A stretch of DNA of 64,000 nucleotides. Source: a virus. Lineage: Duplodnaviria; Caudoviricetes. Below, piece after piece: positions 1 to 64,000 of the stretch. The number at the start of each line of letters is the position of its first letter. Position 1 is the stretch's first letter. The notes beneath the pieces are model-generated. The model saw nothing but the letters and a program-made list of their open reading frames with translations. It was not told the origin of the DNA and did not search any database. The stretch covers positions 3,409 to 67,408 of the IMG/VR virus record IMGVR_UViG_3300021387_000104. The stretch is one strand, 5' to 3'. The position numbers and the translations under genes were made by a program.

Positions 1-2
1 AT

Positions 3-953
3 TCGGAGGGTGAACAGACTAACGCTTCTGGCGCATCCGCTCACGCTGAGGGGCTTCTGAGTATCGCCAACCACAAATCGCAGCATGTGTTTGGCGAATA
101 TAATGTCGCTGATACTTCTGAGCAACCGGCTACCAGTCGAGGCAATTATGTAGAAATAGTCGGCAATGGTACGGGCACCAACGCCCGCTCAAACGCCCGC
201 ACCCTTGACTGGTCTGGCAATGAAGAGCTGGCCGGAGACCTTACCATCAAAAAAGGAGCGTCCGGCGAAAAGAAAATTTCTGATATTGTGAACGACGTGG
301 CGAGTCTGAAAACCCATTTCCCGTCAACTGGTAGGTTCGTCAGTGGCGGCGGCGCTGCCAGCGCAAATTACGCGACGGCTGAGGGCAATAATACAACCGC
401 GTCAGGTCTTTGCTCTCATGCTGAAGGCACCGGTAGTCAAGCTACCAATGAGAACGCCCACGCGGAAGGAAACGGATCAATTGCGTCAGGGAAAAATGCT
501 CATGCAGAAGGCGGATGGAACACTGGCATGACTTCTGATCCTGGCAAAAGGTATTCTACTGCGTCGGGGACAAGTTCACATGCTGAGGGCAGCGGATGTC
601 ACGCTGAAGGCACCGGTACGCACGCCGAAGGCGTAGCAACAACCAGTATTGGTGAGGGTGCGCATGCCGAGGGCCGAGTTACAACCGCGAGGGGGACTGC
701 TTCGCACGCGGAAGGTCTACAGACTATTGCATATTATAATTACCAGCACGTATCCGGCCAATTCAATGCTACTGAAAATGCCGCGGAGATTGTCGGCAAT
801 GGTGTGGATGATGCTAATCGTTCTAATATCCGGGTGCTTGACTGGAACGGCAACGAAAAAATTACCGGTTCGCTAACCCTTGGCATGGGCACGGCAGACG
901 AGGTGACCGTTACCGCCGCGCAGTTGAAAGCGCTGTTGGCGATGCTTACTTAA
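3..953 (+). CDS. Tail fibre/adhesin-like protein, 5'-partial
   Basis: Frame is open from position 3. Many (S/A)HAEG beta-roll repeats and a duplicated EIVGNG...R.LDW.GNE module; lies just before the lysis genes. Confidence 0.8.
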   Translation, partial: SEGEQTNASGASAHAEGLLSIANHKSQHVFGEYNVADTSEQPATSRGNYVEIVGNGTGTNARSNARTLDWSGNEELAGDLTIKKGASGEKKISDIVNDVASLKTHFPSTGRFVSGGGAASANYATAEGNNTTASGLCSHAEGTGSQATNENAHAEGNGSIASGKNAHAEGGWNTGMTSDPGKRYSTASGTSSHAEGSGCHAEGTGTHAEGVATTSIGEGAHAEGRVTTARGTASHAEGLQTIAYYNYQHVSGQFNATENAAEIVGNGVDDANRSNIRVLDWNGNEKITGSLTLGMGTADEVTVTAAQLKALLAMLT

Positions 954-989
954 AAAAAGTCTCGAAGACATACTGAAAAGGAGGCCCAC

Positions 990-1895
990 ATGAACAAACC
1001 TCAACTGGTCAAAAATGCCGCCATTGAGCGGATCGGCTGTCCCTATGTTATGGGCGGGACGGGGAAAGTATGCTCCCCGTCCTACCGGGAAGCCAGGGCG
1101 GCGCAGTATCCGAATTATGCGACGCAAATCCGCAACAATTGTCCGCGCCTGAAGGGCAGCGCCAGCACGTGTATCAATTGCCGTTGGTGCGATCCAGAAA
1201 CGGGTAAGGGGAAACCGTGTTATGACTGTGCTCAACTCGCGTTAGCTTGCATGAAGGCGGTGGATATACCGCTTGTCAGCGGAGCAAACAGTCAATGGCT
1301 AAAGACACAGTTTTCTGAGAAGGGCGTTATTGCAGACCTTCCTCGCGATAAGGTGTGTCTGGTATTCCGAAAGGACGATGACGGCAAGATGCACCACGTG
1401 GGCGTTTACATGGGAGACGGCACTGTCGTTCACGCACGCGGTCATGCTTATGGCGTTGTTCAAGATCGGCTGGATGAAATCAGCAAGCCCTTCACCCACT
1501 ACGGCATTCCTGTCGGGCTGTATGACAGCGGATTGCCTACTGTCAGAAGGGGAAACAGCGGCGTGTACGTCAGGACCATGCAACAGGCGTTAGTGAAAGC
1601 TGGCTACAGCATAGATGTTGACGGCAAGTTCGGCAAGAATACGGAAGCCGTTGTAAAGGCGTTCCAGAGCAACAACGGGCTGACAGCCGATGGCATCTGC
1701 GGCAAGAAAACATGGGAAGCGCTCGAAAAATACATTCCTGACCAGCCTGAACCAGAGCCAGAACCAAAGCCCGATCCTGAACCTGAACCGCCGATAGACA
1801 CTGACGATTTTGTGACCATCGACCGTGACGAAGTGCAGTCTATCATTGAGCGCGTCGAAGCGCTTGCACAAACGCTGAGAGGTTGGCTGAAATGA
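990..1895 (+). CDS. Endolysin (NlpC/P60-like catalytic domain plus peptidoglycan-binding domain, PE-rich linker)
   Basis: YDCAQL catalytic Cys and HHVGVY His motifs; PG_binding_1-like LQQAL...DG.FG..T..AVKAFQ...GL.ADGICG..TW. Confidence 0.88.
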   Translation: MNKPQLVKNAAIERIGCPYVMGGTGKVCSPSYREARAAQYPNYATQIRNNCPRLKGSASTCINCRWCDPETGKGKPCYDCAQLALACMKAVDIPLVSGANSQWLKTQFSEKGVIADLPRDKVCLVFRKDDDGKMHHVGVYMGDGTVVHARGHAYGVVQDRLDEISKPFTHYGIPVGLYDSGLPTVRRGNSGVYVRTMQQALVKAGYSIDVDGKFGKNTEAVVKAFQSNNGLTADGICGKKTWEALEKYIPDQPEPEPEPKPDPEPEPPIDTDDFVTIDRDEVQSIIERVEALAQTLRGWLK

Positions 1896-2098
1896 TCAAG
1901 CCAGTACCTTGCCCATGCCACGAATGTACACACAGGAGCGCGTCGTGTCATGGCGGCTGTCAGGATTACGCCCTGTATGCACATTATAGGCAACAGATTC
2001 GTGAGGCACGGCAACGCGATCACGAAGTCACTTCGTCCCTGATTGCAGGAGCGGAGAAGATACACAAAGAAGTTTATCGGAGGAAACGAAATGGATAA
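1892..2098 (+). CDS. Small Cys/His-rich hypothetical protein
   Basis: ATGA overlap with the endolysin stop; CPC..C..R...CHG.C motif. Confidence 0.6.
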   Translation: MIKPVPCPCHECTHRSASCHGGCQDYALYAHYRQQIREARQRDHEVTSSLIAGAEKIHKEVYRRKRNG

Positions 2099-2387
2099 GA
2101 TCACGCCGGATATGCTAATGACCTTCCTGATAGTTGCGGCTGCGCTGGTTGGATTCGTTTTGCTGATTTGGCAGTTGGCGGATAAGATCAAAGCCGCCAG
2201 AAAACCGCAGACGGAATTGGAGAACTGGCGCAAGCAGACGGATGGTAGGCTCAAGGCCACAGAGGACGGCAACCGAGTAATCTGCCGTGGAATCCTCGCG
2301 CTGTTGAGTCATGAGATCAACGGGAACTCAACGGACAAGCTCAAGGCAAGCCAAAGTGAAATCACCAACTACCTGATCGACCGATAA
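2091..2387 (+). CDS. Single-TM membrane protein, holin-like
   Basis: GGAGG RBS, N-terminal hydrophobic helix, position in lysis module. Confidence 0.6.
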   Translation: MDKITPDMLMTFLIVAAALVGFVLLIWQLADKIKAARKPQTELENWRKQTDGRLKATEDGNRVICRGILALLSHEINGNSTDKLKASQSEITNYLIDR

Positions 2388-2441
2388 CGGAGGTGATGCC
2401 GGTTGGAAGCAAGCTTACAACGCCCTTTGATATACAGCCCC

Positions 2442-2540
2442 ATGGACGGCGCTGATCACTGCGTCTGCTGTGGGGCGGTCATTCCGGAAGGTAGCATTAT
2501 TTGTCCGCTGTGCGCCGATGGCGTGGAGCATAAACTGTGA
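2442..2540 (+). CDS. Putative 32-aa zinc-ribbon peptide
   Basis: MDGADHCVCCGAVIPEGSIICPLCAD: CxxC...CxxC. Confidence 0.4.
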   Translation: MDGADHCVCCGAVIPEGSIICPLCADGVEHKL

Positions 2541-2553
2541 AAGGAGAACAATA

Positions 2554-2904
2554 ATGAACAACATTGATCTGACACCTATTTTTCAGGCTGTTATCGCCCT
2601 GCTTGCCGCTCTGGTGACTTACAAGTTGATTCCGTGGATTAAGAGCAAGACAGACAAAAACCAGCAGGACAACATTGCCGCTGCCGCTAAGATTGCCGTC
2701 TATGCTGCAGAACAACTCTACGGTGCTAATCACGGCGATGAGAAGCTGGATTATGCCCGTAGGGTATTGCAGGCTGCTGGCTACGATATGAATACTGATA
2801 CTCTCCGAGCTGCGATTGAAAGCGCCGTGTACAGCTTGCCTATTTGGGACAAAAAGAATGAACTGAAACCACCTGAACAACCGACCGAAAGCGTTGACGA
2901 ATAA
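2554..2904 (+). CDS. Holin (LL-H-like family)
   Basis: AAGGAG RBS; one N-terminal TM helix, then IPWIKSK and AVYAAEQLYG...G.EKL motifs. Confidence 0.8.
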   Translation: MNNIDLTPIFQAVIALLAALVTYKLIPWIKSKTDKNQQDNIAAAAKIAVYAAEQLYGANHGDEKLDYARRVLQAAGYDMNTDTLRAAIESAVYSLPIWDKKNELKPPEQPTESVDE

Positions 2905-2951
2905 CCGCTGAAAATGCTATACTGTCAAAAAATGGCAGGAGGCTGAAAGGC

Positions 2952-3254
2952 ATGTTTAGCAAGAAAGAAAACACCGAACCGAAACTGAACGAAGAACAAA
3001 GGAACGCGCCTATGCCTTATTATGTGCATGAGGGCGAAATGTACCGCGCGGAACGGATTCAAAAGCGGCTTTGGATTGTTATTATCCTCCTGATTGTCAT
3101 TCTGGTCGGCACAAATACGGGGTGGATCATATACGAAAGCCAGTTTGAGGATGTTTCCGTAGACCAGATGGTAGATACTGGCGAAGGCGACGCATACGTG
3201 ACAGGCGTAGGAGATTTGAATTATGGCAAAGATCAGGCAGGTAATCCGAATTAG
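2952..3254 (+). CDS. Hypothetical membrane protein
   Basis: ORF with RBS and a central TM helix (LWIVIILLIVILVG). Confidence 0.65.
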   Translation: MFSKKENTEPKLNEEQRNAPMPYYVHEGEMYRAERIQKRLWIVIILLIVILVGTNTGWIIYESQFEDVSVDQMVDTGEGDAYVTGVGDLNYGKDQAGNPN

Positions 3255-3328
3255 ACGATTGAAAACTGGCGGTAATTCCGGCTACAAAAAGTGCGGCACA
3301 TGTAACGGGACCGGCAGGGTGAAGAACA

Positions 3329-3553
3329 GTGAGCCTTCCAAGCGACGTCGGACGGTCTGATATCGAAGCCGCGATCCATGAATGGATTATCGGACCTAAA
3401 GCGGAACGCGACAGAGCCATATTATCAAGAAGACTGTTTGATGGCATTTGTTACGAACCGTTAGCCGAAGAATTTGACATGTCAGTGCCGCAAATCAAGC
3501 GCATTATATACAAAGGTATGGAGCGCGTGTTCTCACACTTGTTGCACAAATAA
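3329..3553 (+). CDS. Sigma-70 region-4-like HTH protein
   Basis: RDRAILSRRLFDGICYEPLAEEFDMSVPQIKRII pattern. Confidence 0.65.
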   Translation: MSLPSDVGRSDIEAAIHEWIIGPKAERDRAILSRRLFDGICYEPLAEEFDMSVPQIKRIIYKGMERVFSHLLHK

Positions 3554-3563
3554 ACCAGCGGTT

Positions 3564-3590
3564 AAGGTCGGGGAAACCCGGCCTTTTTTT
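3564..3590 (+). terminator. Rho-independent terminator
   Basis: AAGGTCGGG-GAAA-CCCGGCCTT hairpin followed by a T run. Confidence 0.8.
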
Positions 3591-3724
3591 GTTGCGCAAA
3601 AATGATACGCTGATGATACGAAATTGAACAAAAAGAGATACGAAAGAGACCCGTTCATGAACTCGTGAGCGGGTCGTTTTTTTGTCAAAATATTGCCATC
3701 AAGAAGGGAACGGAGGGACTTCGC

Positions 3725-3922
3725 GTGACTGATGTTGGATACCCGGAGACGTGCAAAGAGCAAGTCAAGCAAGTGTCAAAAGCGCTCCACATGGACGAGG
3801 ATACGGCATATGCGTGCATTGCGATGTATTCCATTCTGACGGATCTGTCGCCGACTGACCCTGAACTTATTCAGTTGGTCATAGACGAATACGGCGGGTC
3901 AGAAGTAGTCCCTGTTGCATAG
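3725..3922 (+). CDS. Hypothetical protein
   Basis: GGAGGG RBS with GTG start. Confidence 0.5.
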   Translation: MTDVGYPETCKEQVKQVSKALHMDEDTAYACIAMYSILTDLSPTDPELIQLVIDEYGGSEVVPVA

Positions 3923-3924
3923 TT

Positions 3925-4302
3925 ATGTGGATTAAGACGAACCCAAACCCGCGGAAAAAGGAAGTTAATGATTGCGTCATCCGCGCCATTGCAATAGCTA
4001 CCGGCATGTCGTGGCTGGACGTGTACGACGACCTGTACCGCGTAGGGCGCAGTGAATACGACATGATGAGCAGCAATGCGGTATGGGGCTTGTACCTGTA
4101 TCAGTGCGGGTTTGAACCGTTCCTTCTTCCGGAATCCTGCCCGAGGTGCATTACCGTGCGCGAGTTTGCCAGACGGTTTCCGCACGGACGGTACATTGTC
4201 GGAACAGGCACACATGCGATTGCCGTAATTTCCGGCGATTATTACGACTCTTGGGATAGCGGAAGCACCGTTCCATCCTATTTCTGGAGAATCAGCGACT
4301 AA
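3925..4302 (+). CDS. Conserved phage protein, possible papain-fold peptidase
   Basis: NPNP...DCVIRAIA (Cys), HAIAV (His) and YYDSWDS (Asp). Confidence 0.6.
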   Translation: MWIKTNPNPRKKEVNDCVIRAIAIATGMSWLDVYDDLYRVGRSEYDMMSSNAVWGLYLYQCGFEPFLLPESCPRCITVREFARRFPHGRYIVGTGTHAIAVISGDYYDSWDSGSTVPSYFWRISD

Positions 4303-4319
4303 AAACGGAGGAAACAAAA

Positions 4320-4826
4320 ATGCCTAACTACAACAACTTCCAGTCCGGCTATGGCTACCCGATGTACAACACACAGGGCTATCAGCAGTATTCCGGTGCA
4401 CAGCCACAGTATCAGCAACAGCCTTCCATGAGTTACCAGACACAGCAGACGCCCGTTGGAATCGTCTGGGTAGACGGTGAGGTCGGTGCGAAGGCGTATC
4501 AGTTGCCTGCGAATTGGCCCGTCAATGCGCCGATGCCGCTTTGGGACACCAACGACACGGTGATTTATCTCAAATCCACAAACCAGATGGGTATGCCAAA
4601 CCCGCTTCAAAAAGTGCATTACACCATGGAAGAGGTTCAGCGTTCACCGATGATGGGGCAGTCTGGACAGACGCAGGCGCTTCCAGCACCGGAACAGGCG
4701 ATGCCTGATATGTCGGCTTTTGTGACTAAGGATGATCTTGAACAGATGAAAGAGGAACTGAAATCCGCTCTGGCGACCGCTAACGAGGCAAAGGGGGCGC
4801 GTTCAAATGGCAAATCCTCTGTTTAA
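4320..4826 (+). CDS. Gln/Tyr/Pro-rich hypothetical protein
   Basis: GGAGG RBS; low-complexity N-terminus, then IVWVDGEVGAKAY core. Confidence 0.7.
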   Translation: MPNYNNFQSGYGYPMYNTQGYQQYSGAQPQYQQQPSMSYQTQQTPVGIVWVDGEVGAKAYQLPANWPVNAPMPLWDTNDTVIYLKSTNQMGMPNPLQKVHYTMEEVQRSPMMGQSGQTQALPAPEQAMPDMSAFVTKDDLEQMKEELKSALATANEAKGARSNGKSSV

Positions 4827-5121
4827 CGCTATTATGCGCGGTTCTAAGCCGCCTGTTGCTCAACCGTCACAGGATTACGAGCAGAACAACGGAAACGCTC
4901 AGAGCGCAAATAACGCGCCGCAAATGGGCTTTCAGGACGCAATGCGTGAACTGCGTTCTCATCCGGCACAAATGATAAAACAGGCTGGATTTAACGTGCC
5001 TGATGAAATCGCAAACAATCCGCAGGCATCAGTCATGCACCTGATCCAGTCTGGGCAGGTAGGTGGACCGATGATGCAACGGATCAGACCGATGCTGAAC
5101 ATGCTGATGGGGAGAAGGTAA
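4807..5121 (+). CDS. Gln/Met-rich hypothetical protein
   Basis: ORF overlaps the previous stop; MANPLF start. Confidence 0.65.
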   Translation: MANPLFNAIMRGSKPPVAQPSQDYEQNNGNAQSANNAPQMGFQDAMRELRSHPAQMIKQAGFNVPDEIANNPQASVMHLIQSGQVGGPMMQRIRPMLNMLMGRR

Positions 5122-5291
5122 CACGCAACTAAAGCATTTACCATTCTGGTTTAATTGCGCTTTGAAAGATTCGCGGTAACTAAGGATGGCTTTAATTGCA
5201 AAACAAAAAGCGCCCGCGATGCGGAACGCTTCCGGCTGTAAACAGCCCCCCACCAGCTACGCACCATTCAGTGCTTCACTGGTTCGTGTGT

Positions 5292-5320
5292 ATTATAGCA
5301 TAAAAACAAAACCGGCGCAA
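5292..5320 (-). promoter_or_regulatory. Sigma-A-type promoter, minus strand
   Basis: Minus strand reads TTGCGC-17 nt-TATAAT with an extended -10 TG. Confidence 0.55.
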
Positions 5321-5480
5321 GTGAGTACCAGTCACAAGCGCCGGAAGAAACCAATCACGGGGACAACCGCAACAGGCTTCTTTGCATGTCCATTTTAAGG
5401 CTGTTTCCGTGATGTGTCAAGCGCAATTCCGCTCAGTGCGCAGGGGCGGTTTGCAAATAAATGAAAGGAAACAGACAACA

Positions 5481-6413
5481 ATGACTTCCGAAAACAATGG
5501 AATGTATATGCCCGTAGCACCTGCCTATGGTTACGGTGGCGGCAATGGTGGCTTCGGAAACTTCGGCGGTGATGGCTGGTGGCTGATCCTGCTGTTTCTG
5601 CTTTGTGGTAACGGCATGTGGGGCGGCTTCGGCGGCATGGGCGGCATGATGTGGCCTATGATGATGGGCGGCATGGGTGCCGGCATGGGTCTGGACTATC
5701 TGTACCCCTGGCTGAATAACAGCGAACACATCTCTGACGGCTTCCGCGACCAGCAGTTGCAGACAAGCGTTAGCGGTATCCAGAACGCCGTGACTACTGG
5801 CTTTGGAAATGTGCAGAACGCTTTGTGTCAGGGCTTCGCCGGGACTACTGCCGCTGTAACTGGCGCTCAGAATGCTATCGCCCAGCAGCTTTATGGCAAT
5901 GAAATCGCCAGCCTGAACCGCTCTTTCGCGGAGCAGACTGCCAATGTGCAGGGCTTCAACAATGTTCAGGCTCAGTTGGCTCAGTGCTGCTGCGACAACC
6001 GCGCCGCTACCGCTGACCTGAAATACACGGTTGCGACCGAAGCGTGTGCCGACCGTACCGCTGCGGCTACCAACACCCGTGACATTATCGACGCTCAGAC
6101 CCGTGGCACTCAGGCAATCCTCGACAAGCTCTGTGCTCTGGAACTGGATGGCGTGAAGGGTCAGCTTGCTCAGGCGCAGCGTGAAAACGTTGGTCTCCAG
6201 AATCAGCTGAACATGGCGGCTCTGCGTGAAAGCCAGACGGCCCAGAACGCGTTCATCTCTCAGGGCTTTGCCAATGAGGTTGACGCGCTGTACAACCGTC
6301 TGAATAACTGCCCCGTTCCAACCACACCTGTCTATGGTCGTACTCCGATCTTCACCTGTGGCGCTCAGAACATGGGCTGCGGCTGCGGCGGCAACGCCTT
6401 TGTGAACGGTTGA
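5481..6413 (+). CDS. Gly/Met-rich N-terminus plus coiled-coil protein (spore-coat-like phage family, function unknown)
   Basis: GGFGGDGWWLILLFLL motif, Gln/Ala coiled coil, QLAQCCCD and GCGC motifs. Confidence 0.7.
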   Translation: MTSENNGMYMPVAPAYGYGGGNGGFGNFGGDGWWLILLFLLCGNGMWGGFGGMGGMMWPMMMGGMGAGMGLDYLYPWLNNSEHISDGFRDQQLQTSVSGIQNAVTTGFGNVQNALCQGFAGTTAAVTGAQNAIAQQLYGNEIASLNRSFAEQTANVQGFNNVQAQLAQCCCDNRAATADLKYTVATEACADRTAAATNTRDIIDAQTRGTQAILDKLCALELDGVKGQLAQAQRENVGLQNQLNMAALRESQTAQNAFISQGFANEVDALYNRLNNCPVPTTPVYGRTPIFTCGAQNMGCGCGGNAFVNG

Positions 6414-6423
6414 GGTGATAGCC

Positions 6424-6879
6424 ATGGCAAGGTATCTTACAAGTACGGACGCTAACGTAGCCCTGAATGGCGCGTTCCCGTTTGATGTTGTATCTATCCC
6501 GTGCAACAAGGGCTGTGTTGTCCCGATTGCGACAGGGGTTCTTACTTTGAAAGGCAGTAGCACTAATCAGTTCGCACGGTATCGTGTGACGGTACAGGGA
6601 AACGTGTCCATTCCGACAGGCGGGGCGGTCACGCCTATCGCAGTGGCGATCACGCTGAACGGCGTTGCCCTGCCTGATAGCGTGGCAATCGTCACTCCGA
6701 CCACAGTTGATGAGGTCTGGCACATCAATACGTCTACTACGATCACTGTTCCGTGCGGATGCTGTGTTTCCGTTTCCGCCGCGTATGTTGACGGAACGGA
6801 AGATGATGCCGCTGTAACGCCTACGCCTTCCATCACTGTCAGGCGGCTGGCATCTATTGACGTTACCCGTGTAGCCTGA
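6424..6879 (+). CDS. Beta-sandwich protein (BclA C-terminal/C1q-like, tentative)
   Basis: GAGGTG RBS; alternating beta-strand pattern; VPCGCC. Confidence 0.55.
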   Translation: MARYLTSTDANVALNGAFPFDVVSIPCNKGCVVPIATGVLTLKGSSTNQFARYRVTVQGNVSIPTGGAVTPIAVAITLNGVALPDSVAIVTPTTVDEVWHINTSTTITVPCGCCVSVSAAYVDGTEDDAAVTPTPSITVRRLASIDVTRVA

Positions 6880-6898
6880 CAATAAGGAGGAAACATCA

Positions 6899-7255
6899 AT
6901 GTCTGAGCATTACAAGAATCTTGAAAAAGCCATGTGCAAAGAGTTGGAAAAGCTCGATAAAAAGTACACGGCTGATACCGAAATGACCGACGTCGATGCG
7001 GAACGTGCCGACAAACTGTACCATGCGCTGAAATCTGCCGCTACTTATCATGCAATGAAGGACGCGGAAGAGGAAGACGAGGAAGAAGGTTACAGCGGCG
7101 AAGGCCGTTCCTACCGTGGGCGTTCCTATGGCATGGGTCGTTCATATGCCCGCCGGCGTGATGCCATGGGCCGATACAGCCGGATGGGTGAACCGGAGTA
7201 TTCCGGTCGCTATCCGATGGAGTACATTGACCCGTACTGGGATCGTCGGTTCTGA
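6899..7255 (+). CDS. Hypothetical protein with an Arg/Ser/Tyr/Gly-rich tail
   Basis: AAGGAGG RBS; GRSY repeats and RRRDAMGRYSR. Confidence 0.7.
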   Translation: MSEHYKNLEKAMCKELEKLDKKYTADTEMTDVDAERADKLYHALKSAATYHAMKDAEEEDEEEGYSGEGRSYRGRSYGMGRSYARRRDAMGRYSRMGEPEYSGRYPMEYIDPYWDRRF

Positions 7256-7277
7256 TAAGGACATATTTGTCCCTAAC

Positions 7278-7312
7278 AAAAAAGCCCGCCTCAGAAATGG
7301 GGCGGGTTCTTT
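7278..7312. terminator. Bidirectional terminator between convergent genes
   Basis: A6-GCCCGCC...GGCGGGT-TCTTT hairpin between the stops at 7255 (+) and 7318 (-). Confidence 0.75.
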
Positions 7313-7317
7313 ATATG

Positions 7318-8745
7318 TTACCAAGTGTATTCTGAAATGGTCTTTTCAAGCGTTCCTTCACCTTGCTCTGCCAGACGGATGAAATCAAACACCTTTTCAG
7401 ACCATCCTGCTATGATGTTTGTCTTTGGTCCGTGGAACTGCTGTGTACCATAGCCTTGCAGGTCGATAGCGTGTACCCAGATGTCGTTGCCAGACTTCCT
7501 GCGGTATTGGTCTGCAAGCGATTGTACAGGGGAACTCCATCCACAATTGCACTGATTGTCTGAAATAATGATGATTCGGTCAGCATCTACGCGGTCAGCC
7601 AGCATTTTTTCAAACGGAAGACCCATTGCTGTGCCACCACTGGCGCGCGCTTCATGGACGGTCGTGTGCAGTATGCCGTTTCTGGAAGATATTGGTTGCT
7701 TACTGATGCTGTTGTTGAATGTATAGAAAATGCTGTTATCGCACATCTTGTTCGCGATCAGTCCGAGTAACATACCGATTTCACAGCACTGAATATCAGA
7801 TTTGCTGCTTATAAGACCACTCATCGAACCTGATACATCAACGGCGATTACGGTAGTGCCAGACAGACGCGGCATGTTTTCAATAGATGCTTCTACGGCG
7901 CTTTCAAGAGCGTCATACACGCGGCTGCCGGCGGAGGCAGGGAGATTCTTATAAGCGGAGAGAAAGCGGAACGGAAGCTGCTTGGACTTGTGTACGGCAA
8001 CGGGATCTTCAATGCGGTTAAGCACTTTTTCAATGTTGTCTGGCTTTGCTTCAATGATGTTTCTCAGGTTTCTGAGTAGCGCCATATATCCGACCTTGCC
8101 GCTATTGATAAGTCCCTCCCATGTCTTCTTGTTGTTGCCGTTCTTTGAAAGTTCAGTTTCCCATGTCAGCGGGGTTTCAAGCGTTCCTTCAAGACAACGC
8201 TTCCACATTGCTTCCTGTTCTGCGTCCTTCGGCTTCGGCCTGCACAGGCACAGCAAATCGCGCATTTTTACGCCTTTGCCATCACCCTTATACTTGGCAA
8301 GGGTATATTCATCGAACGTCTTAAGCACGTCGCAAATGCCGTTTCTGACAGAGTTGGGAATGGGCTTGCCGAACGTGTTCAAATAAAAAGACATAATTTC
8401 CGTCACGTCATCGCCGCGCAACGATACGCCACGGATGGTCTCACGCGCGTGTGGCTTGCCTTCAGGCTCATGCGCAAGAAAACCGGTCAGCACGTGCGCA
8501 ACAGAACGCATGTTGAACTCCCTGCGGGCGAACACGGCCAACTTGGAAACAAACTGTGGGTCGGTTTTGATAACGCGCTGGATGGTTTCTGTCATTTCCT
8601 TGCTGTTATCACCGTAGAACTTGCTTTCGTTGAAAAAGCTCGTAAGGACTTGCGTAATAAGCTTTTCCTTGTCATTCATACGGTAAGCGACGTGACCTTC
8701 CTTGTTGGTCGTCTTGATAGTAGCGGTGTTGTTGAACTTTGCCAT
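7318..8745 (-). CDS. rsr: Ro60/TROVE RNA-binding protein with C-terminal vWA domain
   Basis: TROVE motifs (SFFNESKFYG, ARREFNMRS, TWETELS, GYMALLRNLRNI, QLPFRFLSAY), vWA MIDAS DVSGSM and IIIISDNQ; AAAAGGAGGT RBS. Confidence 0.93.
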   Translation of the reverse strand: MAKFNNTATIKTTNKEGHVAYRMNDKEKLITQVLTSFFNESKFYGDNSKEMTETIQRVIKTDPQFVSKLAVFARREFNMRSVAHVLTGFLAHEPEGKPHARETIRGVSLRGDDVTEIMSFYLNTFGKPIPNSVRNGICDVLKTFDEYTLAKYKGDGKGVKMRDLLCLCRPKPKDAEQEAMWKRCLEGTLETPLTWETELSKNGNNKKTWEGLINSGKVGYMALLRNLRNIIEAKPDNIEKVLNRIEDPVAVHKSKQLPFRFLSAYKNLPASAGSRVYDALESAVEASIENMPRLSGTTVIAVDVSGSMSGLISSKSDIQCCEIGMLLGLIANKMCDNSIFYTFNNSISKQPISSRNGILHTTVHEARASGGTAMGLPFEKMLADRVDADRIIIISDNQCNCGWSSPVQSLADQYRRKSGNDIWVHAIDLQGYGTQQFHGPKTNIIAGWSEKVFDFIRLAEQGEGTLEKTISEYTW

Positions 8746-8780
8746 GCAGTACCTCCTTTTACGGTGGACAAAATAAAAAA

Positions 8781-8860
8781 CAAACGCGATAAATCCGCAA
8801 CCGGGTAAGCCAGTGTCGAATTACAAGTTCGATGCATCCGATTACTGCAATGCGCGTTTG
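8781..8860 (-). ncRNA. Array unit E: short stem-closed RNA with the shared CAUUGC/UUUAU motif, no T arm
   Basis: Minus strand: CAAACGCG-CATTGC-A...TTTAT-CGCGTTTG; internal hairpin TCGAA-CTTGTAA-TTCGA. Confidence 0.6.
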
Positions 8861-8870
8861 TCTTTGGTGT

Positions 8871-9018
8871 GAAGCGGATAAAAACGGAAACGGTACGTTT
8901 AGCGCTCTGCCGATTGAGCTACTACGATTACTCATAAAGAGCCACACTCGTAGACGGGGCTCGAACCCGCAACCTCTCGCTTAACAGGCGAAGTAACCTT
9001 TTCCTACAATGCCGCTTC
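8871..9018 (-). ncRNA. Array unit A: circularly permuted tRNA-Asn(GTT)-like RNA (Y RNA/YrlA-like candidate)
   Basis: Minus strand: GAAGCGG-CATTGT...GGTTAC-TTCGC CTGTTAA GCGAG-AGGTT-GCGGG TTCGAGC CCCGT-CTACGA-linker-TCGTAG-TA-GCTC AATCGGCA GAGC...TTTAT-CCGCTTC. Confidence 0.8.
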
Positions 9019-9026
9019 AGTGGCGT

Positions 9027-9163
9027 GATGCTGATAAATTCGATAACAGTACATTTACGGTGTGCTACCATTACACCATCCCACACATATGGGCGTGGGA
9101 GCAGGAATCGAACCTACACTACCGGCACCATAGCGAAGTAACTGTCATCTGCAATGCAGCATC
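9027..9163 (-). ncRNA. Array unit B: circularly permuted tRNA-like RNA
   Basis: Minus strand: GATGCTG-CATTGC...GTTACTTCG...GTAGG TTCGATT CCTGC-TCCCAC-loop-GTGGGA-TG-GTGT AATGGTA GCAC...TTTAT-CAGCATC. Confidence 0.8.
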
Positions 9164-9170
9164 ATTGGCA

Positions 9171-9281
9171 CGGTGCGGATAAAACTTGATTCTGTAAATG
9201 CCAACCATGGCTAAAGACGGAATCGAACCGGCAGTTCGTAAATATGCACACGAAGTAACAGAATCATGCAATGCCACACCG
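9171..9281 (-). ncRNA. Array unit C: reduced unit with T arm only
   Basis: Minus strand: CGGTGTGG-CATTGC-A-TGATTCTG-TTACTTCG...CCGG TTCGATT CCG...CAGAATCA...TTTAT-CCGCACCG. Confidence 0.72.
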
Positions 9282-9283
9282 AA

Positions 9284-9330
9284 CTCTCCCGACAGGGTTT
9301 GAACCTGTGACATTCTGCTTAACAGTCAGG
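9284..9330 (-). pseudogene. 3' half of tRNA-Asn(GTT); left inversion junction
   Basis: Minus strand: CCTGA CTGTTAA GCAGA ATGTC ACAGG TTCAAAC CCTGT CGGGAGA G; no D arm upstream in this orientation. Confidence 0.8.
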
Positions 9331-9470
9331 TGAAAAACCTGAATTTTACAGCGTTTTCAAGCACTATGTTATAAACATGTTATAAACCGGAATACAGTTT
9401 TATCAACACAAATAGTCTTATTACACTGGCTTTGATGACATATTATTGACACAATTGATATATGAACGGG

Positions 9471-9499
9471 TTGCAAAACAAACAAAAGCAGTGTATTAT
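9471..9499 (+). promoter_or_regulatory. Sigma-A promoter inside the putative invertible segment
   Basis: TTGCAA-17 nt-TATTAT with TG before the -10; followed by hairpin CGTGTTCA-CT-TGAACACG. Confidence 0.7.
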
Positions 9500-9521
9500 A
9501 TATGCGTGTTCACTTGAACAC

Positions 9522-9657
9522 GAACGGCATTGCAGGTAACGGTTACTTCAAGCCAGATTTGTGTCAATGGTTCGATTCCATTCCCAGTCCTACGGGCTGG
9601 CGTAGCTCAGATGGTAGAGCAAAATCACGAAAACACCGTTGCCAAATTTATCCGTTT
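9522..9657 (+). ncRNA. Array unit D: circularly permuted tRNA-like RNA (plus strand in this orientation)
   Basis: GAACGG-CATTGC-A-GGTAACGGT-TACTTC...AATGG TTCGATT CCATT-CCCAGTCC TACG GGCTGG-CG-TA-GCTC AGATGGTA GAGC...ACCGTTGCC-AAATTTAT-CCGTTT. Confidence 0.8.
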
Positions 9658-9663
9658 GTCTTA

Positions 9664-9754
9664 TGCGTGGGTTCATGACACGGCCCGTCTGATCAACGGA
9701 GCACGCCATGACAATGAGGCTAACATTGTGAAGGGTAGCCACCTTCCCCACGCA
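9664..9754 (+). ncRNA. Four-way-junction RNA candidate with complementary loops
   Basis: Closing stem TGCGTGGG/CCCACGCA and three internal arms; loop segments GGCTA (9718-9722) and TAGCC (9736-9740) are complementary. Confidence 0.55.
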
Positions 9755-9760
9755 GGTTAT

Positions 9761-9836
9761 TCTCCTGTAGCTCAGTCGGTAGAGCGTCTGCCTGTTAATC
9801 AGGGTGTCCCGGGTTCGAGTCCCTGATGGCGCACCA
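9761..9836 (+). pseudogene. Chimeric 76-nt tRNA: Asn(GTT) 5' half joined to an unrelated 3' half; right inversion junction and att core
   Basis: Canonical D arm, T loop and CCA, but the acceptor TCTCCTG/ATGGCGC pairs at only 3 of 7 positions and the anticodon stem TCTGC/TCAGG is imperfect. Confidence 0.8.
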
Positions 9837-9840
9837 CATG

Positions 9841-9884
9841 AAAGCCCCGAAAGTTTCGAGAGATTCAGAACTTTCGGGGTTTTT
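9841..9884. terminator. Hairpin terminator downstream of the att core and integrase
   Basis: AAA-GCCCCGAAAGTT...AACTTTCGGGGT-TTTT. Confidence 0.75.
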
Positions 9885-9996
9885 CCTGTTATAAACGGGT
9901 TCTTCAATAATTCTCTGAAATTCCCTCTGGTTTATAACACGGTTTATAACATTAGATTACGGGTTTTTTGGCGAAATCTACGACACTATTCTGACA

Positions 9997-11061
9997 CTAT
10001 TTGATCTGGTCGGTAATCGCCTTTAGGTCGGATAAGGTAGAAGACTGATAGTGCTTCTTGGTGGTCTCGTAACTGGCGTGGCCCATCAGTTCGGCCTTGT
10101 CTTTGTCCGCCCCGACGAGTTTTTTAATTTTATTGGAATAGGTGTGTCTGGTGGCATATGGTACTTTGCCAACGATGCCGAGCTTGTCCATCATGGGATG
10201 CCAGATGAATTTGTTAAAGTACCTGGTAGGCATGACGGAATAAGTGCCGGTGGGTTTGCCTTTCCGGTCAAGGTCGATGCGCGGGAAAAGCAAATCCGTA
10301 CCATCAATCGCAAGGCAACGCTCGATAATCGGCTGCACACTGGATGGAATGGGAACTATACGGGTTTTTCCGGCCTCGGTCTTGATGCCGCCAGCAATGT
10401 AGTGTACGCTGTTTTCGGTATAGTAGTCAGACTTTTTGAAATTGAAAAACTCAGTTGGGCGATGACCAAGGTAGCATAAGGCGACTACATAATCAGCATA
10501 AGGAAGTCCTGATTCGGAGATACGTTTCAGTTCTTCCTCGCTTAGTGGTTCGTAATGTGTGGTCTCCTCATCGCCGGTGTAGAGGTTCGCGGCATTGTTC
10601 TTATAGATTTGGTCATCGTCGATGGCGTATTTGAAAACCAGTCCGGCAGTGACCTTCATCAAATCTTTTGTGCGTCTTCCTTTAGAGCAATTATCTATAC
10701 AGTTTTGCAAGTCAACCGCGCTGATCATGTCGATCTTCGTATAATGCAGTGGTTTGAAATGAATATTAAACACAGATGCATAGCCTTCCATGGTCTTTGC
10801 AGACACACGGTCAGCATATGACGCAGACCAACTTTTGAAGTTGTCAAGGAACGTCTTTGGTGGATGTTTGACGCGCTTTTTTTCAATGAGATCAGATAGA
10901 TAGTTCATCGCGTCTTTTTTCTTTTCAAAGCCGCCCTTGGTCTTCCAAACCGGCTTCAAACCAGCTTTGTTATCGGCAGGCTCATAGTGATCCACAACGC
11001 GTGCCGTCCAGGTGTTTCCGCGTTTATAGACGTTCCCTGTGCCGTTGGGGCGTTTGGACAT
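9997..11061 (-). CDS. int: Tyrosine integrase
   Basis: N-terminal arm-binding-like KRPNGTGNVYKR; catalytic GHRPTE (R), KTEAG (K), YATRHTY, LMGH and HY; AAGGAG RBS. Confidence 0.93.
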   Translation of the reverse strand: MSKRPNGTGNVYKRGNTWTARVVDHYEPADNKAGLKPVWKTKGGFEKKKDAMNYLSDLIEKKRVKHPPKTFLDNFKSWSASYADRVSAKTMEGYASVFNIHFKPLHYTKIDMISAVDLQNCIDNCSKGRRTKDLMKVTAGLVFKYAIDDDQIYKNNAANLYTGDEETTHYEPLSEEELKRISESGLPYADYVVALCYLGHRPTEFFNFKKSDYYTENSVHYIAGGIKTEAGKTRIVPIPSSVQPIIERCLAIDGTDLLFPRIDLDRKGKPTGTYSVMPTRYFNKFIWHPMMDKLGIVGKVPYATRHTYSNKIKKLVGADKDKAELMGHASYETTKKHYQSSTLSDLKAITDQIK

Positions 11062-11066
11062 ATCAT

Positions 11067-11711
11067 TCACTCCTTAAACATTCGCGTGAAGCCGACCGGC
11101 TTGCCTAAGATGCGAACGATGTTGTACTCGTCGAATGGCATAAACATAGGCTGATATGATGGATTGTCACTAACCAGCAACAGACCGTTATTCTGGCGAT
11201 AGACGTGTTTGAGCGTCGCGCTGTCGTCGAGCAATACGACAAGCACTTGTCCGTCATAGTCGATGGTATCTTGTGCGCGGATGAATACCACATCGCCGTC
11301 AAGAAAGTTGGGGCTCATGCTGTCACCGCTGATGCGGAGGGCGTAGTCTGCTTTGCACGGGCAGTCGATATAAGCATCATAACTCTCCTCGGCCAGGATC
11401 GGAGTGCCGGCGGCGACGGAGCCGATAAGGGGAACTTTGCTGAATGAGTCGGGGTTGATTTCCTTTAAACCGTTTGGCAAGCTGGTTTTATTCCATCCCA
11501 AGACAGCGGGAACATCAAGCGACAGCACTTTACATATTTTGACGATACTATCGAGAGAGAATTTTTGAGTTTTCCCTGTGACCCATCGATTAATAGACGA
11601 CTTGGCAACGCCTGTCTTTTCGCCAAGTTGCTCATAAGTAATTCCTTCAGAGGTCATGGCTTCAAGTATCCGTTGCCTTATGACCGGGGCTAATACTTCA
11701 TAATTATCCAT
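11067..11711 (-). CDS. cI: CI-like repressor (HTH plus S24 autoproteolytic domain)
   Basis: XRE HTH; VPLIGSVAAG cleavage region; GDSM (Ser) and TLKH (Lys). Confidence 0.92.
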   Translation of the reverse strand: MDNYEVLAPVIRQRILEAMTSEGITYEQLGEKTGVAKSSINRWVTGKTQKFSLDSIVKICKVLSLDVPAVLGWNKTSLPNGLKEINPDSFSKVPLIGSVAAGTPILAEESYDAYIDCPCKADYALRISGDSMSPNFLDGDVVFIRAQDTIDYDGQVLVVLLDDSATLKHVYRQNNGLLLVSDNPSYQPMFMPFDEYNIVRILGKPVGFTRMFKE

Positions 11712-11736
11712 AGAAACGACCTCCTTTTCAAAAAAT

Positions 11737-11852
11737 ATTATAATGTAGGAATCCCAATAATGCAATACTAAATCAAAAATTTTTGAAATTTTATCCCAAA
11801 AAGGGGTTGACAAGTTATTTCGCTTGTGTTAAGATTATCCCAGTTCCGGGAC
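11737..11852. promoter_or_regulatory. Divergent cI/cro promoters with three operator-like palindromes
   Basis: Rightward TTGACA(11807)-17-TAAGAT; leftward TTGCAT-17-TATAAT (11765 to 11737). ATCCCA-N4-TGGGAT variants at 11751, 11793 and 11837; a perfect copy at 12081. Confidence 0.8.
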
Positions 11853-11871
11853 GAAAGGAGGGCAAGGCAGG

Positions 11872-12090
11872 GTGATTAACACAAATCTGTTAAAAGCCAA
11901 GATCGTCGCAAACGGCTTTACACAAGAACAGATTGCACAGAAAATGGGAATGTCAAAGAATACGTTTTCCTCAAAAATCAACAACAAATCGCCGTTTAAT
12001 ATTGCGGAAGTATTCCAACTTTGTGAACTTCTTCATATTGAAAACGCTGAAGAAAAATGTGCTATTTTTTTAGCCGGGGCATCCCAATAA
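11872..12090 (+). CDS. cro: Cro-like XRE regulator
   Basis: Short HTH protein divergent from cI. Confidence 0.82.
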   Translation: MINTNLLKAKIVANGFTQEQIAQKMGMSKNTFSSKINNKSPFNIAEVFQLCELLHIENAEEKCAIFLAGASQ

Positions 12091-12292
12091 TGGGATAATG
12101 GAGCAAAGGAGGTGAAGGCTATGAAGCACGGCAACGGTCCGCCTGAGAAAAGAAAAAGCCCTGCACAGCGGCAACTGTGAAGGGCGGTCAGCCGGAGGGC
12201 TGATGTAATAACTACTGGTTAAGTGTAACAGAAAAAAGTGAAAATGTCAAATCTGAAATGAAAAATGAAAAATGAAAAGGAGTAAATGAGTT

Positions 12293-12991
12293 ATGGCTAA
12301 GAAGACTGAAGAAAAGGCTGTCATCAAGATCAACCCCATCAAGCTGCAGAAGGCGCGCATCACTATCGTGGGCGACACGCCGCTGATCGTGCATTCCTGG
12401 TCGGAAAAGGCGAAAAAAGAGATGCTGGCGGTTCAGCAGAAAGTTGCAAAAGCCAAGAAGGCCAAGGACATTCGCGATCCGTTTGCTGAGTTCATGGATG
12501 CTGCTTACTGGATTACCCCTGAACCGGAAGAGAAGACCCCAGAAGCGTTTGAAAAAGCCGTGGCAGACGGTGCGAAGTTCGGCTTCAAGGTCATTCCGTT
12601 TAAGCTTGCGGCTATCAGCGCCTGCTACCGTGCCGGCATCACCAAGAACAAAGTGGATCTGATGTGCTCATTCTTTGTGAACGCTGTGGACGGTGTGTGT
12701 CACGCGACCGGTGAAGAACTGGCAGTCATCCGCTCCGACAGGCCTCCCATTCTGCGCGAGGACATGGTGAGGATCGGCGGCATCAGCAAGACTGCCGACC
12801 TGCGTTATCGTCCTTCCTTCGTCAACTGGAAGACTGACCTTGAGGTTACCCTGATCGACACCGGTGTGTTCGATATGCGCAGCATCATCGAGGCGATCAA
12901 CTTGGGCGGCTTCATGAACGGTGTCGGCGAGTGGCGAATGGAAAAGTGCGGTGATTTCGGGCGATTCCATGTGGAACTTGCGGAGGAGTAA
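12293..12991 (+). CDS. RAMP/Cas7-like RRM-fold protein (candidate guide-RNA-binding effector, Vipr-like)
   Basis: N-terminal strand ITIVGDTPLIVH and C-terminal glycine-rich loop GGFMNGVGEWRMEKCGDFGRFHV; lies upstream of the pentamer array. Motif-level recognition only. Confidence 0.7.
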   Translation: MAKKTEEKAVIKINPIKLQKARITIVGDTPLIVHSWSEKAKKEMLAVQQKVAKAKKAKDIRDPFAEFMDAAYWITPEPEEKTPEAFEKAVADGAKFGFKVIPFKLAAISACYRAGITKNKVDLMCSFFVNAVDGVCHATGEELAVIRSDRPPILREDMVRIGGISKTADLRYRPSFVNWKTDLEVTLIDTGVFDMRSIIEAINLGGFMNGVGEWRMEKCGDFGRFHVELAEE

Positions 12992-12992
12992 G

Positions 12993-13460
12993 ATGGCGGC
13001 TTTCAGTTACGCATACCATGTCCCTGGCTTGCAGAAGAACCCGGTCGAGGTTGTCGGCAAGGTACTGAACGAGTTGGCTAACAGCAACGGCGGACTAACC
13101 CCAAAGACGCTGCTGGATGCCAGCCGCGACGTGAATGCACCGCTCCACAACGAATTTGAATGGAATGACGGCATCGCCGCTGAGAAGTACCGAGAGTACC
13201 AAGCAAGGCAGATCATCCTGAATGTGTACGTCAAGTACTCTACCGACGAGCAGGAACGCGAACAGCAGGAACGGGCGTATGTCCCTGTTCCTGGCGGTAA
13301 AAGCGCCTATGTATCGCTGAAAGCCGCCCTGACCAATGATGAGTGGAAAGCCCATCTGATGGAAGAGGCCAAGCGCGACATGAAAGCCTTTGCCGCGAAG
13401 TACCGCAGACTGATTGAACTGCAAGACCTGATCCATGAAATGGAAGCGTTGTTCACATGA
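12993..13460 (+). CDS. Conserved partner protein of the RAMP-like gene
   Basis: GGAGGAG RBS; LTPKTLLDASRD...PLHNEFEWND..AAEKYR..QARQII motif; sits between the RAMP-like gene and the array. Confidence 0.75.
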   Translation: MAAFSYAYHVPGLQKNPVEVVGKVLNELANSNGGLTPKTLLDASRDVNAPLHNEFEWNDGIAAEKYREYQARQIILNVYVKYSTDEQEREQQERAYVPVPGGKSAYVSLKAALTNDEWKAHLMEEAKRDMKAFAAKYRRLIELQDLIHEMEALFT

Positions 13461-13575
13461 GAGCAACGGAAATGAAGGTGCCTGAACCGTACCAGAGAGG
13501 ACGGCACCGAAGTAGCACGGACGAAAAGCCTGTGTGAGGTAGCCTGAGATGGTGAGACATGGTACGACAAGATTA

Positions 13576-14370
13576 GGCAGTATTGGCAAGTTTAGACCTG
13601 TCGCGTTAAGGCAAGGCGCGGAATGGCAGTATCGGAAAGGCAGGTCGTGGTGAGGCGAGGCAATGCACGGATTGGCAGTCTAGGAGAGGCTTGGTGTGTC
13701 AGGGCGCGGATAGGCGTGTTCAGGCTTGGCAGTCAAGGTTCGTCACGGTCGTGTTGGGTTCGTAATGGCATGGAACGGAACGGCAGTTAAGGCAAGGAGC
13801 GGTTAGTTCAGGCGAGCCACGGCATGTAAAGGTCAGTTTAGGCAGTCCTGGATAGGCGAGCCGAGGCGTGGCCCGGAGAGGTACGGCCTGGGATGGCAGT
13901 CAGGGCTTGTTGTGGACGGGCACGTATCGGCCTGGCTTGGAGCGGCAGTCGCGGATAGGCAGTGTTCGGTTAGTCGCGGTTGGGACTGGCAGTATCGGAA
14001 TGTCAGGTAATGGCTTGTTCAGGCAGATTTTGGTTTGGCTATGTCTGGTATGGACAGGCAGTCAGGGCAAGGCCGGTTTAGGCGTCGATGGGATCGCATC
14101 GGACGGGCAGTCAAGGTAAGGCGAGTCGCGGAATGGCTTGCACAGGCTCGGAAGGGCAGTCTTGGAGAGGATGGGCTAGGCTCGGACCTGTTCGTCAAGG
14201 CATGGCAGTCATGGATGGGTTTGGCAAGGCTCGTACAGGCGCGGAATGGCAGTCATGGATGGGCCCGGAAGCGTTCGTTTGGTTGCGGCAGGGGGTGGCA
14301 AGCTCTGGCATGGCAGTCATGGAGAGGCGTGTCAAGCTGAGACGTGGACTGGCTGTGCGCGCAACGGCAG
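13576..14370 (+). repeat. Array of 15 units: GGCAG-TNNN head plus 7-12 GGN-NN pentamers (candidate guide-RNA array)
   Basis: GGCAGT heads at 13576, 13625, 13674, 13728, 13782, 13841, 13895, 13944, 13988, 14057, 14106, 14155, 14204, 14248 and 14312; closing GGCAG at 14366. All spacings (44-69 nt) equal 5n+4. Confidence 0.92.
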
Positions 14371-14400
14371 GAATGAAAACATCGAAAGGGGTGAGGAAGC

Positions 14401-14640
14401 ATGACATTCAGCGAAATTGAGAGTTCTGAAAAAGACTTTCTCACTCCTTCCGATGTAGCGCCAATTATGGGTTGTATGCCGTACAGCCTGAACGTGCAAG
14501 CCAAGGAGGATATCACGAAACTTGGGTTCCCTGCGTCGCTGGTCGGCACAAGGTTACTGATCCCACGCCTTGGCTTCATCCGGTGGGTGAAATACGGGAA
14601 CGCTCCGTTAGGAGAAAGGGAGGAAGAATATGGACGCTGA
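14401..14640 (+). CDS. Excisionase-like winged-helix protein
   Basis: FLTPSDVAPIMGC...LVGTRLLIPRLGFIRW. Confidence 0.65.
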   Translation: MTFSEIESSEKDFLTPSDVAPIMGCMPYSLNVQAKEDITKLGFPASLVGTRLLIPRLGFIRWVKYGNAPLGEREEEYGR

Positions 14641-14824
14641 GACGATGAAACTGTTGCAGGATGCGGAGATGGCGCTGAAGACCGTGAAGGACGACGGCGT
14701 GATGATAGGTATCGGGCTGTTCGTGGTCATCGGGCTGACGATCTGGTATCTGTCTTATCTGCTGGACCGGTGGTCGTGGATCCCGCGCAAGCGGCACAAC
14801 CGCGTATTCAACGAACGGTTCTGA
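14630..14824 (+). CDS. Small membrane protein
   Basis: One TM helix; GGAGG RBS. Confidence 0.55.
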   Translation: MDAETMKLLQDAEMALKTVKDDGVMIGIGLFVVIGLTIWYLSYLLDRWSWIPRKRHNRVFNERF

Positions 14825-14835
14825 GGTGACGGCGC

Positions 14836-15036
14836 ATGGGAAAGCATGAGTATTACTGTACACAGCGTCCCGCTGTGCCAGGCGCGATACCGCGCGGCGT
14901 GGTCGGAATCATGGAACTGGACAAGGCGAACATCATTCCGGAAATCGGGAAGGGCGCTTACTCCATCGTAGTATATGACCGTGAACTGACTTGGCAGGAA
15001 ATGCAAGACTTTGAACTGACGGAAAAGAGGAGTTGA
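14836..15036 (+). CDS. DarA C-terminal-like small domain protein (tentative)
   Basis: YYCTQRP..PGAIP...VYDRELT..EM.DFEL pattern. Confidence 0.5.
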   Translation: MGKHEYYCTQRPAVPGAIPRGVVGIMELDKANIIPEIGKGAYSIVVYDRELTWQEMQDFELTEKRS

Positions 15037-15453
15037 ACATGCTATCCAGACCGTGGGCAGACGATGACGAGATGATCGAAGACGCGCGGAGACACCACTG
15101 GGTCGGATGCTACTGGGAACAAGGCGATGAGTGGGTCACTGAGCCTGAAAGTGAGGGCGAAGAAGATGACGGGTCTGATGAGTGATGTGATGCTGATTCT
15201 GGGCGGGATGCTGGTCGCCGGACCTATCGGATACCTGATTGCAACGGTCAAGCGCGACAGACGGGAACGGCGATATGACGCGCCGATTCCGGTAACGCCT
15301 GATTATGACGAAACGAATCCGATCAACGGCAAGGGCAACCACGGACAGACCGTAGAGATGTGCGGGGCTACGTGGTATCTGAGATGAACAATGCTTTGCG
15401 GCACAGACTAAAGCATAGCCACAGATAATATCATCAAAAAGGAGGTACGCAAA

Positions 15454-15741
15454 ATGGGGAAACTGTCGCGAATCGAATGCGAAAGCGCGATACTGCGCAA
15501 GATGAAAGAAATCATAGATATTTACCATAAATACGACCCGGATGGCGACTATATATCATTATGTATGATTGATAACAAAAGCATCCATATCAATAACGTC
15601 AGTTATGAAGACGGCAAGACTATCAATTGCTTCATGCCAGACAGAAATGGGAACAACGCCTTTGGTACTGTGTTCATGCACGGCAACAACCATTGCATTG
15701 AGTTTGACATCCGTGACGCAAATCTTGTAAGCGGTGACTGA
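15454..15741 (+). CDS. Hypothetical protein
   Basis: AAGGAGGT RBS. Confidence 0.6.
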   Translation: MGKLSRIECESAILRKMKEIIDIYHKYDPDGDYISLCMIDNKSIHINNVSYEDGKTINCFMPDRNGNNAFGTVFMHGNNHCIEFDIRDANLVSGD

Positions 15742-15743
15742 CT

Positions 15744-16061
15744 ATGGCATGGAATAGAAAAACACGGCGTGAGTTGAGCCGGTACGGCATCGGTGAACAG
15801 ATTGTCAAGGACAAGTTTTCAGAGCAGTTCAACATCCAGCGCGCCAACGATTATAAGTTCGCCTGGGCGGCAGCTTTTACGGCATTCTGGGAAAAGACCG
15901 GCATGAGCAAAGACGAATTGCAACAGGTAGCGGAGCGCACGGTCGAATTGCGAAACAATGCTCTGTGTGCAGAGGAACTGGTCGCGGATCTGAAGGACAA
16001 GACTGGGTTTGACGTGAACCAGCCGCCGTCCACCTACATCTACGACGATTTGGGGGTGTGA
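15744..16061 (+). CDS. Hypothetical protein
   Basis: Tightly packed co-oriented ORF. Confidence 0.6.
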   Translation: MAWNRKTRRELSRYGIGEQIVKDKFSEQFNIQRANDYKFAWAAAFTAFWEKTGMSKDELQQVAERTVELRNNALCAEELVADLKDKTGFDVNQPPSTYIYDDLGV

Positions 16062-16213
16062 GCATATGCGCGTTATCGACGCAGACCTATTTATCCGCTG
16101 GCATGAGCGAGACAAGGACGGCAACGAAATAGACTGTTGCGGCACGGTAGAGGACTATCTGAGCGAAGCGAGGACAGAAGACGGGCAGAGGATCATCGGG
16201 GAGGAAATGGACG

Positions 16214-16633
16214 ATGGCTGACAGGGAGAAGGTCATCAGGGCCGTTGAAACTTGTTTTGATAGCTGGATTGATAAGCACCGGAACATGGGTCTTGATTTG
16301 CATGAAGTCGATCGGTTGAAACGAGAAGCGCTGGAATTGCTGAAAGAACAGGAGCCAAAGGTACTGACACGGGAAGAGCTAAAACAGTTTGATGAACGTC
16401 CTTGCTGGTTTGAATCTCACGGGACGTATATGGGTCAAAAAGGCTTTTGGATCATACCATATATGTTTACTTGTTATGAAACTATGTACTACGTGTATCC
16501 ACTTATGCAAATAAACGATCGTGGAGACTGTCATTTTTCTGAATTGGGATTGAGTGCATATAACAAAGCGTGGCGCTGCTGGTCCGCTCGACCGACAGAT
16601 GAACAGCGAAAGGCGGTGAAGTGGGATGACTGA
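16214..16633 (+). CDS. REK/KEQEP family protein 1
   Basis: DREKVI...ALELLKEQEP...AVKW. Confidence 0.65.
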   Translation: MADREKVIRAVETCFDSWIDKHRNMGLDLHEVDRLKREALELLKEQEPKVLTREELKQFDERPCWFESHGTYMGQKGFWIIPYMFTCYETMYYVYPLMQINDRGDCHFSELGLSAYNKAWRCWSARPTDEQRKAVKWDD

Positions 16634-16886
16634 CAGGGAGAAGGCCATAAGCAATTTTGAGCATGAAGTGAACAAGACCCACGACAGAGGGTGGGGCATT
16701 GTCGATTTGCGCATAGAAGACGCCAAGGAAATACTTGCGTTGCTGAAAGAGCAGGAACCCGCTCGTATTCAAAAACGCGAATTTGCACATATGTGGTTCT
16801 GGTGCTGTGGGTCTTGTGGCGTAGCAATAACAGAAGGGGATAGGTTTTGCAGGATGTGCGGAAGGGCGGTGAAGTGGGATGAATAA
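16626..16886 (+). CDS. REK/KEQEP family zinc-ribbon protein 2
   Basis: LLKEQEP...CGSCG...FCRMCGRAVKW. Confidence 0.7.
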   Translation: MTDREKAISNFEHEVNKTHDRGWGIVDLRIEDAKEILALLKEQEPARIQKREFAHMWFWCCGSCGVAITEGDRFCRMCGRAVKWDE

Positions 16887-17073
16887 AAAACGCAAGTATT
16901 ATCGAAGGTGTGGAATTTGCGGAAAAAGGTATGAACAGAAAGAGATGAAGAGAACACCATATAGCAAAAACGGATGGCTTTGTAAAGAGTGCTATGAAGA
17001 TGAAACAGATGCGTTTTTGATGTTTGATAATAATACAGGAGACCCTATTGGCTATGATTTAGATGAATGGTGA
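16879..17073 (+). CDS. Small CxxC zinc-binding protein
   Basis: CGICG...CKEC. Confidence 0.55.
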   Translation: MNKKRKYYRRCGICGKRYEQKEMKRTPYSKNGWLCKECYEDETDAFLMFDNNTGDPIGYDLDEW

Positions 17074-17310
17074 ATGGAAAGCAGGCAAAGTAGGATGATG
17101 ATAAAGAAGCGGCCAACGGCAAGGATTGAATGGAGCAACGGTAACGACGGTTGGGATGGGCGTTATTACATAGCGTATTACTGCCCAGAGTGCGGTCGAA
17201 GAATACAACACTATGCCAAAGACAACGCCTGTGAGCGGTGCGGAACCTTTTACGACTGGGGAGAGCGTGAACCCACCATTGAAATAACGAGGAGCGTCAA
17301 ATGGGAATGA
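17074..17310 (+). CDS. Small zinc-ribbon protein
   Basis: YCPECG...CERCG. Confidence 0.55.
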   Translation: MESRQSRMMIKKRPTARIEWSNGNDGWDGRYYIAYYCPECGRRIQHYAKDNACERCGTFYDWGEREPTIEITRSVKWE

Positions 17311-17702
17311 AAAAGACAATTTGCCTGTTGGTACTGGTTGTGTTTATGGCGGTCATACTCACAGGGTGTATGGAGCAGGAAGCAGATAAGGTCACAAGAA
17401 ATCTCAGCTTACAGGCCGACAATTTCAATGTGACTCGCCGGGTGACGGTGTATAACTGCCGTACCGACAAGATACTGCTTGAAGTGGTCGGGAACCTGAG
17501 TGTGCAAAAGTCTGGCGGTGACGTTGACCTGATCATTGAAGTCGCTCCGGGGCAGTACAAAAAGCACTTCGTTCGCCTGAACGACTGGACGATGTACGTT
17601 GTCGAGGACGTTTCCGGTGCTTTTGCGGATAAATACCATTACACAATCAATTTCCTCCCGGATTCGATCATGCCTATCAGGTTTACAAACAACATTGATT
17701 AA
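17301..17702 (+). CDS. Phage lipoprotein
   Basis: Signal peptide with LTGC lipobox. Confidence 0.75.
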   Translation: MGMKKTICLLVLVVFMAVILTGCMEQEADKVTRNLSLQADNFNVTRRVTVYNCRTDKILLEVVGNLSVQKSGGDVDLIIEVAPGQYKKHFVRLNDWTMYVVEDVSGAFADKYHYTINFLPDSIMPIRFTNNID

Positions 17703-17716
17703 GGCGGTGAAATGGG

Positions 17717-18013
17717 ATGACTGATCGAGAGAAAGCTATCAAGGGGCTGACACATTGTACCGCGTGGAGTGGCTTACATGAATGTCAGCCGAAGGTTGGG
17801 GACGATTGCCCATATGAAGACGAGGCTGACTGTCAGTTGTCTCTTATGCGTGATGCCCTTGTCCTGCTGAAAGAGCAGGAGCCCGTGAAACCGATCACCG
17901 ACCAGGGCGCTGTGTTCAGGACGTATGCTTGCGGCAATTGCAAGACGCACTTTTACCTGCGCCAGCAAAAATACTGCGCCATATGCGGAAGGGCGGTGAA
18001 ATGGAATGAATGA
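17717..18013 (+). CDS. REK/KEQEP family zinc-ribbon protein 3
   Basis: DREKAIKGL.HC...LLKEQEPV...CGNC...YCAICGRAVKW. Confidence 0.7.
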   Translation: MTDREKAIKGLTHCTAWSGLHECQPKVGDDCPYEDEADCQLSLMRDALVLLKEQEPVKPITDQGAVFRTYACGNCKTHFYLRQQKYCAICGRAVKWNE

Positions 18014-18212
18014 CTTCAAGGAAGGCCAGTACATCATCTATCAGAATGGCGACATGTTTGAGATCGGGAAGATCAAACGCCTCACGCCGACCGGCGCGTT
18101 TGTATGGTATTCATGCGGTGATACTGCTGCAAAGACGCCGTATGACTGTATGCACCCGATTCTGAATGCGTATGTGATCGGCGAGACTGGGCTTGGAGGG
18201 TGTATGGCATGA
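18006..18212 (+). CDS. Hypothetical protein
   Basis: Overlapping start/stop chain. Confidence 0.55.
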   Translation: MNDFKEGQYIIYQNGDMFEIGKIKRLTPTGAFVWYSCGDTAAKTPYDCMHPILNAYVIGETGLGGCMA

Positions 18213-18402
18213 GTAGACTTGCCGCCAATGAGATCACCATAGAGGTCAATGCGACCATGAACGTATCGGAAAAGACGGCTATCGTGTGTCTGCTGCTGCT
18301 CGAAACGTACATGAACGCGCACCCGGAAATGGATCTGATCGGGAATTATGACGAGCGTGGCTGTGTGAGCTATGAACTGAAAAAGAAGGGAGGCCCGGAC
18401 GA

Positions 18403-18708
18403 ATGCGACCGATAGACGCCGATGCGCTGATGGATTACTGCAACAACCAGAAGAGCAAAACGATTGACGCGAACGATATTGCGAGATTCCCGACCGCTAT
18501 CGGCTGGACCAGTGTCAAGGAAAGACTGCCGGAAAAGAACCAGATCGTGATTGCGTCTGACGGAGAACATACATGGGACGTTGGTATGTACAAAAGCTTT
18601 TGCGGCAAGCCGTCTGAGTGGAACTGGAAAAAGAACACCGTTAAAACCGTACTGTGGTGGATGCCAAAGGATGGCGCTTTGCCAGAACCGCCGAAGGAGG
18701 AAGAATAA
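18403..18708 (+). CDS. DUF551-like protein
   Basis: MRPIDADAL...WTSVKERLPE...WWMP...LPEPP. Confidence 0.6.
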   Translation: MRPIDADALMDYCNNQKSKTIDANDIARFPTAIGWTSVKERLPEKNQIVIASDGEHTWDVGMYKSFCGKPSEWNWKKNTVKTVLWWMPKDGALPEPPKEEE

Positions 18709-18711
18709 ATC

Positions 18712-19290
18712 ATGGTTGATTACGCAAAACGAGAACTAGACATCCTCTGCCCGCCGGATGAGAACGGTAGGAAAGACCCGATGCAGGAGATGGCAGACAA
18801 AAACGTTCTGGACATCGTTGCTATGTTTGCTGAACAGGGCCATAGTGGCATGACTGCGCTCTATGTACTGAGCATCCTGGATCGCGTATTGCGTTTCAAG
18901 CCCATTACACCGCTCACGGGAGCGGATGAGGAGTGGAAAGACGTAGGCAATGGCGAAGAGCAAAACAAGCGCTGTTTCTCGGTGTTCAGGTATAATCACG
19001 ACAACACGACCGCCTATGACAGCGAAGGCAAGGTATTCAGCGATGACGGCGGGAAGACGTTTTACAGCTGCCGCGAATCGCATGTGCCGGTCACGTTCCC
19101 CTATACGCCGCCCACTCACCCTGAGCACGTGATCCTGAAGGAGGCTGAACCTACCACCGCAGAAATGCAGCTTCAGATGGCAATCGAGGACGCGGAGCAG
19201 TTTATGAAAAAAGCGCCGTATCTCGGCTACGATCACGCAAAAAACCTGATCGCGGCGGCAAAGGAGGTCATACATGCCGACAAAAGGTAA
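18712..19290 (+). CDS. Conserved phage hypothetical protein
   Basis: FAEQGHSG...PITPLTGADEEW...QNKRC..VFR. Confidence 0.65.
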   Translation: MVDYAKRELDILCPPDENGRKDPMQEMADKNVLDIVAMFAEQGHSGMTALYVLSILDRVLRFKPITPLTGADEEWKDVGNGEEQNKRCFSVFRYNHDNTTAYDSEGKVFSDDGGKTFYSCRESHVPVTFPYTPPTHPEHVILKEAEPTTAEMQLQMAIEDAEQFMKKAPYLGYDHAKNLIAAAKEVIHADKR

Positions 19291-19525
19291 ATGCTGGTCA
19301 TGCGGGGAGTTTGCTTATCTGACCGGACGGCTCCTGCAGAATCTCGATGACGGACACATGGAGTTTCACATGATTTGTTTGAAGTGCGCTGAGTATTTTG
19401 CAAAGAAAATGCAGGGGAGGCTGTGCGATGGCGTTTAGAATCTGGAGATTTCTTGCCAACACCATGCTGCGCATGGTCGACCTGTGCATTCGCCGGATGG
19501 AGAGAATAAAGGACGCGAAGATGCG

Positions 19526-20220
19526 TTAAATAGGAGCATAAGATGGATAAAATAGAATTGACACATGAGGAACGACTAATTATATCGTTAGCCCTCGCAA
19601 TGTATCATGATGCTATCCTGAAGATCAGTGACAAGATAGGCTTGCCGTCAAAGAAGGATGTTCTAAAACTTTACTACAAAATCTTGGAGAGCTGACTTAA
19701 ATAGGAGTTTTGACATCATGGAAAATAATCATGTGCATCTTTGTAATTCATGCTGCAATTCTTACCCTGAATGTGATGACGATAAATTAGCTATCGAATT
19801 TGGTGACGGTATCGGTAACGATAATATTTGTTGTTGCAATAAGTACGAGCCACTAACGGAGCATGATTATGATCGAGGCGGGTACAAATAACTTAAATAG
19901 GAGCTTACGATGCTTAGAAAGCTGATTGCAAAATGGAAGTATAGGCGTTTCTGCAAACACAATCGTTGCCCGGATTGTATTTATCACGATTTTGTGTTTG
20001 ACGGTAGCATCTTCAGCGGTAATCGTTGCCGTCATCCTGCGGCAAGGTTATGACTTAAATAGGAGGATAAGAAATATGGATTGCCCGTGGTATTTAGGGC
20101 TTGAGGCCACCGAAGAATGCCTCAAAACATGTCCAATCACTGATGATAACAGAGATAGCTCCATTTGCCCGGAGAGCACAAGCGCAGATGACTGTTATCT
20201 CGACTTGACTTAAATAGGAG
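19526..20220 (+). repeat. Five TTAAATAGGAG junctions delimiting four 45-57-aa micro-ORFs
   Basis: Motif at 19526, 19697, 19893, 20055 and 20210; ORFs 19543-19695, 19718-19891, 19910-20053 and 20076-20213; a sixth copy at 22646. Confidence 0.75.
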
Positions 20221-20660
20221 GAGGCCGTTATTAACGGTGATTGAAATGATACGGTGTCTGGTTCTCAGCAAGAGCAAATGCACACTACTGGACTTAATTT
20301 CACGTTCGATTCGTGAAGCCGTATTGTTTTAAATAACACTTTCCACAAAACGGAGGAAACATGGGTAAACTGATCGACATTGACGAGAACAGGCCGCACA
20401 AGGTCAGCGAAGTGGTCTGCCTGAAGTGCCTGCATCGGTGGATTGCCGTGCGCCCGGTCGGGACGCTGCTCAAAGAGCTGCATTGCCCGAAATGCGGCTG
20501 GCAATGCGCGATAGAAACTGGGGAGGAAATCGACGATGATGTGGGTTGATACGTTCCTGAAACTGTGCGCGATCACAGCGCTCGTGGTATTCATCATGTT
20601 CATGGCTACGCTGTCTGTCTGCATCGTGATTTCCGTAAAGGACGAAAGGAGAAAGAAACA

Positions 20661-21071
20661 ATGAAAATCAAGATTGATCCTGGCGCATATGAACCGGTCC
20701 GCGCCCATGACGTGGACGCTGGGCTGGACTTACGCGCCATGAACACGGCGGTCGTGCCGCCAAGAGGGAGCGCAGTATTCAATACGGGTGTGCACGTGGA
20801 ATTGCCTCACGGTTGCGCCGGATTATTGGTGAGCAAATCTGGTCTGAACGTGAACGCTGATATTACAAGCACAGGACTAATTGACGAGGGTTACAGCGGC
20901 GCGATCAAGGTCAAATTGTACAACCATGGCAACAAGTGTATCACTATTTCAGAGGGACAAAGGATCAGCCAACTTGTCGTAATTTCTGTCAGGTACGAGC
21001 CTGTTGAACTGGTAGACGAAATAGAGGTCAAAGGGCGCGGAAATGATGGGTTTGGAAGTACGGGAAAATGA
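20661..21071 (+). CDS. dut: Trimeric dUTPase
   Basis: DAGLDL, SKSGL, GLIDEGYSGAI, RISQLV and RG..GFGSTG motifs. Confidence 0.93.
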   Translation: MKIKIDPGAYEPVRAHDVDAGLDLRAMNTAVVPPRGSAVFNTGVHVELPHGCAGLLVSKSGLNVNADITSTGLIDEGYSGAIKVKLYNHGNKCITISEGQRISQLVVISVRYEPVELVDEIEVKGRGNDGFGSTGK

Positions 21072-21502
21072 TGAAGGGAGCTACTATGAATTACATTATT
21101 GATCCGTCTGTATTCTATTGGATTAACGTCTTCGGTATTCTTCAAACAGTTTGCGCTGTTATTGGCGGCGTTCTTTTAGCTGCTGGAATTTGCTGCTGTA
21201 TTGCATATTTCTATTATCGTGACGATACAACCAAACGTGTTTATGACGAAAAAAAGAGAGATTATGTCGATATTCCGGATAAAGATATATTAGATAGAAT
21301 TCACGATCTTCTAATATTGGCAAAAGTATGCTTTGTACTCGGGGCTGTATTGTGCGTGGCTTCGATATTTATTCCTGGCAAAGTCGCAAGCGTCGAAATG
21401 CTAATTGCGCGTACAGCTACCTTCGACAATGTAAACATGACTGTCGATGGCATCAAAGACCTTGTTGATTACATAGTTACAGCCATTAAGAGCGCTGTGT
21501 AA
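21068..21502 (+). CDS. Two-TM membrane protein
   Basis: Two hydrophobic helices. Confidence 0.6.
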   Translation: MMKGATMNYIIDPSVFYWINVFGILQTVCAVIGGVLLAAGICCCIAYFYYRDDTTKRVYDEKKRDYVDIPDKDILDRIHDLLILAKVCFVLGAVLCVASIFIPGKVASVEMLIARTATFDNVNMTVDGIKDLVDYIVTAIKSAV

Positions 21503-21527
21503 TTATAGTTAAAAGGAGAAGAAAAGT

Positions 21528-22103
21528 ATGAAAAAGCTATGGTTTATCATGCTCCTTATGACCGTTATGATTGCTACTACGGCGTGTTCAGATGAACCGC
21601 TGCCAGTTTCTGGGTCTGCCGCAGACAAAATTGCTCAGAAAGCCGTTGCTAACAATCTTGCCAGCAACCAGCCAACGCCGACCGATATTAACTATTCGCT
21701 TGAGCGGTATAACCTGATCCGGCGCACATATTGGGTCAACGGTCAGCGCGAAAAGGCGAACACATTGGTATGCGAGATAGAAAAGCCGCTTGGATATATC
21801 GTTCTTTTCGCAGGGAACGCCACTGTGGGGCGTTTCGTTGTAGACGGAAAGGTATCGTCCCTCAATAGTTTCCTTACGCCTGACAGCGATTATTATGAAC
21901 TGGTTTACAATGGTGAAAGCTACACAAAATATAACAATTGGCTTGCGGACGTGGACGGCAGTTACGGAGAGAATGACAACGGAATCTTCTTCTTCACGCC
22001 TGATGGAAAATACGTGGAATGGACTGGCGAGTATCTGTACAGTGACATTCCGTTCACGGTCGAAAAGCCTGTTGTGACATATGAGGTAAACAGCAATGAG
22101 TGA
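21528..22103 (+). CDS. Phage lipoprotein
   Basis: AAGGAG RBS; signal peptide ending TTAC-S. Confidence 0.72.
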   Translation: MKKLWFIMLLMTVMIATTACSDEPLPVSGSAADKIAQKAVANNLASNQPTPTDINYSLERYNLIRRTYWVNGQREKANTLVCEIEKPLGYIVLFAGNATVGRFVVDGKVSSLNSFLTPDSDYYELVYNGESYTKYNNWLADVDGSYGENDNGIFFFTPDGKYVEWTGEYLYSDIPFTVEKPVVTYEVNSNE

Positions 22104-22485
22104 AACAACAAAGATCATTGTAGCCGTGACTTGCACGATCCTGATACTGGCAACGCTGTTTTTCACGCTCGTGCCGTCTGGACGGGCTGTCTGGAACAGT
22201 TACCAGTATACCATGCACAAGGTGGATGACGCGACATTGTACCAGACGCGAAAGAAGGTTGAAGATTCCTGCCGCGCCATGATCAGCAGCTATACCAGCG
22301 ACATCTTGACCTACGATCAGTACAAAGACAGCGCCGACAATGAGAAACAAGACTGGGCAGAACAGGCGAAAATGAGAGCTAACAAGACTGCGGCATCCTA
22401 CAATGAATATGTGCTGAAAAACTCGTATGTATGGGAAGGCAACGTTCCGAGTGATATTCGCAAGCAACTGGATTACATAAAGTAG
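22096..22485 (+). CDS. Membrane-anchored hypothetical protein
   Basis: N-terminal TM helix; overlaps the previous stop. Confidence 0.65.
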   Translation: MSETTKIIVAVTCTILILATLFFTLVPSGRAVWNSYQYTMHKVDDATLYQTRKKVEDSCRAMISSYTSDILTYDQYKDSADNEKQDWAEQAKMRANKTAASYNEYVLKNSYVWEGNVPSDIRKQLDYIK

Positions 22486-23300
22486 GAGTTTTGGTCATGA
22501 CCGTAAAAGAATTGATTGAAAAACTACAACAAGAGAATCCTGATGCGCTGGTGTATACGATGGATAATTCAGATGATATTGCTCTCATTGTAACCAAAGT
22601 TAGCAGGAATATCCTTGAAGGGAAAGACGAGACAGTTACAATACATTAAATAGGAGTTTTGACCCATGACAGAAGATGAAGAATTGGACGAATTTGTGCG
22701 AGAGGTATACAATAGCGTTAATAAAAATTATCTCAGACAACAGGCTATAAATGCGCTTGTAGCGAGCGGCAAAAGCCGAGAAGAAGCAGAGGCATGGATT
22801 AACCAAGCGGAAATCTTCATTAAATAACACCTTAACATGCCGGACAATGGCAACTGGCACAGCGAGGCCAGCCGTTCAAGTCGGCAGTCCGGCACCACAC
22901 AGCATCCGGCACTTCTCCGCGCCGGGTGCGGGGGCGGGTGGCTAAAAGCCGAGCGGAATGTGTACCTCACTCACCCGTGCCATCCTCGGCAACGCAGTTT
23001 TGTTTCTTCGCCGCGCTGCCGTGAAGGATGACTATCGCCCTGACTACAAACTCCGCGCGTTCAACTCCTGCGTGCGGTCAGGTTTGGCGGCACAGCCTGG
23101 GCAAAAACCGCCATTTCCTTCTAAAATCAAAGAAAGGCAGATGATTCACATGTACACGCTTTACAGGAAGCCCGATAACGGTCCGCGTCAGTTGGTCGGC
23201 TACTATGATGACGTAATGGAAGGCGCTGCCGCCATTGAAGTGGACAAGGAAAAATTCGACGATAACGCGCAATATGAACTGGAAAAGGATGAGGAAAAGG

Positions 23301-24110
23301 ATGACTGAACAGGAATACAACCAACACGAGGGCGTCAGGCGTAGCGACCTGTGGAAGATCCGCGAAAGCCCAGAAAAATACCTATGGGCTATCGAGCATC
23401 CCGAAGAACCGACGCCGGCGCTGATATTCGGCGCAATGGTGCACAAAATGCTATTAGAGCCGCTTTCCTTCGCCAATGAGTACGCTGTAGCACCGAACGT
23501 GGACAGACGCACCAAGGCTGGCAAGGAAGCGTGGCAAGCCTTTACAGAGCAAAATAGCGGCAAGGTGATTATCAGCGCGGATGACTTCGACCAGGCGAAC
23601 GCGATGGTCAATCAGGCGATGAGCCATCCGATAGCGCAGAAGCTATTGGGTGGTCGGGCTGAACTGCCGCTGTTCTGGACGGACGAGGACACGACTGAAC
23701 TGTGCAAGGTGCGTCTGGACATGCTGACCGAACTGGATGGGCAGCCCGTGGTGGTGGATTACAAGACGGCCACCAGCGCCATGACGGATAAGTTCAATGA
23801 ATCGATTTTTAAGTACGGTTATGCGCTTCAAGCCTTCATGTACACCGAAGCGGTCATGAAGAACATGTGCCTGGCCGAACGGCCTAGATTCATCTTTATC
23901 GTGCAGGAAAAGAAACCTCCGTATAGTGTGAACGTGGTCGAAGTGACGGAAGACGTGATGACCAACGGCATGGACACGTTCAGGGAACTGATCGGTGTCC
24001 TGCACCAGTGCAAAGAGACCGGATACTTCTATTCGTTCAACGGGCCGTTCGATGAGATCAACGAGACATATCTTCCTGGCTGGCTCAGTATGGGGGATGA
24101 AGATGAGTGA
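23301..24110 (+). CDS. RecE/exonuclease VIII-like PD-(D/E)XK nuclease
   Basis: ALIFG..VH..LLEP, KVRLD, VVVDYKT and YGYALQA..Y motifs. Confidence 0.85.
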   Translation: MTEQEYNQHEGVRRSDLWKIRESPEKYLWAIEHPEEPTPALIFGAMVHKMLLEPLSFANEYAVAPNVDRRTKAGKEAWQAFTEQNSGKVIISADDFDQANAMVNQAMSHPIAQKLLGGRAELPLFWTDEDTTELCKVRLDMLTELDGQPVVVDYKTATSAMTDKFNESIFKYGYALQAFMYTEAVMKNMCLAERPRFIFIVQEKKPPYSVNVVEVTEDVMTNGMDTFRELIGVLHQCKETGYFYSFNGPFDEINETYLPGWLSMGDEDE

Positions 24111-24639
24111 GGAAATTTGGAAGGACGTTGACGGTCTAGAGGGGTGCTATCAAATAAGCACATTTGGGAGAGTCAAGTCACTTGCACGTTATGATTATAG
24201 TACTCGTTATCTAAAAGAAAAGATAATGAAACTGTCCAAAGATAAAGACGGCTACTACATTATAGGGCTAGGATGTGCTAAAAAAGGTATAAAACGAAAA
24301 ACTTATAGAGTACATCAAATGGTAGCAAAAGCGTTTATACCCAATCCATCTAATTTGCCGGAAGTCAATCATAAAGACGAAAACAAGATAAACAATTATG
24401 TGGGTAATCTTGAATGGTGTACGACAAAATACAACCTAACATATGGGCATCGTCTTGATTGTGCACGTGGTGAACGTAACGACAAGCATAAACTAACCAA
24501 AGAACAAGTACTTGAAATAAGAAGAATATATAAAAAGGGAGACTTGCAATTTGGACAAAGCGCATTAGCAAAAAAATATGGAGTTAAACATCCATCAATA
24601 GCAGCCATAATAAATCGAGAATCATGGAAACATATTTAA
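24103..24639 (+). CDS. NUMOD4/HNH homing endonuclease
   Basis: EIWKDV.G.EG.YQIS.FGRVKS; EVNHKDENK.NN...NLEW. Confidence 0.88.
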   Translation: MSEEIWKDVDGLEGCYQISTFGRVKSLARYDYSTRYLKEKIMKLSKDKDGYYIIGLGCAKKGIKRKTYRVHQMVAKAFIPNPSNLPEVNHKDENKINNYVGNLEWCTTKYNLTYGHRLDCARGERNDKHKLTKEQVLEIRRIYKKGDLQFGQSALAKKYGVKHPSIAAIINRESWKHI

Positions 24640-24649
24640 GGAGGACAAA

Positions 24650-25297
24650 ATGATACCGAAAGAACTACAAAGTATTCGACCGATGAGCGGAAAAGAGCGT
24701 CTTGGTGCCTTTAGGGATTCAGAATACCTTGGCGCCGAGGACATCGAACCTGGTACTGAACCTGTGCTGACCATCAAAGCGCTTTACAACGGCATGATCA
24801 CGCTGGCGCGCGGCAAGGAACGGCATGACGTGATCGCATTTGTAGAAGAGTCTGTGCCGGGGAGCATCAATCAGGTGCGTCCGCTGGTGGTCAACAGCAC
24901 GAACCGCAAGACACTGCGCAAGCTGTACCGTGGGACCTCTGCGGAAGCGCTGGTGGGAAAGAAGATCCAGCTTTTCTTAGAACCTAATGTAAGAGATCCA
25001 TCGACGGGCGACAAAGTGGACGGCATCCGCATCAGACCGAAAGTACCGAGCACACAAGCCAAACCGACCGGCCCAGTCCTATGCGCCGATTGCGGTCAGC
25101 CTATCACATCAGTCGGAACGTACAGCGCGGCGGATATCGCGCAGATCAATGAAAAGCGCTTTGGGCGAAAGCTCTGCGCGGCGTGCAGCAAGAAACTGGC
25201 AGAGCAAGCCAAGCAGGAACAGCCCAAGCCGGAAGAACCCGTTGCTGAAGAACCGAAGCCGCAGAGCAGTCTTGCGGAGTCACTGATGGAGGAATAA
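24650..25297 (+). CDS. Putative recombination (single-strand annealing-like) protein with C-terminal zinc ribbon
   Basis: Between the exonuclease and ssb; LCADCG...LCAAC. Confidence 0.5.
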   Translation: MIPKELQSIRPMSGKERLGAFRDSEYLGAEDIEPGTEPVLTIKALYNGMITLARGKERHDVIAFVEESVPGSINQVRPLVVNSTNRKTLRKLYRGTSAEALVGKKIQLFLEPNVRDPSTGDKVDGIRIRPKVPSTQAKPTGPVLCADCGQPITSVGTYSAADIAQINEKRFGRKLCAACSKKLAEQAKQEQPKPEEPVAEEPKPQSSLAESLMEE

Positions 25298-25301
25298 GCG
25301 T

Positions 25302-25715
25302 ATGGCAGTCAACAGCGTAGTGTATCAGGGCAGAATGACCAAGGACGTGGAACTTAAAACCACGCAGGGCGGCATCAGCTTCGCCAATTTCACGCTGGCA
25401 TGGTCTGAAAAGTACAAGGAAACGGAAAACAAATGCTTTCTCCGCTGCAAGGCGTGGCGTCAGACGGCTGAGTTCATCGACAAGTTCTTCCATGCCAAGG
25501 GATCTGAAGTGCTGGTAGAAGGACGGCTGGAGACCGAAGAATGGGAAAAAGACGGGCAGAAGCAGAGCATGACCGTGCTGAACGTGAGCCGCGCGCACTT
25601 TTGCGGCAAGCGTCAAGACGCCGCCACTACCACGGAACAGACCCACGAAAACACGAATAATCCTACGGCTACAGCCTATGTGCCGGTGAATGACGAAGAC
25701 GAACTGCCGTTCTGA
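25302..25715 (+). CDS. ssb: Single-stranded DNA-binding protein
   Basis: GRMTKDVELKTT, KGSEVLVEGRL and acidic DEDELPF tail. Confidence 0.92.
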   Translation: MAVNSVVYQGRMTKDVELKTTQGGISFANFTLAWSEKYKETENKCFLRCKAWRQTAEFIDKFFHAKGSEVLVEGRLETEEWEKDGQKQSMTVLNVSRAHFCGKRQDAATTTEQTHENTNNPTATAYVPVNDEDELPF

Positions 25716-25732
25716 CAGATGAGGCGACCATC

Positions 25733-26278
25733 ATGCCGAACATCTATACATGCACACACTGGTTGATAGAACGTGACCGGATATGCGCGTATTGTGGGAA
25801 AGTGTTTCCGACGCATGGTGACGAATGGGGCTATTACTACCGCAACAAGATCGCTTGCAGCTATGGCTGTATGCGCGCCATGGAAAGCGAAGAACAAAAC
25901 GTGACATCTGGCGGCGGAAATCGAAGCGGCGAGACTGTGCCGAAAAGACACAAAATGAACGAGCAGGACGTGGAACGCATTGGAAGTATGCGCAAAGCGG
26001 GGACTACAGTGCGAAAAATATGCGACAGCACTGGTTTTTGCGCAACGTCCGTCAAGGCGGCGCTGAGAAGTATGCACATTACAAAACCCAAGCATGTGAT
26101 CACTACAGAGGAGCAAACAGCGTTCAAATCGCTCCGTGAGCGGGGCATGAGCTACAAGGCAATCGCCATGAAGTACGATGTCAGCGCGTCTACGGTCAGG
26201 CGGTACGTGCACGGCAATGTAAACGATGACCATATAGCAACAGGAGGAGAAGAACATGTATCAGGAATTTGCGATTGA
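25733..26278 (+). CDS. Zinc-finger plus HTH protein
   Basis: CAYCG...CSYGC; C-terminal GMSYKAIAMKYDVSASTVRRY. Confidence 0.6.
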   Translation: MPNIYTCTHWLIERDRICAYCGKVFPTHGDEWGYYYRNKIACSYGCMRAMESEEQNVTSGGGNRSGETVPKRHKMNEQDVERIGSMRKAGTTVRKICDSTGFCATSVKAALRSMHITKPKHVITTEEQTAFKSLRERGMSYKAIAMKYDVSASTVRRYVHGNVNDDHIATGGEEHVSGICD

Positions 26279-27377
26279 CCAGGCTGAAATGGCGCAGGCG
26301 CTATCAGTAGTCAGCCACGCCATATCCAGCCATCCGCTGAAGCCCATCTACAGCGGCGTCATGGTGCAAGCACGGACTGGCGGGCTGATACTGACCGCGA
26401 CAGACGGCGAAATGACAGTCCGTACAACCGCTGACGCAAATATAAGCGTCGAGGGCGTAACGGTATTCCCTGCCCGATTGCTGTCAGAACTGGTCAGGCG
26501 ACAGAACAGCGGCGAAATCAGCTTTGCCGTCGATGATAAAAACACGGCGAGAATTGCCATTGCCGGCAGCAAGTCGAGCATGGTGTGTATGAATGGCGAG
26601 GATTTTCTGAAATTGCCAGTCATCAATAACGGGGTCACGGTCAGTCTTCCGGCGTCCGCCATGAAAAACGCCATCAGCAGGGTCATGTTTGCCGTTTCAA
26701 ACGACGAAAGCCGAAAAGTGCTGACGGGTGTGCTGACAGAGTTTTATCCGAACTGCGCGCGGCTTGTCAGTATCGACGGTTTCCGGCTGGCGATGATGAC
26801 CATTGACGCCGATAACCAGATCCCTGACGGTAAGGAATGTGTGAGCATCGTGATTCCAGGACGCGTGCTGAACGAATTGAGTAAACTGCTACCGGATGAC
26901 GACACGAAGGTTTCCTTCACCTTCGACGGCGCGCACTGTTTAATCACGGTCAATCATACAGATATTTACACGTCCCTGCTGATCGGTGAGTTCATCGACT
27001 ACCACAAGATCATTCCGGACGGGGCACAGACGGAAGCCATTGTAGAGCGTCAGCCGTTGATGGACGCGCTGGAACGCTGCAACCTGATGGCGCGTGAAGG
27101 CAAGAGCAACCTGATCACCATTGAAATCAACGAAACAGGGCTGCATATGAACGCCCGCGCTGAACGCGGCAACGTGCATGAGGAATTGCCGATCCAGATG
27201 ACAGGAAACGATGCCAAGATTTCCTTCAACTCCCAGTACCTGATTGACGCGGTTAAGAACGTCGGAACTGACGAAATGCGCATGATGCTGAATGGCGGCG
27301 TTGCACCGTGCCTGATTCGTCCGAAGGACGGAGAACAATTCACCTTCCTGGTGTTGCCGGTCAGGACAAATGACTGA
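26256..27377 (+). CDS. dnaN: DNA polymerase III beta sliding clamp
   Basis: 373 aa; LTATDGE, R.VLTGV, VSIDGFRLA, IGFN-like ISFNSQYLIDA and LVLPVR motifs. Confidence 0.9.
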   Translation: MYQEFAIDQAEMAQALSVVSHAISSHPLKPIYSGVMVQARTGGLILTATDGEMTVRTTADANISVEGVTVFPARLLSELVRRQNSGEISFAVDDKNTARIAIAGSKSSMVCMNGEDFLKLPVINNGVTVSLPASAMKNAISRVMFAVSNDESRKVLTGVLTEFYPNCARLVSIDGFRLAMMTIDADNQIPDGKECVSIVIPGRVLNELSKLLPDDDTKVSFTFDGAHCLITVNHTDIYTSLLIGEFIDYHKIIPDGAQTEAIVERQPLMDALERCNLMAREGKSNLITIEINETGLHMNARAERGNVHEELPIQMTGNDAKISFNSQYLIDAVKNVGTDEMRMMLNGGVAPCLIRPKDGEQFTFLVLPVRTND

Positions 27378-27843
27378 GCCGTTACTTGTCATCGTAGACA
27401 GCCGCGAAAAGCCGCAAGCCATACGCAACATCCTCGCATACTTTGACCGTCACGGCATTGCCTACGAGAAACGGGCGCTGAAGACCGGGGACTACACGCT
27501 GGAAGGGCATGGCGATGTGGTAGTTGACAGGAAACAGTCTCTTCAAGAACTTGCGCACAATCTGTTATCGCCCGACCGCGCAAGGTTCTACCGTGAGATC
27601 CGCAGGGCCAGGGCAGACGGCATCAGGCTGGTTATCCTGTGCGAGGAGCGGGGCATCAGCGGGCTGGAGGATGTACGCCACTGGGTTCCCAAGTACGGGC
27701 GTGTGTCCGGGAAGGCATTGGAAGACGCGATATTCAAGTTGTATGTGGCGTATCAGGTGCCGGTACTGTACTGCGACAAGCGGAGCACGGGAAAGAGGAT
27801 CATGGAGATTCTGACATCACGGAGCGACGAAAATGCGGAATGA
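27370..27843 (+). CDS. ERCC4/XPF-domain nuclease
   Basis: VDSRE, LKTGDY and VVDRKQSLQEL. Confidence 0.8.
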   Translation: MTEPLLVIVDSREKPQAIRNILAYFDRHGIAYEKRALKTGDYTLEGHGDVVVDRKQSLQELAHNLLSPDRARFYREIRRARADGIRLVILCEERGISGLEDVRHWVPKYGRVSGKALEDAIFKLYVAYQVPVLYCDKRSTGKRIMEILTSRSDENAE

Positions 27844-28402
27844 AGGAAATGCCTGGGCCGATATCGTGAAAACATCCGTGTCCGCGCTGGACGCTGGGCT
27901 GGCGCTTGGACTGGACATCAACCGTGACGGAAGATGCAAATGTCCTTTACACGGTGGTGTGGATTACAACATGCGTTTATATGACGGAAACAAAGGATAC
28001 TATTGCTTCGTCTGTCATGAACACGGCGACGTGATCGGGCTGGTACAGGGCGTGAACAACAGCACCTTCACAGAAGCCATTCAGTGGCTCTCAGACGCGT
28101 TTCATTTAGGGGTAGACACTCATACAGCCATTGACGAGAAAACGCGCCAGAGGGCGTCCAGACAGCGCAGAATCAGGCAAGAACTGAACGAACGGCGAAA
28201 AGAGACGGACCGGCGCGTGTACGACACCTTCCTGAACATAGCGGACTTTGTACGGACGGTTGAGCGCACAATTGAGGACAACGCCCCGAAATCACCGGAT
28301 GACGAATGGCCTGAACCGTTCTGCGCCGCGCTGCGCGTACGGACAGAGGCAAACGAATTGGCTGAACAGGCGCAGATGATGGTATTGGAAAAGACATACT
28401 GA
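27833..28402 (+). CDS. CHC2 zinc-finger primase-related protein
   Basis: CPLHGG...YYCFVCHEHGDVI. Confidence 0.75.
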   Translation: MRNEGNAWADIVKTSVSALDAGLALGLDINRDGRCKCPLHGGVDYNMRLYDGNKGYYCFVCHEHGDVIGLVQGVNNSTFTEAIQWLSDAFHLGVDTHTAIDEKTRQRASRQRRIRQELNERRKETDRRVYDTFLNIADFVRTVERTIEDNAPKSPDDEWPEPFCAALRVRTEANELAEQAQMMVLEKTY

Positions 28403-28415
28403 AAGGACTTACAAC

Positions 28416-29003
28416 ATGCTTCAACAGTTATCGTTCGATCATTGGAGTGAAGCAATCAACAAACATATTATAAGACGACAACGCAGCGGGCATGTAAAAG
28501 ACATTACAGGTCAACGCTTTGGACTTCTTACGGTGAAAGAGTTCACAGGAATTGGCGAACATGGCGGTTCTTATTGGCTATGTAAATGTGATTGCGGTGG
28601 CACGATCATCACATCATCCCACTCATTGATCGGTGGAAACACAAAAAGCTGTGGATGCCTTCACATAAAGCAGGCTTCTGAACTATGTAAGAGAAGAAAC
28701 ACAAGCCATGGGCATTCCAAAGAAGATTTGTACTTTGTATGGAAAACGATGCGGCAGCGTTGCAATAATCCGAAACAGCACGATTACAAATGGTACGGTG
28801 CAAAAGGCGTAAAAATCTGTCCTGAATGGGACGATTACGAAAAGTTCAGAGAATGGGCTTTGAACCATGGATATAAGAAACCCTTGACGATAGACAGGAT
28901 AGATTTTGATAAAGGATACAGCCCAGACAACTGCCGATTCATCACTATTCAGGAACAGCAAAAGAATAAATCGAACACAAAACGAAGAGAGGCGATTGAA
29001 TGA
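28416..29003 (+). CDS. HNH-family homing endonuclease
   Basis: DITGQRFGLLTV, CKCDCG, SCGC and TIDRID..KGYSPDNCR. Confidence 0.82.
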   Translation: MLQQLSFDHWSEAINKHIIRRQRSGHVKDITGQRFGLLTVKEFTGIGEHGGSYWLCKCDCGGTIITSSHSLIGGNTKSCGCLHIKQASELCKRRNTSHGHSKEDLYFVWKTMRQRCNNPKQHDYKWYGAKGVKICPEWDDYEKFREWALNHGYKKPLTIDRIDFDKGYSPDNCRFITIQEQQKNKSNTKRREAIE

Positions 29004-29365
29004 AGATCATCGATTTCAAAAAGAAGGGCAACGTTGTCAGGTTTTTTCTTGGAAAAGATAGCCTAAAGGAATGGTGGGGCGATGACTGGGACGATGCGCC
29101 CTATGAGTACAATGCTGGGAAGGTATACGACGAGTATGTGGCAGGGCATTCAGACGTTTTCTTTAACTTTGACAACCTCGTGCTCGAACCCAGTGATGGC
29201 ACAAACGACAGCGGATACAGCAAACAGGACATGATTGACCGTAAAGTGCCGTGTCTCATCGTTGTGCCAAAGGAATTGGCAGATGATTCATGGTATTCTG
29301 ATTTCCAGCATTGGGTAGGCGCTGCCGGCATAAAGAAATATTACTTTGGGGACGAGATTAAGTAA
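29000..29365 (+). CDS. Hypothetical protein
   Basis: ATGA overlap; WGDDWDDAPYE motif. Confidence 0.6.
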   Translation: MKIIDFKKKGNVVRFFLGKDSLKEWWGDDWDDAPYEYNAGKVYDEYVAGHSDVFFNFDNLVLEPSDGTNDSGYSKQDMIDRKVPCLIVVPKELADDSWYSDFQHWVGAAGIKKYYFGDEIK

Positions 29366-29382
29366 TAATCACAAAGACGGAG

Positions 29383-29697
29383 GTGAACGCAATGGCTGAA
29401 CTACAGAAGGTGATCGAAGGTCTTGAATACTGCACCGGACCGATGGCGAAATGCGGGTACTGTCCATATCACAGCGGAGATGAGATGCCAAACAGCCTTG
29501 ACGATTGCGGGATATTGAAGGACGCGATTGAACTGCTGAAAGAGCAGGAACCTGTTATAGTTCGGCAACGCGAGATGATGCACATGTTGTTCTGGTGCTG
29601 TGGTTCATGCGGTGTACCAATAACAGAAGGCGACAAGTTCTGTAGGATGTGCGGAAAGGCGGCGAAGTGGGATTACAAATGTAAAAGCGGTTTTTGA
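29383..29697 (+). CDS. REK/KEQEP family zinc-ribbon protein 4
   Basis: KVIEGLEYC...LLKEQEPV...CGSCG...FCRMCGKAAKW. Confidence 0.65.
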   Translation: MNAMAELQKVIEGLEYCTGPMAKCGYCPYHSGDEMPNSLDDCGILKDAIELLKEQEPVIVRQREMMHMLFWCCGSCGVPITEGDKFCRMCGKAAKWDYKCKSGF

Positions 29698-29737
29698 ACA
29701 GCTGCTGCATTGTAAAGTTATTGTTACTGACGAAGAC

Positions 29738-29938
29738 ATGTATTATTACGTTTTGCCTTACGATGTCTATAAAGATGAATGTAATGTGCTGAAAGAGCAG
29801 GAACCTGTGATGCCGAAAGAAGAACGGCTGAATGATGTAGACAGTATATACCGCTGTGGGAATTGTGGCACACATTTTTATTATCGACAGCAGAAATACT
29901 GCGCAATATGTGGAAGAAAGGCGAAATGGGATGTCTGA
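29738..29938 (+). CDS. REK/KEQEP family zinc-ribbon protein 5
   Basis: LKEQEPV...CGNCG...YCAICGRKAKW. Confidence 0.55.
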   Translation: MYYYVLPYDVYKDECNVLKEQEPVMPKEERLNDVDSIYRCGNCGTHFYYRQQKYCAICGRKAKWDV

Positions 29939-30368
29939 CTTAGCAGACGCGAATATGAAGTGCGGTACTGGTTTGGACTTCCAGAACCGCCGAAAGATGG
30001 TGAACAAAATGACAAGCCCTGAAGATTTAATCAAAAAAAGCGTTGATAAGGTGATGAATGAACCAATTTGCAACGGAATGTCTGTGATAGATTGGGCAAA
30101 ACGCGGCATGGAATACTGTTGCTGGCACAGCGTAAACGACGAGCTTCCACCAATAGATGAAGACGTACTTGTATATGCGGTGGGCAATGTAAATGGGCAA
30201 GGTCAAATCCTTATCACAAGCATGACCGACCGCTTTTACTTTGGCGGCAGAGAAATTCATTACAATAAACCGGAATGGGTAAATCCGTACCAGTATTTCA
30301 AGGTAAATAACAGAATCACACATTGGATGAAACTTCCAGAACCGCCAAATGATGATAGCGAATCATAA
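29931..30368 (+). CDS. DUF551-like protein
   Basis: WHSVNDELP...ITHWMKLPEPP. Confidence 0.6.
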   Translation: MSDLADANMKCGTGLDFQNRRKMVNKMTSPEDLIKKSVDKVMNEPICNGMSVIDWAKRGMEYCCWHSVNDELPPIDEDVLVYAVGNVNGQGQILITSMTDRFYFGGREIHYNKPEWVNPYQYFKVNNRITHWMKLPEPPNDDSES

Positions 30369-30412
30369 TGATGGAGATGTTTTGTGACAAGTGAGAGGAT
30401 TGCTGATGACTT

Positions 30413-30940
30413 ATGAGTATGAAGAAAATCCTTGACGTTACCTGCGGGGATCGCACGATATGGTTTCAGAAGCATGAGCCGCACACGGTATACTGTGACA
30501 AACGGCGGGAAGAATGGGAAGGGATGTTCGGTAAAGCGCTCAACAATGACGGCAAACAAAAGCGCCGGCATCTCGTGATCGATCCTGACGTACAGTGCGA
30601 TTTCACGGATCTTCCGTTTGAAGATAACAGTTTCGCCTTAGTGATTTTTGATCCCCCGCACATAGTAAATCTGAAGGAAAACAGTTGGATGCGCAAAAGT
30701 TACGGTTCTTTGGATGGTGATTGGAAACCGATGATCAGGAAGGGGTTTCATGAGTGTATGCGCGTGCTGAAGCCAGACGGCGTACTCATATTCAAATGGA
30801 GCGATATCTCTGTATCTACCCGCGAAATCATCAATGTGATCGGTCATGAACCGTTGTTTGGTCACAGGTCAGGCAGAAAAATGAACACACACTGGATGTG
30901 CTTTATGAAACTGGACAATGCGCAACAAATGGAGTGGTAA
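30413..30940 (+). CDS. SAM-dependent methyltransferase, probable orphan DNA adenine MTase
   Basis: ILDVTCG motif I; FDPPH motif IV variant; RVLKPDG.LIFKW. Confidence 0.75.
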   Translation: MSMKKILDVTCGDRTIWFQKHEPHTVYCDKRREEWEGMFGKALNNDGKQKRRHLVIDPDVQCDFTDLPFEDNSFALVIFDPPHIVNLKENSWMRKSYGSLDGDWKPMIRKGFHECMRVLKPDGVLIFKWSDISVSTREIINVIGHEPLFGHRSGRKMNTHWMCFMKLDNAQQMEW

Positions 30941-30941
30941 C

Positions 30942-31229
30942 ATGGATGAATCAATGAAAAACGCCTATGAAGCCCGCCACAAGCAGGCGTTCAGGATCGC
31001 GTTTGACGCGCTGAAGGAGGTCTGGCCTCCGGAAAATTCCGTGGAATACTTTGAAAAGACCAACGAGCGCCTGAAGGAAATCTACATGGCGCACATTGAC
31101 AATCCGCTGTGCAAGCAGTTGGTGTTGGGCGTGGCGATGTACTTGGGCGACGCGGCGAAAGAAATTGAGGAGATTAAAAAGCGCAGTGAATGGCACTCAT
31201 ACCAAACTATGCAAACTACGCCTGAATAA
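30942..31229 (+). CDS. Hypothetical protein
   Basis: Co-oriented ORF directly after the MTase. Confidence 0.55.
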   Translation: MDESMKNAYEARHKQAFRIAFDALKEVWPPENSVEYFEKTNERLKEIYMAHIDNPLCKQLVLGVAMYLGDAAKEIEEIKKRSEWHSYQTMQTTPE

Positions 31230-31329
31230 GGAAAAATTGCAAATGAACATGTTTGGAGCGGAAATGCATAAAAAACCAGACGAAATCAGCAAGAATCTAT
31301 CGTTTTTCGACGATTTCTGAATGACCTGA

Positions 31330-31590
31330 ATGGAGGTGCTGATGGGACGTAACATGAAATACAGCGTGGCTATACACCCGCTGGTCAGGGGCATAGAAGC
31401 GCTGCGCGTCAGAAGCGGCATGACCGTAGGCGAACTGTGCAAGAAAGCGTTTATATCAATTAACACCTACTACAAGTGGACTGAAGGCAGGACAAGCCCG
31501 AAGCTCGAACACCTTGCCGCCGTAGCAGACGTGTTCGGGCGCGAAATCGGCATGAGAAAGAAGGTGGAACAAAATGCCTCCCAGAATTGA
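31330..31590 (+). CDS. XRE-family HTH protein
   Basis: LRVRSGMTVGELC...TYYKW..GRTSPKLEHL. Confidence 0.75.
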   Translation: MEVLMGRNMKYSVAIHPLVRGIEALRVRSGMTVGELCKKAFISINTYYKWTEGRTSPKLEHLAAVADVFGREIGMRKKVEQNASQN

Positions 31591-32005
31591 CGACACCATG
31601 AGCGGAGAACTGTTCGTGATCAATCAGGACGGGACATACGCCAAGCTGACCGACATTAAGGATATTGACATCGGCATGTCCGACCCGCCTGAACCGTTCC
31701 AGACCGGCGGCTATATCAGCTACGATGACTACAAACCGCCATTTATCGACAGTACGGATTATTCCTGCGTGTTTCCGATAAAACCGATCCATCTGAGCAT
31801 GAGAAAGCTGTATATGGCGCTCATAGGTATGACCCCGCGACAGATGCGGCTGGCAATCCGGCACATGGAACGGCTGAGACGCAAGGAACTGAAAACCGGT
31901 GTAAAGATTGACAACAAACTGGTCGTCGCGTGCATGGAAGTGATGAAAAATCCCCATCCCTTCATAGCGGCATATAAACAAACACAAAACACGAATGAGG
32001 TGTAA
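31574..32005 (+). CDS. Hypothetical protein
   Basis: ORF with RBS in the early operon. Confidence 0.5.
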   Translation: MPPRIDDTMSGELFVINQDGTYAKLTDIKDIDIGMSDPPEPFQTGGYISYDDYKPPFIDSTDYSCVFPIKPIHLSMRKLYMALIGMTPRQMRLAIRHMERLRRKELKTGVKIDNKLVVACMEVMKNPHPFIAAYKQTQNTNEV

Positions 32006-32007
32006 TT

Positions 32008-32385
32008 ATGCTTGATAACGACCGAGTGAATGACGTAGCATCAAAACGTGACAGCGCAAACGGAACTCCCCGCGTGTGCGAGACCTGCAAATGGCGATCT
32101 GATGATTTTACGTCCGTCTGTGTGAACGATGAAAGCGACAATCTGGCTGATTTTGTAGGCGCGAACGATACGTGCGATAAGTGGGAAGAAAAGTACGATA
32201 TTGAGCCTGGCGAACTTCTGCCGTGTCCGTTCTGTGGTGGCAGCCCAGCGTTCAAGAAACTGTATGCCATGAATAAGGTTGTGCAAGCCTGCGTAGAATG
32301 TGCGGATTGTGGCGCAAGCATCTACAAAGAGACCTGCGATGACGTGGCGATGGCGTGGAACAAGAGACGGCATAAAGGTGAGTGA
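32008..32385 (+). CDS. Lar-like restriction alleviation protein
   Basis: LLPCPFCGG...VECADCGA...A.AWNKR. Confidence 0.7.
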   Translation: MLDNDRVNDVASKRDSANGTPRVCETCKWRSDDFTSVCVNDESDNLADFVGANDTCDKWEEKYDIEPGELLPCPFCGGSPAFKKLYAMNKVVQACVECADCGASIYKETCDDVAMAWNKRRHKGE

Positions 32386-32579
32386 AGATGGTTGATGTTT
32401 TGACGGGCAACAGCCTCGAAGTTTTGAAAACACTGCCGTCCGGAAGCGTACAGTGTTGCATTACTTCCCCCCCATATTACGGATTTGGATATGGAAGGGT
32501 GATAATAAGGATGATTACCAATTGGGGGAAGTGCTCAAGCCGGTTGTACTTAAAGAATAAGGTGGGAGGTGTAACATGA
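32382..32579 (+). pseudogene. Truncated N4/N6 DNA methyltransferase fragment
   Basis: GNSLEVLKTLPSGSVQCCITSPPYYG, then the similarity stops; only 65 aa. Confidence 0.65.
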
Positions 32580-33027
32580 CCCGCAATCAAGCAGAAGTCT
32601 ATCAGGAAGCGATCAGCAAGCTGGCGGCTACGCTCAAAATATTCTATGACAGCCTGACACAGGTAGGATTTGATGACGGGCACGCTATGTTCCTGACGCT
32701 GGAGTTCATGAAAAACTCGCTATCAAGCGCAGCGTGTAAGGCGGCGGATGCTGTCAAGGACCAATTGTTCAGTAATTGAAAACGCTGACAGCGCACATTC
32801 TGAGAAGGTTGGACTATGACTAAAATCATATGCGCAAACAGCCTGTGCACGTACAACAATGACAAAAACGTTTGTACGGCGAAAACGGCTGAAATGAGCT
32901 GGCACAGCGTAATGACTGTGCATGACGGCAGGCAAGAGTTCCTGAAGTGCAAAACCTATGAAATGGACGAACGTTCTAAAGAGATCGAAAACCAATTCAT
33001 GAATTTGTTTATGAAACATCCGTTATA

Positions 33028-34992
33028 ATGAACCGTAACGAGGTTTACAGCATGTCAACATTGACGAACATCCCGCAATGGACAGCGGATGACTACTACG
33101 GCGATACAGTATACGCATGGCTGTATGAGCATCAGGATAACAAGTTCCTGTTTCAGCGCTTCCTCGCGCAGGCGCAGATACAGGCACGGGCGCTGAAAAT
33201 AGTTGGCTTTTCGCGCATGTGGAACGCCTATGTCGAATCGCAGGACCCGCGAAAAAACGCCGTATACATCAGCGATACGCAGTTCCCGAACCAGCCCGTG
33301 ACCCTGCAATGTGGGAAATACCTGTGCGATGACAGGGGCATTACCTACACGGGCGTCATGGGCGATACGGTGGAGGTCTGCACACATCCGCTGATGCCAG
33401 TCCGACGTGTCATTAACGTGGACACGAACGAGGAAAAGATGGAAATCGCGTACAGCCGTGGACGCGCTTCCAAGTGGCGTACCATCATCACCAGCAGGGA
33501 CGTGACCGCCTCCGCACAGAAAATCATTTCTCTGAGCAAAAACGGCATTGCCGTGAACAGCGAAAACGCAAAAGAGATCGTCAAATACCTGTCCTCGCTT
33601 GAATCACTTAACTTTGACGCGCTGCCAGTCCAGAACAGTACCGGACACATGGGCTGGCTTCCTGACGGTCAATTCGCGCCATACGCCAAGGACATTGTAT
33701 ACGACGGTGAAAGCCCTGAGTTTTCCAAGATGTACAAGTCCTTCGACGAACACGGCAAAGAAGAAACGTGGATGGACATTGCCAAGCAGGTCCGGCACGG
33801 AAACAGCGTCCCCGCGCGGATCGCCCTGGCTGCGTCCTTCGCGGCACCGCTGGTGCAGAAACTGGGCGCTCTGCCCTTCTTCGTGCATCTGTGGGGCACA
33901 CAGGGCTGCGGCAAAACGGTCGGGCTGATGCTGGCGGCAAGCGTCTGGGGCAATCCTGACGTCGGCAACGGTTTTATCAAGACTTTTGCCGGCACTAAGG
34001 TGTCATTGGAACTGTACGCGGCATTCTGCGGTAACATCCCGATCCTGCTGGACGAATTGCAGGTCATCTCAGACCGCAGGTCCTTTGACGACATCATCTA
34101 TACCCTGTGCGAGGGTGTCAGCAAAGGGCGCGGCGCGAAGGAAGGCGGTCTGCAATTACAGCGAAAATGGTCTTCCTGCATCATCACGACCGGCGAAATG
34201 CCCATCGTGCAGAGCAATTCCGGCGGCGGCGCAGCTGTACGCACCATCGAAATCAACTACGGCGGGCAACCGCTGTTTGATGACGCGCGGACCGTCGCGA
34301 ACACGCTGAAGGAAAACTACGGCTTTGCCGGACGGCGGTTCATTGACGCGCTCGGTCAGGACGGCGTGATGGACGCCATGAAAGCAAAACAGCGGAAGTA
34401 TTACAGCCAACTGGCCGGAGATATTCAGGACAAACAAGTCCTGTCCGCGTCTATCCTGCTGGCGGCGGACTTCCTGGCAGACAAGGCGCTTTTCCATGAC
34501 GGCAAGGCCCTGACCGTAGAGGAAATCATGCCGTATCTGATCACCCGTGACGAAGCGGACGTGAACAACCGTTGCTACCAGTGGCTCATGGGCTACATTG
34601 CTGGCAACCCGAAACGCTTTGACACGACCGACAACAATCAGGAGGTATGGGGCGTCATCGAAAAGGGCGTGGCGTACATCATCAAGCCGTTTTTCGAGAG
34701 GATGCTCAGATCCGAAGGGTACTCCCCAGGCGCATTCATGACGTGGGCGCGGCGGAACAACAAAATCATTATCGACGCTCCGGACAAGAACGGCAACAAC
34801 AAGCGCCTGACCAAACGAAAGAAAATCGGAGAAAACAGCGTGCCATGCGTCGCGGTGGTCATGGACACTATCGATGAAGCACAGATCAGGCAAGACTATG
34901 CTTTACCGACCGCTGACCCTGTAAAGGCCGCGATGAAAGGGAAAGCAGAAGAATACGTTGAAGTAAAGGACGATGAGGACATGCCATTCTGA
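33028..34992 (+). CDS. DUF927 (Cch-like) AAA+ replicative helicase
   Basis: Walker A GTQGCGKT, Walker B ILLDEL, G..KGRG..EG and ITTGE; NYGFAG. Confidence 0.85.
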   Translation: MNRNEVYSMSTLTNIPQWTADDYYGDTVYAWLYEHQDNKFLFQRFLAQAQIQARALKIVGFSRMWNAYVESQDPRKNAVYISDTQFPNQPVTLQCGKYLCDDRGITYTGVMGDTVEVCTHPLMPVRRVINVDTNEEKMEIAYSRGRASKWRTIITSRDVTASAQKIISLSKNGIAVNSENAKEIVKYLSSLESLNFDALPVQNSTGHMGWLPDGQFAPYAKDIVYDGESPEFSKMYKSFDEHGKEETWMDIAKQVRHGNSVPARIALAASFAAPLVQKLGALPFFVHLWGTQGCGKTVGLMLAASVWGNPDVGNGFIKTFAGTKVSLELYAAFCGNIPILLDELQVISDRRSFDDIIYTLCEGVSKGRGAKEGGLQLQRKWSSCIITTGEMPIVQSNSGGGAAVRTIEINYGGQPLFDDARTVANTLKENYGFAGRRFIDALGQDGVMDAMKAKQRKYYSQLAGDIQDKQVLSASILLAADFLADKALFHDGKALTVEEIMPYLITRDEADVNNRCYQWLMGYIAGNPKRFDTTDNNQEVWGVIEKGVAYIIKPFFERMLRSEGYSPGAFMTWARRNNKIIIDAPDKNGNNKRLTKRKKIGENSVPCVAVVMDTIDEAQIRQDYALPTADPVKAAMKGKAEEYVEVKDDEDMPF

Positions 34993-35119
34993 CACACAGC
35001 CTACGCACATCATCGACGCGCGGAAAGCAAAAGACCCGGCTGATTATGCCGGATCTTTTTTGTTGCGCCAGTTGATGCAAAAATCCGAACGTTTTCATGA
35101 AAAATCCGCTCACAACCCC

Positions 35120-35425
35120 CAAAATGTACGTTCGCACACTGAAATGTACGCTCAAAAAACGGCTATGTACATTGAAAAATTCCTGATACCACTGGTGAAA
35201 AATCCAAAATGTACATTTTGTACGTTCAAAACGCGAAATACACCTATATATACTATATTTTTTGCGCTAAAAACTGAGACGCGCGTACGCGCGCGTAAGC
35301 ATAAAAAACGAGTGTACAGAGTGTGCAAAGTGTACAACAACATCATAAAACATTGATAACACAAGCGTTATCAATTTCAATTTGATGTACACTTAACAAA
35401 AACGAGCGTACATCAGTGTACATTA
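35120..35425. repeat. TGTAC-rich intergenic region, putative replication origin
   Basis: Nine TGTAC copies (six as palindromic TGTACA) and a 14-bp palindrome CGCGCGTACGCGCG at 35280-35293. Confidence 0.5.
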
Positions 35426-35616
35426 AAGCGCCTTTTCATAGCGGAAAGCAGAACATACCCGCATGTATTTTGTCAAAAACGGCACGTAGGCAGGATGTGA
35501 CCATGTGAATGTAATATATGGTTTAATGTGATACATCATACCAGCCGCGTATCACGCCGAGTAGCGCACATCAAACCGACCATGCACAGCCGTGCATCTA
35601 TCATTTTTCAAGCGAG

Positions 35617-36177
35617 GTGATAACTATCAAACCAGTGTACCACGATTTTGTCCGTCACATGTGGCGCTTTTACTTCCTGCACCAGATGGACCTGCCCGCG
35701 TATACCGACGCGAACCGCCTGAACTATGCCGCCTGCGAAAACGTGTCCGCACAGATCACGCCGGACGAATACGACCTGATCCGCACGTTTACGACCAGCA
35801 ACCTGTACAGCGACGCTCAGACCGTCCGCGATATGTCCGCAGAATCAGGTAAAGCAGAAGACTATATCTGGCGCGTCATTAAACGCGTTTTCCGGCAGAC
35901 AGCAATCATGCGCGGACTCTGGGACGCGGAACGGATGAAGCTGACAATACCTGAGCAGGGAAAGCAGAACCAGAACGAATGCGCCATAACAGAACAGGAA
36001 AAGCAGAACCAGAACGAACATACCATGCCTGACGCGGGAAAGCAGAACCAACCAGAACGTAGCATACCGGAAAACGAAAAGAAGAACGTAACCGAACAGG
36101 GAAAGCAAAACACGCATCCCGCATCGGTCATTTTTCACGCTTTGAACGATAACAATCTTTTCAAACCAGACACGTAA
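35617..36177 (+). CDS. Hypothetical protein with C-terminal EQ(G/E)KQN repeats
   Basis: GAGGTG RBS region; the repeats are encoded by the GGAAAGCAGA DNA motif. Confidence 0.55.
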   Translation: MITIKPVYHDFVRHMWRFYFLHQMDLPAYTDANRLNYAACENVSAQITPDEYDLIRTFTTSNLYSDAQTVRDMSAESGKAEDYIWRVIKRVFRQTAIMRGLWDAERMKLTIPEQGKQNQNECAITEQEKQNQNEHTMPDAGKQNQPERSIPENEKKNVTEQGKQNTHPASVIFHALNDNNLFKPDT

Positions 36178-36222
36178 AACAGAACGTAACCGCTCAGAAC
36201 GTATCATGACGCGGAAAGCAGA

Positions 36223-36831
36223 ATGGAAACAATCAGAACGTATCATGACATGGAAAGCAGGACAAAAACAGAAGGTGATAACGTGAACAGTACTGAAAAC
36301 GCCAACGCGACTGTTGTTAGCGAAACGAAAAATAAAAAACGTAACGGCTTGTCTATGATGTGGAACGGCGATACTGAACCAGGCGACAATTCGCGCTACA
36401 TCAGACACGCACTCGTCGCTTGGAACCTGCCTCCAATAGACATTTCAGATCCGCAACAGGTCCAGCAACGTATCACGGACTATTTTGATTATTGCGAACA
36501 AAACGACCGTAAACCGCAACTCGTTGGTATGGCTAACTGGCTCGGTGTGTCCAGAGAAACCTTGAATACGTGGAAAAGAGGGGAATACAGAAGCGAAACA
36601 CACTCTGACATAATCAAAAAAGCTGTTGATGTGCTCGAAGAAATTTGGGCTGATTATATGCAAAATGGCAAAATAAATCCCGCATCAGGCATTTTTTTGG
36701 GGAAGAATTTTTTTGGATACCGCGACGTTCAGGACGTTGTTGTTACGCCTAACAATCCCCTTGAATCAGCCGATACGGAAGCGGCGCGTAAAAAATACGT
36801 TGACGCGCTGCCGGAAAGCACAGAAGACTGA
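36223..36831 (+). CDS. terS: Terminase small subunit
   Basis: ITDYFDYCE...P.LVGMA.WLGVSRETL..W HTH and IFLGKNFFGY.D; start uncertain. Confidence 0.75.
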   Translation: METIRTYHDMESRTKTEGDNVNSTENANATVVSETKNKKRNGLSMMWNGDTEPGDNSRYIRHALVAWNLPPIDISDPQQVQQRITDYFDYCEQNDRKPQLVGMANWLGVSRETLNTWKRGEYRSETHSDIIKKAVDVLEEIWADYMQNGKINPASGIFLGKNFFGYRDVQDVVVTPNNPLESADTEAARKKYVDALPESTED

Positions 36832-37012
36832 CACGGAAAGCAGAAAACAGAACATACGAAAGCAGAAACGGAAAGCAGAAGAAAGCAACCTATACGCTAC
36901 GTAATATATATATTTATTTATATACTGTACATTATGTACATTATTATGAATAAATATAATATATACGACGTGAGGCGTTGCTTCAATATCGAAAGCAGAA
37001 AAAAGGGCGATT

Positions 37013-37573
37013 ATGAGCACATTAATAGATCTTACTGGAATGAAGTTTGGCGAGTGGACCGTGCTTGAACGCGCGGAAAACAGGGGTGGTGCCGTCGCAT
37101 GGAAATGCCGATGCTCATGCGGAGCGGTTCAAGACGTGATTGGTGACAGCCTAAAACGCGGCGATTCTACAGGGTGCAGAAAGTGCATATGGAAACATAA
37201 GGACCATCCGAGAATGCATAAGGACGGATCCAGGCGATGGGTTGACGGCAAGAAAACGCATATCTATAGTACCTGGTGCGGCATGCGGCAACGGTGCAAC
37301 AACACAAAAAACAAGTCATATAAAAACTATGGCGGGCGCGGTATAAAAATATGCGATGAATGGAACAGGAACTTTCAAGCGTTTTTTGATTACGTTTCAA
37401 GGCTCGACCACTACGGTGAAGAAGGCAGAACAATCGACAGAATAGACAACAGCAAAGGATACGAACCGGGGAACGTGAAATGGTCAACACGAAGCGAACA
37501 AGAACGCAATAAACGCTTCAAAAAGAATCCGGCAAGCAGCCCAGACACGGAACGCCTGACCGCGCTACATTAG
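37013..37573 (+). CDS. HNH-family homing endonuclease
   Basis: DLTGMKFGEWTV, W.GMRQRC.N and TIDRIDNSKGYEPGNVKW. Confidence 0.82.
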   Translation: MSTLIDLTGMKFGEWTVLERAENRGGAVAWKCRCSCGAVQDVIGDSLKRGDSTGCRKCIWKHKDHPRMHKDGSRRWVDGKKTHIYSTWCGMRQRCNNTKNKSYKNYGGRGIKICDEWNRNFQAFFDYVSRLDHYGEEGRTIDRIDNSKGYEPGNVKWSTRSEQERNKRFKKNPASSPDTERLTALH

Positions 37574-38009
37574 CCAGGACGCGCCCAGATGTGCAGGCGT
37601 GGACGTGCTACATTAAGCGGGAATGACGGAGAAACACGGACGCGCGCGGACAGGATCATGATACTATCCGGAATGGATCGCGCACAAGCAACACGACACG
37701 CGCCAAACATAACACGCGCGCAACAGCCGCAACAGAAAAATCACGTGCGCGCCTGATTTGTTTTTCTGTTTGGGCGGTTCATATCGTCCGCAAAACGCGC
37801 CGCGCCGATAAAATGCGCGTATTGCCGCAAAATTTGACCGTGGAGCGATTGCACACGGAAAGCCGATAAAGTTATAATGCGCAAAATAAAATGCGCTGAC
37901 GGGCTTAAAAATGGGCTTAAAACGCATTTCAGTTTTTAGCGGGCAGCAGAAGAGGTGGAAAGCAGAAGAAAAAACCGCCCTGTTTCGGGCGGTGGTGCTG
38001 CGCTGCTGG

Positions 38010-38369
38010 TCAGATGACGCGCTTTTCCCGGAGGAGCCAGCCATAGTTGGCCTTGTTCACAGTGGTAGGCACGCCGTCGACAAAGTCGGTCAGTTCGTAC
38101 AGATCCACAATGCCGTCATCATCGGACGGCTCGTCCGCGATAATGGCGTTTATGCCGGTGCCGGCGGTAGTGTGATCGCCTACAACGATATACTTCGTGC
38201 CGTCGATACTGTAGACTTCGACTTTTTCCAACTGGCGGAGCAATTCGTCAACGGACTTTTCCCAATCAGCAGCCAGGCGCGTGACCGTTTCATCGGAAAC
38301 CAGAGTATTTTCGTGACAATCTTCTCCCCACAGGTCAGCGTATTCAGGGCGGACGGTGTAGTACTTCAT
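38010..38369 (-). CDS. Hypothetical protein (reverse island)
   Basis: AAGGAG RBS on minus strand. Confidence 0.6.
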   Translation of the reverse strand: MKYYTVRPEYADLWGEDCHENTLVSDETVTRLAADWEKSVDELLRQLEKVEVYSIDGTKYIVVGDHTTAGTGINAIIADEPSDDDGIVDLYELTDFVDGVPTTVNKANYGWLLREKRVI

Positions 38370-38444
38370 AGCGTTTCTCCTTTCATTTTTCAGCAGAATG
38401 ATTGTAGCAGAACGGTCACCGGCTTGTCAACCGGAAAGCAGAAG

Positions 38445-38714
38445 TCAATTGACAGTGAAACGGCGCGTTGTACTGGTCTTCGTGAAACGTTCGGCAATCT
38501 CCGGAAGGGCCTTTTTCAGGGCGGTAGTGTCGATTCGTGTGGTGGTGACGGGCTTGTACGTAACCTTGTACGGTCCGGCAAGCAGAATCTCTTGTTCGCC
38601 CATGTGGTTTTTGATTAGGTCGGTCAGGGCCTCGATCTCAGCTGACAGTTCTTCTTGCATGCGGCGGAGTTCCTGGAGTTCGGTAACCTTGGCGGTGATT
38701 TCAGCAGTAGACAT
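38445..38714 (-). CDS. Coiled-coil plus small beta-domain hypothetical protein (reverse island)
   Basis: AAAAGGAGG RBS; KVTYKPVTTTRIDTTALKK. Confidence 0.7.
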   Translation of the reverse strand: MSTAEITAKVTELQELRRMQEELSAEIEALTDLIKNHMGEQEILLAGPYKVTYKPVTTTRIDTTALKKALPEIAERFTKTSTTRRFTVN

Positions 38715-39093
38715 TGTAAGATCCTCCTTTTATGATTTGATTAAATGAAGTAGAAACCAGCGGACGGATGAGCGGAAAGCAGGACAGGAACGTGTTCTGC
38801 AATCTCGTCCCAGGTGCAGCCCTTGAAGTCCTCCAGCACGATGGACGGCGTAGTGTCGTGCGGATCCAGTGGGTAAAGCAGAGCAACGTAGGACCAGTCA
38901 GCAGAGGAACGGTAGAGAGGACAAACGGTGATTTCGTGGCCGTCGCTGGAGGTGCGCTGCATCTTGCGCAGGGAAAGCAGAGCGTCTTTTTTCATGGTGG
39001 GATCTCCTTTCAATGCTTGCAGAGGTAGTTTCAGAGAGCAGCGAAGATATCAGGAGTCAACCATTGCGGCCATTGCCATGGTGCAGCCTCCTC

Positions 39094-39834
39094 TCATGCT
39101 ATGCGGCATTTACTGCCGGTCCAGTAGTTTACAAGTGAGTCGATTTGTTCGTCTGTGTACATCGGAATGTTATATAGTTTGGTGCCTTCCGGCGTCATGT
39201 ATACGCCCTGTCCGTATCGCGGGAGCTGCTCCAGGCCGTTTACACCGAGAATATTTTTGCTGTCCTGTGCGGACCGCGTCCGGAGACCGACACGCGCGTC
39301 GAAATTAACCTTGATTTGTGTCGGAATGACCGCCGCAAGCGGGCACTGTGTCGCGGCAATCACATGCACGCGCGCGGCACGTCCAATTTGACATATACGC
39401 TGCAGGAGGGGCTGCACCTGGCGCTTATTGGTTGTCATCAGGTCCGCCAGTTCGTCAATTACAATGTACACGTCGGAGCCTGTGTATTTTCGCTCGTGCC
39501 TGCGCTGCATTTCCGTGTATCGTCTGTCAATGATTGCAATTCCCTTTTCAAGTGCCTTGATCATGTCGGCAGGTTCGCTTGCATATGCTATGCAATGCGG
39601 GCAATTTTTATACTGGACCAGTTCGACGCGCTTCGGATCGATCAGTATAAAACCTGATTCGCTTGGACAGTGTAGTAGCTGCGTGTAAATGATTCCATTG
39701 ATAACAACGCTTTTTCCGCTGCCTGTCGCGCCTGCAATTAACAAGTGTGGTTGTTCTGCCATATGCATATATAGCTTGTAATAAGCTCCGCCAGGGCTCC
39801 GGTAAATGGGTTTTTTTGAAAACATTGTTGGCAC
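39094..39834 (-). CDS. Stand-alone FtsK/SpoIIIE-family ATPase
   Basis: PHLLIAGATGSGKS, LIDPKRVEL, IVIDELADL, GRAARVHVIAATQ; no TM or gamma domain. Confidence 0.9.
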   Translation of the reverse strand: MPTMFSKKPIYRSPGGAYYKLYMHMAEQPHLLIAGATGSGKSVVINGIIYTQLLHCPSESGFILIDPKRVELVQYKNCPHCIAYASEPADMIKALEKGIAIIDRRYTEMQRRHERKYTGSDVYIVIDELADLMTTNKRQVQPLLQRICQIGRAARVHVIAATQCPLAAVIPTQIKVNFDARVGLRTRSAQDSKNILGVNGLEQLPRYGQGVYMTPEGTKLYNIPMYTDEQIDSLVNYWTGSKCRIA

Positions 39835-39843
39835 CTCCTATTA

Positions 39844-40086
39844 TTAGAACGTTGTTATTTCCATTGTAGCGAATGCGTCCATTTCAAACGCGATATTTTC
39901 AGGAGTGTTAGCGTATTTTTCAATCCATTCTGTAAAGTGATGAGACAAATAATTTTTAATGTTTTCGAGGTTTTCCGGCTTGTTTGCGAGCTGTTTAATT
40001 GCATTCGTAAATATTTCTGCGCTTTTCCTGTTGGTGTTTTCTGTTGATGTGTCAAACATGTTATAACGCCTCCATGAGATATTCAA
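39844..40086 (-). CDS. Hypothetical protein (reverse island)
   Basis: GGAGG RBS. Confidence 0.55.
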   Translation of the reverse strand: MNISWRRYNMFDTSTENTNRKSAEIFTNAIKQLANKPENLENIKNYLSHHFTEWIEKYANTPENIAFEMDAFATMEITTF

Positions 40087-40141
40087 CGGCTGTTAGAATG
40101 ATAAACCATGCTGCAATGATATAAAGCATTCTGCGCGCCTC

Positions 40142-40657
40142 CTATGCCGTCAATTTGCTTGCACACCAGCCGGAGCCTGTATAGATATTATCCGGATACA
40201 GCGACAACAGCAGCGATTGAATTTTTGCGGCGAATACATCGCAATTATGCTGTGCAAGCGGTAATTCGTGCGGCCATAATTCGCCGTCTCTGATCCTGAT
40301 GAATACGCTTGTATAAATATCATCGGACGTCCATCCTATTTCAACCTGTGCATTTTCAAGGATAATGTTTTCGTCGTGCCTGCTCCATCTGCTGACACTG
40401 TACAGCGACGGGAAAAGGCTTTTTAATTCGTCTGTAATATTGTGCAATTCGTCCTCGAACAAATCACAGTCAAATACAGGATAATTATAGGGCGTGCCGT
40501 GCTGATCCTCGGTCCAACTAAAACATTCATTATCAATGTGCCAGGCGTGCCCATTGTCACCAGGATAATATAAACCGCGTCCCATTGTAAAGCCTCCTTT
40601 GTGCTGCTTGTTTTGTTGTTCCGTTGCCTTGACTCTGCATTTTTCCAGGCTTGTCAC
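40142..40657 (-). CDS. Hypothetical protein (reverse island)
   Basis: Probable start MGRGLYYPG after AAAGGAGG. Confidence 0.55.
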   Translation of the reverse strand: MTSLEKCRVKATEQQNKQHKGGFTMGRGLYYPGDNGHAWHIDNECFSWTEDQHGTPYNYPVFDCDLFEDELHNITDELKSLFPSLYSVSRWSRHDENIILENAQVEIGWTSDDIYTSVFIRIRDGELWPHELPLAQHNCDVFAAKIQSLLLSLYPDNIYTGSGWCASKLTA

Positions 40658-40694
40658 TGGCTATGGCTGCATTAAGGCGGGCACGCGGGCCCGG

Positions 40695-41345
40695 TTAAAT
40701 CTTTTCGAGTGTGTAGCAATTGTAAAGCCTTCCGGATCCGACACAACGCCACTTATAGCCGCAAGCCTCAAAAACATTCTGGAAACACGACACGCCACAG
40801 CCTCCATCGAAATACGGCACTCCAGCAAACATATTAACGGAATAGGGAAATGCTTCTCCGTTTTCCGCGTGCTCGTATAAAATGCGCATTATTTCAGGAT
40901 TGCTATTCATTGCGGAGGCAATCGCGGAGGACTCTTTATCATATCCACAGCCGGACGCCGTTCCGGATGTTACGCGCTTTTCTGCTCGAATTTCTGCCGT
41001 AGGATTATAGCCCCATGTTTTACTCCGCTTCCATTCGACAGATATATCTGCATTTTTAGGCGCGTTATATTGTTCAATGAGCGCGATTTTTTCAAGTTTT
41101 TCAAGGCGCTTTTTTTCATTTTCGCGGGCAAAACGTTTGATCATGCTTGCCTTGATTGTATCCGGGAGAACGGTCTCACGGTCAAGTTGTTTTGCTGTTT
41201 CAAGCGCCTTTTTGGTCATTCTGTCGCGATAATACCAATGATCGAGCGCGTATCCGGTTGATATGTTCTGCTGCATGCCGTTTTCAAATTCCTGCATTGT
41301 TTTGTCATAATACGCATTTACGGCGGACTTGATGTTTTCAAACAT
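40695..41345 (-). CDS. Hypothetical protein (reverse island)
   Basis: AGAGGAG RBS; WKRSKTWGYNP and ASGCGYDKES motifs. Confidence 0.65.
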   Translation of the reverse strand: MFENIKSAVNAYYDKTMQEFENGMQQNISTGYALDHWYYRDRMTKKALETAKQLDRETVLPDTIKASMIKRFARENEKKRLEKLEKIALIEQYNAPKNADISVEWKRSKTWGYNPTAEIRAEKRVTSGTASGCGYDKESSAIASAMNSNPEIMRILYEHAENGEAFPYSVNMFAGVPYFDGGCGVSCFQNVFEACGYKWRCVGSGRLYNCYTLEKI

Positions 41346-41605
41346 GTTTTTGTCTCCTCTCTTTTTGTTCGTGTTAGTGTTTTGTTTTAGTGCCGTTTTA
41401 CGCTGTTTTAAGCGCCTTTATAAGTCTCTTGTTAATCGCCTTGACCGTTTTAACGTCCTCGATAGTCTGCCGCCTGGAGGCCGCTATAGCCCGCTCGAAT
41501 TCAATCACATCTTCAAGTGCGAGGCGGCGGTTTAGCTTTTCAAGCCGTCTGCCGATCCGGATATCATATATAAAATCTGTTAGTGTTTTCATCGTTATGC
41601 CACCT

Positions 41606-41995
41606 TCATGCAACGTATGCAGGATTGTTAATGAAATTGATGTTAGTATATTGTAGCGCGTTATCAATCGCACATTTGACGGCTTTTGCTTTTCCCTTGA
41701 CCGTATAATGTACCTTGTCAGGCGTCGCCACTGTTATGGTCCACTGATTGTCACATTCCGGATAGATTGTAACCTTGACAACCTGTTTGCCGCTCATAAC
41801 ATCGAATGAATCAATAATGATCCTGTTGGTTAATTCGTTCAATTCTTTGTTGAAATACTTTTGAAGACGTTCTACCGTTTGATAATTATAGGCGTCATAA
41901 ATTCCGATTGTCTTTGTGACGTCGGATCCGTCCGGCCATAGCGGGCTGTATTCGCGCTTTTCAATAGTAGCCGTGAAACTTGCTTTTTTCTCCAT
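41606..41995 (-). CDS. Hypothetical protein (first gene of reverse island)
   Basis: AGGAGGG RBS. Confidence 0.6.
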   Translation of the reverse strand: MEKKASFTATIEKREYSPLWPDGSDVTKTIGIYDAYNYQTVERLQKYFNKELNELTNRIIIDSFDVMSGKQVVKVTIYPECDNQWTITVATPDKVHYTVKGKAKAVKCAIDNALQYTNINFINNPAYVA

Positions 41996-42573
41996 TGCTT
42001 TTTCCCTCCTGCCTTGCGGCGTCCGCTGTTGGTTGCAACGGTTATTTCCGTTGACAGTTATTATTATACGGATATTTCCGACATTTGCAACGGTTATTTG
42101 CGTATTTTTCGGAAATATTCGTATTTACGGATATATTCTAACAATTCAACAGTTTTTGCACGTTTATTCCCGTATTTTTCCGGACTTTTTGCTGCATGTT
42201 CTAAAACAATGTTCGTGTTTTTTGCGCGTGCTGTGGTCGTTGTCGGTTTGCGTTATTTCATTATATAGGCGGTTCGCGTCCGCGTCCGGCGCTGGTCCGG
42301 TTTGTTGCCGTCCTGGTTCGCTGCTGTGCTTGCCCGCGTGCCGTCCGCCGTCGTGCCTGCTGTGGGATCCGCTGCGCGCGTCCGTTGTCCTGCTTCGCGT
42401 CCGTGTCCGGATCCGTTGCGCGTCAGCCTGCGCACGTTCGTCCACCCGCCTGCTTGCGCGCCTGCGCGCGCCTGCGCCGGCGCATACCTGCGGGGTTTTG
42501 GCGCAGGCCAGCCCCCTTCTTCTAACCCCTCCGAGTCCCGAAAAAAACAAAAAAGATTATTACGGAAATATAC

Positions 42574-42602
42574 TTGACAAACGCAAAAATCCGTATTATA
42601 TT
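42574..42602 (+). promoter_or_regulatory. Sigma-A promoter for the XRE/recombinase genes
   Basis: TTGACA-17 nt-TATATT, flanked by TACGGA/TCCGTA half-sites. Confidence 0.65.
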
Positions 42603-42633
42603 ATATACGAAATAAACACACGGAGGACGGCGT

Positions 42634-42858
42634 ATGAAAACGAGTGAAGCAGTACGGGCTATCATGAAGGAGAAGAATATTGGTAATAGTGCTTTGGCGG
42701 ACAGGGTTGGGAAGTCACCGCGGCTTGTTAGTGACAGATTGCGGCAGGATAATATCAGCATTGACAAACTGCGCGAATTACTCAGGGTGATGGATTATAA
42801 GATTGTTATAGTGCCAAGAAACACTGTACTCAAAACAAACGAGTACGAAATTGAGTAA
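42634..42858 (+). CDS. Small XRE-type HTH protein
   Basis: GGAGG RBS; LADRVGKSPRLVSDRL. Confidence 0.7.
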   Translation: MKTSEAVRAIMKEKNIGNSALADRVGKSPRLVSDRLRQDNISIDKLRELLRVMDYKIVIVPRNTVLKTNEYEIE

Positions 42859-42861
42859 TCA

Positions 42862-43476
42862 TTGCCAAGTGCGATGAAATGCAGGGGTGTGATTGAAGTG
42901 ATTTACGGCTATGCTCGTGTCAGCACAAGGGGACAAGCGCGTGACGGGAACAGTCTGGAAGATCAAGAGCGCCAGTTAATTGATAACGGGTGTGAGGAAA
43001 TCTATCATGACAGTTTTACGGGAACGAAGATGGACAGACCGGCGTTCACGGAACTGTATGGTAGATTGAAGGCTGGTGACAAGTTGGTCGTAACGAAACT
43101 TGACAGGTTTGCAAGGACGGCTGGTGACGGCATCAAGGCGATTGATGAATTGTTAAAGCGTGGCGTGTCGGTTCATATTCTCAACATGGGGCTGATTGAC
43201 AATACGCCTACTGGCAAACTGATGGTTACAATGTTGCTGGCGTTTGCACAGTTCGAGCGCGACATGATTGTTGAAAGGACATCTGCTGGAAAAGCCGTTG
43301 CAAAAGCGAGCAATCCGGAATGGCGCGAAGGTCGGAAGAAAAAACAGATTGACGAGAAGGTATTCTTGAAAATCGTCGAAAAAAACAAAAAAGGCGAACT
43401 CACAGTAGATGAGTGCTGTACCGAGTTAGGCATCAGCAAAGGCACGTGGTACAACAGGTTGAAGGAGGTGGCGTAG
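42862..43476 (+). CDS. Serine recombinase (resolvase/invertase family) with C-terminal HTH
   Basis: IYGYARVST catalytic Ser, [14 protein letters not shown] and [11 protein letters not shown]; true start probably a GTG at 42889 or 42898. Confidence 0.92.
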
Positions 43477-43778
43477 CGGTTGTGGTGGATACTGCTTGCG
43501 AGTGCGTTAATCGGGTTTGGCGTGGCTGAGTTGGAAGGGCTGGTACTCGGTCCTGTGATTGGGCTGGTGGTGATGCTGGCGATGCATGGTTTTACAAAGA
43601 ATGCTGGGAAGTGAAAAATCGCTCGAAAAACAAAAAAGCAGGTTAGTTATATATCAAAAAATCCGCGAAAAACAAAAAAGTCGTATTGTGGGCATGACTA
43701 AAATCACGCAAAAATGAAAAAGGCTTGTTATGTGTATAGCCGAAATTGCGCGAAAAAATAAAAAAGGGAGGAAGAATT

Positions 43779-43997
43779 ATGGGGCTTTTTAATGACGGAA
43801 CGAAGTTCAGGAACAAGGAGGTTGAGAAGGCGAAGATTGTAGGTGTTCGCACGGCAGAGCAGACGAAAATCATGGCAACATACAACTTCGGGATTTACAG
43901 TGTCCTGGTAAAGTTCGTTGACGGCAGTGTAGAACTGGCGGAAGTGAAGTATGACAGTCCTGACATGAAAACGCTGGTCAAGTTCATGGACGTATGA
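43779..43997 (+). CDS. Hypothetical protein
   Basis: GGGAGG RBS. Confidence 0.55.
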   Translation: MGLFNDGTKFRNKEVEKAKIVGVRTAEQTKIMATYNFGIYSVLVKFVDGSVELAEVKYDSPDMKTLVKFMDV

Positions 43998-44191
43998 AAA
44001 GCATCAGTAATAAAGAGTACGAAGCATACGAGCAGTACAAGACGGCGAAGGTACGCGGCGAGGTGCTGACGGTGGACGGGCTGCGTTTTATATGCGAAGC
44101 GAACGGATGGAACGCGGAACGGATCGGTCGGCACATGATAGAGACTATACAACATATAGAGCAGAAGCGGAAAGAACGATATATAGTATAG
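43994..44191 (+). CDS. Hypothetical protein
   Basis: ATGA overlap. Confidence 0.55.
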   Translation: MKSISNKEYEAYEQYKTAKVRGEVLTVDGLRFICEANGWNAERIGRHMIETIQHIEQKRKERYIV

Positions 44192-44307
44192 CTGCGTAGC
44201 GTGCGATAACAACTGAAGATATTATAACGGCGCATTATTGCGAATAAGATCGTGATAGTGCGCTGTTTTTTTATTTGCGGAAAGGAAAGGAAAGGGGATG
44301 CGGGGTA

Positions 44308-45975
44308 ATGATAGATATTACCAGTACGGACAGGGAATTGATGAACGCGCTGAAGTACATAGAGCGCAGACCGGACGAGCCTGAACCGTATGGTGACGTG
44401 CTTACGATGATGTATGAGCACATCAAGGGCGGCGAGAAGGAATACCACGGGTTTAATAAGCAATTCAGGGAACACGAGATCATACCTGCGACGCGCAGGC
44501 TGATGGATGCAGACATACACGTGCTGGAAAAGCTGAACGGTGCGTACAGAAAATCTCTGCTGATGGACGCAAAGACGGACTTTGACGCATACATGCTGTA
44601 TATTGAGCAGAACAGGGAATCAAAGAAGCGCTTTTATCAGCCGAGAAGGTCAAAGCTCAGACCGGTCGTACAGACATTGCAGGACTTGGAAGATGACAAG
44701 CTGGATATTGCGGGGGTCTCACTGCCGCCTGGTGTGGGAAAGTCTACTGTTTCCATTTTCTTCCTCTCATGGTTGGCAGGAAAGTATCCGGATGACCAAT
44801 TGCTGACGGGTTCACACAGCAATGCGTTTGTGCGCGGCGTGTACGATGAATGCCTCAGAATACTCGCGAAGAACGGGGAATATCTCTGGCATGACGTGTT
44901 TCCTGATTTGTCTGTATCGAACACCAACGCGAAGGACTGCCGCATAGATGTTGGCAAGCGGAACAGGTTTGAAACGCTGGAGTTTACGTCCATCGGCACA
45001 GGAAACGCCGGCCTGTACCGCGCGTCAAAACTGTTGTATTGTGATGACTTGGTAAGCGGCATTGAGGTAGCTTTGTCCCGTGACCGCTTGGATAAGCTAT
45101 GGGAGACCTACACGACCGACCTGCGGCAGAGAAAAATCGGCGACCATTGCAAAGAACTGCACGTCGCTACGCGCTGGTCTGTCAGGGACGTGATCGGGCG
45201 GCTTCAAAACCAGTACGAAGGGAACGACAGGGCAAGGTTCATTGTCATTCCGGCGCTGAACGAAAAAGATGAAAGCAATTTTGATTATATCGGCGGTGTG
45301 GGGTTCAGTACCGCATTCTATCATGAGCAGCGGGATATTATGGATGACGCATCATGGCGTGCCTTGTACATGAATCAGCCGATAGAGCGGGAGGGCCAGC
45401 TTTACCACCCGGATGATCTTCGGCGTTTCTTCGACATCCCGGAGCGTGAACCGGATGGTATCGTGGCCATATGCGACACGAAAGCTAAGGGCAGTGACTA
45501 CGCATTCATGCCGATAGCAATGCTGTACGGTCAGGACGCCTATATCATCGATTGCATTTGCGACAACGGTGACCCAGGCCTGGTCGAGGAACGGATCGCG
45601 CAGTGCCTGTTCAAAAACAAAGTGCAGGACTGTCAGTTCGAGAGCAACAGCGCAGGTTGGCACATCGCGGAAAAAGTGCAAAAAAGGGTCGAGCAACTTG
45701 GCTGGCATACACACATCACGACAAAGCCGACCACGTCCAACAAGGAAACGAAGATCGTTGTAAACGCCCCAGAAGTAAAAAGGCGCTGTCTGTTCTTCGA
45801 TAGCAGTAAATACAAGATGAACAGTGACTATGGTAAGATGATGAACATGCTGACCGGATACACGCTTGTCGGGAAAAATAAGCACGATGACGTTCCGGAT
45901 GGTATGGCTATGCTCATTCTGTATTTGCAGAGCATGGTCAGCGGTAAGGTGGAAGTCATACAGCGCCCGTTCTGA
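44308..45975 (+). CDS. terL: Terminase large subunit
   Basis: Walker A PPGVGKS, Walker B YCDDLVSG, VATRWS and nuclease HDDVPD. Confidence 0.92.
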   Translation: MIDITSTDRELMNALKYIERRPDEPEPYGDVLTMMYEHIKGGEKEYHGFNKQFREHEIIPATRRLMDADIHVLEKLNGAYRKSLLMDAKTDFDAYMLYIEQNRESKKRFYQPRRSKLRPVVQTLQDLEDDKLDIAGVSLPPGVGKSTVSIFFLSWLAGKYPDDQLLTGSHSNAFVRGVYDECLRILAKNGEYLWHDVFPDLSVSNTNAKDCRIDVGKRNRFETLEFTSIGTGNAGLYRASKLLYCDDLVSGIEVALSRDRLDKLWETYTTDLRQRKIGDHCKELHVATRWSVRDVIGRLQNQYEGNDRARFIVIPALNEKDESNFDYIGGVGFSTAFYHEQRDIMDDASWRALYMNQPIEREGQLYHPDDLRRFFDIPEREPDGIVAICDTKAKGSDYAFMPIAMLYGQDAYIIDCICDNGDPGLVEERIAQCLFKNKVQDCQFESNSAGWHIAEKVQKRVEQLGWHTHITTKPTTSNKETKIVVNAPEVKRRCLFFDSSKYKMNSDYGKMMNMLTGYTLVGKNKHDDVPDGMAMLILYLQSMVSGKVEVIQRPF

Positions 45976-46042
45976 TCCTGAGAAAATGTGAAATGCAAAA
46001 TAATATATAAATTATAATAAACGGCAAAAATACCGTGAATTA

Positions 46043-46071
46043 TTGACAAATCATAATGTTTGTGTTATATT
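46043..46071 (+). promoter_or_regulatory. Promoter for the head operon
   Basis: TTGACA-17 nt-TATATT with extended -10 TG. Confidence 0.7.
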
Positions 46072-46187
46072 AGTAGCGGGTTAGACTACTGACCCGCTTT
46101 AAGGCGCTACATTGCGCAGACTGCACGAGCAGTTTGTTTTTGCAATGCAGCGCCTTTTTCATTTCACGGTCAAGGGAGGGACGGCAA

Positions 46188-47876
46188 GTGGCTTTGGAAG
46201 CTGACACGATCAGAAGCGACGGCATCACGAAACCGTCCAGCCTCTTCGGGCGGCGTCAGATTTTCACTGACGAGACTGAGATCACGCGGGAAAACGTACT
46301 CAGCGTACTGAGCAAGGCGCTGGCGGTGCATCAGCGTAACCGGATCGAGGAAAAGTACCTTGAATGGTATGTGCGCGGCAATCAGCCGATTCGCAACCGT
46401 GTAAAGGAAGTCAATTCCAACATCAACAACAAGGTCGTCGTGAACATTGCCAACCAGATTGTCACGTTCAAGACGGCCGAGTTCGCGGGTGAGCCGATCC
46501 AGTACGTGTCCCGTGGCCGCAAGAAGAGCGTGCCGAAGAAGATCGAACAGTTGAACTCCATGATGCTTTCCGAAAAGAAGCAAAGCAAGGATATGGAGCT
46601 TGCCTACATGATGTTCACGTGCGGCGTGGGCTATCGCCTTGTCACGCACGATGCGCACGGTATGGCTGATGAACTGTACGATGAAGCGCCGTTTGAAATC
46701 TATGTGCCGAATCCGCAGAACACATTCGTGGTTCGTCTGAACGACGTGAGCAAGCGCGTCGTGATGGGCGTGACGTATGTGAACAAGATCGGCTCAAATG
46801 ACGGCGGCATCAGGTATACGGTGTACACGGACAACGTGACGTATACCATCGACGGCAACCTTGAACGTGCCAGCGCTATTGTCAATGAAGTGCACCACAA
46901 CTTCGGCATGGTTCCCATGATCGAGTACCCATGCAATCCGCTTTATATGAGTCCGATTGAAGTGGTACATGACCTGCTGAACGCCATTTCATTGACACAG
47001 AGCAACCGTCTGGACGGCATTGAGCAGTTTATACAGGCCATCATGGTCTTTGAGGGCGTAGACATCACCCGCGACCAATTCCTCGAACTGAAAGACCTTG
47101 GCGCGCTTAAACTGCCTCCGTCCACCGATGGACACACCAGCAGGGTCTACTACCTGAACGAACAGTTGGACCAGAGCCAGACGCAGACGCTCGTTGACGA
47201 CATGTATCAGACGGTATTGCAGATCGTCGGTATGCCGTCTCAGGGCAACGCGAACACGTCCGACAGTTCCAACAACGGCGCGATCATCATGAAAAACGGC
47301 TGGTGGAACGCCGAAGCCCGCGCTCTTGAAACCGAGGGCATGTGGAAGGCGGCTGAAACTGAGTTCTTGAAGGTCGTGCTGAAGATTTGCCAGCAGACGG
47401 AAACGCTCACCGGGCTGGTCGTGTCAGACCTTGAACCGAAGTTTGGCCGCAGGAGTTACGAAGACCTGCTTACGAAAACGCAGTCCTTCAGTACGCTACG
47501 TTCCGCGCAGATGCCGGCGATTCAGGCGTTCAAGTTCAGCCGCCTCAGTAAAGACCCTGAGAGCGACGCCATGGTATTCGACGCATATCAGGAAGAACGC
47601 GCAAAGCAGCTTGATGATGCGAACGGCGTTGACGCAAGCGGCGGAGGTGGCGGAGTCAGCGGTGGTTCGGTCACTTCCTTCGGTGATAGCGTTGATGACA
47701 AACAGGCGTATTCCGGTTCGATTACCGGTACGGGTCATCCGGAAGGCAAGACTGCGGTATGCCCTGTGTGCCATAGAACCTTTGTGAAGCGCACGAACAA
47801 TCAGGTGTATGACCGAACTGTGTGCCGTAACAAGGCGAAGAACAGCGGCGCGTATGACAAGCCGAGAGAGGCGTGA
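46188..47876 (+). CDS. Portal protein (SPP1 gp6-like)
   Basis: GGGAGG RBS with GTG start; NKVVVNIA.QIV.F...F.GEPIQY and VP.IEY; follows terL. Confidence 0.88.
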   Translation: MALEADTIRSDGITKPSSLFGRRQIFTDETEITRENVLSVLSKALAVHQRNRIEEKYLEWYVRGNQPIRNRVKEVNSNINNKVVVNIANQIVTFKTAEFAGEPIQYVSRGRKKSVPKKIEQLNSMMLSEKKQSKDMELAYMMFTCGVGYRLVTHDAHGMADELYDEAPFEIYVPNPQNTFVVRLNDVSKRVVMGVTYVNKIGSNDGGIRYTVYTDNVTYTIDGNLERASAIVNEVHHNFGMVPMIEYPCNPLYMSPIEVVHDLLNAISLTQSNRLDGIEQFIQAIMVFEGVDITRDQFLELKDLGALKLPPSTDGHTSRVYYLNEQLDQSQTQTLVDDMYQTVLQIVGMPSQGNANTSDSSNNGAIIMKNGWWNAEARALETEGMWKAAETEFLKVVLKICQQTETLTGLVVSDLEPKFGRRSYEDLLTKTQSFSTLRSAQMPAIQAFKFSRLSKDPESDAMVFDAYQEERAKQLDDANGVDASGGGGGVSGGSVTSFGDSVDDKQAYSGSITGTGHPEGKTAVCPVCHRTFVKRTNNQVYDRTVCRNKAKNSGAYDKPREA

Positions 47877-48514
47877 GTATGAAACTGTACGGTACTGCCG
47901 ACAAGTTCATATCCATGATCAACCGGAGAATCCTGAAAGTGTTTGACCGTCTGCGGCTGATGAAGAAGGACGAACTCAACATCATCCGCGAGGTATCTGA
48001 AGCATACGACAGCACTGCGGCAAGGGCACGCGCCAACTACTTTGAAATCGCGTATGAGGCGTACATTGTGGCGCTGATCCAAGCGCACAAGACCAACGGC
48101 GAAGCGACCAGCATGGCGGAGCAGGACATCAACCTTGATTGGGTGGATGAAATGCTTGAAGAAACAGACTTTGTGACGCTGTACAGGTTCAACAACGAAA
48201 AGGAACGCAAGAAGCAACGTCTGGTTGAGGCGCTGGCTGTTCCGGAACAGTGGAACACTGAAATCGACAAGGCTACGCGGTACTGGTCGTTGCAGTTGGG
48301 GCAGTACGCCATCAACGCGGTTGACAGGGCGAGACTCGACGCGTTCAGACGGGCCGGTGTAAAAAAGGTGAAGTGGAACACGGAAAAAGACCAGCGCGTG
48401 TGCCCCACGTGCCACAGTCTGGACGGCAGGGTGTTTGACATCGAGGACGCTCCGCCAAAGGCTCATATCCAGTGCAGATGTTTTTATACGATTGCAGACG
48501 AGTTTAAAAACTGA
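47873..48514 (+). CDS. Minor head/head morphogenesis protein (Mu gpF/SPP1 gp7-like)
   Basis: W.T.KD.RVC..C..LDG...PP..H..CRC. Confidence 0.8.
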   Translation: MSMKLYGTADKFISMINRRILKVFDRLRLMKKDELNIIREVSEAYDSTAARARANYFEIAYEAYIVALIQAHKTNGEATSMAEQDINLDWVDEMLEETDFVTLYRFNNEKERKKQRLVEALAVPEQWNTEIDKATRYWSLQLGQYAINAVDRARLDAFRRAGVKKVKWNTEKDQRVCPTCHSLDGRVFDIEDAPPKAHIQCRCFYTIADEFKN

Positions 48515-48608
48515 AACAACTTTGGCGGATAGATCGACGGGTCGAAAAGTGGAGTGCCTTGCCACCTGCCGCCAATTAAAAAAGGCAAACCTATTAGGAG
48601 GCAATAGG

Positions 48609-49286
48609 ATGGCTATTAAAGATATTTCCGGTCAGCGTTTCGGGAGACTTACTGCTATCGCGTATACCGGAAGAAAAACAGAACCTGGGGGGAATTCTAT
48701 TTGGTTATTTAAGTGTGATTGCGGGAATTATGTCGAACGTCCAAACTCAAACGTGACATGTGTTTCAAAAGTTCCAAGTTGTGGATGCTACATTAGAGAA
48801 CGTGCTGGCAATTTGAACAAGACTCATGGTGGACGACACGAACGTCTTTATCTTGTATGGATGGATATGAGACGCCGGTGCTATGACAAAAAGGACTCAA
48901 ATTACAGCAACTATGGTGGTCGAGGGATAACCGTTTGTGAAGAATGGAAAGATTATTCAAAGTTTAGAGAATGGGCAATCTCAACAGGGTACAACAAAGA
49001 AGCAAAACAACAATCATGTACGATTGACAGGATTGACAGCAATGGCAACTACACTCCGGAAAATTGTAGGTGGGCAGACTCAGTAATTCAAAACAACAAC
49101 AAGAAAAACAACATTGTTATTGAGTATAAGGGAAAGAAACAAACGCTTCCGGAATGGTCGAGAGAACTCGGATTCAAGTATTCGTTGGTTTTGAAAAGAC
49201 TGTCAACAGGATGGGACTTCGAGAGAGCGATTACTCAAGAACCAAGAGTATGTAAGAAAAGAGATTGTTCACGGCTATGCCGTTGA
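48609..49286 (+). CDS. HNH-family homing endonuclease
   Basis: DISGQRFGRLTA, FKCDCG, SCGC and TIDRIDSNGNYTPENCRW. Confidence 0.82.
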   Translation: MAIKDISGQRFGRLTAIAYTGRKTEPGGNSIWLFKCDCGNYVERPNSNVTCVSKVPSCGCYIRERAGNLNKTHGGRHERLYLVWMDMRRRCYDKKDSNYSNYGGRGITVCEEWKDYSKFREWAISTGYNKEAKQQSCTIDRIDSNGNYTPENCRWADSVIQNNNKKNNIVIEYKGKKQTLPEWSRELGFKYSLVLKRLSTGWDFERAITQEPRVCKKRDCSRLCR

Positions 49287-49407
49287 ATATATCGTCGCAG
49301 AGAAGCGACGTTAAACAATTCGCAAGTCGCCAGAGAAGGCGGGATATAAGTATCGCAGACTTTCAAAATGGTGGGAGATCACCTAAAAGCGCAAAGGAGA
49401 GATGACC

Positions 49408-49992
49408 ATGGCTGAAAACGAGAACATGCCCGAAGTTCAGACACCAGAAACGATTGCACCCGTTTCCGCAGAAACCGATGAGCAGAACGCCAACAGCAAC
49501 GAAGAACTTTCCAAGATGAAAGCCGAGCTTGCCAAAATGAAGGCGGCGCTGGACAACGCGACAAAGGAAGCGGGTGACTACCGCAAGCAGCTGCGGGCAA
49601 AGCAGTCTGCTGAAGAAATCGCCGCCGAGGAAAAGAAGGCGGCAGAGGAAGCGACGCGGCAGGAAATTGAGCAGCTTCGCAGGGAAGTCGCCAAGACCAA
49701 TACCATCAAAAGCGTAATGGGCAAGCTTGGTACTGACGAGGAAGTTTCAAGCAAGATCGCCGAATGTCTGTACGGCGCAGAGGATGTTGACGCTGTTCTG
49801 ACAGAAATTCAGCGCGCGTGGACAGCCAGAGAAAAGGCTCTCAGACTGGAGTTTGGCAAGATTCCTGCACCAGGCGTAGGCGGGACGGATGGTGAAGAAA
49901 ACGTAGCCATCACACGCGCCCGCAACATCGGCAAGGAAAAAGCCGAGGCGAACATCAAGGCTCAGGAAGCGATGAAAGCGTATATGCGCTGA
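49408..49992 (+). CDS. Capsid scaffolding protein
   Basis: Ala/Glu/Lys-rich coiled coil located before the decoration and capsid genes. Confidence 0.75.
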   Translation: MAENENMPEVQTPETIAPVSAETDEQNANSNEELSKMKAELAKMKAALDNATKEAGDYRKQLRAKQSAEEIAAEEKKAAEEATRQEIEQLRREVAKTNTIKSVMGKLGTDEEVSSKIAECLYGAEDVDAVLTEIQRAWTAREKALRLEFGKIPAPGVGGTDGEENVAITRARNIGKEKAEANIKAQEAMKAYMR

Positions 49993-50098
49993 TTCACTTT
50001 ATAAATGCGGCAACTGCCGCGAATACTAACGGCGCACAGCGCATCCACATGAAGGGTGTTGCTGTGCGTTTTTCTATCTCAAGAAAGGAGAGATACGA

Positions 50099-50449
50099 AT
50101 GATTTTCAATGAAACCCCCATCGCAGGCGGCGTGGAAATCCTCGCCTCCAAAGACTTTCAGGCGATCCCCGTGAAGGTTGCCACCCCTTCCGGTGAGGGC
50201 GTAACCACCACCGTTGTCAAGGCTGGCACCCCCCTGACCGCCGCTGGCGCGTCTACCACCGGTACCGGTGCTGTTGGCGTGCTGCTGTATGACGTGGACA
50301 CTGCCGTCAATCCCAATGGCGCGGCTGTTGTGCATGGCATTATCGACGCCACCAAGGCGCAGGCGCATTCCGGAGTGACCTATGCCGCCGCCCTGTACAC
50401 TGCGCTGCCCGGTGTTGTGTTCCGCACCAACATTGGCGTGAACGCTTAA
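50099..50449 (+). CDS. Head decoration protein
   Basis: VKAGTPL...GVLLYDVD; position before the major capsid gene. Confidence 0.7.
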   Translation: MIFNETPIAGGVEILASKDFQAIPVKVATPSGEGVTTTVVKAGTPLTAAGASTTGTGAVGVLLYDVDTAVNPNGAAVVHGIIDATKAQAHSGVTYAAALYTALPGVVFRTNIGVNA

Positions 50450-50467
50450 TAGGAGGAGGGACGAAAT

Positions 50468-51538
50468 ATGAATCTGTTTGAACTTTTCAGCCCCGCTGCG
50501 ATTGCGGCTAACTGGACTGAAGCCGCCAGCAACCGCATCCCCTATCTGGGCGAAGCGCTGTTCCCCGCCAAGAAGAAGGCCGGTCTTGACCTGAAGTGGA
50601 TCAAGGGTGCGAAGGGTGTTCCGATTTCTCTGATGCCCACCGCTTTTGACGCGAAGGCCACCTTCCGTGACCGGATCGGCATTGAGAAGCTGGAAACCGA
50701 AATGCCCTTCTTCCGTGAGGGCTTCAAGATCAAGGAACGCGACCGTCAGGACATCCTGCGCGCGCTGGATTCCAACGATCCCTACGCCGCCGCCGCCATC
50801 GCCCGTGTCTTCGACGATTCCACAGAACTGATCGAAGGCGCGAACGTTGTGCCTGAGCGTGAGCGTATGCAGCTTTTGTTCCCCATCAACGGCAATGCCG
50901 GCATCACAATCAAGGCGAACGGCGTTGACTACACCTATAACTACGACCCCAACGGCACCTGGAAGACGAACAACTACTTCGCCCTGTCCGGCACCGCCCT
51001 GTGGACTGCTCCTTCGACCGCCGACCCCTTCAACGACATCCAGACTGCGAAGGACGCCGTGCGTGCCCGCACCGGCACTGACCTCAGCATTGCCGTGATG
51101 AACAACGCCACCTTCAAGCTTCTGCGCAGCATCAACGCCATCAAGAACCGTTATCTGAGCACCAACGGTCTGTCGCTTGGCTACCTGACCGACAACGAGA
51201 TTATCGCTGTTCTGAAGGATGCCGCCGGTCTCAATGGCGTGGTGGTGTACGACAAGCAGTACCGCAATGAGAGCAAGGTTGCCGCGAAGTTCGTTCCCGA
51301 CGGCTATGTGGCCCTGCTGCCCGAAGGCGCGCTGGGCGCTACCTGGTACGGCACGACTCCCGAGGAAGCCGACCTGATGGGCAAGACCGACGCGCAGGTC
51401 GCGCTGGTGAACACCGGTGTCGCCCTGACTCAGATCATTGACCAGCATCCCGTGAACGTGAACACCTTCGCGTCCGAAATCGTGCTGCCCAGCTTCGAGC
51501 GCATGGACGAATTTGCCCTTCTGAAAGTTATCGCTTGA
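50468..51538 (+). CDS. Major capsid protein (lambda gpE-like family)
   Basis: 356 aa, GGAGGAGG RBS, strong codon bias; YLGEALFP and MPFFRE motifs. Confidence 0.88.
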   Translation: MNLFELFSPAAIAANWTEAASNRIPYLGEALFPAKKKAGLDLKWIKGAKGVPISLMPTAFDAKATFRDRIGIEKLETEMPFFREGFKIKERDRQDILRALDSNDPYAAAAIARVFDDSTELIEGANVVPERERMQLLFPINGNAGITIKANGVDYTYNYDPNGTWKTNNYFALSGTALWTAPSTADPFNDIQTAKDAVRARTGTDLSIAVMNNATFKLLRSINAIKNRYLSTNGLSLGYLTDNEIIAVLKDAAGLNGVVVYDKQYRNESKVAAKFVPDGYVALLPEGALGATWYGTTPEEADLMGKTDAQVALVNTGVALTQIIDQHPVNVNTFASEIVLPSFERMDEFALLKVIA

Positions 51539-51554
51539 TAGGCGGTGACAAAGG

Positions 51555-51722
51555 ATGAAGGTCAAGGCTGAACACTGGATCAACGTAAACGGCACTTGGC
51601 ATCAGCCGGGGGAGGTATACGAGACGGACGAGCAATCGCCCGTCCCGACCGCCCACGAAGATAAGGAAGCAAACGGCGATGAAGCGCCGCGCCGTGGACG
51701 CAAGCGTAAGGCTGAAGAATGA
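51555..51722 (+). CDS. Small post-capsid protein
   Basis: MKVKAEHWINVNGTWHQPGEVYE...RRGRKRK. Confidence 0.55.
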   Translation: MKVKAEHWINVNGTWHQPGEVYETDEQSPVPTAHEDKEANGDEAPRRGRKRKAEE

Positions 51723-51740
51723 GCAAAGGAGGGAAGCAAA

Positions 51741-52064
51741 ATGACGGACGCTGAGATGCTTCAAGAACTGAGAAACGTGACTGACAGCAAGGATGACGAA
51801 CGCATTTTGCTTTTCTTTCTTGCTTCTGCGAAAAGGCGGATTCTGAACAGGATGTACCCATACGCGCAAAACTACTCAGACCTGAAAGTGCCTGAAAAGT
51901 ATCAGAGCATACAGATCGAGGTAGCCGCGTTCCTGATGAACAAGCGCGGGGCGGAGGGCGAAGTGCAGCACAACGAGAACGGCGTCAGCCGCACGTATGG
52001 CGGCGCGGACGTACCGCCTTCCATGTTGGCTGAAATCACCCCCATGTGCGCGTTGCCGGAGTGA
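51741..52064 (+). CDS. Head-tail connector (adaptor)
   Basis: NKRGAEGEVQHNENGVSRTY. Confidence 0.8.
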   Translation: MTDAEMLQELRNVTDSKDDERILLFFLASAKRRILNRMYPYAQNYSDLKVPEKYQSIQIEVAAFLMNKRGAEGEVQHNENGVSRTYGGADVPPSMLAEITPMCALPE

Positions 52065-52068
52065 TGCC

Positions 52069-52446
52069 ATGAGACTGCTGAAACGCAACCTAAAGCCGTT
52101 CGAGTACCGCGCGTATGCGGGAAAAGAGGAAATCATGACTGCCAATATGCGCCACACGGGAAACTACAAAGCCAAGTATGCAGACCCTGTTCAGTACATG
52201 GGCAGTTTCTCAGAAGCGCGCGGGTATGCGTCGCAGAAGGTGTTCGGATGGAACGCCAACTATACGCACGTGCTGTTGGTGGATGACACGACAGCCGAAA
52301 TCAAGGAAAACGGTCTGGTCAGTTTTGAAGAAAACACCTACACCATCACTTCGGTCGTGCCATCTCAAAACTACCTGTCCGTCGCGCTCAAATTGCGGAC
52401 TAAGAACACCGTTCCGGAGGATGAGTTGAATGCCGTCAAAGACCAT
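52069..52446 (+). CDS. Head closure protein
   Basis: Gene order and beta-rich sequence. Confidence 0.6.
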
Positions 52447-52981
52447 CTCCTTCTCTCTTGACGCAGGTTCTGTCGAAAGGGCGATTCGGGAAGTCGAACG
52501 CTATGCCGAAGAACTTAGGTCAAAGATGGGAGAGCTTATACAGCGGCTTGTTGATGATGGAAAAAATATTGCAAAGGCACAGATTGTACAGTACGACGCC
52601 ATCTTTACAAGCTCTCTTTTAAGCAGCATAGACGGCTATTACAACGAAGACACGCGAACTGGATTCATTGTCGCCGGTGCACCGCACGCCATATTCGTTG
52701 AATACGGCACAGGCATTGTTGGCGCAGGCTCAAGCCACCCTGAAATGGATGGTATGTGGGCACCACCGCCTGGTGAATACACCAAGTACGACACGAATGA
52801 GCACGGTTCGGCTGGCTGGTGGTATCCGGCTCTTCATGGCTGGTACATTCCGAAACATGGCGACGGCTCTGTAAAACTTGCGTGGACATCAGGTATGCGG
52901 TCGAGACCGTTCATGTACGGAACGTTCAAGCAATTGGAACGGCTTTCAGTGGACATATACAACGAATTGTTCAGCAAATGA
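52430..52981 (+). CDS. HK97 gp10-like neck/tail-component protein
   Basis: AIFVEYGTG...GM.SRPFM. Confidence 0.75.
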   Translation: MPSKTISFSLDAGSVERAIREVERYAEELRSKMGELIQRLVDDGKNIAKAQIVQYDAIFTSSLLSSIDGYYNEDTRTGFIVAGAPHAIFVEYGTGIVGAGSSHPEMDGMWAPPPGEYTKYDTNEHGSAGWWYPALHGWYIPKHGDGSVKLAWTSGMRSRPFMYGTFKQLERLSVDIYNELFSK

Positions 52982-52997
52982 CGGGAGGTGAGCACAG

Positions 52998-53390
52998 ATG
53001 ATCGACGCCGAGGTTGATGTGTTCGATTCTGTCTATAAAGCGGTTCAGTTCTTGTTCCCAGAAGGCTGTTTCACATCCGAGTATACGCCATCCCCGCCGG
53101 CGCTTCCCCATGCGTGCCTGAAAGAAGAGGATAACTACACTGACGACAATCTTCAGGACTCATCCGGAAATGAGCGCTTCGCAAATCTTATGTACACGGC
53201 AAATGTGTATGCGGAAGACAAGTTCCAGTGCCGGAAACTGATGAACGCGATTGACACAAAAATGCTGGCTCTTGGGTTCAGACGGATGTCATTGCGTCCG
53301 GTCGATAACGCGGCGGACACATCCATCTACCGCATCGTGGCGCAGTGGCGCGGCAAGGTAAACCAGGATAAGACCATATTCCGTTTTTAA
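52998..53390 (+). CDS. Tail terminator/completion protein
   Basis: Gene order; LGFRRMS...IYRIVAQW. Confidence 0.65.
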   Translation: MIDAEVDVFDSVYKAVQFLFPEGCFTSEYTPSPPALPHACLKEEDNYTDDNLQDSSGNERFANLMYTANVYAEDKFQCRKLMNAIDTKMLALGFRRMSLRPVDNAADTSIYRIVAQWRGKVNQDKTIFRF

Positions 53391-53453
53391 TCCGAAGAAT
53401 CGCATTTAAGGATTTCCAGATACACCAACAAACCTACAGAAAGGATGATTGCA

Positions 53454-53903
53454 ATGGCAGCTTCTACCACCCCTATTTCCACCTACCGCACCTACCTGAT
53501 GTATAAGGCCGACGGAAGTTCTGATTACACCAAACTGTGCGACATCAAGAGCTTCCCAGACATGGGCGGCGAACCTGAGCGCATCGACGTGACGAGTTTG
53601 AGCGACGGTCAGCGCAAGTACATTCCCGGCGTGCAGGATATCTCTTCCAGCACCTTTACGGCAAACTACGTAGCCGCTGACCTCCAGAAGATCAACGCCC
53701 TGACCGGCAAACAGACGCAGTTTGCGCTGTGGTTCGGCGCTACCGGCGATGTCGGTCAGGAAGTGCCCAGCGGCTCGGACGGTCAGTATGAGTGGACCGG
53801 CGACATCATGGCGTATGTCAACGGCGGCGACGTGAACAGCGCGGTCGAAATGACCATCGTCACCTTCCCGACCACCGCGTTTGTGCTGACCGTGCCCACC
53901 TGA
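53454..53903 (+). CDS. Major tail (tube) protein
   Basis: PDMGGEPERIDVTSL.D..RKYIPG. Confidence 0.82.
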   Translation: MAASTTPISTYRTYLMYKADGSSDYTKLCDIKSFPDMGGEPERIDVTSLSDGQRKYIPGVQDISSSTFTANYVAADLQKINALTGKQTQFALWFGATGDVGQEVPSGSDGQYEWTGDIMAYVNGGDVNSAVEMTIVTFPTTAFVLTVPT

Positions 53904-54058
53904 TCGCATACAGTCACAAACACAAATAACGGCGCAGCAATATGAACAAGCGAAGAACAGCGGCTAAAACCGCCGCAAGCGGTCGTGATAACGACAAAAC
54001 AGCGGATCAATCCGCAAATAATCATCTTCATGATGAACAAACAGGAGGGTATTTCAAA

Positions 54059-54391
54059 ATGTCCAAGAGACTGATTCTGACCGACAAGGAAGGCAACAAG
54101 TACACGCTTGAGTTCAACCGCATTACCGTTGACCGTATGCAGCGCAACGGCTTTGTTCTGGACACGGACCGTCTTTACATGTCCGCGAAGGATCTGATTT
54201 CCGGCGCGTTCCGTATGCATCATCGCGGCATGGAATGGCCTGAGATCGAAAAGGTATGGAAGGCGCAGAACCGCCGAGACGAACTGCTGAAGAAGCTGGT
54301 TGAAATGTTCTACGCGCCCACTATTGACCTGATGGGCACTGCGGACGAGAAGGACGAAGAAGAAAACCCTACCTGGGCGGAAGAGACCTGA
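54059..54391 (+). CDS. Tail assembly chaperone
   Basis: GGAGGG RBS; lies between the tube and tape measure genes. Confidence 0.72.
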   Translation: MSKRLILTDKEGNKYTLEFNRITVDRMQRNGFVLDTDRLYMSAKDLISGAFRMHHRGMEWPEIEKVWKAQNRRDELLKKLVEMFYAPTIDLMGTADEKDEEENPTWAEET

Positions 54392-54432
54392 CCCAAGGCG
54401 ATGGCGCGGAAAAGCCGAAAACGGTATCCGAA

Positions 54433-54876
54433 TTGTATCACGAGGCTTTTCCGCACTATCTCGCCATGGGCATGACGTGGGAACAATTCTGGGAACAGGA
54501 CAGCGCCCTCGTTAAGGACTACCGCGAAGCGAAACGACTTAGGATCGACGAAGAAAACTACGTTGCCTGGTTGCACGGACTATACATATATGAAGCATTG
54601 TGCAACGCGTCACCGCTGTTCAGGGCGTTCAGCAAGTCCGGTACGACCGCAAGACCGTACCCGGACAAGCCGCATGAGCTTGAACGGCGAAAGCGCATGA
54701 CGGAAAAAGAGGAAAACGAACAGAAGATGCGCGATGGCATGGCGTACATGCAACGTATGACCGCAAGATTCAATCAGGCGTTCTATCAGAAACAGAAGGC
54801 AATGGAACTTGCAGGGAAACAAACAATAGCCGTGCAGAAAGGAGAGACCAAGGATGGCGGACACACCAACGCTTGA
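54433..54876 (+). CDS. Second tail assembly chaperone ORF (probable -1 frameshift extension)
   Basis: The -1 frame relative to the upstream gene is open from 54328; no good RBS or ATG. Confidence 0.6.
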   Translation: MYHEAFPHYLAMGMTWEQFWEQDSALVKDYREAKRLRIDEENYVAWLHGLYIYEALCNASPLFRAFSKSGTTARPYPDKPHELERRKRMTEKEENEQKMRDGMAYMQRMTARFNQAFYQKQKAMELAGKQTIAVQKGETKDGGHTNA

Positions 54877-57800
54877 ACTGAGGATACAAGATAATTCAGA
54901 AAAAGCGATTCAGGGGCTGCAATCCTTGGCCTCTTCTTTGAGTGACTTGAAGCGGACGCTCACCGGCGGGCTGGGTATCGACAAGACTTTAGAAGACCTT
55001 GAAAAGCTGAATCAAAAGTTTACCGCTACTTTTGACACACAGACGGTTGATAATATCAACAAGGTTGCCGACGCGCTGGAACGGTTGCAGAAGGCAAGCG
55101 ATGTAAAACTGCCGGACATGAAGGCCGATAAAAGTAGCGGTGCTGGGCTTTTTATGTCGGCAATTGATACGCCGATTGAGTACGCGAAACCGGACATAAG
55201 CGCTTTTGATAGTGCTAATGAAGACATCGAGCGCAAACTTCAAGACTTAAAGGATAGGATTGAGATTGATAATTCATATCCAAGCATTGAAGAACTATCA
55301 AACAAACTTGACGCATTAAACTCCGAAATTGGTGTGTTAGGCAGTGAAACCGGCAGCGCAAATGAAGAAGTAGGTCACCTCGACAAAACGCTGAAAGATG
55401 TGAAGGAAAATGCTGATGGCGCTTCAAACGGATTCGGCAATTTTGGCAAAGGGATAAACAAAACAATCTCCCCGCTGGACAAGTTAATCAAAGCCTTTAA
55501 CCGCATTCTGTTCTATCGCGTGATCCGTTCGGTGATTAAGGAAATCTCCAAGGGCTTCAGCGAAGGCATTGCCAATGTCAGAGAGTACAGCAAGGCAATC
55601 AACGGTTCTTTCAACACTGCCATGACCAACGCTGAAAACGCGCTGTTCAAGATGAAGAATAGCGTGGGCGCGGCATTAGCGCCTGCGCTTGAAGCGCTTG
55701 TTCCAGTACTTCAGACGCTTGTGTCGTGGTTTATCACGCTGGTCAACTATGTGAATCAGTTCATTTCCCTGCTGACTGGCAAAACGGAATGGACGCGCGC
55801 CATTGACGCGTCCGCATCATCGTTTGAAAAGACGAAGAAGTCCGCGTCCGGCGCTGCAAAGGAAGTTAAAAACCTGTTGGCTGACTTTGATGAATTGAAC
55901 ATTATTCAGAGCCAGTCCGGTGGTGGCGGAGGAGGCGCTGGCGGAGCGGTAACGCCAGACTACACAAAGGCGTTCGAGCAGGTCACGCAGTTTGACGGCA
56001 AGATCAGGGAAATCGTAAACTGGACAAAAGAAAACCTTGATTTGATCAAGGACACAGCCATTGCAATCGGGGCTGCGATTCTCGGCTGGCGTGTATCCAG
56101 CGCGTTTGGCGGGCTTATCAGCCAACTCGGCTCGCTCGTGGCCATGGGCGCGACCATCAAACTGGTCTGGGACTTCGTCACTTATTTCGATAACCAGTTC
56201 ATAAGAACCGGCGACATCGGGTGGCTCGTCGGCGATGTGCTGACCACGGCGGCCGGCGCGTACATCGGATCCAAACTGATGGAGAAGGTGATCGGGGAGG
56301 GCGGCGGCACGGTCGGTATCTCGATCGTTCTGGCCGTCAGCGCGCTGGCCTCTATCGTTGCCAGCATCCAGAACGCTGACGTGAGCGCCCTGTCCAGGGA
56401 AAACATCATCAACACCATACTCGCGTCCATGAAGATGGGCGGCGCTGGCATTGCCTTGGCCAAGTTCTTTAAACTCAACACGGCTGATGCGCTGAAAATC
56501 GGAGGCGGGGCCGCGCTGATCACGTTTGGTGCAGCCGTGGCCATCAAAGCCATTGCACAGGCAGCCGTATCGGATGATTTCTCATGGGAAAACCTCAAGG
56601 CGCTGGCCATCGGCTCAATTACCATGGGCGGCGGCGTCACGCTGCTCGGTAATACGCTTGGTTTGCCGATGCTCAAGTCCGTCGGGCTTGGGGCGGGTGT
56701 GGCCGTGCTGACGGCAGGCGTGTATGTAGGTGTCAAGGCGGTCAAACAGGCTGTGGATGCTGGCTTTACCGCTGAAACGCTCAAGAGTACGGCGCTTGCC
56801 TCTGCCGGGATCGGATTGGGCGCGGGGCTTATCGCGCTGTCGGCCGGTGCCGGACTGGGCGTGGCCGGTATTATTGCCGGAGGCGCTGTGCTGGCGACGG
56901 TCGGCGCGATCATCGGCATTTCCGCCATACTCAGGGCGCAGAAGAATGACATCAAATGGGGCGATATTTCGCTGACAGAGGCAGAAATCCAGTCCTTCGT
57001 GCTTGAGAGGATGTTCACCGTAGACGTGCCTACGCAGATTAATCTTGTTGACGTGAAGATCGGCAACGTGACACAGGCGGAAGAACATCTGAAGACGAAC
57101 GCGGCTGAACTGCTGAGTACGCTGAACGTGCTTCGCTTTGGTCTGGATGAGAAAAACACGTACAACACGCTGCTCGACCAGGTACTCGGCGAGAGCCGCG
57201 ATGGCAACGGCGGGATCATCAAGGACATCAAAGACGGCATTACCGTGAGAAAGGATCTGCTCACCCTGTCTCTGACTGTTATGCCGGTCCTTGATACCAA
57301 CGGCAAGGATATATCGAAATCCTTTGCGCAGAGCGATTCAGATGGCTGGGGGAAGGTCGAAAAGTTCGTTGAAGAGCAGGGTAATAAGCTGAGCAACCTG
57401 CTGATCGACCCGAACACGAAGCAGTTGAAGGAGAACCTCTCTGAGTACGAAAAGAACGCAGTCAACGAGATCATTGCCACGATGGCGAATATCAGCAACG
57501 CCGTTGGCGGCGCGAACATCGAAACGACCGCGCTTTCCAATCTAAGCCTTGGCTTGTCTGACCTGACGGAAGATTCCGCCAAGGACGTGATGCAGAAGTT
57601 CGCGGAATACCGCAAGGAACTGACTGAGAAATACACCAGCCTCCAGTATGAGACTGCAGGCAGCATCCTGTCCCGTGCGCGGGCGCTGGAAGCCATCGGA
57701 GATAAGGAAGGCGCGGAAAAGGCGATGAAGGAATATGAAGCCTACATAGCCGGGATCCCGAAGCGCGTTTCTGATGCCGTAGATAAAGCGTCCGGACAGG

Positions 57801-59164
57801 GCGTCGGCATGGTTAAAGACATGCTCGACAAGTTGTTTGTTGGTGAGCTTGGGAAAACAAGCAATTATGACCCGATCGAAGATTTCCTTGCTTCCACCTA
57901 CAACATCAGTGAAGAAAAGCGCAACGGCGCGTCGTTCAGCGAATATGTCACGAAGTTCGTGATGAGCAATATCGATGACAGCATCAAAAAAATCACCGGC
58001 ACGTCCCGCGAAGAATTCAGCAAGATGGGCGTGGACATTCTGGAGTTTATTCCTGAGTCCATCAAGCAGAATTACCTTGTGCAGGCGGCTGAAAAGTTTG
58101 GGCTGGATATAGCGGACGCATTGGCAGAGGCTATTGGCGTAAAAATGCCTGACGAAGTGCGACAGGCGATTATTGATGCGGAGGCGGAGGCCATGCGGAA
58201 CGCGGCGCTCGAAAGCGAGATTGACCGTGTGAACGAGGCCGGCGCTGCTATGCGCGCCGAACAGGCGAGGAAGAAGCAGGAAGAGCGCGAAGCGGAGATG
58301 CTCAGGGAAGCGCAGTATATTCTCGAACTCACCAACGCGCAGAGCGACCTGACATCCGCCGAGTATGACGTCGACAATAAACGCAAGCGCATCGAACAGA
58401 TTGAGAAGGACATCGAAAAGTACAGGAACAAGTACGACAACCCAGGCCCGTTCGACTTCCTGACCGGCGAGTACAAAAACGCGGAGAGAGCGCTGTTCTA
58501 CGGCACCGGCGTGTTCGATACGAGCGGCGGCCTGTATAAGCAGTTGGAACAGGCCAAAAAGGAGCTTGAAGAAGCGACAGCCAAAGCCGCTGAACTTCAG
58601 AAACAGCTTGATAATCTGACGCTTGGTGATGACCTTCTTGGCGATGACGGCGAAGAGATCACTGAAATTGAGTTCGTTGTCGATGATTCTGCGCTTGAAC
58701 CACCTGTCACAGCACCCGATCTGTCCGGCGTAACCGGCGCGTTTGACGCGGCACAGGCACAGGTACACGGAGATGTTGATGGCATTTTAAGGGATGCGGC
58801 GCGGCTTGGCAATATTCAGTTCCAGTATTCATTCGGCGGCGGTGGCGGCATGAAAATGGTCATGAAGGCCGGCGGCGGTTTCGTCGGAACGGGTGACCTG
58901 TTCATGGCCCGTGAGGCCGGTCCGGAACTGGTTGGACGCATCGGAAGCCGCACTGCGGTCGCCAATAACGACCAGATCGTTCAGGGCGTGGCCGGCGGTG
59001 TCGCGGCTGGCCAGAGCGAACAAAACTCGTTGCTCAGACAGCAAAACGACCTGCTGATGCAGATTTTGCAGAAGAGTGGCAAGGCGGAGGCTGTTCCGTC
59101 CGCTGATTGGGGGCGGTTCATCAAACGCAGCAGTGAAATGTATGCCAACAATACCGGCACGTAA
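54854..59164 (+). CDS. Tape measure protein
   Basis: 1436 aa, Ala/Gly-rich helical; C-terminal GDLFMAREAGPELVG motif. Confidence 0.9.
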   Translation: MADTPTLELRIQDNSEKAIQGLQSLASSLSDLKRTLTGGLGIDKTLEDLEKLNQKFTATFDTQTVDNINKVADALERLQKASDVKLPDMKADKSSGAGLFMSAIDTPIEYAKPDISAFDSANEDIERKLQDLKDRIEIDNSYPSIEELSNKLDALNSEIGVLGSETGSANEEVGHLDKTLKDVKENADGASNGFGNFGKGINKTISPLDKLIKAFNRILFYRVIRSVIKEISKGFSEGIANVREYSKAINGSFNTAMTNAENALFKMKNSVGAALAPALEALVPVLQTLVSWFITLVNYVNQFISLLTGKTEWTRAIDASASSFEKTKKSASGAAKEVKNLLADFDELNIIQSQSGGGGGGAGGAVTPDYTKAFEQVTQFDGKIREIVNWTKENLDLIKDTAIAIGAAILGWRVSSAFGGLISQLGSLVAMGATIKLVWDFVTYFDNQFIRTGDIGWLVGDVLTTAAGAYIGSKLMEKVIGEGGGTVGISIVLAVSALASIVASIQNADVSALSRENIINTILASMKMGGAGIALAKFFKLNTADALKIGGGAALITFGAAVAIKAIAQAAVSDDFSWENLKALAIGSITMGGGVTLLGNTLGLPMLKSVGLGAGVAVLTAGVYVGVKAVKQAVDAGFTAETLKSTALASAGIGLGAGLIALSAGAGLGVAGIIAGGAVLATVGAIIGISAILRAQKNDIKWGDISLTEAEIQSFVLERMFTVDVPTQINLVDVKIGNVTQAEEHLKTNAAELLSTLNVLRFGLDEKNTYNTLLDQVLGESRDGNGGIIKDIKDGITVRKDLLTLSLTVMPVLDTNGKDISKSFAQSDSDGWGKVEKFVEEQGNKLSNLLIDPNTKQLKENLSEYEKNAVNEIIATMANISNAVGGANIETTALSNLSLGLSDLTEDSAKDVMQKFAEYRKELTEKYTSLQYETAGSILSRARALEAIGDKEGAEKAMKEYEAYIAGIPKRVSDAVDKASGQGVGMVKDMLDKLFVGELGKTSNYDPIEDFLASTYNISEEKRNGASFSEYVTKFVMSNIDDSIKKITGTSREEFSKMGVDILEFIPESIKQNYLVQAAEKFGLDIADALAEAIGVKMPDEVRQAIIDAEAEAMRNAALESEIDRVNEAGAAMRAEQARKKQEEREAEMLREAQYILELTNAQSDLTSAEYDVDNKRKRIEQIEKDIEKYRNKYDNPGPFDFLTGEYKNAERALFYGTGVFDTSGGLYKQLEQAKKELEEATAKAAELQKQLDNLTLGDDLLGDDGEEITEIEFVVDDSALEPPVTAPDLSGVTGAFDAAQAQVHGDVDGILRDAARLGNIQFQYSFGGGGGMKMVMKAGGGFVGTGDLFMAREAGPELVGRIGSRTAVANNDQIVQGVAGGVAAGQSEQNSLLRQQNDLLMQILQKSGKAEAVPSADWGRFIKRSSEMYANNTGT

Positions 59165-59177
59165 GGGGGTGATTTGA

Positions 59178-59591
59178 ATGACGGAAGTGATCAGCGAAGG
59201 TGTGATTACACCTCAGGCTTTCCCAGAACTGAGGTACACAATGGGCTTCAGCGTTGATAAAACGCCACTTCCAGATCCGACGTCGTTCTCCTGTACAGAG
59301 TCAGACTTGGACACCATGGGCGAACGCGACGCCACCGGCTACCTGCACAGGAACATGGTGGCAAGCAAGTTCAACATGAAAATCAGTTGGGCGGTTCTGC
59401 CGTGGGACACCATTATGGACATTGGGAAGCTGACCAAAGGACCCAAGTTCAAATTCACCTTCCCGAACCCGTTCACCGGCGGCATAGACACCATAGACGC
59501 CTACGCCGGCGACAGAAGCACCAACGACAAGTGGAGTCCGCCCAATGGGATATGGATGGGCGACCTGAGCTTCAGCGTGATTCAGTATTGA
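59178..59591 (+). CDS. Distal tail (Dit-like) protein
   Basis: Directly after the tape measure gene; LPDPTS...DLD...RDATGYLHR. Confidence 0.7.
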   Translation: MTEVISEGVITPQAFPELRYTMGFSVDKTPLPDPTSFSCTESDLDTMGERDATGYLHRNMVASKFNMKISWAVLPWDTIMDIGKLTKGPKFKFTFPNPFTGGIDTIDAYAGDRSTNDKWSPPNGIWMGDLSFSVIQY

Positions 59592-59602
59592 GGTGATATG
59601 GA

Positions 59603-60475
59603 ATGTATGAGTTTTCCGAAACGCTTCAAACGGCGCTGAACGCGAACAACCCGCAGCGCGTACTGATTGAGTTTGCCAGCGGGGAGCAGTTCACCAACGA
59701 GGACATCGTAATGAGCACAGGCGTACAGGTCAGAAGCGAGTTCAATTCTGAAACAGACCTGACCATCGGACTGTGTCCATCCTCAGAAATCCAGTTTGCC
59801 ATGCTGAACGATGTCAATCAACTTGCAGACTTTGAGTTTGGTGAGTTCACCGCATATCTCGGCGCAAGAATCGACACCGGAACACCGGAAGTGACGGCGA
59901 AAACAGCGACCTTCACGGAAGGTGGCAGCACTGCGCTGTACGAGTTCGCGCCGCTGGGTGTGTTCATTGCCAAGCGCCCCAACGTGGTCAGGACAAACAT
60001 CATTGACGTGGACGCCAACGACCGCATGATGCTGTTTGACGTGGACATGCCCAGCAAAACAGCGCTGAACTTGACCTATCCGACCACGCTGGGCACGCTG
60101 GCGCAGAAGATGTGCGACTACCTGAACGTGCCGCTGAAAAGCGCGTCCTTCCTGAACAGCACGCTGGAGGTCAGCGAAGAACCTGAAGTGTTTGAAAGTT
60201 CCACCATGCGGGAGGTCCTCGGTCTGATTGCCGAAGCCGCGTGCAGTATCGCGCGGTTTGACAGGACGGGAAATTTGGAGTTCGTCTGGTTCAATCCAGT
60301 GAACAAGACCTACGACGAGCACGACTACAAAGACTTCACGCAGTATTGGTACGAAACGAAAAGCATTGACAAACTGCACATCCGCAACGGCGATTCCACC
60401 GCCGAATATATCTACGGCAACGGAAATAACGCCTACATGATCCAAGACAACCCGTTCCTGAGACAGCCCGATTAA
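59603..60475 (+). CDS. Tail hub/baseplate protein, N-terminal part
   Basis: Gene order; DAND.M..FD and LI.EAAC..ARFDR.G.L. Confidence 0.7.
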   Translation: MYEFSETLQTALNANNPQRVLIEFASGEQFTNEDIVMSTGVQVRSEFNSETDLTIGLCPSSEIQFAMLNDVNQLADFEFGEFTAYLGARIDTGTPEVTAKTATFTEGGSTALYEFAPLGVFIAKRPNVVRTNIIDVDANDRMMLFDVDMPSKTALNLTYPTTLGTLAQKMCDYLNVPLKSASFLNSTLEVSEEPEVFESSTMREVLGLIAEAACSIARFDRTGNLEFVWFNPVNKTYDEHDYKDFTQYWYETKSIDKLHIRNGDSTAEYIYGNGNNAYMIQDNPFLRQPD

Positions 60476-60528
60476 GAAGGTCGTGTCCTTTGAACGGTGG
60501 AATTTACCAAAGAAGGGGGTGAGAGCGG

Positions 60529-62619
60529 ATGGCAACAGCAGAAAAAGCGATTTATGACCGGCTTGCCGCCGCGCCAACCTTCCATCCTGCAAGCGTGGCG
60601 CTTTTCGCCAATGACTGGGCGCTGGACGCCGGCGACGTGGTAGCGGTCAAGTCTGGTGAGGACACCTTCAGCGTGCCGATATACGGCATGACGCTGGACT
60701 GGAAGGGCAACAGCATGATCGAAATCCAGTCCACCGGCAATGAAGAACGCAAGCCGATTTCAGCACTGAAAAGGCGGCAGTTCGCCAGCGGGCGAGGCGG
60801 TTACAGGCAGAAAAAGGAAATCGACGGATATTATCAAAGGCTGATCGAGGACCACGGCAGCATGGGTATGATCGCCGGCGCGCTCGGCGTAGTGCTGGAC
60901 GCTGACGGAAATCCAGTGACAGACCCGACAACCGGCAAGCTCGTATACGACCAAAATAGCCCCGCCGAAATGTTTTCAAGGCTGCTGACCACGCCGAACT
61001 ACGCTGAACTCGTATCCGCGCTGAACAACGGCACACAGCAAATCAGCGGTGCCAAGATCAACCTGTCATCTCAAGGCTCCGTCCTGATTCAGGCTATCAA
61101 CAACCGACCGAGCGGGGAGTCCTCCGTCACGATTGATGCGGATAAGATCAACCTGACGGGGTATGTTACCGCCACAGCGCTGGATACGCGCATGGCGAAT
61201 GTGGACCAGTTGTTTACCACGGCGGGCTACGCCGGAACGATCTATGCTGGGAGTGCCAGTATTACCGGCCAGGTCGCTGCGAATACTGTCATCGGTTCGC
61301 CTTATGTGCAGGCAGCGCAACTGTGGCTGTTGGACGGTGAAGGAAACCGGAGCGTGCGTATTACCGGCACGGGCGTAAGCGGATTTGGAACAGTGACCTC
61401 ATCCACAACCGGTGAAATATCCATTCCTTACTACACATTCCAAGTTCCGGTTGGTTCCGCGAATCCGGCGGGCACGATAAATTTTAATATCGCCAACATG
61501 GCTTACTACCAGAACCATGTTGGCATCAGCACAGTTTCCCCCGCGAAAGCATGGTCATGGGATGCGGATGACGGATACAGCATGTTGGTCACTGCAACCG
61601 CCAAAGACGGCACAACCAAGTCCTGCGGCGTACAGCCGCCTACTATCACCCTGAGTACCAACCTTGGCACGTCAGCTACAACAGCAGTACATTGCTACGG
61701 CCCGGAGGTCAGCGGAAACCAGCACGCGCTGGCGATGCAATATTCGCTGTACCTCAAAGCGGATAATGACTATTGCTACATCACAAAATCCGACGCCACG
61801 CCGGACACGTCTGCGTCAGGTAACGTGCTGGCAAGGATCGCTAACCCCGGCGGTAACAGTAGCATCACATGGCCGGAGGCCGGAACGAGCGGCTCTATGG
61901 TAGTGGCAGCTACAATCAATGGAACAGCGGATAACAAAACGTTCTATGTAGTCGAAGACAACAATTACGCTTATATCCGCAGCGTGAGTTCAACATCTGG
62001 CGGCGTGACCTACGCAAGGGTGACAAACAACGCATATGGTAACGGCCAGTCAAGTGTCACCATCGATGCCATGACGGCTGATGCACGTACAGACGATGAA
62101 ACTACTTATAACAACTGGACCATAAATAATACCCTTGGCACGGGCGGCTATAAATATGTGAAGGCCACATTCACCGCCAGCAATAATAACACCTATGTAG
62201 TTCGTGTAAATGCCGCCGCCACATACAACGCTGGTCACACCGCAGGCGTAGCAGATGGTGAAGCGAAATTTACACAAGCTACTGTCACGCTACAAGGTGC
62301 ATCAGCCGGAATAATTTATAAGCGAAAAACATCGGGCTCGATTAGAATTAAGTCTACTTCAATTGTGAAAGTAGGTACGGCTTATTACTATACACGGCAT
62401 GCCGTGTCAGAAACGCCGACATCTGCTTGGTATACAAGATCCACTTCAAAACCGGCATCAGGGACTACATACGACGAACGTTATGCATCAGGTGGAAGCA
62501 CTTCAGTATACGTGTCAGATAGTAGCGGAACATATTACTATCTTGGAGATGGTAGTGTATCTAATTTATATAACGCTGGCACTCCTGACTCCACCACTTA
62601 CTACACCAAATCATCATAA
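60529..62619 (+). CDS. Tail spike/Tal-like protein
   Basis: WALDAGD.V.V motif, then Thr/Ser/Tyr-rich beta domains. Confidence 0.65.
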   Translation: MATAEKAIYDRLAAAPTFHPASVALFANDWALDAGDVVAVKSGEDTFSVPIYGMTLDWKGNSMIEIQSTGNEERKPISALKRRQFASGRGGYRQKKEIDGYYQRLIEDHGSMGMIAGALGVVLDADGNPVTDPTTGKLVYDQNSPAEMFSRLLTTPNYAELVSALNNGTQQISGAKINLSSQGSVLIQAINNRPSGESSVTIDADKINLTGYVTATALDTRMANVDQLFTTAGYAGTIYAGSASITGQVAANTVIGSPYVQAAQLWLLDGEGNRSVRITGTGVSGFGTVTSSTTGEISIPYYTFQVPVGSANPAGTINFNIANMAYYQNHVGISTVSPAKAWSWDADDGYSMLVTATAKDGTTKSCGVQPPTITLSTNLGTSATTAVHCYGPEVSGNQHALAMQYSLYLKADNDYCYITKSDATPDTSASGNVLARIANPGGNSSITWPEAGTSGSMVVAATINGTADNKTFYVVEDNNYAYIRSVSSTSGGVTYARVTNNAYGNGQSSVTIDAMTADARTDDETTYNNWTINNTLGTGGYKYVKATFTASNNNTYVVRVNAAATYNAGHTAGVADGEAKFTQATVTLQGASAGIIYKRKTSGSIRIKSTSIVKVGTAYYYTRHAVSETPTSAWYTRSTSKPASGTTYDERYASGGSTSVYVSDSSGTYYYLGDGSVSNLYNAGTPDSTTYYTKSS

Positions 62620-62723
62620 AGAGTGTTCAGCGATCAGTGAGCAGTAGACAGAACTAACTGACAACTGACCACTAACCACTGCCCACTAACCACTGCCCAT
62701 TATCTACTAAAAAGGAGGCTCCC

Positions 62724-62999
62724 ATGACCCCACAGGAAATTAACCAGAACCTGACCAACATCAAAAACACCCTGAACACCGTCACCGTGTCCGGCGCAGA
62801 GAACATGAACCGCCTGCTTGGCTGCATCCTGCTCTTGGACAAGCTCCAGCCGGAAATCGCCGCTCTGGTCCAGCCTGAGGCAGAGGAGGTCACCGTCGAT
62901 GCGGCAGACCTGGATAAACAGCAGCCCGAAATCGCCGCTATGACGCGGCCAGAGCCGGAGGAGGAGGTCACCGTCGATGCGGCAGATCAGACTGACTGA
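62724..62999 (+). CDS. Small hypothetical protein with an internal duplication
   Basis: AAGGAGG RBS; QPEIAA..PE.EEVTVDAAD occurs twice. Confidence 0.6.
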   Translation: MTPQEINQNLTNIKNTLNTVTVSGAENMNRLLGCILLLDKLQPEIAALVQPEAEEVTVDAADLDKQQPEIAAMTRPEPEEEVTVDAADQTD

Positions 63000-63243
63000 C
63001 GGCAGCACCTATCCCGTGGACCGCTGCGGCGCGACGAGTGACACGCTGTACCTCAACGTGCCTGGCGGAGACATGCCAGCGTTGGTGGCCGTGTTCGCCC
63101 GCCCGGACCTGACCGACCGCATCGAGCATTGGTTCGACGGCACGGAGGTCGATCACATTACCTACGAGGGCTATACGCGCCTTGCCAGCGCCAGCCTGAG
63201 TCCCACCGGCGTGAGCCTGATGCTGCAGAGAGGAGAGACCTAA
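62977..63243 (+). CDS. Hypothetical tail-associated protein
   Basis: Co-oriented ORF overlapping the previous gene. Confidence 0.6.
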   Translation: MRQIRLTDGSTYPVDRCGATSDTLYLNVPGGDMPALVAVFARPDLTDRIEHWFDGTEVDHITYEGYTRLASASLSPTGVSLMLQRGET

Positions 63244-63244
63244 C

Positions 63245-64000
63245 ATGCCTGATATAAATGTGAACTGCATTGTAAATTGCAATATCAAACTGAGCGAACC
63301 GACCAAGAAAATCTTTCTGAGCACACCGCTGGCGTATAACAACATGTTGGCACACGCCATGCGCGTCACCGTGTACAACGATGACGGCACAGCGGCAGAC
63401 CTGACTGGCGTTGGCGTGACGGGCGTGTTCCTGCGTGCCGACAACAAAACGGTCAATCCGATCAACGGCACGACCGTTGAAAGCGCTTCCGGTGTCAGGA
63501 ACATTGCCGAAATCATCCTGCCTGCTTCATGCTACATCGTTCCCGGTCGCTTCACGTTCACCATGAACCTGACTGCCAACGGCTCTACCCGCACAGCCCT
63601 CTGGGTGGAAGGGCATGTCGAGCGCAATACCAGCGAGGAAATCATCGACCCCGGCACGCCTGTCGGCAATATTGAGCAAGCCATCGGAAACGCTAACTCT
63701 GCCGCGTCAGCTGCTAATGCCGCCGCCTCCGATGCCAACGCAGCCGCCGAAACCGCCACCCAAGCCGCCGCTGCCGCGCAGGAAGTAGCGGATAATGTGG
63801 AGGGGGAAGTCGATGAGTTAAGGAGCGCTATTGACCTCTCCGATCAGGAAATCGCGAAGAAGGCGAACCGCTCCAGCGTCACGGAAGATCGTACCATCAG
63901 CGGCACGGGCTCCGTCACCGTGGAAGACGCGCTGGACGAGCCCGCAAAGGTCGTGATCGGTCTGGAACCGAAACAGGACTTGCACGGATATGATAAACCG
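63245..64000 (+). CDS. BppU-like baseplate/tail-fibre protein, 3'-partial
   Basis: GAGGAG RBS; ADLTGVGVTGVFLRAD...ILPASCY.VPGRF N-terminal domain, then an Ala-rich coiled coil; runs off the window. Confidence 0.7.
   Translation, partial: MPDINVNCIVNCNIKLSEPTKKIFLSTPLAYNNMLAHAMRVTVYNDDGTAADLTGVGVTGVFLRADNKTVNPINGTTVESASGVRNIAEIILPASCYIVPGRFTFTMNLTANGSTRTALWVEGHVERNTSEEIIDPGTPVGNIEQAIGNANSAASAANAAASDANAAAETATQAAAAAQEVADNVEGEVDELRSAIDLSDQEIAKKANRSSVTEDRTISGTGSVTVEDALDEPAKVVIGLEPKQDLHGYDKP

What the first reader, a model, noticed from the sequence alone, without database searches (positions are those of the whole stretch)
7318..9760. Phage-encoded Ro60 with its own polycistronic array of tRNA-mimic RNAs
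Seen: an intact TROVE+vWA gene runs against the surrounding late genes, has its own terminator, and is preceded by four co-oriented stem-closed RNAs, plus a fifth in the invertible segment. No RtcB, PNPase or nuclease gene is nearby. Established: bacterial Ro60 (Rsr) binds Y RNAs such as YrlA, which mimic tRNA, are encoded beside rsr and tether it to effectors; rsr loci are linked to RNA-damage responses. Inference: this is a phage RNP module with several different RNA partners, possibly decoys or repair adaptors against tRNA-cleaving defences. Three GTT anticodon loops (8981-8987, 9319-9325, 9792-9798) point to Asn-tRNA as the relevant substrate.
Basis: partly seen in the sequence, partly recalled or inferred. 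Interest (0 to 1): 0.85.

Follow-up and report, generated by a model that had tools for sequence, protein, structure and literature searches.

The report
Phage Ro60 gene with Y-RNA array
A temperate phage of rumen Clostridia carries a Ro60 RNA-binding protein gene preceded by five small structured RNAs of the bacterial Y-RNA type. This kind of module is already known from other phages, but here it is unusually multi-copy, it includes a complete rearranged copy of a tRNA, and a DNA inversion at the phage integration site has split it.

Summary
Window 7318-8745(-) encodes an intact Ro60 (TROVE+vWA). Five stem-closed RNAs lie beside it: U1-U4 on the same strand, U5 on the opposite strand. They belong to a family with strong covariation support (150 units; 94.9% paired against about 42% in slid controls). 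This family sits directly upstream of homologous rsr genes in most of 48 loci from rumen/gut Clostridia and their phages, in arrays of up to seven, often interleaved with real tRNAs. Distant chromosomal relatives have Y units-rsr-rtcB, the canonical RNA-repair operon.

Phage Ro60 with adjacent YrlA-like RNAs is published (Chen 2014; Thermus phage phiLo 2025). This is therefore a divergent variant of a known kind: Rfam YrlA scores 28-34 bits against a threshold of 69.

The "three GTT loops point to Asn" argument fails in part. Two of the loops are the junctions of a 466-bp inversion between the attP core (a host tRNA-Lys(CUU) 3' part) and the phage's own tRNA-Asn gene. Re-inverting in silico restores a perfect tRNA-Asn, a canonical attP and one colinear array.

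The third loop lies in U3, whose head is a complete circularly permuted tRNA-Asn mimic. Related units carry many other anticodons.

The decoy or anti-defence role is untested. The scan's other notes on this DNA list the same inversion.

The parts
7278..7318 (.). Bidirectional intrinsic terminator ending the Ro60 gene (- strand) and the upstream + strand genes
   Evidence: GC-rich hairpin with T runs on both strands
7318..8745 (-). Ro60/Rsr gene, 475 aa, TROVE + vWA (MIDAS DxSxS at 303-307)
   Evidence: Pfam, PHROG 850, PDB 9L5Y E 2.4e-34, alignment A1
8781..8860 (-). U4: short Y-like unit. It has the closing module plus an anticodon-like hairpin (UCGAA-CUUGUAA-UUCGA). Its outer stem followed by a U run looks like a terminator/attenuator just before the Ro60 RBS.
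   Evidence: R1 36.4 bits, E 8e-9, and not in the model's seed; fold; terminator-like site
8870..9019 (-). U3: Y-like unit whose head is a complete circularly permuted tRNA-Asn(GUU) mimic. The order is anticodon arm, T arm, closed acceptor hairpin, D arm.
   Evidence: R1 122.6 bits; Rfam YrlA 28.4 bits; the head un-permuted in silico is called tRNA-Asn in 16/16 constructs
9026..9164 (-). U2: Y-like unit with T arm, acceptor-like hairpin and D-like arm
   Evidence: R1 106.5 bits; fold z -3.6
9171..9281 (-). U1: Y-like unit with a T-loop hairpin only
   Evidence: R1 56.8 bits, E 7e-15, and not in the seed; fold z -4.5
9283..9325 (-). 3' half of a split tRNA-Asn(GUU) gene (3' strand of the anticodon stem, T arm, acceptor 3' strand) plus the junction loop CTGTTAA (9319-9325)
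   Evidence: Re-inversion gives an ARAGORN tRNA-Asn; repeats D4/I2
9326..9791 (.). The 466-bp inverted segment, bounded by the two CTGTTAA loops
   Evidence: In-silico re-inversion restores the tRNA-Asn and a canonical attP; comparison with the attP of L066
9367..9387 (+). Pair of TGTTATAAAC repeats, read as the integrase arm-type sites (P arm), now displaced about 400 bp from the core by the inversion
   Evidence: The exact 10-mer occurs 5 times, all between 9367 and 9951, and nowhere else in 64 kb. The same pairs flank the core in L066, L069, L075 and L065.
9471..9499 (+). Sigma-70-like promoter (TTGCAA-17-TATTAT) upstream of U5. After re-inversion it would head the whole array.
   Evidence: Promoter scan; this is a consensus match only
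9520..9659 (+). U5: Y-like unit with T arm, acceptor-like hairpin and D arm
   Evidence: R1 109.7 bits; Rfam YrlA 33.7 bits
9664..9754 (+). Cloverleaf-shaped spacer RNA candidate (8-bp closing stem, three hairpins with 7-nt loops) without tRNA consensus
   Evidence: Fold -36 kcal/mol, z -1.95, which is weak
9760..9798 (+). 5' half of the split tRNA-Asn(GUU) gene (acceptor 5' strand, D arm, 5' strand of the anticodon stem) plus the junction loop CTGTTAA (9792-9798)
9795..9836 (+). attP identity block: 42 nt, 100% identical to the 3' part of host tRNA-Lys(CUU) genes, from the anticodon loop to CCA
   Evidence: Alignment with MAG G001 tRNA-Lys(CTT)
9841..9883 (.). Terminator after the tRNA 3' part
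   Evidence: Inverted repeat I13 followed by a T run
9887..9951 (.). P' arm: one TGTTATAAAC (9887-9896, +) and a pair in the opposite orientation (9930-9951)
   Evidence: same distance from the CCA end as in L066
9997..11070 (-). Tyrosine integrase
   Evidence: Pfam Phage_integrase and N-terminal SAM-like/arm-binding domains, all near threshold; 68% identical to the Int of L066
11067..11813 (-). cI-like repressor (HTH + Peptidase_S24)
   Evidence: Pfam

Best explanation
This is a phage-borne Ro60-Y RNA ribonucleoprotein module. It is a derivative of the bacterial Y RNA-rsr(-rtcB) operon, and it sits at the attP end of a temperate phage of rumen Clostridia.

Shown:
- The Ro60 gene is intact.
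- There are five RNAs of one covarying family. Each is closed by an outer stem, a helix with a bulged pyrimidine, an asymmetric internal loop and an inner stem. Each carries a different head.
- The heads differ: a permuted whole tRNA-Asn mimic in U3, T+D-arm tRNA elbows in U2 and U5, a T-loop only in U1, and an anticodon-like hairpin only in U4.
- Such arrays are the rule next to homologous rsr genes.

Inferred:
- The array is made as one precursor: promoter-U5-spacer-tRNA-Asn-U1-U2-U3-U4, with gaps of 1-9 nt. It is cut into single RNAs, possibly by tRNA-processing enzymes.
- Each closing module binds the Ro60 ring.
- The different heads tether Ro60 to different host tRNA-binding or RNA-degrading proteins. 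PNPase is the precedent, in RYPER and in phiLo. The phage encodes no RtcB, PNPase core or RNA ligase itself.

In the sequenced copy, the phage integrase (or an equivalent site-specific event) has recombined the attP core with the anticodon loop of the phage's own tRNA-Asn gene. This inverted 466 bp. It split the tRNA and attP, and it put U5 and its promoter on the opposite strand.
For: - Ro60 identity.
- RNA family: RNAalifold on 13 units gives 28 pairs, 22 of them with compensatory changes. On 150 units, 94.9% of cells are paired against 41-50% when partners are slid, with 984 double-sided changes and 0/500 shuffles as good.
- Bulged helix: position 4 of the 5' loop pairs with position 7 of the 3' loop in 134/134 units (U-A 94, G-C 34, C-G 6).
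- Specificity: only these five hits occur in the phage genome. In five host MAGs (about 14 Mb) all strong full-length hits are at Ro60 loci.
- Recurrence: 38 of 48 loci have at least 2 co-oriented upstream units, 19 have at least 4, and the maximum is 7. tRNAs are interleaved.
- Ancestry: L048, L050 and L053 have Y units-rsr-RtcB.
- Weak but directional Rfam YrlA matches.
- Inversion: re-inversion gives an ARAGORN tRNA-Asn (0 tRNAs before, 1 after). It also gives an attP with the same layout as L066, whose Int is 68% identical, and an identity of 51/52 to host tRNA-Lys(CUU).
- Precedents: PMC4201824, PMC12135203.
Against: - No expression, processing or binding data.
- Rfam YrlA scores are far below the gathering threshold (33.7 and 28.4 against 69).
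- The window's units lack the strict GNCGAAN0-1G motif proposed for Rsr recognition.
- Promoter and terminator calls are consensus matches at about chance density.
- In L007 and L018 Ro60 follows 11-13 tRNAs with no Y unit, so Ro60 may not need these RNAs.
- The un-inverted state was not found in any database record.
Confidence: 0.78

Rival explanations
1. Anti-defence reading. The RNAs are decoys or Ro60-tethered repair or sensing adaptors directed at tRNA-cleaving host defences. Their anticodon-like loops mimic the targeted tRNAs.
For: - About 30 of 150 units carry a canonical 7-nt anticodon-like loop with U33 and a purine at 37 on a conserved UUCGN/N'CGAG stem. GUU is the commonest.
- U3 is a whole permuted tRNA-Asn.
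- The tRNAs interleaved in relatives include Lys(UUU), Leu(UAA), Glu(UUC), Asn and Thr. Some of these types, tRNA-Lys for one, are linked in the literature to anticodon nucleases and to phage tRNA counter-defence (abstracts of PMC10264068, PMC11555353 and PMC1484252, seen).
- The chromosomal ancestors are linked to RtcB RNA repair.
Against: - Most units have no anticodon-like loop, and the loops that exist are heterogeneous (17 different triplets).
- There is no ligase, kinase or nuclease in the phage.
- Two of the three GTT loops cited are recombination junctions.
- The anticodon hairpins could be vestiges of descent from tRNA genes.
- There are no functional data.
Confidence: 0.15
2. tRNA-array quality control. 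Ro60 serves mainly the phage tRNA cluster, binding misfolded or unprocessed tRNA precursors. The Y-like units are regulators (gates) of that activity rather than tethers to effectors.
For: - Ro60 lies immediately downstream of tRNA arrays in L007 and L018 (11-13 tRNAs, no Y unit) and of mixed tRNA/Y arrays elsewhere.
- The restored window array contains a tRNA-Asn 1 nt from U1.
- Y RNA gating of Ro60 is established in D. radiodurans (cited in PMC4201824).
Against: - Many loci have Y units and no tRNA.
- The window phage has only one tRNA gene, and it is split.
- This reading is not exclusive of the best explanation.
Confidence: 0.2
3. The 466-bp inversion is a programmed, reversible switch. 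One state gives an intact attP, an intact tRNA-Asn and a promoter aimed at the whole Y-RNA/Ro60 operon. The other state uncouples them.
For: - The exchange is exactly within the 7-nt loop, flanked by stem-symmetric sequences and arm sites, next to a tyrosine integrase.
- The inversion moves the best promoter match.
Against: - Only one orientation is seen.
- The relative L066 has a plain attP with direct arm pairs and no second site.
- Recombination of attP with a nearby pseudo-attB is an expected accident, and its reversal would need excisive conditions.
- Reads could not be examined.
Confidence: 0.3
4. The units are decaying relics of tRNA gene duplications with no function and no link to Ro60.
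For: The heads are tRNA-derived, and ARAGORN miscalls some of them as tRNAs.
Against: - The non-tRNA closing module is conserved and covaries across Ro60 proteins of 49-96% identity.
- The units are found only beside rsr.
Confidence: 0.03

Closest known systems
YrlA/YrlB Y RNAs with Rsr (Salmonella rsr-yrlBA-rtcBA; M. smegmatis; 22 phages) - Chen et al. 2014, PMC4201824; Rfam RF02553
   Same: - Encoded directly upstream of Ro60 and co-oriented with it.
- Closed by a long stem formed from the 5' and 3' ends.
- The head has a T arm, an acceptor-like hairpin and a D arm in permuted order.
- More than one RNA per locus, made from one precursor.
- A short second RNA type.
- RtcB linkage in distant chromosomal relatives.
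   Different: - Rfam scores of 28-34 bits against a gathering score of 69.
- The 5' motif is GGCAUUGYA rather than GNCGAAN0-1G.
- Arrays of up to seven units, interleaved with true tRNAs.
- Some heads keep a full anticodon arm in addition to the Ro-binding stem. In published YrlA the stem-loop between the T and D arms stands for the acceptor stem and no anticodon arm is described (PMC4201824).
- No RtcB in the phage.
Thermus phage phiLo Ro60 with Yrl1/Yrl2 (PMC12135203; PDB 9KOP, 9L5Y)
   Same: - The protein is the closest solved relative (E 2.4e-34).
- Y-like RNAs lie upstream of the gene.
- There is no phage PNPase; host PNPase is recruited in vitro.
   Different: - phiLo has two RNAs; this phage has five.
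- phiLo's RNAs are described with a CGAA bulge motif and no tRNA-like head is reported.
- No integration site is described next to the phiLo locus in the passages read, whereas here the module abuts attP.
Deinococcus radiodurans Rsr-Yrn1-PNPase (RYPER)
   Same: The working model is the same: a Y RNA tethers the Ro60 ring to an exoribonuclease. Yrn1 has a potential anticodon-like arm (PMC4201824).
   Different: The protein is only distantly similar (2NVO, E 1e-8, partial). The RNA family is different.
tRNA-gene attP sites of tyrosine integrases with crossover in the anticodon loop (the class described by Williams 2002, from my own knowledge); nearest example here is IMGVR_UViG_3300031760_000304 (L066)
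   Same: - Int is 68% identical.
- The arm repeats are identical (GTTTATAACA pairs).
- The core is a tRNA-Lys(CUU) 3' part starting at the anticodon loop, followed by a terminator.
   Different: - In the window the core has recombined with an internal tRNA-Asn gene, so the P arm and the P' arm now sit on separate hybrid sites 466 bp apart in inverted orientation.
- L066 has no Ro60 module in the held stretch.

Membership tests
Ro60/Rsr protein (TROVE family) | TROVE (HEAT-repeat ring) domain | tested here: met
   PF05731, 4.5e-32, 112 bits against a cutoff of 23
Ro60/Rsr protein (TROVE family) | C-terminal vWA domain with MIDAS DxSxS | tested here: met
   PF25045, 1.1e-10; D303, S305 and S307 are invariant in A1
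Ro60/Rsr protein (TROVE family) | Full-length similarity to a solved Ro60 ring | tested here: met
   9L5Y/9KOP, E 2.4e-34, over residues 12-466
Ro60/Rsr protein (TROVE family) | Binds Y RNA or misfolded RNA | not testable with these tools
   Needs RIP-seq or gel-shift assays
YrlA-type bacterial Y RNA (RF02553) | Reaches the Rfam gathering score | tested here: not met
   Best scores are 33.7 bits (U5) and 28.4 bits (U3) against 69. Relatives reach at most 41.8 bits.
YrlA-type bacterial Y RNA (RF02553) | Encoded within a few kb of rsr, on the same strand | tested here: met
   U1-U4 are 36-536 nt upstream on the same strand. U5 is on the opposite strand now and on the same strand after re-inversion. 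The same holds in most of 48 loci.
YrlA-type bacterial Y RNA (RF02553) | Long stem formed by the 5' and 3' ends, with a bulged helix or internal loop (the Ro60 site) | tested here: met
   The outer and inner stems covary. The bulged-pyrimidine helix is Watson-Crick in 134/134 units.
YrlA-type bacterial Y RNA (RF02553) | GNCGAAN0-1G motif near the 5' end | tested here: not met
   The window's units read G(G/U/C)CAUUG(C/U)A. Only 6/150 family members have a CGAA/GAAC-type loop.
YrlA-type bacterial Y RNA (RF02553) | tRNA-like head (T arm, acceptor-like stem, D arm) | tested here: met
   Present in U2, U3 and U5. About two thirds of 150 units have the T arm. U1 has a partial head and U4 has none.
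YrlA-type bacterial Y RNA (RF02553) | Bound and stabilised by Rsr in vivo | not testable with these tools
Phage attP in a tRNA gene (tyrosine integrase) | Adjacent tyrosine integrase | tested here: met
   9997-11070(-); Pfam match near threshold; 68% identical to the L066 Int, which lies beside an attP of the same layout
Phage attP in a tRNA gene (tyrosine integrase) | Block identical to the 3' part of a host tRNA gene | tested here: met
   42/42 nt now and 51/52 after re-inversion, against tRNA-Lys(CUU) of MAG G001
Phage attP in a tRNA gene (tyrosine integrase) | Clustered arm-type repeats on both sides of the core | tested here: met
   Five exact TGTTATAAAC copies, all between 9367 and 9951; the same pairs flank the core in relatives
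Phage attP in a tRNA gene (tyrosine integrase) | Observed attL/attR junctions in a lysogen | tested here: inconclusive
Programmed invertible DNA switch | Both orientations coexist in a population | not testable with these tools
Database scans found no un-inverted copy.
Programmed invertible DNA switch | Inverted recombination sites flanking the segment, plus a recombinase | tested here: met
   CTGTTAA cores in inverted orientation, within 29-nt arms 79% complementary (I2); the integrase is adjacent

The most novel reading that the evidence does not exclude
The heads of these arrayed Y RNAs are a modular set of isoacceptor-specific tRNA mimics (Asn, Thr, Lys, Ser, Gly, Ile and others). Some of them are whole permuted tRNAs. 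Mounted on Ro60, they would intercept or sense enzymes that read anticodon loops, such as anticodon nucleases and modification enzymes. This would give temperate Clostridia phages a programmable RNA-based counter-defence or tRNA-surveillance device. In this phage its expression would be toggled by an integrase-driven inversion that also switches integration competence.
Probability: 0.12. Interest if true: 0.85.

Novelty: new variant of a known kind. Interest (0 to 1): 0.5.

Why it matters
- It extends the Ro60/Y-RNA system to a large group of rumen and gut Clostridia and their phages that Rfam's YrlA threshold misses.
- One Ro60 can be served by up to seven RNAs with one shared handle and different heads. 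That is a natural test bed for the idea that Y RNA heads are interchangeable adaptors.
- Units that keep a whole permuted tRNA, anticodon arm included, and arrays interleaved with real tRNAs tie Ro60 more closely to tRNA biology than the published examples do.
- The inversion is a clear case of a phage's own tRNA gene acting as a secondary attachment site for its integrase. It costs the phage both the tRNA and attP.
- None of this changes the class of the system. The functional claims remain to be tested.

Tried and rejected
1. Megablast of 7000-10100 against phage GenBank records and E. coli genomes found no match.
2. ARAGORN finds no tRNA in the window as sequenced. The Rfam tRNA hit at 9761-9833 (34.3 bits) has an acceptor stem that does not pair. 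I first read it as a plain attP copy of a tRNA-Asn. Host comparison showed a Lys(CUU) 3' part joined to an Asn 5' part.
3. I first took the TGTTATAAAC repeats as the ends of the invertible segment. I rejected this: they are arm-type sites, and the exchange point is the anticodon loop.
4. The idea that each unit ends in a tRNA-like NCCA tail was rejected. CCA lies within 7 nt of the 3' end in only 9/149 units, fewer than in the 5' control.
5. Brute-force un-permutation of all units for ARAGORN was noisy, with many inconsistent calls. Only the hand-defined U3 test is used.
6. Scans of viral and metagenome contigs for either junction state found only unrelated tRNA-Asn genes.
7. The genome search 'relatives' and 'order' are not available for a virus record.
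8. The 96%-identical Ro60 contig (P0001) and any reads could therefore not be examined.
9. The reviews PMC10870794 and PMC6047535 are not held. The supplements of Chen 2014 are not held.


Full report
WHAT THE WINDOW IS. The window is bases 3409-67408 of a 67,408-bp IMG/VR virus record with direct terminal repeats, rated 100% complete. It is a temperate phage. An endolysin (990-1895) and a holin (2470-2904) lie on the + strand, followed by genes of unknown function. Then, on the - strand, come a Ro60 gene (7318-8745), a 1.25-kb non-coding stretch, a tyrosine integrase (9997-11070) and a cI-like HTH+S24 repressor (11067-11813). Ro60 homologues of 63-76% identity come from rumen and gut Clostridia MAGs (Ruminococcus, Acutalibacteraceae, Oscillospiraceae) and from viral contigs. 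The host is therefore most likely a rumen member of the Clostridia.

THE PROTEIN. The 475-aa product has the TROVE and Ro60-vWA domains and an invariant DxSxS motif. It matches PHROG 850. Its closest solved relative is the Ro60 of Thermus phage phiLo (9L5Y/9KOP, E 2.4e-34); D. radiodurans Rsr is much more distant. The gene has a strong RBS and a bidirectional terminator. The phage genome has no RtcB, RNase PH/PNPase-core or RNA-ligase domain.

THE RNAs. Repeat analysis showed a shared 5' motif (GCAUUGCA-N7-GUUACUUCG) and a shared 3' motif (UUUAUC + stem) four times on the - strand and once on the + strand. The units are:
- U1 9281->9171
- U2 9164->9026
- U3 9019->8870
- U4 8860->8781
- U5 9520-9659(+)

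Single-sequence folds give the same frame for all five: an 8-bp outer stem, an asymmetric internal loop, a 7-9-bp inner stem, then a variable head. Rfam's YrlA model hits U5 (33.7 bits) and U3 (28.4 bits), well below its gathering score of 69.

THE FAMILY. Thirteen units from seven loci gave an RNAalifold structure of 28 pairs, 22 of them with compensatory changes. The covariance model built from it (R1) has these properties:
- It finds all five window units, including U1 and U4, which were not in the seed. It finds nothing else in the phage.
- Across 47 sources it finds 158 units at E<=1e-6. Almost all are on the Ro60 strand and directly upstream of the gene.
- On 150 aligned units, 94.9% of cells form standard pairs, against 41-50% when partners are slid. 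There are 984 double-sided changes, and 0 of 500 shuffles do as well. That alignment is fitted to the model, which favours the structure, but the margin is very large and the seed result is independent.
- Inside the 'internal loop' one cross-loop pair covaries perfectly (U-A 94, G-C 34, C-G 6 of 134) next to a conserved A-U. The helix therefore continues past a single bulged pyrimidine. This recalls the bulged helix that Ro60 recognises in animal Y RNAs (PMC12135203 introduction; PMC4201824).
- In five host MAGs (about 14 Mb) every strong full-length hit lies at a Ro60 locus. The partial hits are tandem tRNAs, the false-positive class that Chen et al. describe (PMC4201824).

ARRAYS ARE THE RULE. 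Of 48 Ro60 loci, 38 have at least two co-oriented upstream units, 19 have at least four, and the maximum is seven. True tRNAs are interleaved in a number of loci (Lys-UUU most often, also Leu-UAA and Glu-UUC), although ARAGORN also miscalls some Y units as tRNAs. Two loci (L007, L018) have 11-13 tRNAs and no unit. In more distant chromosomal relatives (L048, L050, L053; Ro60 about 50% identical) the order is Y units-rsr-RtcB. That is the canonical RNA-repair operon known from Salmonella (PMC4201824, PMC7790460).

THE HEADS.
- U2, U3 and U5 have a T arm (GGUUCGAnnCC), a closed acceptor-like hairpin and a D arm.
- U1 has a T-loop hairpin only.
- U4 has no tRNA elbow. It carries a 5-bp hairpin with loop CUUGUAA, and it ends in a stem plus U run just before the Ro60 RBS.
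- U3 also has an anticodon arm (UUCGC-CUGUUAA-GCGAG) before the T arm. When its parts are re-ordered in silico, ARAGORN calls a tRNA-Asn(GUU) in 16 of 16 junction variants. Its head is therefore a complete circularly permuted tRNA, opened between the D and anticodon arms where the Ro-binding stem is attached.

About 30 of 150 family members have such an anticodon-like hairpin with U33 and a purine at 37. The triplets are GUU (6), UUU, GCU (3 each), UCC, UCA, UGU, GAU (2 each) and ten more. In published YrlA the stem-loop between the T and D arms stands for the acceptor stem and no anticodon arm is described (PMC4201824), so this is a variant feature.

THE OTHER TWO GTT LOOPS AND THE 'INVERTIBLE SEGMENT'. 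The Rfam tRNA hit at 9761-9833(+) has an acceptor stem that cannot pair.
- From 9795 to the CCA end at 9836 it is 42/42 identical to tRNA-Lys(CUU) genes of MAG G001. Upstream of that it diverges from tRNA-Lys and resembles a tRNA-Asn.
- On the - strand, 9318->9283 is an orphan tRNA 3' half.
- The two pieces are complementary partners. Inverting 9326-9791 in silico joins them into a tRNA-Asn(GUU) with a perfect 7-bp acceptor, a 5-bp anticodon stem and a 5-bp T stem. ARAGORN finds it (0 tRNAs before, 1 after).
- The same operation creates a textbook attP. Its layout is: a GTTTATAACA pair, 37 nt, then CACCTGA-CTGTTAA-TCAGGG...CCA (51/52 identical to host tRNA-Lys(CUU)), a terminator, one TGTTATAAAC, a GTTTATAACA pair, and int.
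- That is the layout of the attP of L066, whose Int is 68% identical and whose core reads CTCTTAA.
- The exact 10-mer occurs five times in the window, all between 9367 and 9951.
- The exchange lies exactly within the 7-nt loop, between stem-symmetric flanks. This points to site-specific recombination by the integrase between attP and the phage's own tRNA-Asn acting as a pseudo-attB. The shared identity (2+4 nt) is too short for homologous recombination (inference).

In the restored order everything is colinear on the - strand: promoter (TTGCAA-17-TATTAT), U5, a cloverleaf-shaped spacer, tRNA-Asn, U1, U2, U3, U4, Ro60. The gaps are 1-9 nt between the RNA elements and about 20 nt from the promoter to U5. 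This matches the mixed arrays of relatives.

I could not decide whether the inversion is a reversible switch or a one-off accident. It is unexplained why both junction loops now carry G at the wobble position when host and L066 have C.

MECHANISM. Shown: the gene, the RNA family, its structure, its exclusive linkage to rsr, its ancestry in rsr-rtcB operons, and the inversion logic. Inferred: a single precursor cut into unit RNAs; Ro60 binding at the bulged helix; heads acting as tethers to host proteins (PNPase being the precedent in D. radiodurans, Salmonella and phiLo). The position at the attP end, with its own promoter and terminator, is where temperate phages often carry accessory cargo genes (my own knowledge). 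A role in the lysogen is therefore as plausible as one in lytic growth. The decoy or anti-nuclease idea is not excluded, but it rests only on the anticodon-like loops and the company of tRNAs.

COMPARISON AND NOVELTY. Phage Ro60 with neighbouring YrlA-like RNAs was reported for 22 phages in 2014 (PMC4201824). It was studied biochemically and structurally in phiLo in 2025 (PMC12135203). Jumbo-phage surveys also list TROVE proteins with a tRNA-like partner (PMC7824862). The class is known. What is new here:
- a divergent subfamily below Rfam's threshold, with a variant 5' motif
- array sizes up to seven
- interleaving with tRNAs
- heads that are whole permuted tRNAs
- the attP/tRNA-Asn inversion

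Other notes of this scan on the same DNA list the inversion, the tRNA-Lys attB, the permuted tRNA and the cloverleaf. I reached the inversion and attB readings before seeing them, and they agree.

VERDICT. This is a new variant of a known kind, of moderate interest.

Noticed in passing
window 9326-9791 (junction loops 9319-9325 and 9792-9798): There is a 466-bp inversion between the attP core and the phage's own tRNA-Asn gene. Re-inversion restores a perfect tRNA-Asn(GUU) and a canonical attP. Both junction loops read CTGTTAA, although the host tRNA-Lys and the related attP of L066 read CTCTTAA. This is unexplained.
   Followed up: yes
window 9664-9754 (+): Cloverleaf-shaped element (8-bp closing stem, three hairpins with 7-nt loops) between U5 and the tRNA-Asn 5' half. 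It has no tRNA consensus and its fold z-score is only -1.95.
   Followed up: partly
window 48522-48586 (+): Rfam int-alpA RNA motif above its gathering score (46.3 bits against 35.8), far from the integrase studied here.
   Followed up: no
window 12293-14370: Earlier notes of this scan describe a phage VIPR-type guide-array system here, just beyond the repressor gene. I saw only that ORF 12293-12991 matches PHROG 4652 (unknown function).
   Followed up: no
L007 1-3000 and L018 2000-4000: In these two relatives Ro60 (70-73% identical) follows 11-13 genuine tRNA genes and no Y-like unit. Ro60 can therefore be linked to tRNA arrays without this RNA family.
   Followed up: partly
L048, L050, L053 (5434-6688): Chromosomal Clostridiaceae/Oceanirhabdus relatives have Y-like units-rsr-RtcB. 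This shows that the same RNA family serves canonical RNA-repair operons.
   Followed up: partly
L002 214-283; L003 3755-3822; L020: ARAGORN calls tRNAs (Thr-UGU, Asn-GUU, Ile-UAU) inside Y-like units that carry an anticodon-like arm. Such units may be mis-annotated as tRNA genes in public records.
   Followed up: partly
L003 3193-3253 and 3678-3746: Short tRNA-like elements lie between Y units. One has an acceptor stem with an encoded CCA but no clear anticodon arm (Rfam tRNA 42 bits). The other has a two-base 'anticodon' by ARAGORN.
   Followed up: no
L057 (G005:C84) 66-253: In one candidate host MAG, tRNA-Asn(GUU) and tRNA-Lys(CUU) are adjacent genes with nearly identical anticodon stem-loops. 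This may explain why an integrase that targets one can also act on the other.
   Followed up: no

What the first reader, a model, noticed from the sequence alone, without database searches (positions are those of the whole stretch)
8781..9657. Shared terminal motif defines an RNA family: stem-CAUUG(C/U)A...UUUAU-stem with GUUACUUC
Seen: five units have unrelated but perfectly or near-perfectly paired closing stems (CAAACGCG/CGCGTTTG, GAAGCGG/CCGCTTC, GATGCTG/CAGCATC, CGGTGTGG/CCGCACCG, GAACGG/CCGTTT). All have an invariant internal loop, CATTG(C/T)A opposite TTTAT, then a second variable stem. Units A-D also share GTTACTTC. This is natural covariation inside one genome. The interiors differ: full permuted tRNA core (A, B, D), T arm only (C), plain hairpin (E). 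Inference: a constant protein-docking handle, probably for Ro60, with variable effector domains. It does not match the bulged-helix Ro-binding motif that I know from described Y RNAs.
Basis: partly seen in the sequence, partly recalled or inferred. Interest (0 to 1): 0.78.

Follow-up and report, generated by a model that had tools for sequence, protein, structure and literature searches.

The report
Phage Ro60 partner RNAs, variant handle
A temperate phage of rumen or gut Clostridia carries a Ro60 (Rsr) gene and five small Y-type RNAs beside it that share one docking "handle" but have different, mostly tRNA-like bodies; this is a known kind of RNA-protein pair whose handle spelling has not been described.

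Summary
A covariance model finds exactly five units in the 64-kb window: four in tandem on the minus strand directly upstream of a TROVE/Ro60 gene (7318-8745, minus), and one on the plus strand. All five share G-CAUUG(C/U)A ... UUUAU-C between two variable stems.

The same architecture recurs about 100 times in 24 related loci (TROVE 63-76% identical). It always lies on the TROVE strand, within about 1 kb upstream, with 2-7 units per locus.

The "internal loop" is partly a helix. Its 2nd and 3rd 5' bases pair with the last two 3' bases (A-U 65, G-C 5; U-A 54, G-C 16; no mispairs in 70 units). That leaves a bulged pyrimidine, two base pairs, a small internal loop with an invariant G.U, and then an 8-bp stem.

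This resembles the bulged-helix layout of the classical Ro-binding site as I recall it. However, the published CGAA/GNCGAA signature is absent.

The units are divergent YrlA-type Y RNAs. Rfam YrlA matches only below threshold, and UUAC corresponds to YrlA's conserved YUAY.

Verdict: a new variant of a known kind. Rsr binding is inferred, not shown. This scan has already noted similar phage Ro60-like genes with handle-RNA arrays on other DNA, with other handle motifs.

The parts
9171..9281 (-). Y RNA-like unit 1 of the tandem array. Handle plus a body with a T arm only.
   Evidence: R1 model 74.4 bits, E 4e-19. MFE fold keeps both stems, z -4.5.
9026..9164 (-). Y RNA-like unit 2. Handle plus T arm, loop-closed acceptor-like stem and a variant D arm.
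   Evidence: R1 87.9 bits. Rfam YrlA 23 bits, E 4.9e-4 in the phage genome. Fold z -3.6.
8870..9019 (-). Y RNA-like unit 3. Handle (CAUUGUA variant), an anticodon-arm-like hairpin (loop CUGUUAA), T arm, closed acceptor-like stem and D arm.
   Evidence: R1 96.3 bits. Rfam YrlA 28.4 bits. Fold.
8781..8860 (-). Y RNA-like unit 4, the last before rsr. Handle plus a single hairpin, with GAUGCAUC in place of GUUACUUC.
   Evidence: R1 51.2 bits, E 2e-12. Orthologous short last units occur in most related loci.
8766..8780 (-). U-rich run directly after the last unit's closing stem, ahead of the rsr ribosome-binding site. Possible terminator or attenuator.
   Evidence: Sequence. Terminator-like site at 8799..8785 plus a T run. 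A similar U-run follows the last unit in relatives. The function is inferred.
7318..8745 (-). rsr / Ro60 ortholog (475 aa; TROVE + Ro60 vWA domains).
   Evidence: Pfam PF05731 E 4.5e-32 and PF25045 E 1.1e-10. Nearest solved structure is Thermus phage phiLo Ro60, 9L5Y/9KOP, E 2.4e-34.
9520..9659 (+). Y RNA-like unit 5, on the opposite strand. Handle plus a complete T arm / closed acceptor / D arm body.
   Evidence: R1 90.0 bits. Best Rfam YrlA match in the phage, 33.7 bits, E 4e-7.
9343..9372 (-). Candidate sigma-70-type promoter for the minus-strand array (weak consensus match).
   Evidence: 9 of 12 positions match. The number of sites found is not above the shuffle expectation, so this is only a lead.
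9471..9499 (+). Candidate promoter for plus-strand unit 5 (weak consensus match).
   Evidence: TTGCAA-17-TATTAT, ending about 20 nt before the unit. Only a lead.

Best explanation
The five units are the Y RNAs (YrlA type) of a phage-encoded Ro60/Rsr.

Shown: each RNA closes its 5' and 3' ends into a two-stem rod. Between the stems lies a conserved module: a closing G-C pair, a bulged pyrimidine, two Watson-Crick pairs, and a small internal loop (U-G-Y-A opposite G-N-W-U-U-Y) that contains an invariant G.U. An 8-bp stem and UUAC follow.

Inferred: this module is the site where the Rsr ring docks on its outer surface. The other end of each RNA (a tRNA-like core, a T arm alone, or a hairpin) would recruit different host partners, such as tRNA-binding enzymes or PNPase. 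One phage protein could thus be tethered to, or gated by, several adaptors.

Also inferred: the four tandem units are probably made as one precursor together with or just ahead of rsr and trimmed back to the closing stems, and the fifth has its own promoter.
For: - Context: a TROVE + Ro60-vWA gene starts 36 nt downstream of the last unit.
- Specificity in relatives: in 24 loci with TROVE 63-76% identical, 99 anchored units all lie on the TROVE strand within about 1 kb upstream. The R1 model gives 119 hits over the 30 sources searched, which include the three distant TROVE phage loci. Outside the window every hit is on the TROVE strand, and in the window there are exactly five.
- Specificity in whole genomes: in five whole MAG genomes all hits but one lie on the TROVE contig. 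None were found in 150 other genomes of the same order.
- Control from the viral scan: of 116 viral contigs matching the 5' motif, the full handle was present only in the six loci that encode this TROVE (five of the six) and in one short fragment.
- Structure: stem 1 is 95.9% paired and stem 2 is 96.9% paired, with compensatory changes at 14 of 15 pairs. The two loop pairs have no mispair (AU 65 / GC 5; UA 54 / GC 16). The covariation score is 0.539 against 0.146 for shuffles (0 of 500 as high) and 0.06-0.11 for slid partners. RNAalifold independently predicts the bulge plus 2 bp.
- Family link: Rfam YrlA matches at E 4e-7, 1.3e-5 and 4.9e-4 in the phage genome. R1 hits a Rhizobium-phage YrlA at 58 bits with the same framing: a 7-nt strand, an 8-bp stem, then UUACUUCG. 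UUAC corresponds to the conserved YUAY / 23UA24 of YrlA (PMC4201824; 10.1101/312249).
- Precedent: Y RNAs lie upstream of rsr on the same strand in D. radiodurans and in Thermus phage phiLo, whose Ro60 binds Yrl1 and Yrl2 (10.1101/312249; PMC12135203).
Against: - No binding data exist for this clade.
- The published Rsr-recognition signature (GNCGAAN0-1G, or 'CGAA') is absent from all 72 non-redundant handles, so the protein-RNA contacts cannot simply be carried over from known complexes.
- All Rfam YrlA scores are below the gathering score (at most 33.7 in the window and 48.1 in relatives, against 69).
- Counted on a tree, the compensatory switches in the two loop pairs are few: 6 and 2 on the best tree, and 2 and 1 on well-supported branches. 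A sign test cannot reach significance.
- Stems 1 and 2 were used to call the units, so their percent-paired values are inflated by selection.
- One unit is on the strand opposite to rsr.
- The promoter and terminator calls are weak.
Confidence: 0.72

Rival explanations
1. The handle is mainly a maturation signal. It would be a conserved double-stranded clamp with a bulge that a host or phage RNase (RNase III, E, P or Z type) recognises to cut units out of the polycistronic precursor. Rsr would bind elsewhere or only transiently.
For: The units are separated by spacers of only about 4-10 nt, and each begins and ends flush at the closing stem. M. smegmatis YrlA is an RNase P substrate (PMC4201824). 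Both strands of the module are conserved, as expected for a structure-specific nuclease.
Against: The plus-strand unit stands alone with the same handle. The handle co-occurs strictly with one TROVE clade rather than with any nuclease gene. The conserved letters lie in the inner module, not at the unit boundaries. Processing and Rsr docking do not exclude each other.
Confidence: 0.12
2. The RNAs are tRNA decoys that act without Rsr, for example by soaking up host anticodon nucleases or tRNA-modifying enzymes. The two-stem rod would only make them nuclease-resistant.
For: The bodies are tRNA-like. In addition, 27 of 70 units carry a 5-bp hairpin with a 7-nt anticodon-like loop directly after UUAC. 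Phages often carry tRNA-related counter-defence cargo (general knowledge).
Against: This does not explain why hairpin-only and T-arm-only units keep the same handle. It also does not explain why the RNAs are found only beside this TROVE gene. A stabilising clamp has no need for invariant unpaired letters.
Confidence: 0.08
3. The array, or at least its last unit, is a cis-acting leader of the rsr mRNA. It would act as a terminator or attenuator, or as an operator through which Rsr controls its own synthesis.
For: The last unit ends about 30-40 nt before the rsr start codon and is followed by a U-run and an RBS, both in the window and in relatives.
Against: This cannot explain 2-7 diverse units per locus, the tRNA-like bodies, or the plus-strand unit. 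At most it is an added role of one unit.
Confidence: 0.05

Closest known systems
YrlA-type bacterial and phage Y RNAs (Rfam RF02553; Chen et al. 2014, PMC4201824; Wang et al. 2018 preprint 10.1101/312249)
   Same: They are encoded next to rsr. The 5' and 3' ends pair into a long stem that carries the protein-binding module. The effector end mimics tRNA in the same permuted order (T arm, loop-closed acceptor-like stem, UA, D arm). The conserved YUAY (here UUAC) follows the stem. Several paralogs sit per locus, some without the tRNA-like part, like YrlB. Model matches run in both directions.
   Different: There is no GNCGAA/CGAA; the 7-nt strand reads Y-R-K-U-G-Y-A. [quoted passage not shown] Arrays have 2-7 units. 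All scores are below the Rfam gathering score. Some units carry an anticodon-arm-like hairpin.
Metazoan Y RNAs and D. radiodurans Yrn1 (Ro-binding bulged helix; Green 1998 and Stein 2005, as cited in PMC4201824 and PMC12135203)
   Same: The layout is a terminal stem, a single bulged pyrimidine on the 5' strand, two further base pairs, then an internal loop, with both strands conserved. A G.U wobble is invariant within the module. This comparison with the classical helix rests on my knowledge of the published structure, not on a test here.
   Different: The letters differ: G-G-U-C-C-G-A and its partner strand in the classical site, against G-C-A-U-U-G-C-A / U-U-U-A-U-C here. The bodies are tRNA-like, which metazoan Y RNAs are not.
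Thermus phage phiLo Ro60 with Yrl1 and Yrl2 (PMC12135203; PDB 9L5Y, 9KOP)
   Same: It is the closest solved relative of the protein (E 2.4e-34). It is also a phage Ro60 with its Y RNA-like genes directly upstream. Binding and a PNPase ternary complex were shown in vitro for that system.
   Different: phiLo has two RNAs of the CGAA type with simple hairpins. Here there are five RNAs with another handle and tRNA-like bodies, in a temperate phage of anaerobic Clostridia.

Membership tests
Bacterial/phage Y RNA of the YrlA type | Encoded within about 4 kb of a Ro60/Rsr (TROVE) gene, usually on the same strand | tested here: met
   All five units lie within 920 bp of the TROVE start, four of them on its strand. 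The same holds in 24 related loci.
Bacterial/phage Y RNA of the YrlA type | 5' and 3' ends pair into a long stem that holds the Ro-binding module | tested here: met
   Stem 1 and stem 2 have compensatory changes at 14 of 15 pairs. The RNAalifold consensus and the single-sequence folds agree.
Bacterial/phage Y RNA of the YrlA type | GNCGAAN0-1G ('CGAA') motif on the 5' strand | tested here: not met
   None of 72 non-redundant units has it. The 7-nt strand is CAUUGCA, CAGUGCA, CGUUGUA, UAUUGCA and similar. Distant phage YrlAs with the same framing do have UUGCGAA.
Bacterial/phage Y RNA of the YrlA type | tRNA-like module: T arm, loop-closed acceptor-like stem, UA, D arm | tested here: met
   It is complete in three of five window units, T arm only in one, and absent in one. 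The same mix occurs in relatives.
Bacterial/phage Y RNA of the YrlA type | Conserved YUAY after the stem | tested here: met
   UUAC is present in four of five window units. Among 72 non-redundant units the box G/A-U/A-U-A-C-U-U-C occurs in 70. It is also present in Gordonia and Rhizobium phage YrlAs.
Rfam RF02553 (YrlA) | Score at or above the gathering score (69 bits) | tested here: not met
   The best score is 33.7 bits in the window and 48.1 in relatives. YrlAs of named TROVE phages also score only 36-44 bits.
Y RNA (any) | Bound and stabilised by Ro60/Rsr in vivo | not testable with these tools
   This needs RIP, CLIP or EMSA.
Classical Ro-binding bulged helix | Bulged pyrimidine on the 5' strand followed by two base pairs and an internal loop | tested here: inconclusive
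   The geometry is supported: bulge C 54 / U 14 / A 4, then two pairs with no mispair. Independent switches are few, and which letters correspond to CGA of the classical site could not be settled.

The most novel reading that the evidence does not exclude
The array is a set of interchangeable adaptors. Through one clade-specific handle, a single phage Ro60 ring would be docked to several different host tRNA-handling or tRNA-cleaving proteins. The units that keep an anticodon-arm-like hairpin (loops reading GUU, UGU, GAU, CUU and others) would serve as decoys or guides against particular anticodon nucleases. On this reading the Y RNA array is a programmable phage counter-defence device, and the departure of the handle from CGAA marks a private protein-RNA code that keeps the phage RNAs off any host Rsr.
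Probability: 0.1. Interest if true: 0.8.

Novelty: new variant of a known kind. Interest (0 to 1): 0.42.

Why it matters
Ro60-Y RNA particles are conserved from bacteria to humans, yet how bacterial Rsr recognises its RNAs is known only from one short 5'-strand motif.

This clade offers about 100 natural handle variants. Both strands are conserved, the motif has a different spelling, and there is covariation inside the module. Together these give a ready-made mutational map for testing which features Rsr reads: the bulge, the two pairs, the invariant G.U, and the unpaired U-G-Y-A.

It also shows that a temperate phage can carry the protein and a whole set of adaptor RNAs as one mobile cassette. 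In addition, the current Rfam YrlA model misses such RNAs at its threshold.

Tried and rejected
- DNA similarity to named phages found only tRNA-like matches. No named phage has a TROVE more than 37% identical.
- A viral-contig scan with the 5' motif returned mostly chance hits, because 14 specified bases are too few for that collection. It became useful only after filtering for the 3' motif and for TROVE.
- ARAGORN finds no tRNA in the window.
- The supplement of Chen 2014 and the 2020 review (PMC10870794) are not held. I therefore could not check whether any Clostridia or their phages were in the published lists. The full text of the library gave no paper linking Y RNAs to Ruminococcaceae or Clostridia genomes.
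- The genes flanking the cassette have no Pfam or PHROG function and are not conserved among the loci, so no partner enzyme could be proposed.
- I tried two ways of aligning the module to the canonical motif. One treats C-AU-UGC as the counterpart of C-GA-A-UGC in the Rfam consensus. The other treats UGCA as the positional counterpart of CGAA in Rhizobium-phage units. I could not decide between them.
- The tree-aware count of compensatory events is too small for a significance test.
- A repeat or mobile-element reading was rejected: the stems covary while the unpaired letters stay fixed, and all copies sit on one strand beside one gene.

Full report
**What is there.** The window belongs to a complete 67,408-bp virus record with direct terminal repeats. 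It carries an integrase (9997-11070, minus), a CI-type S24 repressor and an endolysin-like gene, so it is a temperate phage.

On the minus strand, four units follow each other with spacers of a few bases: 9171-9281, 9026-9164, 8870-9019 and 8781-8860. After a U-rich run and a ribosome-binding site comes a 475-aa ORF (8745 to 7318). It matches Pfam TROVE (E 4.5e-32) and the Ro60 vWA domain (E 1.1e-10). A fifth unit lies on the plus strand at 9520-9659.

Four units have GUUACUUC; the hairpin unit has GAUGCAUC at that place.

Single-sequence folds keep both stems in all five units. They also confirm the body types, as does the model alignment: three complete T arm / closed acceptor-like stem / D arm cores, one T arm only, and one hairpin.

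**Is it more than chance?** The 8-mer GCATTGYA alone is not enriched in the window (10 matches against 7.4 expected). The composite feature is enriched. A covariance model (R1) built from an alignment that is mostly relatives finds exactly these five sites in 64 kb, at E 2e-25 to 2e-12. The next best hit has E 0.97.

**Relatives.** The TROVE protein has relatives at 63-76% identity in 5 IMG/VR contigs and 19 MAG contigs. The MAGs are rumen and gut Clostridia (Acutalibacteraceae, Ruminococcaceae, Oscillospiraceae), plus one Erysipelotrichaceae.
- Anchoring only on the box N-W-U-[A/C]-C-U-U-C, an 8-nt motif G-Y-R-K-U-G-Y-A lies exactly 16 nt upstream in 99 places. All are on the TROVE strand, within about 1 kb upstream of the gene, with 2-7 per locus.
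- R1 gives 119 hits over 30 sources, including the three distant TROVE phage loci. Outside the window all are on the TROVE strand.
- In five whole MAG genomes every hit but one lies on the TROVE contig.
- In 150 further genomes sampled from the same order none was found. This search used strict filters, so it shows "not found in those searched" rather than absence.
- A scan of viral contigs with the 5' motif acted as an accidental control. Of 116 matching stretches, the complete handle with a 3' strand of the ...UUYAU type was present only in loci encoding this TROVE clade (five of the six that do) and in one short fragment. The rest were chance matches with unrelated 3' strands.
- Flanking genes are not conserved among the loci. 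The array plus rsr therefore travels as a cassette.

**Anatomy of the handle.** I aligned 70 non-redundant units (A1) and counted pairs.
- Stem 1 is 95.9% paired, with double-sided changes at 7 of 8 pairs. Its last pair is G-C in 70 of 70 units.
- Stem 2 is 96.9% paired, with double-sided changes at 7 of 7 pairs.
- The whole-structure covariation score is 0.539. Shuffles give 0.146 (0 of 500 as high) and slid partners give 0.06-0.11.
- Because I called units by requiring at least 6 of 7 pairs in each stem, the percent-paired values of the stems are inflated. The diversity of pair types is not.

The informative result lies inside the supposed loop, which played no part in unit calling.
- The 2nd base of the 5' strand and the last base of the 3' strand are A-U in 65 units and G-C in 5.
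- The 3rd base and the penultimate 3' base are U-A in 54 units and G-C in 16.
- There is not one mispair or wobble intermediate.
- RNAalifold independently predicts these two pairs, leaves the first base bulged, and extends stem 2 to 8 bp by pairing the G of GUUAC (G-C 61, C-G 3).
- The bulged base is C in 54, U in 14 and A in 4 of 72 units. The G at position 5 faces a U in all units.

The module is therefore: closing G-C, bulged pyrimidine, two pairs, internal loop U-G-Y-A opposite G-N-W-U-U-Y, then an 8-bp stem and UUACUUCG.

One caution applies. On a tree of the units built without these columns, the fewest switches are 6 and 2 for the two pairs. Only 2 and 1 of these fall on well-supported branches, which is too few for a sign test. 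The pairing is the simplest reading of a perfect association in Watson-Crick register next to stem 1, but it rests on few independent events.

**What it is.** Rfam has no match at gathering thresholds. With E-value reporting, YrlA (RF02553) matches three of the units: 33.7, 28.4 and 23 bits, or E 4e-7, 1.3e-5 and 4.9e-4 over the phage genome. Units of relatives reach 48 bits.
- The gathering score of 69 is strict. YrlAs beside the TROVE genes of Gordonia phage Neville and Rhizobium phage RHph_TM30 score only 44 and 36-37 bits.
- In the other direction, R1 hits a Rhizobium-phage unit at 58 bits over its full length. The framing is the same: stem, 7-nt strand, 8-bp stem, UUACUUCG. There the 7-nt strand reads UUGCGAA.
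- GUUACUUC also occurs in the Gordonia and Rhizobium phage RNAs. It contains the YUAY that Chen et al. describe as conserved at the start of the variable loop (PMC4201824), and the 23UA24 of the crystal structure paper (10.1101/312249).
- The permuted order (T arm, loop-closed acceptor-like stem, UA, D arm) is the defining YrlA layout.

These are therefore divergent YrlA-type Y RNAs, together with shorter paralogs that keep only the handle, as YrlB does in Salmonella.

**How the handle compares with the known Ro site.**
- The published bacterial signature is GNCGAAN0-1G on the 5' strand. In the Salmonella and Mycobacterium RNAs only that strand is recognisable (PMC4201824). The phiLo phage paper uses "CGAA" as the hallmark (PMC12135203). 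None of the 72 handles here has it, and here both strands are conserved.
- From what I know of the classical metazoan site (Green 1998 and Stein 2005, cited in those papers), it is a stem, a bulged C, two pairs (G.U and A-U) and an internal loop. The covariation found here gives the same layout with other letters.
- I could not decide which letters correspond. One possibility is that C-AU-UGC is the counterpart of C-GA-A-UGC in the Rfam consensus line. The other is that UGCA is the positional counterpart of CGAA in the Rhizobium-phage units.

**How it most likely works.**
- Shown: the RNAs, their fold, and their exclusive association with one Ro60 clade.
- Established for other systems: Rsr binds the terminal stem module, and the other end of the RNA tethers effectors such as PNPase or gates access to the ring (10.1101/312249). 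A phage Ro60 binds its upstream Yrl RNAs and forms a ternary complex with host PNPase in vitro (PMC12135203). That phage protein is also the nearest solved relative of this one (E 2.4e-34).
- Inferred here: the handle is the Rsr docking site. Positions that vary only as pairs are read as shape. The invariant letters (the closing G-C, U4, G5 facing U, and mostly A7) are read as bases. U-A and G-C versions co-occur within single loci, so one protein must accept both.
- Also inferred: the bodies recruit different host factors. The tandem units are co-transcribed and trimmed to the closing stems, and the U-run after the last unit may attenuate read-through into rsr. The promoter and terminator matches are weak.

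I put 0.72 on this explanation overall. The rivals are a processing signal, Rsr-independent tRNA decoys, and a cis-regulatory leader. They are listed with their tests. The first and the last are compatible with the main reading as additional roles.

**Novelty and context.** Modular Y RNAs next to rsr, including in phages and including several per locus, are known. What I did not find described is this handle spelling, its two-strand conservation with internal covariation, and arrays of up to seven units in prophages of anaerobic Clostridia. The searchable literature is incomplete: the supplement of the 2014 survey is not held.

Earlier notes of this scan report many phage Ro60-like genes with arrays of handle RNAs on other DNA, mostly with a different handle (ACAGCAA type) and more divergent proteins. 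I did not test those notes. They show that the general pattern is recurrent in this scan.

I therefore class the finding as a new variant of a known kind, of moderate interest.

Noticed in passing
window 9761-9833 (+) and 9292-9349 (-): A tRNA-Asn-like sequence (Rfam tRNA 34.3 bits; not called by ARAGORN) has an acceptor 5' strand, UCUCCUG, that does not pair with its own 3' strand. It would pair with CGGGAGA at the end of a tRNA 3'-half-like fragment on the opposite strand. Both copies carry the loop CUGUUAA and lie next to the integrase, which suggests an attP or an inversion.
   Followed up: no
alignment A1 (70 units), e.g. window 8979-8995 (-) and 8822-8838 (-): Directly after UUAC, 27 of 70 units have a 5-bp hairpin with a 7-nt loop (U at loop position 2 in 17 units, purine at position 6 in 25). 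In 19 units it is followed by about 5 nt (AGGUY-like) and the T arm. This looks like a retained anticodon arm rather than a class II variable arm.
   Followed up: partly
window 8746-8780 (-); L006, L008, L010, L013 about 2960-3000: The last unit of each array ends about 30-40 nt before the TROVE start codon and is followed by a U-run and an RBS. This may be an attenuator or an autoregulatory site.
   Followed up: no
L001-L024 flanks: Genes flanking the array-plus-TROVE cassette are not conserved between loci. Only one weak repressor match was found, and the two ORFs downstream of rsr have no Pfam or PHROG family. The cassette behaves like mobile cargo.
   Followed up: partly
G002:C148:27648-27806: One R1 hit (47 bits) lies on a contig other than the TROVE contig of that MAG. 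It could be an orphan unit or a second locus.
   Followed up: no
L145 4011-5039 versus 8155-9597: In this viral contig the units lie about 3 kb upstream of the TROVE gene instead of abutting it.
   Followed up: no
window 48522-48586 (+): An int-alpA RNA (RF02996) scores 46.3 bits, above its gathering score.
   Followed up: no
window 9365-9390 and 9880-9950: Repeated GTTATAAAC-type words flank the RNA region on both sides. They could be operators or integrase arm sites.
   Followed up: no
L028, L029 (named TROVE phages): Rfam's YrlA gathering score (69 bits) also misses the Y RNA-like units beside the TROVE genes of Gordonia phage Neville and Rhizobium phage RHph_TM30 (36-44 bits). The Rhizobium phage has at least five units in tandem.
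   Followed up: partly

Follow-up and report, generated by a model that had tools for sequence, protein, structure and literature searches.

A 466-bp inversion that splits a tRNA-Asn gene and the attachment site of a temperate phage from ruminants, probably made by the phage's own integrase

Introduction

How does a temperate phage come to carry the two parts of one tRNA gene on opposite strands, each fused to a part of its own attachment site (attP), and is such an arrangement an accident or one position of a switch? The question is raised by a stretch of 64 kb (hereafter the window), which comprises bases 3409–67408 of a record of 67,408 bp (67.4 kb) with direct terminal repeats that is rated complete in IMG/VR. 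Because the record is complete and has direct terminal repeats, it represents a free phage genome and not a prophage. The phage is temperate, since it encodes a CI-like repressor. The genome came from a rumen sample, and the runs that contain this DNA were gut or rumen metagenomes of sheep, cattle (bovine) and goat.

An earlier note on this DNA had proposed that the phage integrase (Int) flips a short cassette by using the phage tRNA-Asn as an inverted bacterial attachment site (attB), and that the flip could serve as a reversible switch coupling integration to the expression of a small-RNA module and a Ro60 gene. Here, we report which parts of this proposal are borne out by comparison with metagenome contigs, related phages and host tRNA genes, and which reading of the locus they favour.

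Results

Two inverted sites and a split tRNA-Asn gene

The letters of the two sites read as had been claimed. Each has the form TCTGC-[7]-TCAGG, with the 7-mer inverted in one of them: TCTGC at 9314–9318, TTAACAG at 9319–9325 and TCAGG at 9326–9330 in site 1 (9314–9330), and TCTGC at 9787–9791, CTGTTAA at 9792–9798 and TCAGG at 9799–9803 in site 2 (9787–9803). When the two sites are compared in inverted orientation, they match only in the 7-nt anticodon loop CTGTTAA. ARAGORN called no tRNA in the 64 kb as assembled, and the Rfam tRNA model gave just 34 bits on positions 9761–9833 of the plus strand, with an acceptor and an anticodon stem that do not pair. Positions 9761–9836 are a chimera, in which the acceptor strand of the 5' half has no partner nearby on the same strand and the 3' half ends with a discriminator A and CCA. 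The 3' half that belongs to this acceptor strand is found on the opposite strand, at 9284–9325.

Flipping positions 9326–9791 in silico rebuilt a tRNA-Asn(GTT), in agreement with the earlier note. ARAGORN then called a 75-nt tRNA-Asn(gtt), which RNAfold folded into a cloverleaf (−24.4 kcal/mol); paired acceptor, D, anticodon and T stems together with a GTT anticodon were found only after the flip. Of the four copies of the loop sequence CTGTTAA in the window, the one at 9325(−) alone allows full pairing of both stems with the 5' half (5/5 anticodon-stem and 7/7 acceptor pairs), the remaining copies reaching at most 4/5 and 5/7 pairs, respectively. The features of the locus are collected in Table 1.

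Table 1. Positions of the features at the inverted locus and in its surroundings, numbered from the first base of the window.
Feature	Position	Strand	Basis or remark
Ro60 (Rsr) homologue, downstream end of the RNA array	7318–8745	−	Pfam TROVE 4.5e-32, vWA_Ro60 1.1e-10
tRNA-like/YrlA-like RNA units, co-oriented with Ro60	8871–9283	−	Rfam, below gathering score
Phage tRNA-Asn 3' part: anticodon-stem 3' strand, variable loop, T arm, acceptor 3' strand, G73	9284–9318	−	
Overlap copy 1 (CTGTTAA on minus strand), left breakpoint	9319–9325	−	
Inverted cassette, 466 bp	9326–9791	.	X5 record 26 joins 9791(+) to 9325(−)
attP left core: 7 nt as in host tRNA-Lys just 5' of the anticodon loop	9326–9332	−	Alignment of rebuilt attP with L009 tRNA-Lys
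Two P-arm arm-type sites (GTTTATAAC on minus strand)	9368–9387	−	−69 and −58 from TCAGG after the flip
Candidate sigma-70-type promoter	9471–9499	+	TTGCAA-17-TATTAT, 9/12 consensus matches
YrlA-like Y RNA (unit D), strand opposite Ro60	9536–9645	+	Rfam YrlA 33.7 bits, E 6.8e-05, below gathering score
Phage tRNA-Asn 5' part: acceptor 5' strand, D arm, anticodon-stem 5' strand	9761–9791	+	
Overlap copy 2 (CTGTTAA), right breakpoint	9792–9798	+	
attP right core: host-type tRNA-Lys(CTT) 3' part to CCA	9799–9836	+	Exact match in Clostridia, e.g. L008, L009, L012
Terminator hairpin + T5, 3' of the tRNA-Lys part	9845–9884	+	Read from sequence; L002 equivalent at same place
P' arm: one reversed arm-type site (9888–9896), two direct (9930–9938, 9942–9950)	9888–9950	+	Offsets +89 (reversed), +131, +143
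Tyrosine integrase (Int), arm-binding N-terminal domain	9997–11070	−	Pfam and structure alignment
CI-like repressor	11067–11813	−	Pfam Peptidase_S24 1.7e-24 and HTH_3

Both orientations occur in metagenomes

Logan contigs of four runs were compared with positions 8300–10800. Runs X1 and X2 came from the source sample, X3 from another sample of the source study and X5 from a bovine sample of a different study. The inverted arrangement is real and not an assembly error. In the source run, X1, a contig of 3,309 nt covered positions 8300–9797 without a mismatch, and the left junction is therefore real; the contig broke at 9797–9807, at 31-mers common to very abundant bacterial tRNAs (depth >2,000). 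An ENA scaffold of the source sample, assembled with a different pipeline, matched from position 10163 down to 3318 with 100% identity, across both junctions. The misassembly that the earlier note had raised as a caveat is thus countered by both the Logan contig and the scaffold.

The inverted phage had a depth of ~15x and a complete genome with terminal repeats. It was not obviously crippled, which counts against reading the inversion as a harmful accident.

The uninverted form, which had been suggested as something to look for in related phages, was found in contigs of X5 and X3. A 407-nt contig of X5 (record 26, depth 34.5) joined 9791(+) to 9325(−) into an intact tRNA-Asn; seven letters at the joint fit both sides, and the shorter side was 125 nt long. 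Another X5 contig ran from 9535 down to 9315 and over its next 12 letters matched 9803–9814 in reverse complement, which makes an intact attP core. The other ancestral junction, the rebuilt attP, was represented by record 27 of X5 and record 19 of X3. Record 18 of X3 left the window just past 9325, at 9330, and there was also a loose end behind 9802. The phages with the uninverted form were 95–99% alike to the phage of the window. Each of the three samples showed one orientation, as judged from contigs, which drop rare variants, and for the same reason the lack of a minority orientation among the source-sample contigs (X1 and X2) speaks only of frequent forms. Exact-pattern scans of IMG/VR gave no match to the rebuilt tRNA-Asn junction or to the tRNA-Asn 3' part, and the P-arm/core junction had no match in JGI metagenome contigs.

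The flip restores the order of an attachment site

The 9-mer GTTTATAAC occurs five times in the 64 kb, where ~0.5 copies would be expected by chance, and each time within 9368–9950. As assembled, only the P' sites are in place, the P sites being 420–431 bp off and reversed. A relative, L002, encodes an Int with 71% identity and has an uninterrupted attP with the loop CTCTTAA: two arm sites lead into a core that contains the same tRNA 3' part, and a terminator and a second pair of arm sites follow. Positions 9799–9836 are 91.5% identical to the L002 attP. The arm sites of L002 lie at −69, −58, +131 and +143 from the core TCAGG; those of the flipped window have identical offsets, plus the reversed site at +89. 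Of the comparative evidence, these shared offsets argue most strongly that the flipped form is the functional, ancestral one. Among the features of a lambda-type (heterobivalent) integrase attP, an adjoining recombinase with an arm domain and a host tRNA 3' part in the core were present, and spaced arm repeats appeared only after the flip. The hairpin at 9845–9884 was passed over by the terminator scan, as its loop exceeds 8 nt.

The earlier note had expected a perfect attP core with arms from the flip. Its arms are borne out by the offsets shared with L002; the core is a Lys stem around an Asn loop and is one base off the host sequence described below. Taken with the rebuilt tRNA, the sequence strongly supports placing the breakpoints in the anticodon loop of the phage tRNA-Asn and in the attP core.

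The Int protein gave Pfam scores at or just below the cut-off (Phage_integrase 26.8 bits, Phage_int_SAM_3 22.6 bits, Arm-DNA-bind_4 19.5 bits). It aligned with the XerC-like recombinase 4a8e (E 7e-07) via the R, K, R-H, G-H and Y motifs, the catalytic Tyr included. No other record with the exact Int sequence was found. Locus searches based on Int returned relatives at 71–74% identity only, plus one fragment (L130) of 99.7% identity that ends inside the loop, and INPHARED (phage GenBank records) held nothing beyond generic tRNA similarity. The protein encoded at 14401–14640, which had been put forward as the excisionase (Xis), had no match in Pfam or PHROGs, and its neighbours gave no excisionase match there. 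An Rfam int-alpA match was found at 48.5 kb, within the module of head genes, and has nothing to do with excision.

The predicted host attachment site is a tRNA-Lys(CTT) gene

A 29-nt pattern taken from the 3' part of attP matched >120 bacterial contigs, nearly all from Clostridia (Acutalibacteraceae, Oscillospiraceae, Ruminococcus) and many from ruminants. In 101 of those contigs, the upstream sequence was a tRNA with the anticodon loop CTCTTAA, i.e. tRNA-Lys(CTT), and several contigs, including a sheep-rumen metagenome-assembled genome (MAG), matched the 3' part of the window exactly through CCA. A pattern with either C or G at loop position 34 matched 188 genomes in a sample of 401 from the class, and among the matches listed the C form was found in 150 of 150. 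The rebuilt attP and the host tRNA-Lys are identical over 52 nt save for a G in place of C at position 34. These matches identify the tRNA-Lys(CTT) gene of rumen Clostridia, with the loop CTCTTAA, as the predicted natural attB.

At seven bacterial loci, a tRNA-Lys is present as its 3' part (CTT type at six loci, TTT type at one), and the sequence upstream, from the loop onward, is unrelated DNA, indicating that integrated elements cross over there. The 8-kb stretches around these seven junctions, which belong to other elements, contained no close Int homologue. A tRNA-Asn with the D-arm and loop pattern of the phage was found in none of five candidate host MAGs, which are incomplete. The earlier note had treated the phage's own tRNA-Asn as the attB. 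Our comparison instead assigns attB to tRNA-Lys(CTT), which makes the phage tRNA-Asn a likely secondary site with one overlap mismatch.

Reversal of one RNA unit relative to Ro60

The RNA units near the Ro60 gene had Rfam scores of 17–34 bits, as against a gathering score of 69. Positions 8871–9000 gave 28 bits with YrlA and positions 8946–9010 gave 27 bits with tRNA, both below the gathering score; positions 9089–9160 resemble the YrlA unit of the relatives L005 and L007 and have the same orientation relative to Ro60. In the Ro60 relatives L004, L005 and L007, every YrlA-like or tRNA-like unit is co-oriented with Ro60. Unit D (9536–9645) is the sole unit of the window on the other strand and is reversed relative to Ro60 by comparison with its L005/L007 homologue, which marks the assembled state as derived. 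As predicted, the flip turns unit D, so that this YrlA-like RNA becomes co-oriented with Ro60, like its homologue in the relatives. The promoter that was said to turn with it, at 9471–9499, is a weak candidate: the region contained four promoter-like sites where 2.4 were expected, and a match of 9/12 consensus positions is no better than in shuffled sequence.

Discussion

An inversion probably made by the integrase

We consider it probable (roughly 0.7) that Int made this inversion in a self-recombination of the kind known from phage HK022, and that it is a rare by-product which became fixed in one lineage, not a designed switch. Breakpoints in the attP overlap and in an inverted attB-like site, and an uninverted parent form, were both found. 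In the normal layout, a single strand would carry the P-arm sites, the candidate promoter, the YrlA-like RNA and a small RNA, followed by tRNA-Asn(GTT), the tRNA-like/Y-RNA units and Ro60. The normal attP next to int would consist of two arm sites, the tRNA-Lys(CTT) anticodon arm with the whole 3' part, the terminator and three arm sites. A heterobivalent Int could then take the anticodon arm of the phage tRNA-Asn, ~470 bp away and inverted, as a secondary attB; this arm shares 13 of 17 positions with that of tRNA-Lys. An exchange of strands inside the 7-nt loop would then invert the 466 bp that separate the two sites. The products would be attL/attR-like hybrids, namely a dead Asn/Lys chimeric tRNA (9761–9836) and, at 9284–9390, the tRNA-Asn 3' part fused to a P-arm. 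It is this geometry that suggests that the inversion depended on Int. The earlier idea that Int used the phage's own tRNA as an inverted attB thus fits the geometry of the inversion, but tRNA-Asn would be only a secondary site, with a mismatched overlap.

The parental loops would differ at one base, C34 in attP and G34 in tRNA-Asn, and, by the established chemistry of tyrosine recombinases, the exchange would yield heteroduplex overlaps. Both junctions lie on the same molecule in inverted orientation, so replication would give each daughter the overlap of a single parent at the two sites. In the window, the two loops are of the Asn type, as the heteroduplex model predicts. The P-arm junction lacks the C, which argues against the C/G position lying outside the exchanged region. 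Logan contigs are built with k = 31, and records 27 and 30 of X5 overlap by exactly 30 nt (k − 1), beginning where the identity with host tRNA-Lys starts. Judged from these contig ends, the X5 attP shares the whole 30-mer with the host tRNA and so would read CTCTTAA. Alternatively, the attP of the direct ancestor may already have had G at position 34 (CTGTTAA). A mismatched overlap normally stops tyrosine recombinases, and the event would therefore need either a rare tolerated exchange or an ancestral attP with CTGTTAA.

Several consequences would follow for the phage. With attP split, integration into tRNA-Lys should fail and lysogeny is probably impaired. The phage tRNA-Asn would be lost in the inverted state. 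The candidate promoter and unit D would read toward the Lys 3' part and the terminator, away from the other units and from Ro60, and expression of the Ro60 operon is probably impaired, with the promoter itself a candidate. Int together with a directionality factor could in principle reverse the inversion; flipping back would restore the tRNA and leave attP one base off the host site.

Alternative explanations

A programmed, reversible switch, in which Int flips the cassette to the attL/attR-like state, Int and a directionality factor flip it back, and integration is tied to the expression of the RNA module, appears unlikely to us. Both orientations do exist in nature, in phages that are 95–99% alike, the inverted phage is abundant and complete, the 7-nt overlap is now identical at both junctions, so that re-flipping would meet no mismatch, and the cassette contains a promoter-like site and a Y RNA that change direction. 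However, no sample showed both orientations, as far as contigs tell, and one of the two states destroys the tRNA gene and attP, whereas known switches keep both states functional. Flipping back would not regenerate an attP identical to the host attB. In the Int relatives L002 and L129, attP has no tRNA nearby, so that an attP next to an inverted tRNA is absent from them, and the RNA arrays of L004, L005 and L007 all run in one direction. Pfam and PHROGs searches revealed no excisionase, and the precedent of HK022 is a harmful side reaction.

In a working two-state device, Int alone would produce a form that fails to integrate and has Ro60 and most Y-RNA units uncoupled from their promoter, and Int with a directionality factor would undo the flip. 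The population would then bet-hedge between a lysogeny-competent form with Ro60 on and a lytic-only form with Ro60 off, and the converted overlap would be an adaptation for efficient flipping. We regard this as unlikely, since the inverted state has neither an intact tRNA nor an intact attP and better fits an accident like that of HK022.

It is very improbable that the inversion arose independently of the integrase, by illegitimate recombination or by replication template switching at the 7-bp inverted repeat. Rare inversions can arise via short inverted repeats, and the link between Int and the event is one of geometry. Yet the breakpoint in attP is the very loop where host tRNA-Lys identity starts, both in L002 and in the seven integrated elements, and its partner loop has the equivalent place in the structure of another tRNA, whose arm is alike at 13/17 positions. 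With just four copies of CTGTTAA in 64 kb, such a pairing by chance is very unlikely. An assembly artefact or a chimeric contig is scarcely credible: the data do come from metagenome assembly, with contigs breaking at about 9797–9807 in 31-mers common to bacterial tRNAs, but the shared repeat of 7 bp is far shorter than the assembler k, and the mismatch-free 3.3-kb Logan contig across the left junction and the ENA scaffold across both speak against it.

Implications

If Int made the inversion, the locus is a clean natural case of a temperate phage integrase attacking its own genome, with parent and product forms both obtained from the environment. It would point to a hidden cost of tRNA genes in phages that target a tRNA anticodon arm as attB, in which the phage-encoded tRNA may act as a decoy attB. 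It would also be an instance of an integrase crossing a one-base overlap mismatch in nature, with overlap conversion, which could provide raw material for changes in att-site specificity. A single step could have rewired a small-RNA/Ro60 operon and abolished integration, and could leave a formerly temperate rumen phage with the lytic cycle only. For annotators, a tRNA or an attP that seems to be missing from a metagenomic phage may be split by an inversion. Should flipping be frequent and reversible, it would amount to a new kind of lysogeny control.

Comparison with known systems

As in fimS (FimB/E), the invertible promoters of Bacteroides, the R64 shufflon and the Mu G segment (Gin), a short cassette bearing a promoter or genes seems to have been flipped by a site-specific recombinase. 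Those dedicated switches rely on matched inverted repeats and an invertase of their own, both of their states are functional, and their populations are mixed. None of these features was evident at the present locus, where one state is destructive.

In tRNA-dependent lysogeny, a temperate phage with a tRNA gene of its own inserts into a host tRNA gene that its attP fails to rebuild (Guerrero-Bustamante and Hatfull 2024, PMC10865867). The phage tRNA in that system is of the same isotype and complements the host tRNA, in contrast to the present locus, where the 3' part of tRNA-Lys is complete in attP and the phage tRNA belongs to another isotype, Asn; we rejected this model for the locus. Bacteria and phages encode Ro60 together with Y RNAs that mimic tRNAs, such as YrlA (Chen et al. 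2014, PMC4201824). The RNAs next to the Ro60 gene of the window are likewise YrlA-like, with Rfam scores below the gathering score.

In the Thermococcales, the tRNA-targeting tyrosine integrase Int-pTN3 inverts DNA between inverted tRNA-derived sites (PMC5495485). That system concerns archaeal chromosomes, megabase segments and an SSV-type integrase and is partly homology-driven, whereas the present case concerns a bacterial phage, a presumed heterobivalent Int and a 7-nt crossover.

The conversion of the overlap is paralleled by secondary-site integration of lambda and its saf mutants, in which overlap conversion is seen as well; in the present case, the partner is a site of the phage's own genome, and the result is an inversion, not an insertion or excision. 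Recombination between mismatched overlaps in saf mutants is said to give heteroduplex junctions, progeny with the overlap of the partner and an altered site preference.

The closest precedent is phage HK022, whose inverted form is reportedly viable but poor at lysogeny. As summarised in PMC5495485, the Int of HK022 recombines attP with a secondary site located in the left operon of the phage and so inverts the intervening DNA, unless it is kept from doing so by Xis and Fis (Dorgai et al. 1993, cited in PMC5495485). To the extent of that summary, the two cases share a lambda-type integrase, recombination of attP with an internal inverted pseudo-att site and attL/attR-like hybrids as products; the HK022 case reportedly arose in Xis/Fis mutants, whereas the present one was found in nature by metagenomics and has overlaps that would have been one base apart and then converted. 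Unlike in HK022, the secondary site proposed here is a phage tRNA gene of another isoacceptor, which is destroyed, and the segment is 466 bp long.

Orientation of the attP module and a third loop

The attP module did not keep a fixed orientation relative to the tyrosine integrase gene (int). In two phages with related integrases, L002 (which carries an intact attP) and L129, its orientation was opposite to that in the window and in L128, as seen when L002 was compared with the window after in silico re-inversion of the 466-bp segment. The internal spacing of the module was identical despite the opposite orientations, and the arm-site consensus differed by one base (GTTAATAAC vs GTTTATAAC).

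The Asn-type anticodon loop CTGTTAA, which forms the overlap at both inversion breakpoints, occurred a third time in the window, within a YrlA-like unit, with a stem paired at 4/5 positions, and was oriented like the tRNA-Asn. Int could potentially use this loop as an additional secondary site; a crossover at it would flip approximately 0.8 kb.

Positions of the features described
Feature	Sequence	Position	Strand
attP module	L002	6070-6293	
attP module	flipped window	9730-9950	
Third CTGTTAA loop	window	8981-8987	-
YrlA-like unit	window	8871-9000	
Join to foreign DNA	window	10163	
Stretch listed for the join	L131	1-2305	
Stretch listed for the join	L130	1-752	
int-alpA RNA match	window	48522-48586	+
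RNA arrays	L004/L005/L007	4050-4830	

Foreign DNA joined to int

In two assemblies, an AUXO01 contig and an ENA scaffold from the source sample, int was joined at approximately codon 303 to 2.3 kb of foreign DNA not present in the phage record, leaving only its last 55 codons. The foreign piece encoded a TauE exporter, HTH proteins, DUF6442 and a resolvase N-terminal fragment. The length of the ENA scaffold (69,661 nt) matched that of this piece and approximately one phage genome combined. The join could be an insertion or variant inactivating int, or else a chimera.

An Rfam int-alpA RNA match above the gathering score (46 bits) had a Mu-F-like head gene on one side and the major capsid gene on the other, with all integrase and AlpA genes far off.

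Comparison with Ro60 relatives and host tRNA-Lys genes

In the three Ro60 relatives L004, L005 and L007 (70% at the amino acid level), the arrays upstream of Ro60 contained a true tRNA-Lys(TTT) together with two YrlA-like units and tRNA-Asn-like units, all on one strand. The C-U mismatch in the T stem of tRNA-Lys(CTT) (CCGGG...CCCTG) was conserved in the host genes of approximately 100 Clostridia genomes and is therefore no defect of the phage copy. In seven bacterial contigs (L021, L025, L045, L048, L070, L101 and L102), non-tRNA DNA preceded the 3' part of tRNA-Lys, with identity beginning at the anticodon loop. This loop is an integration hot spot in Clostridia for several unrelated elements.
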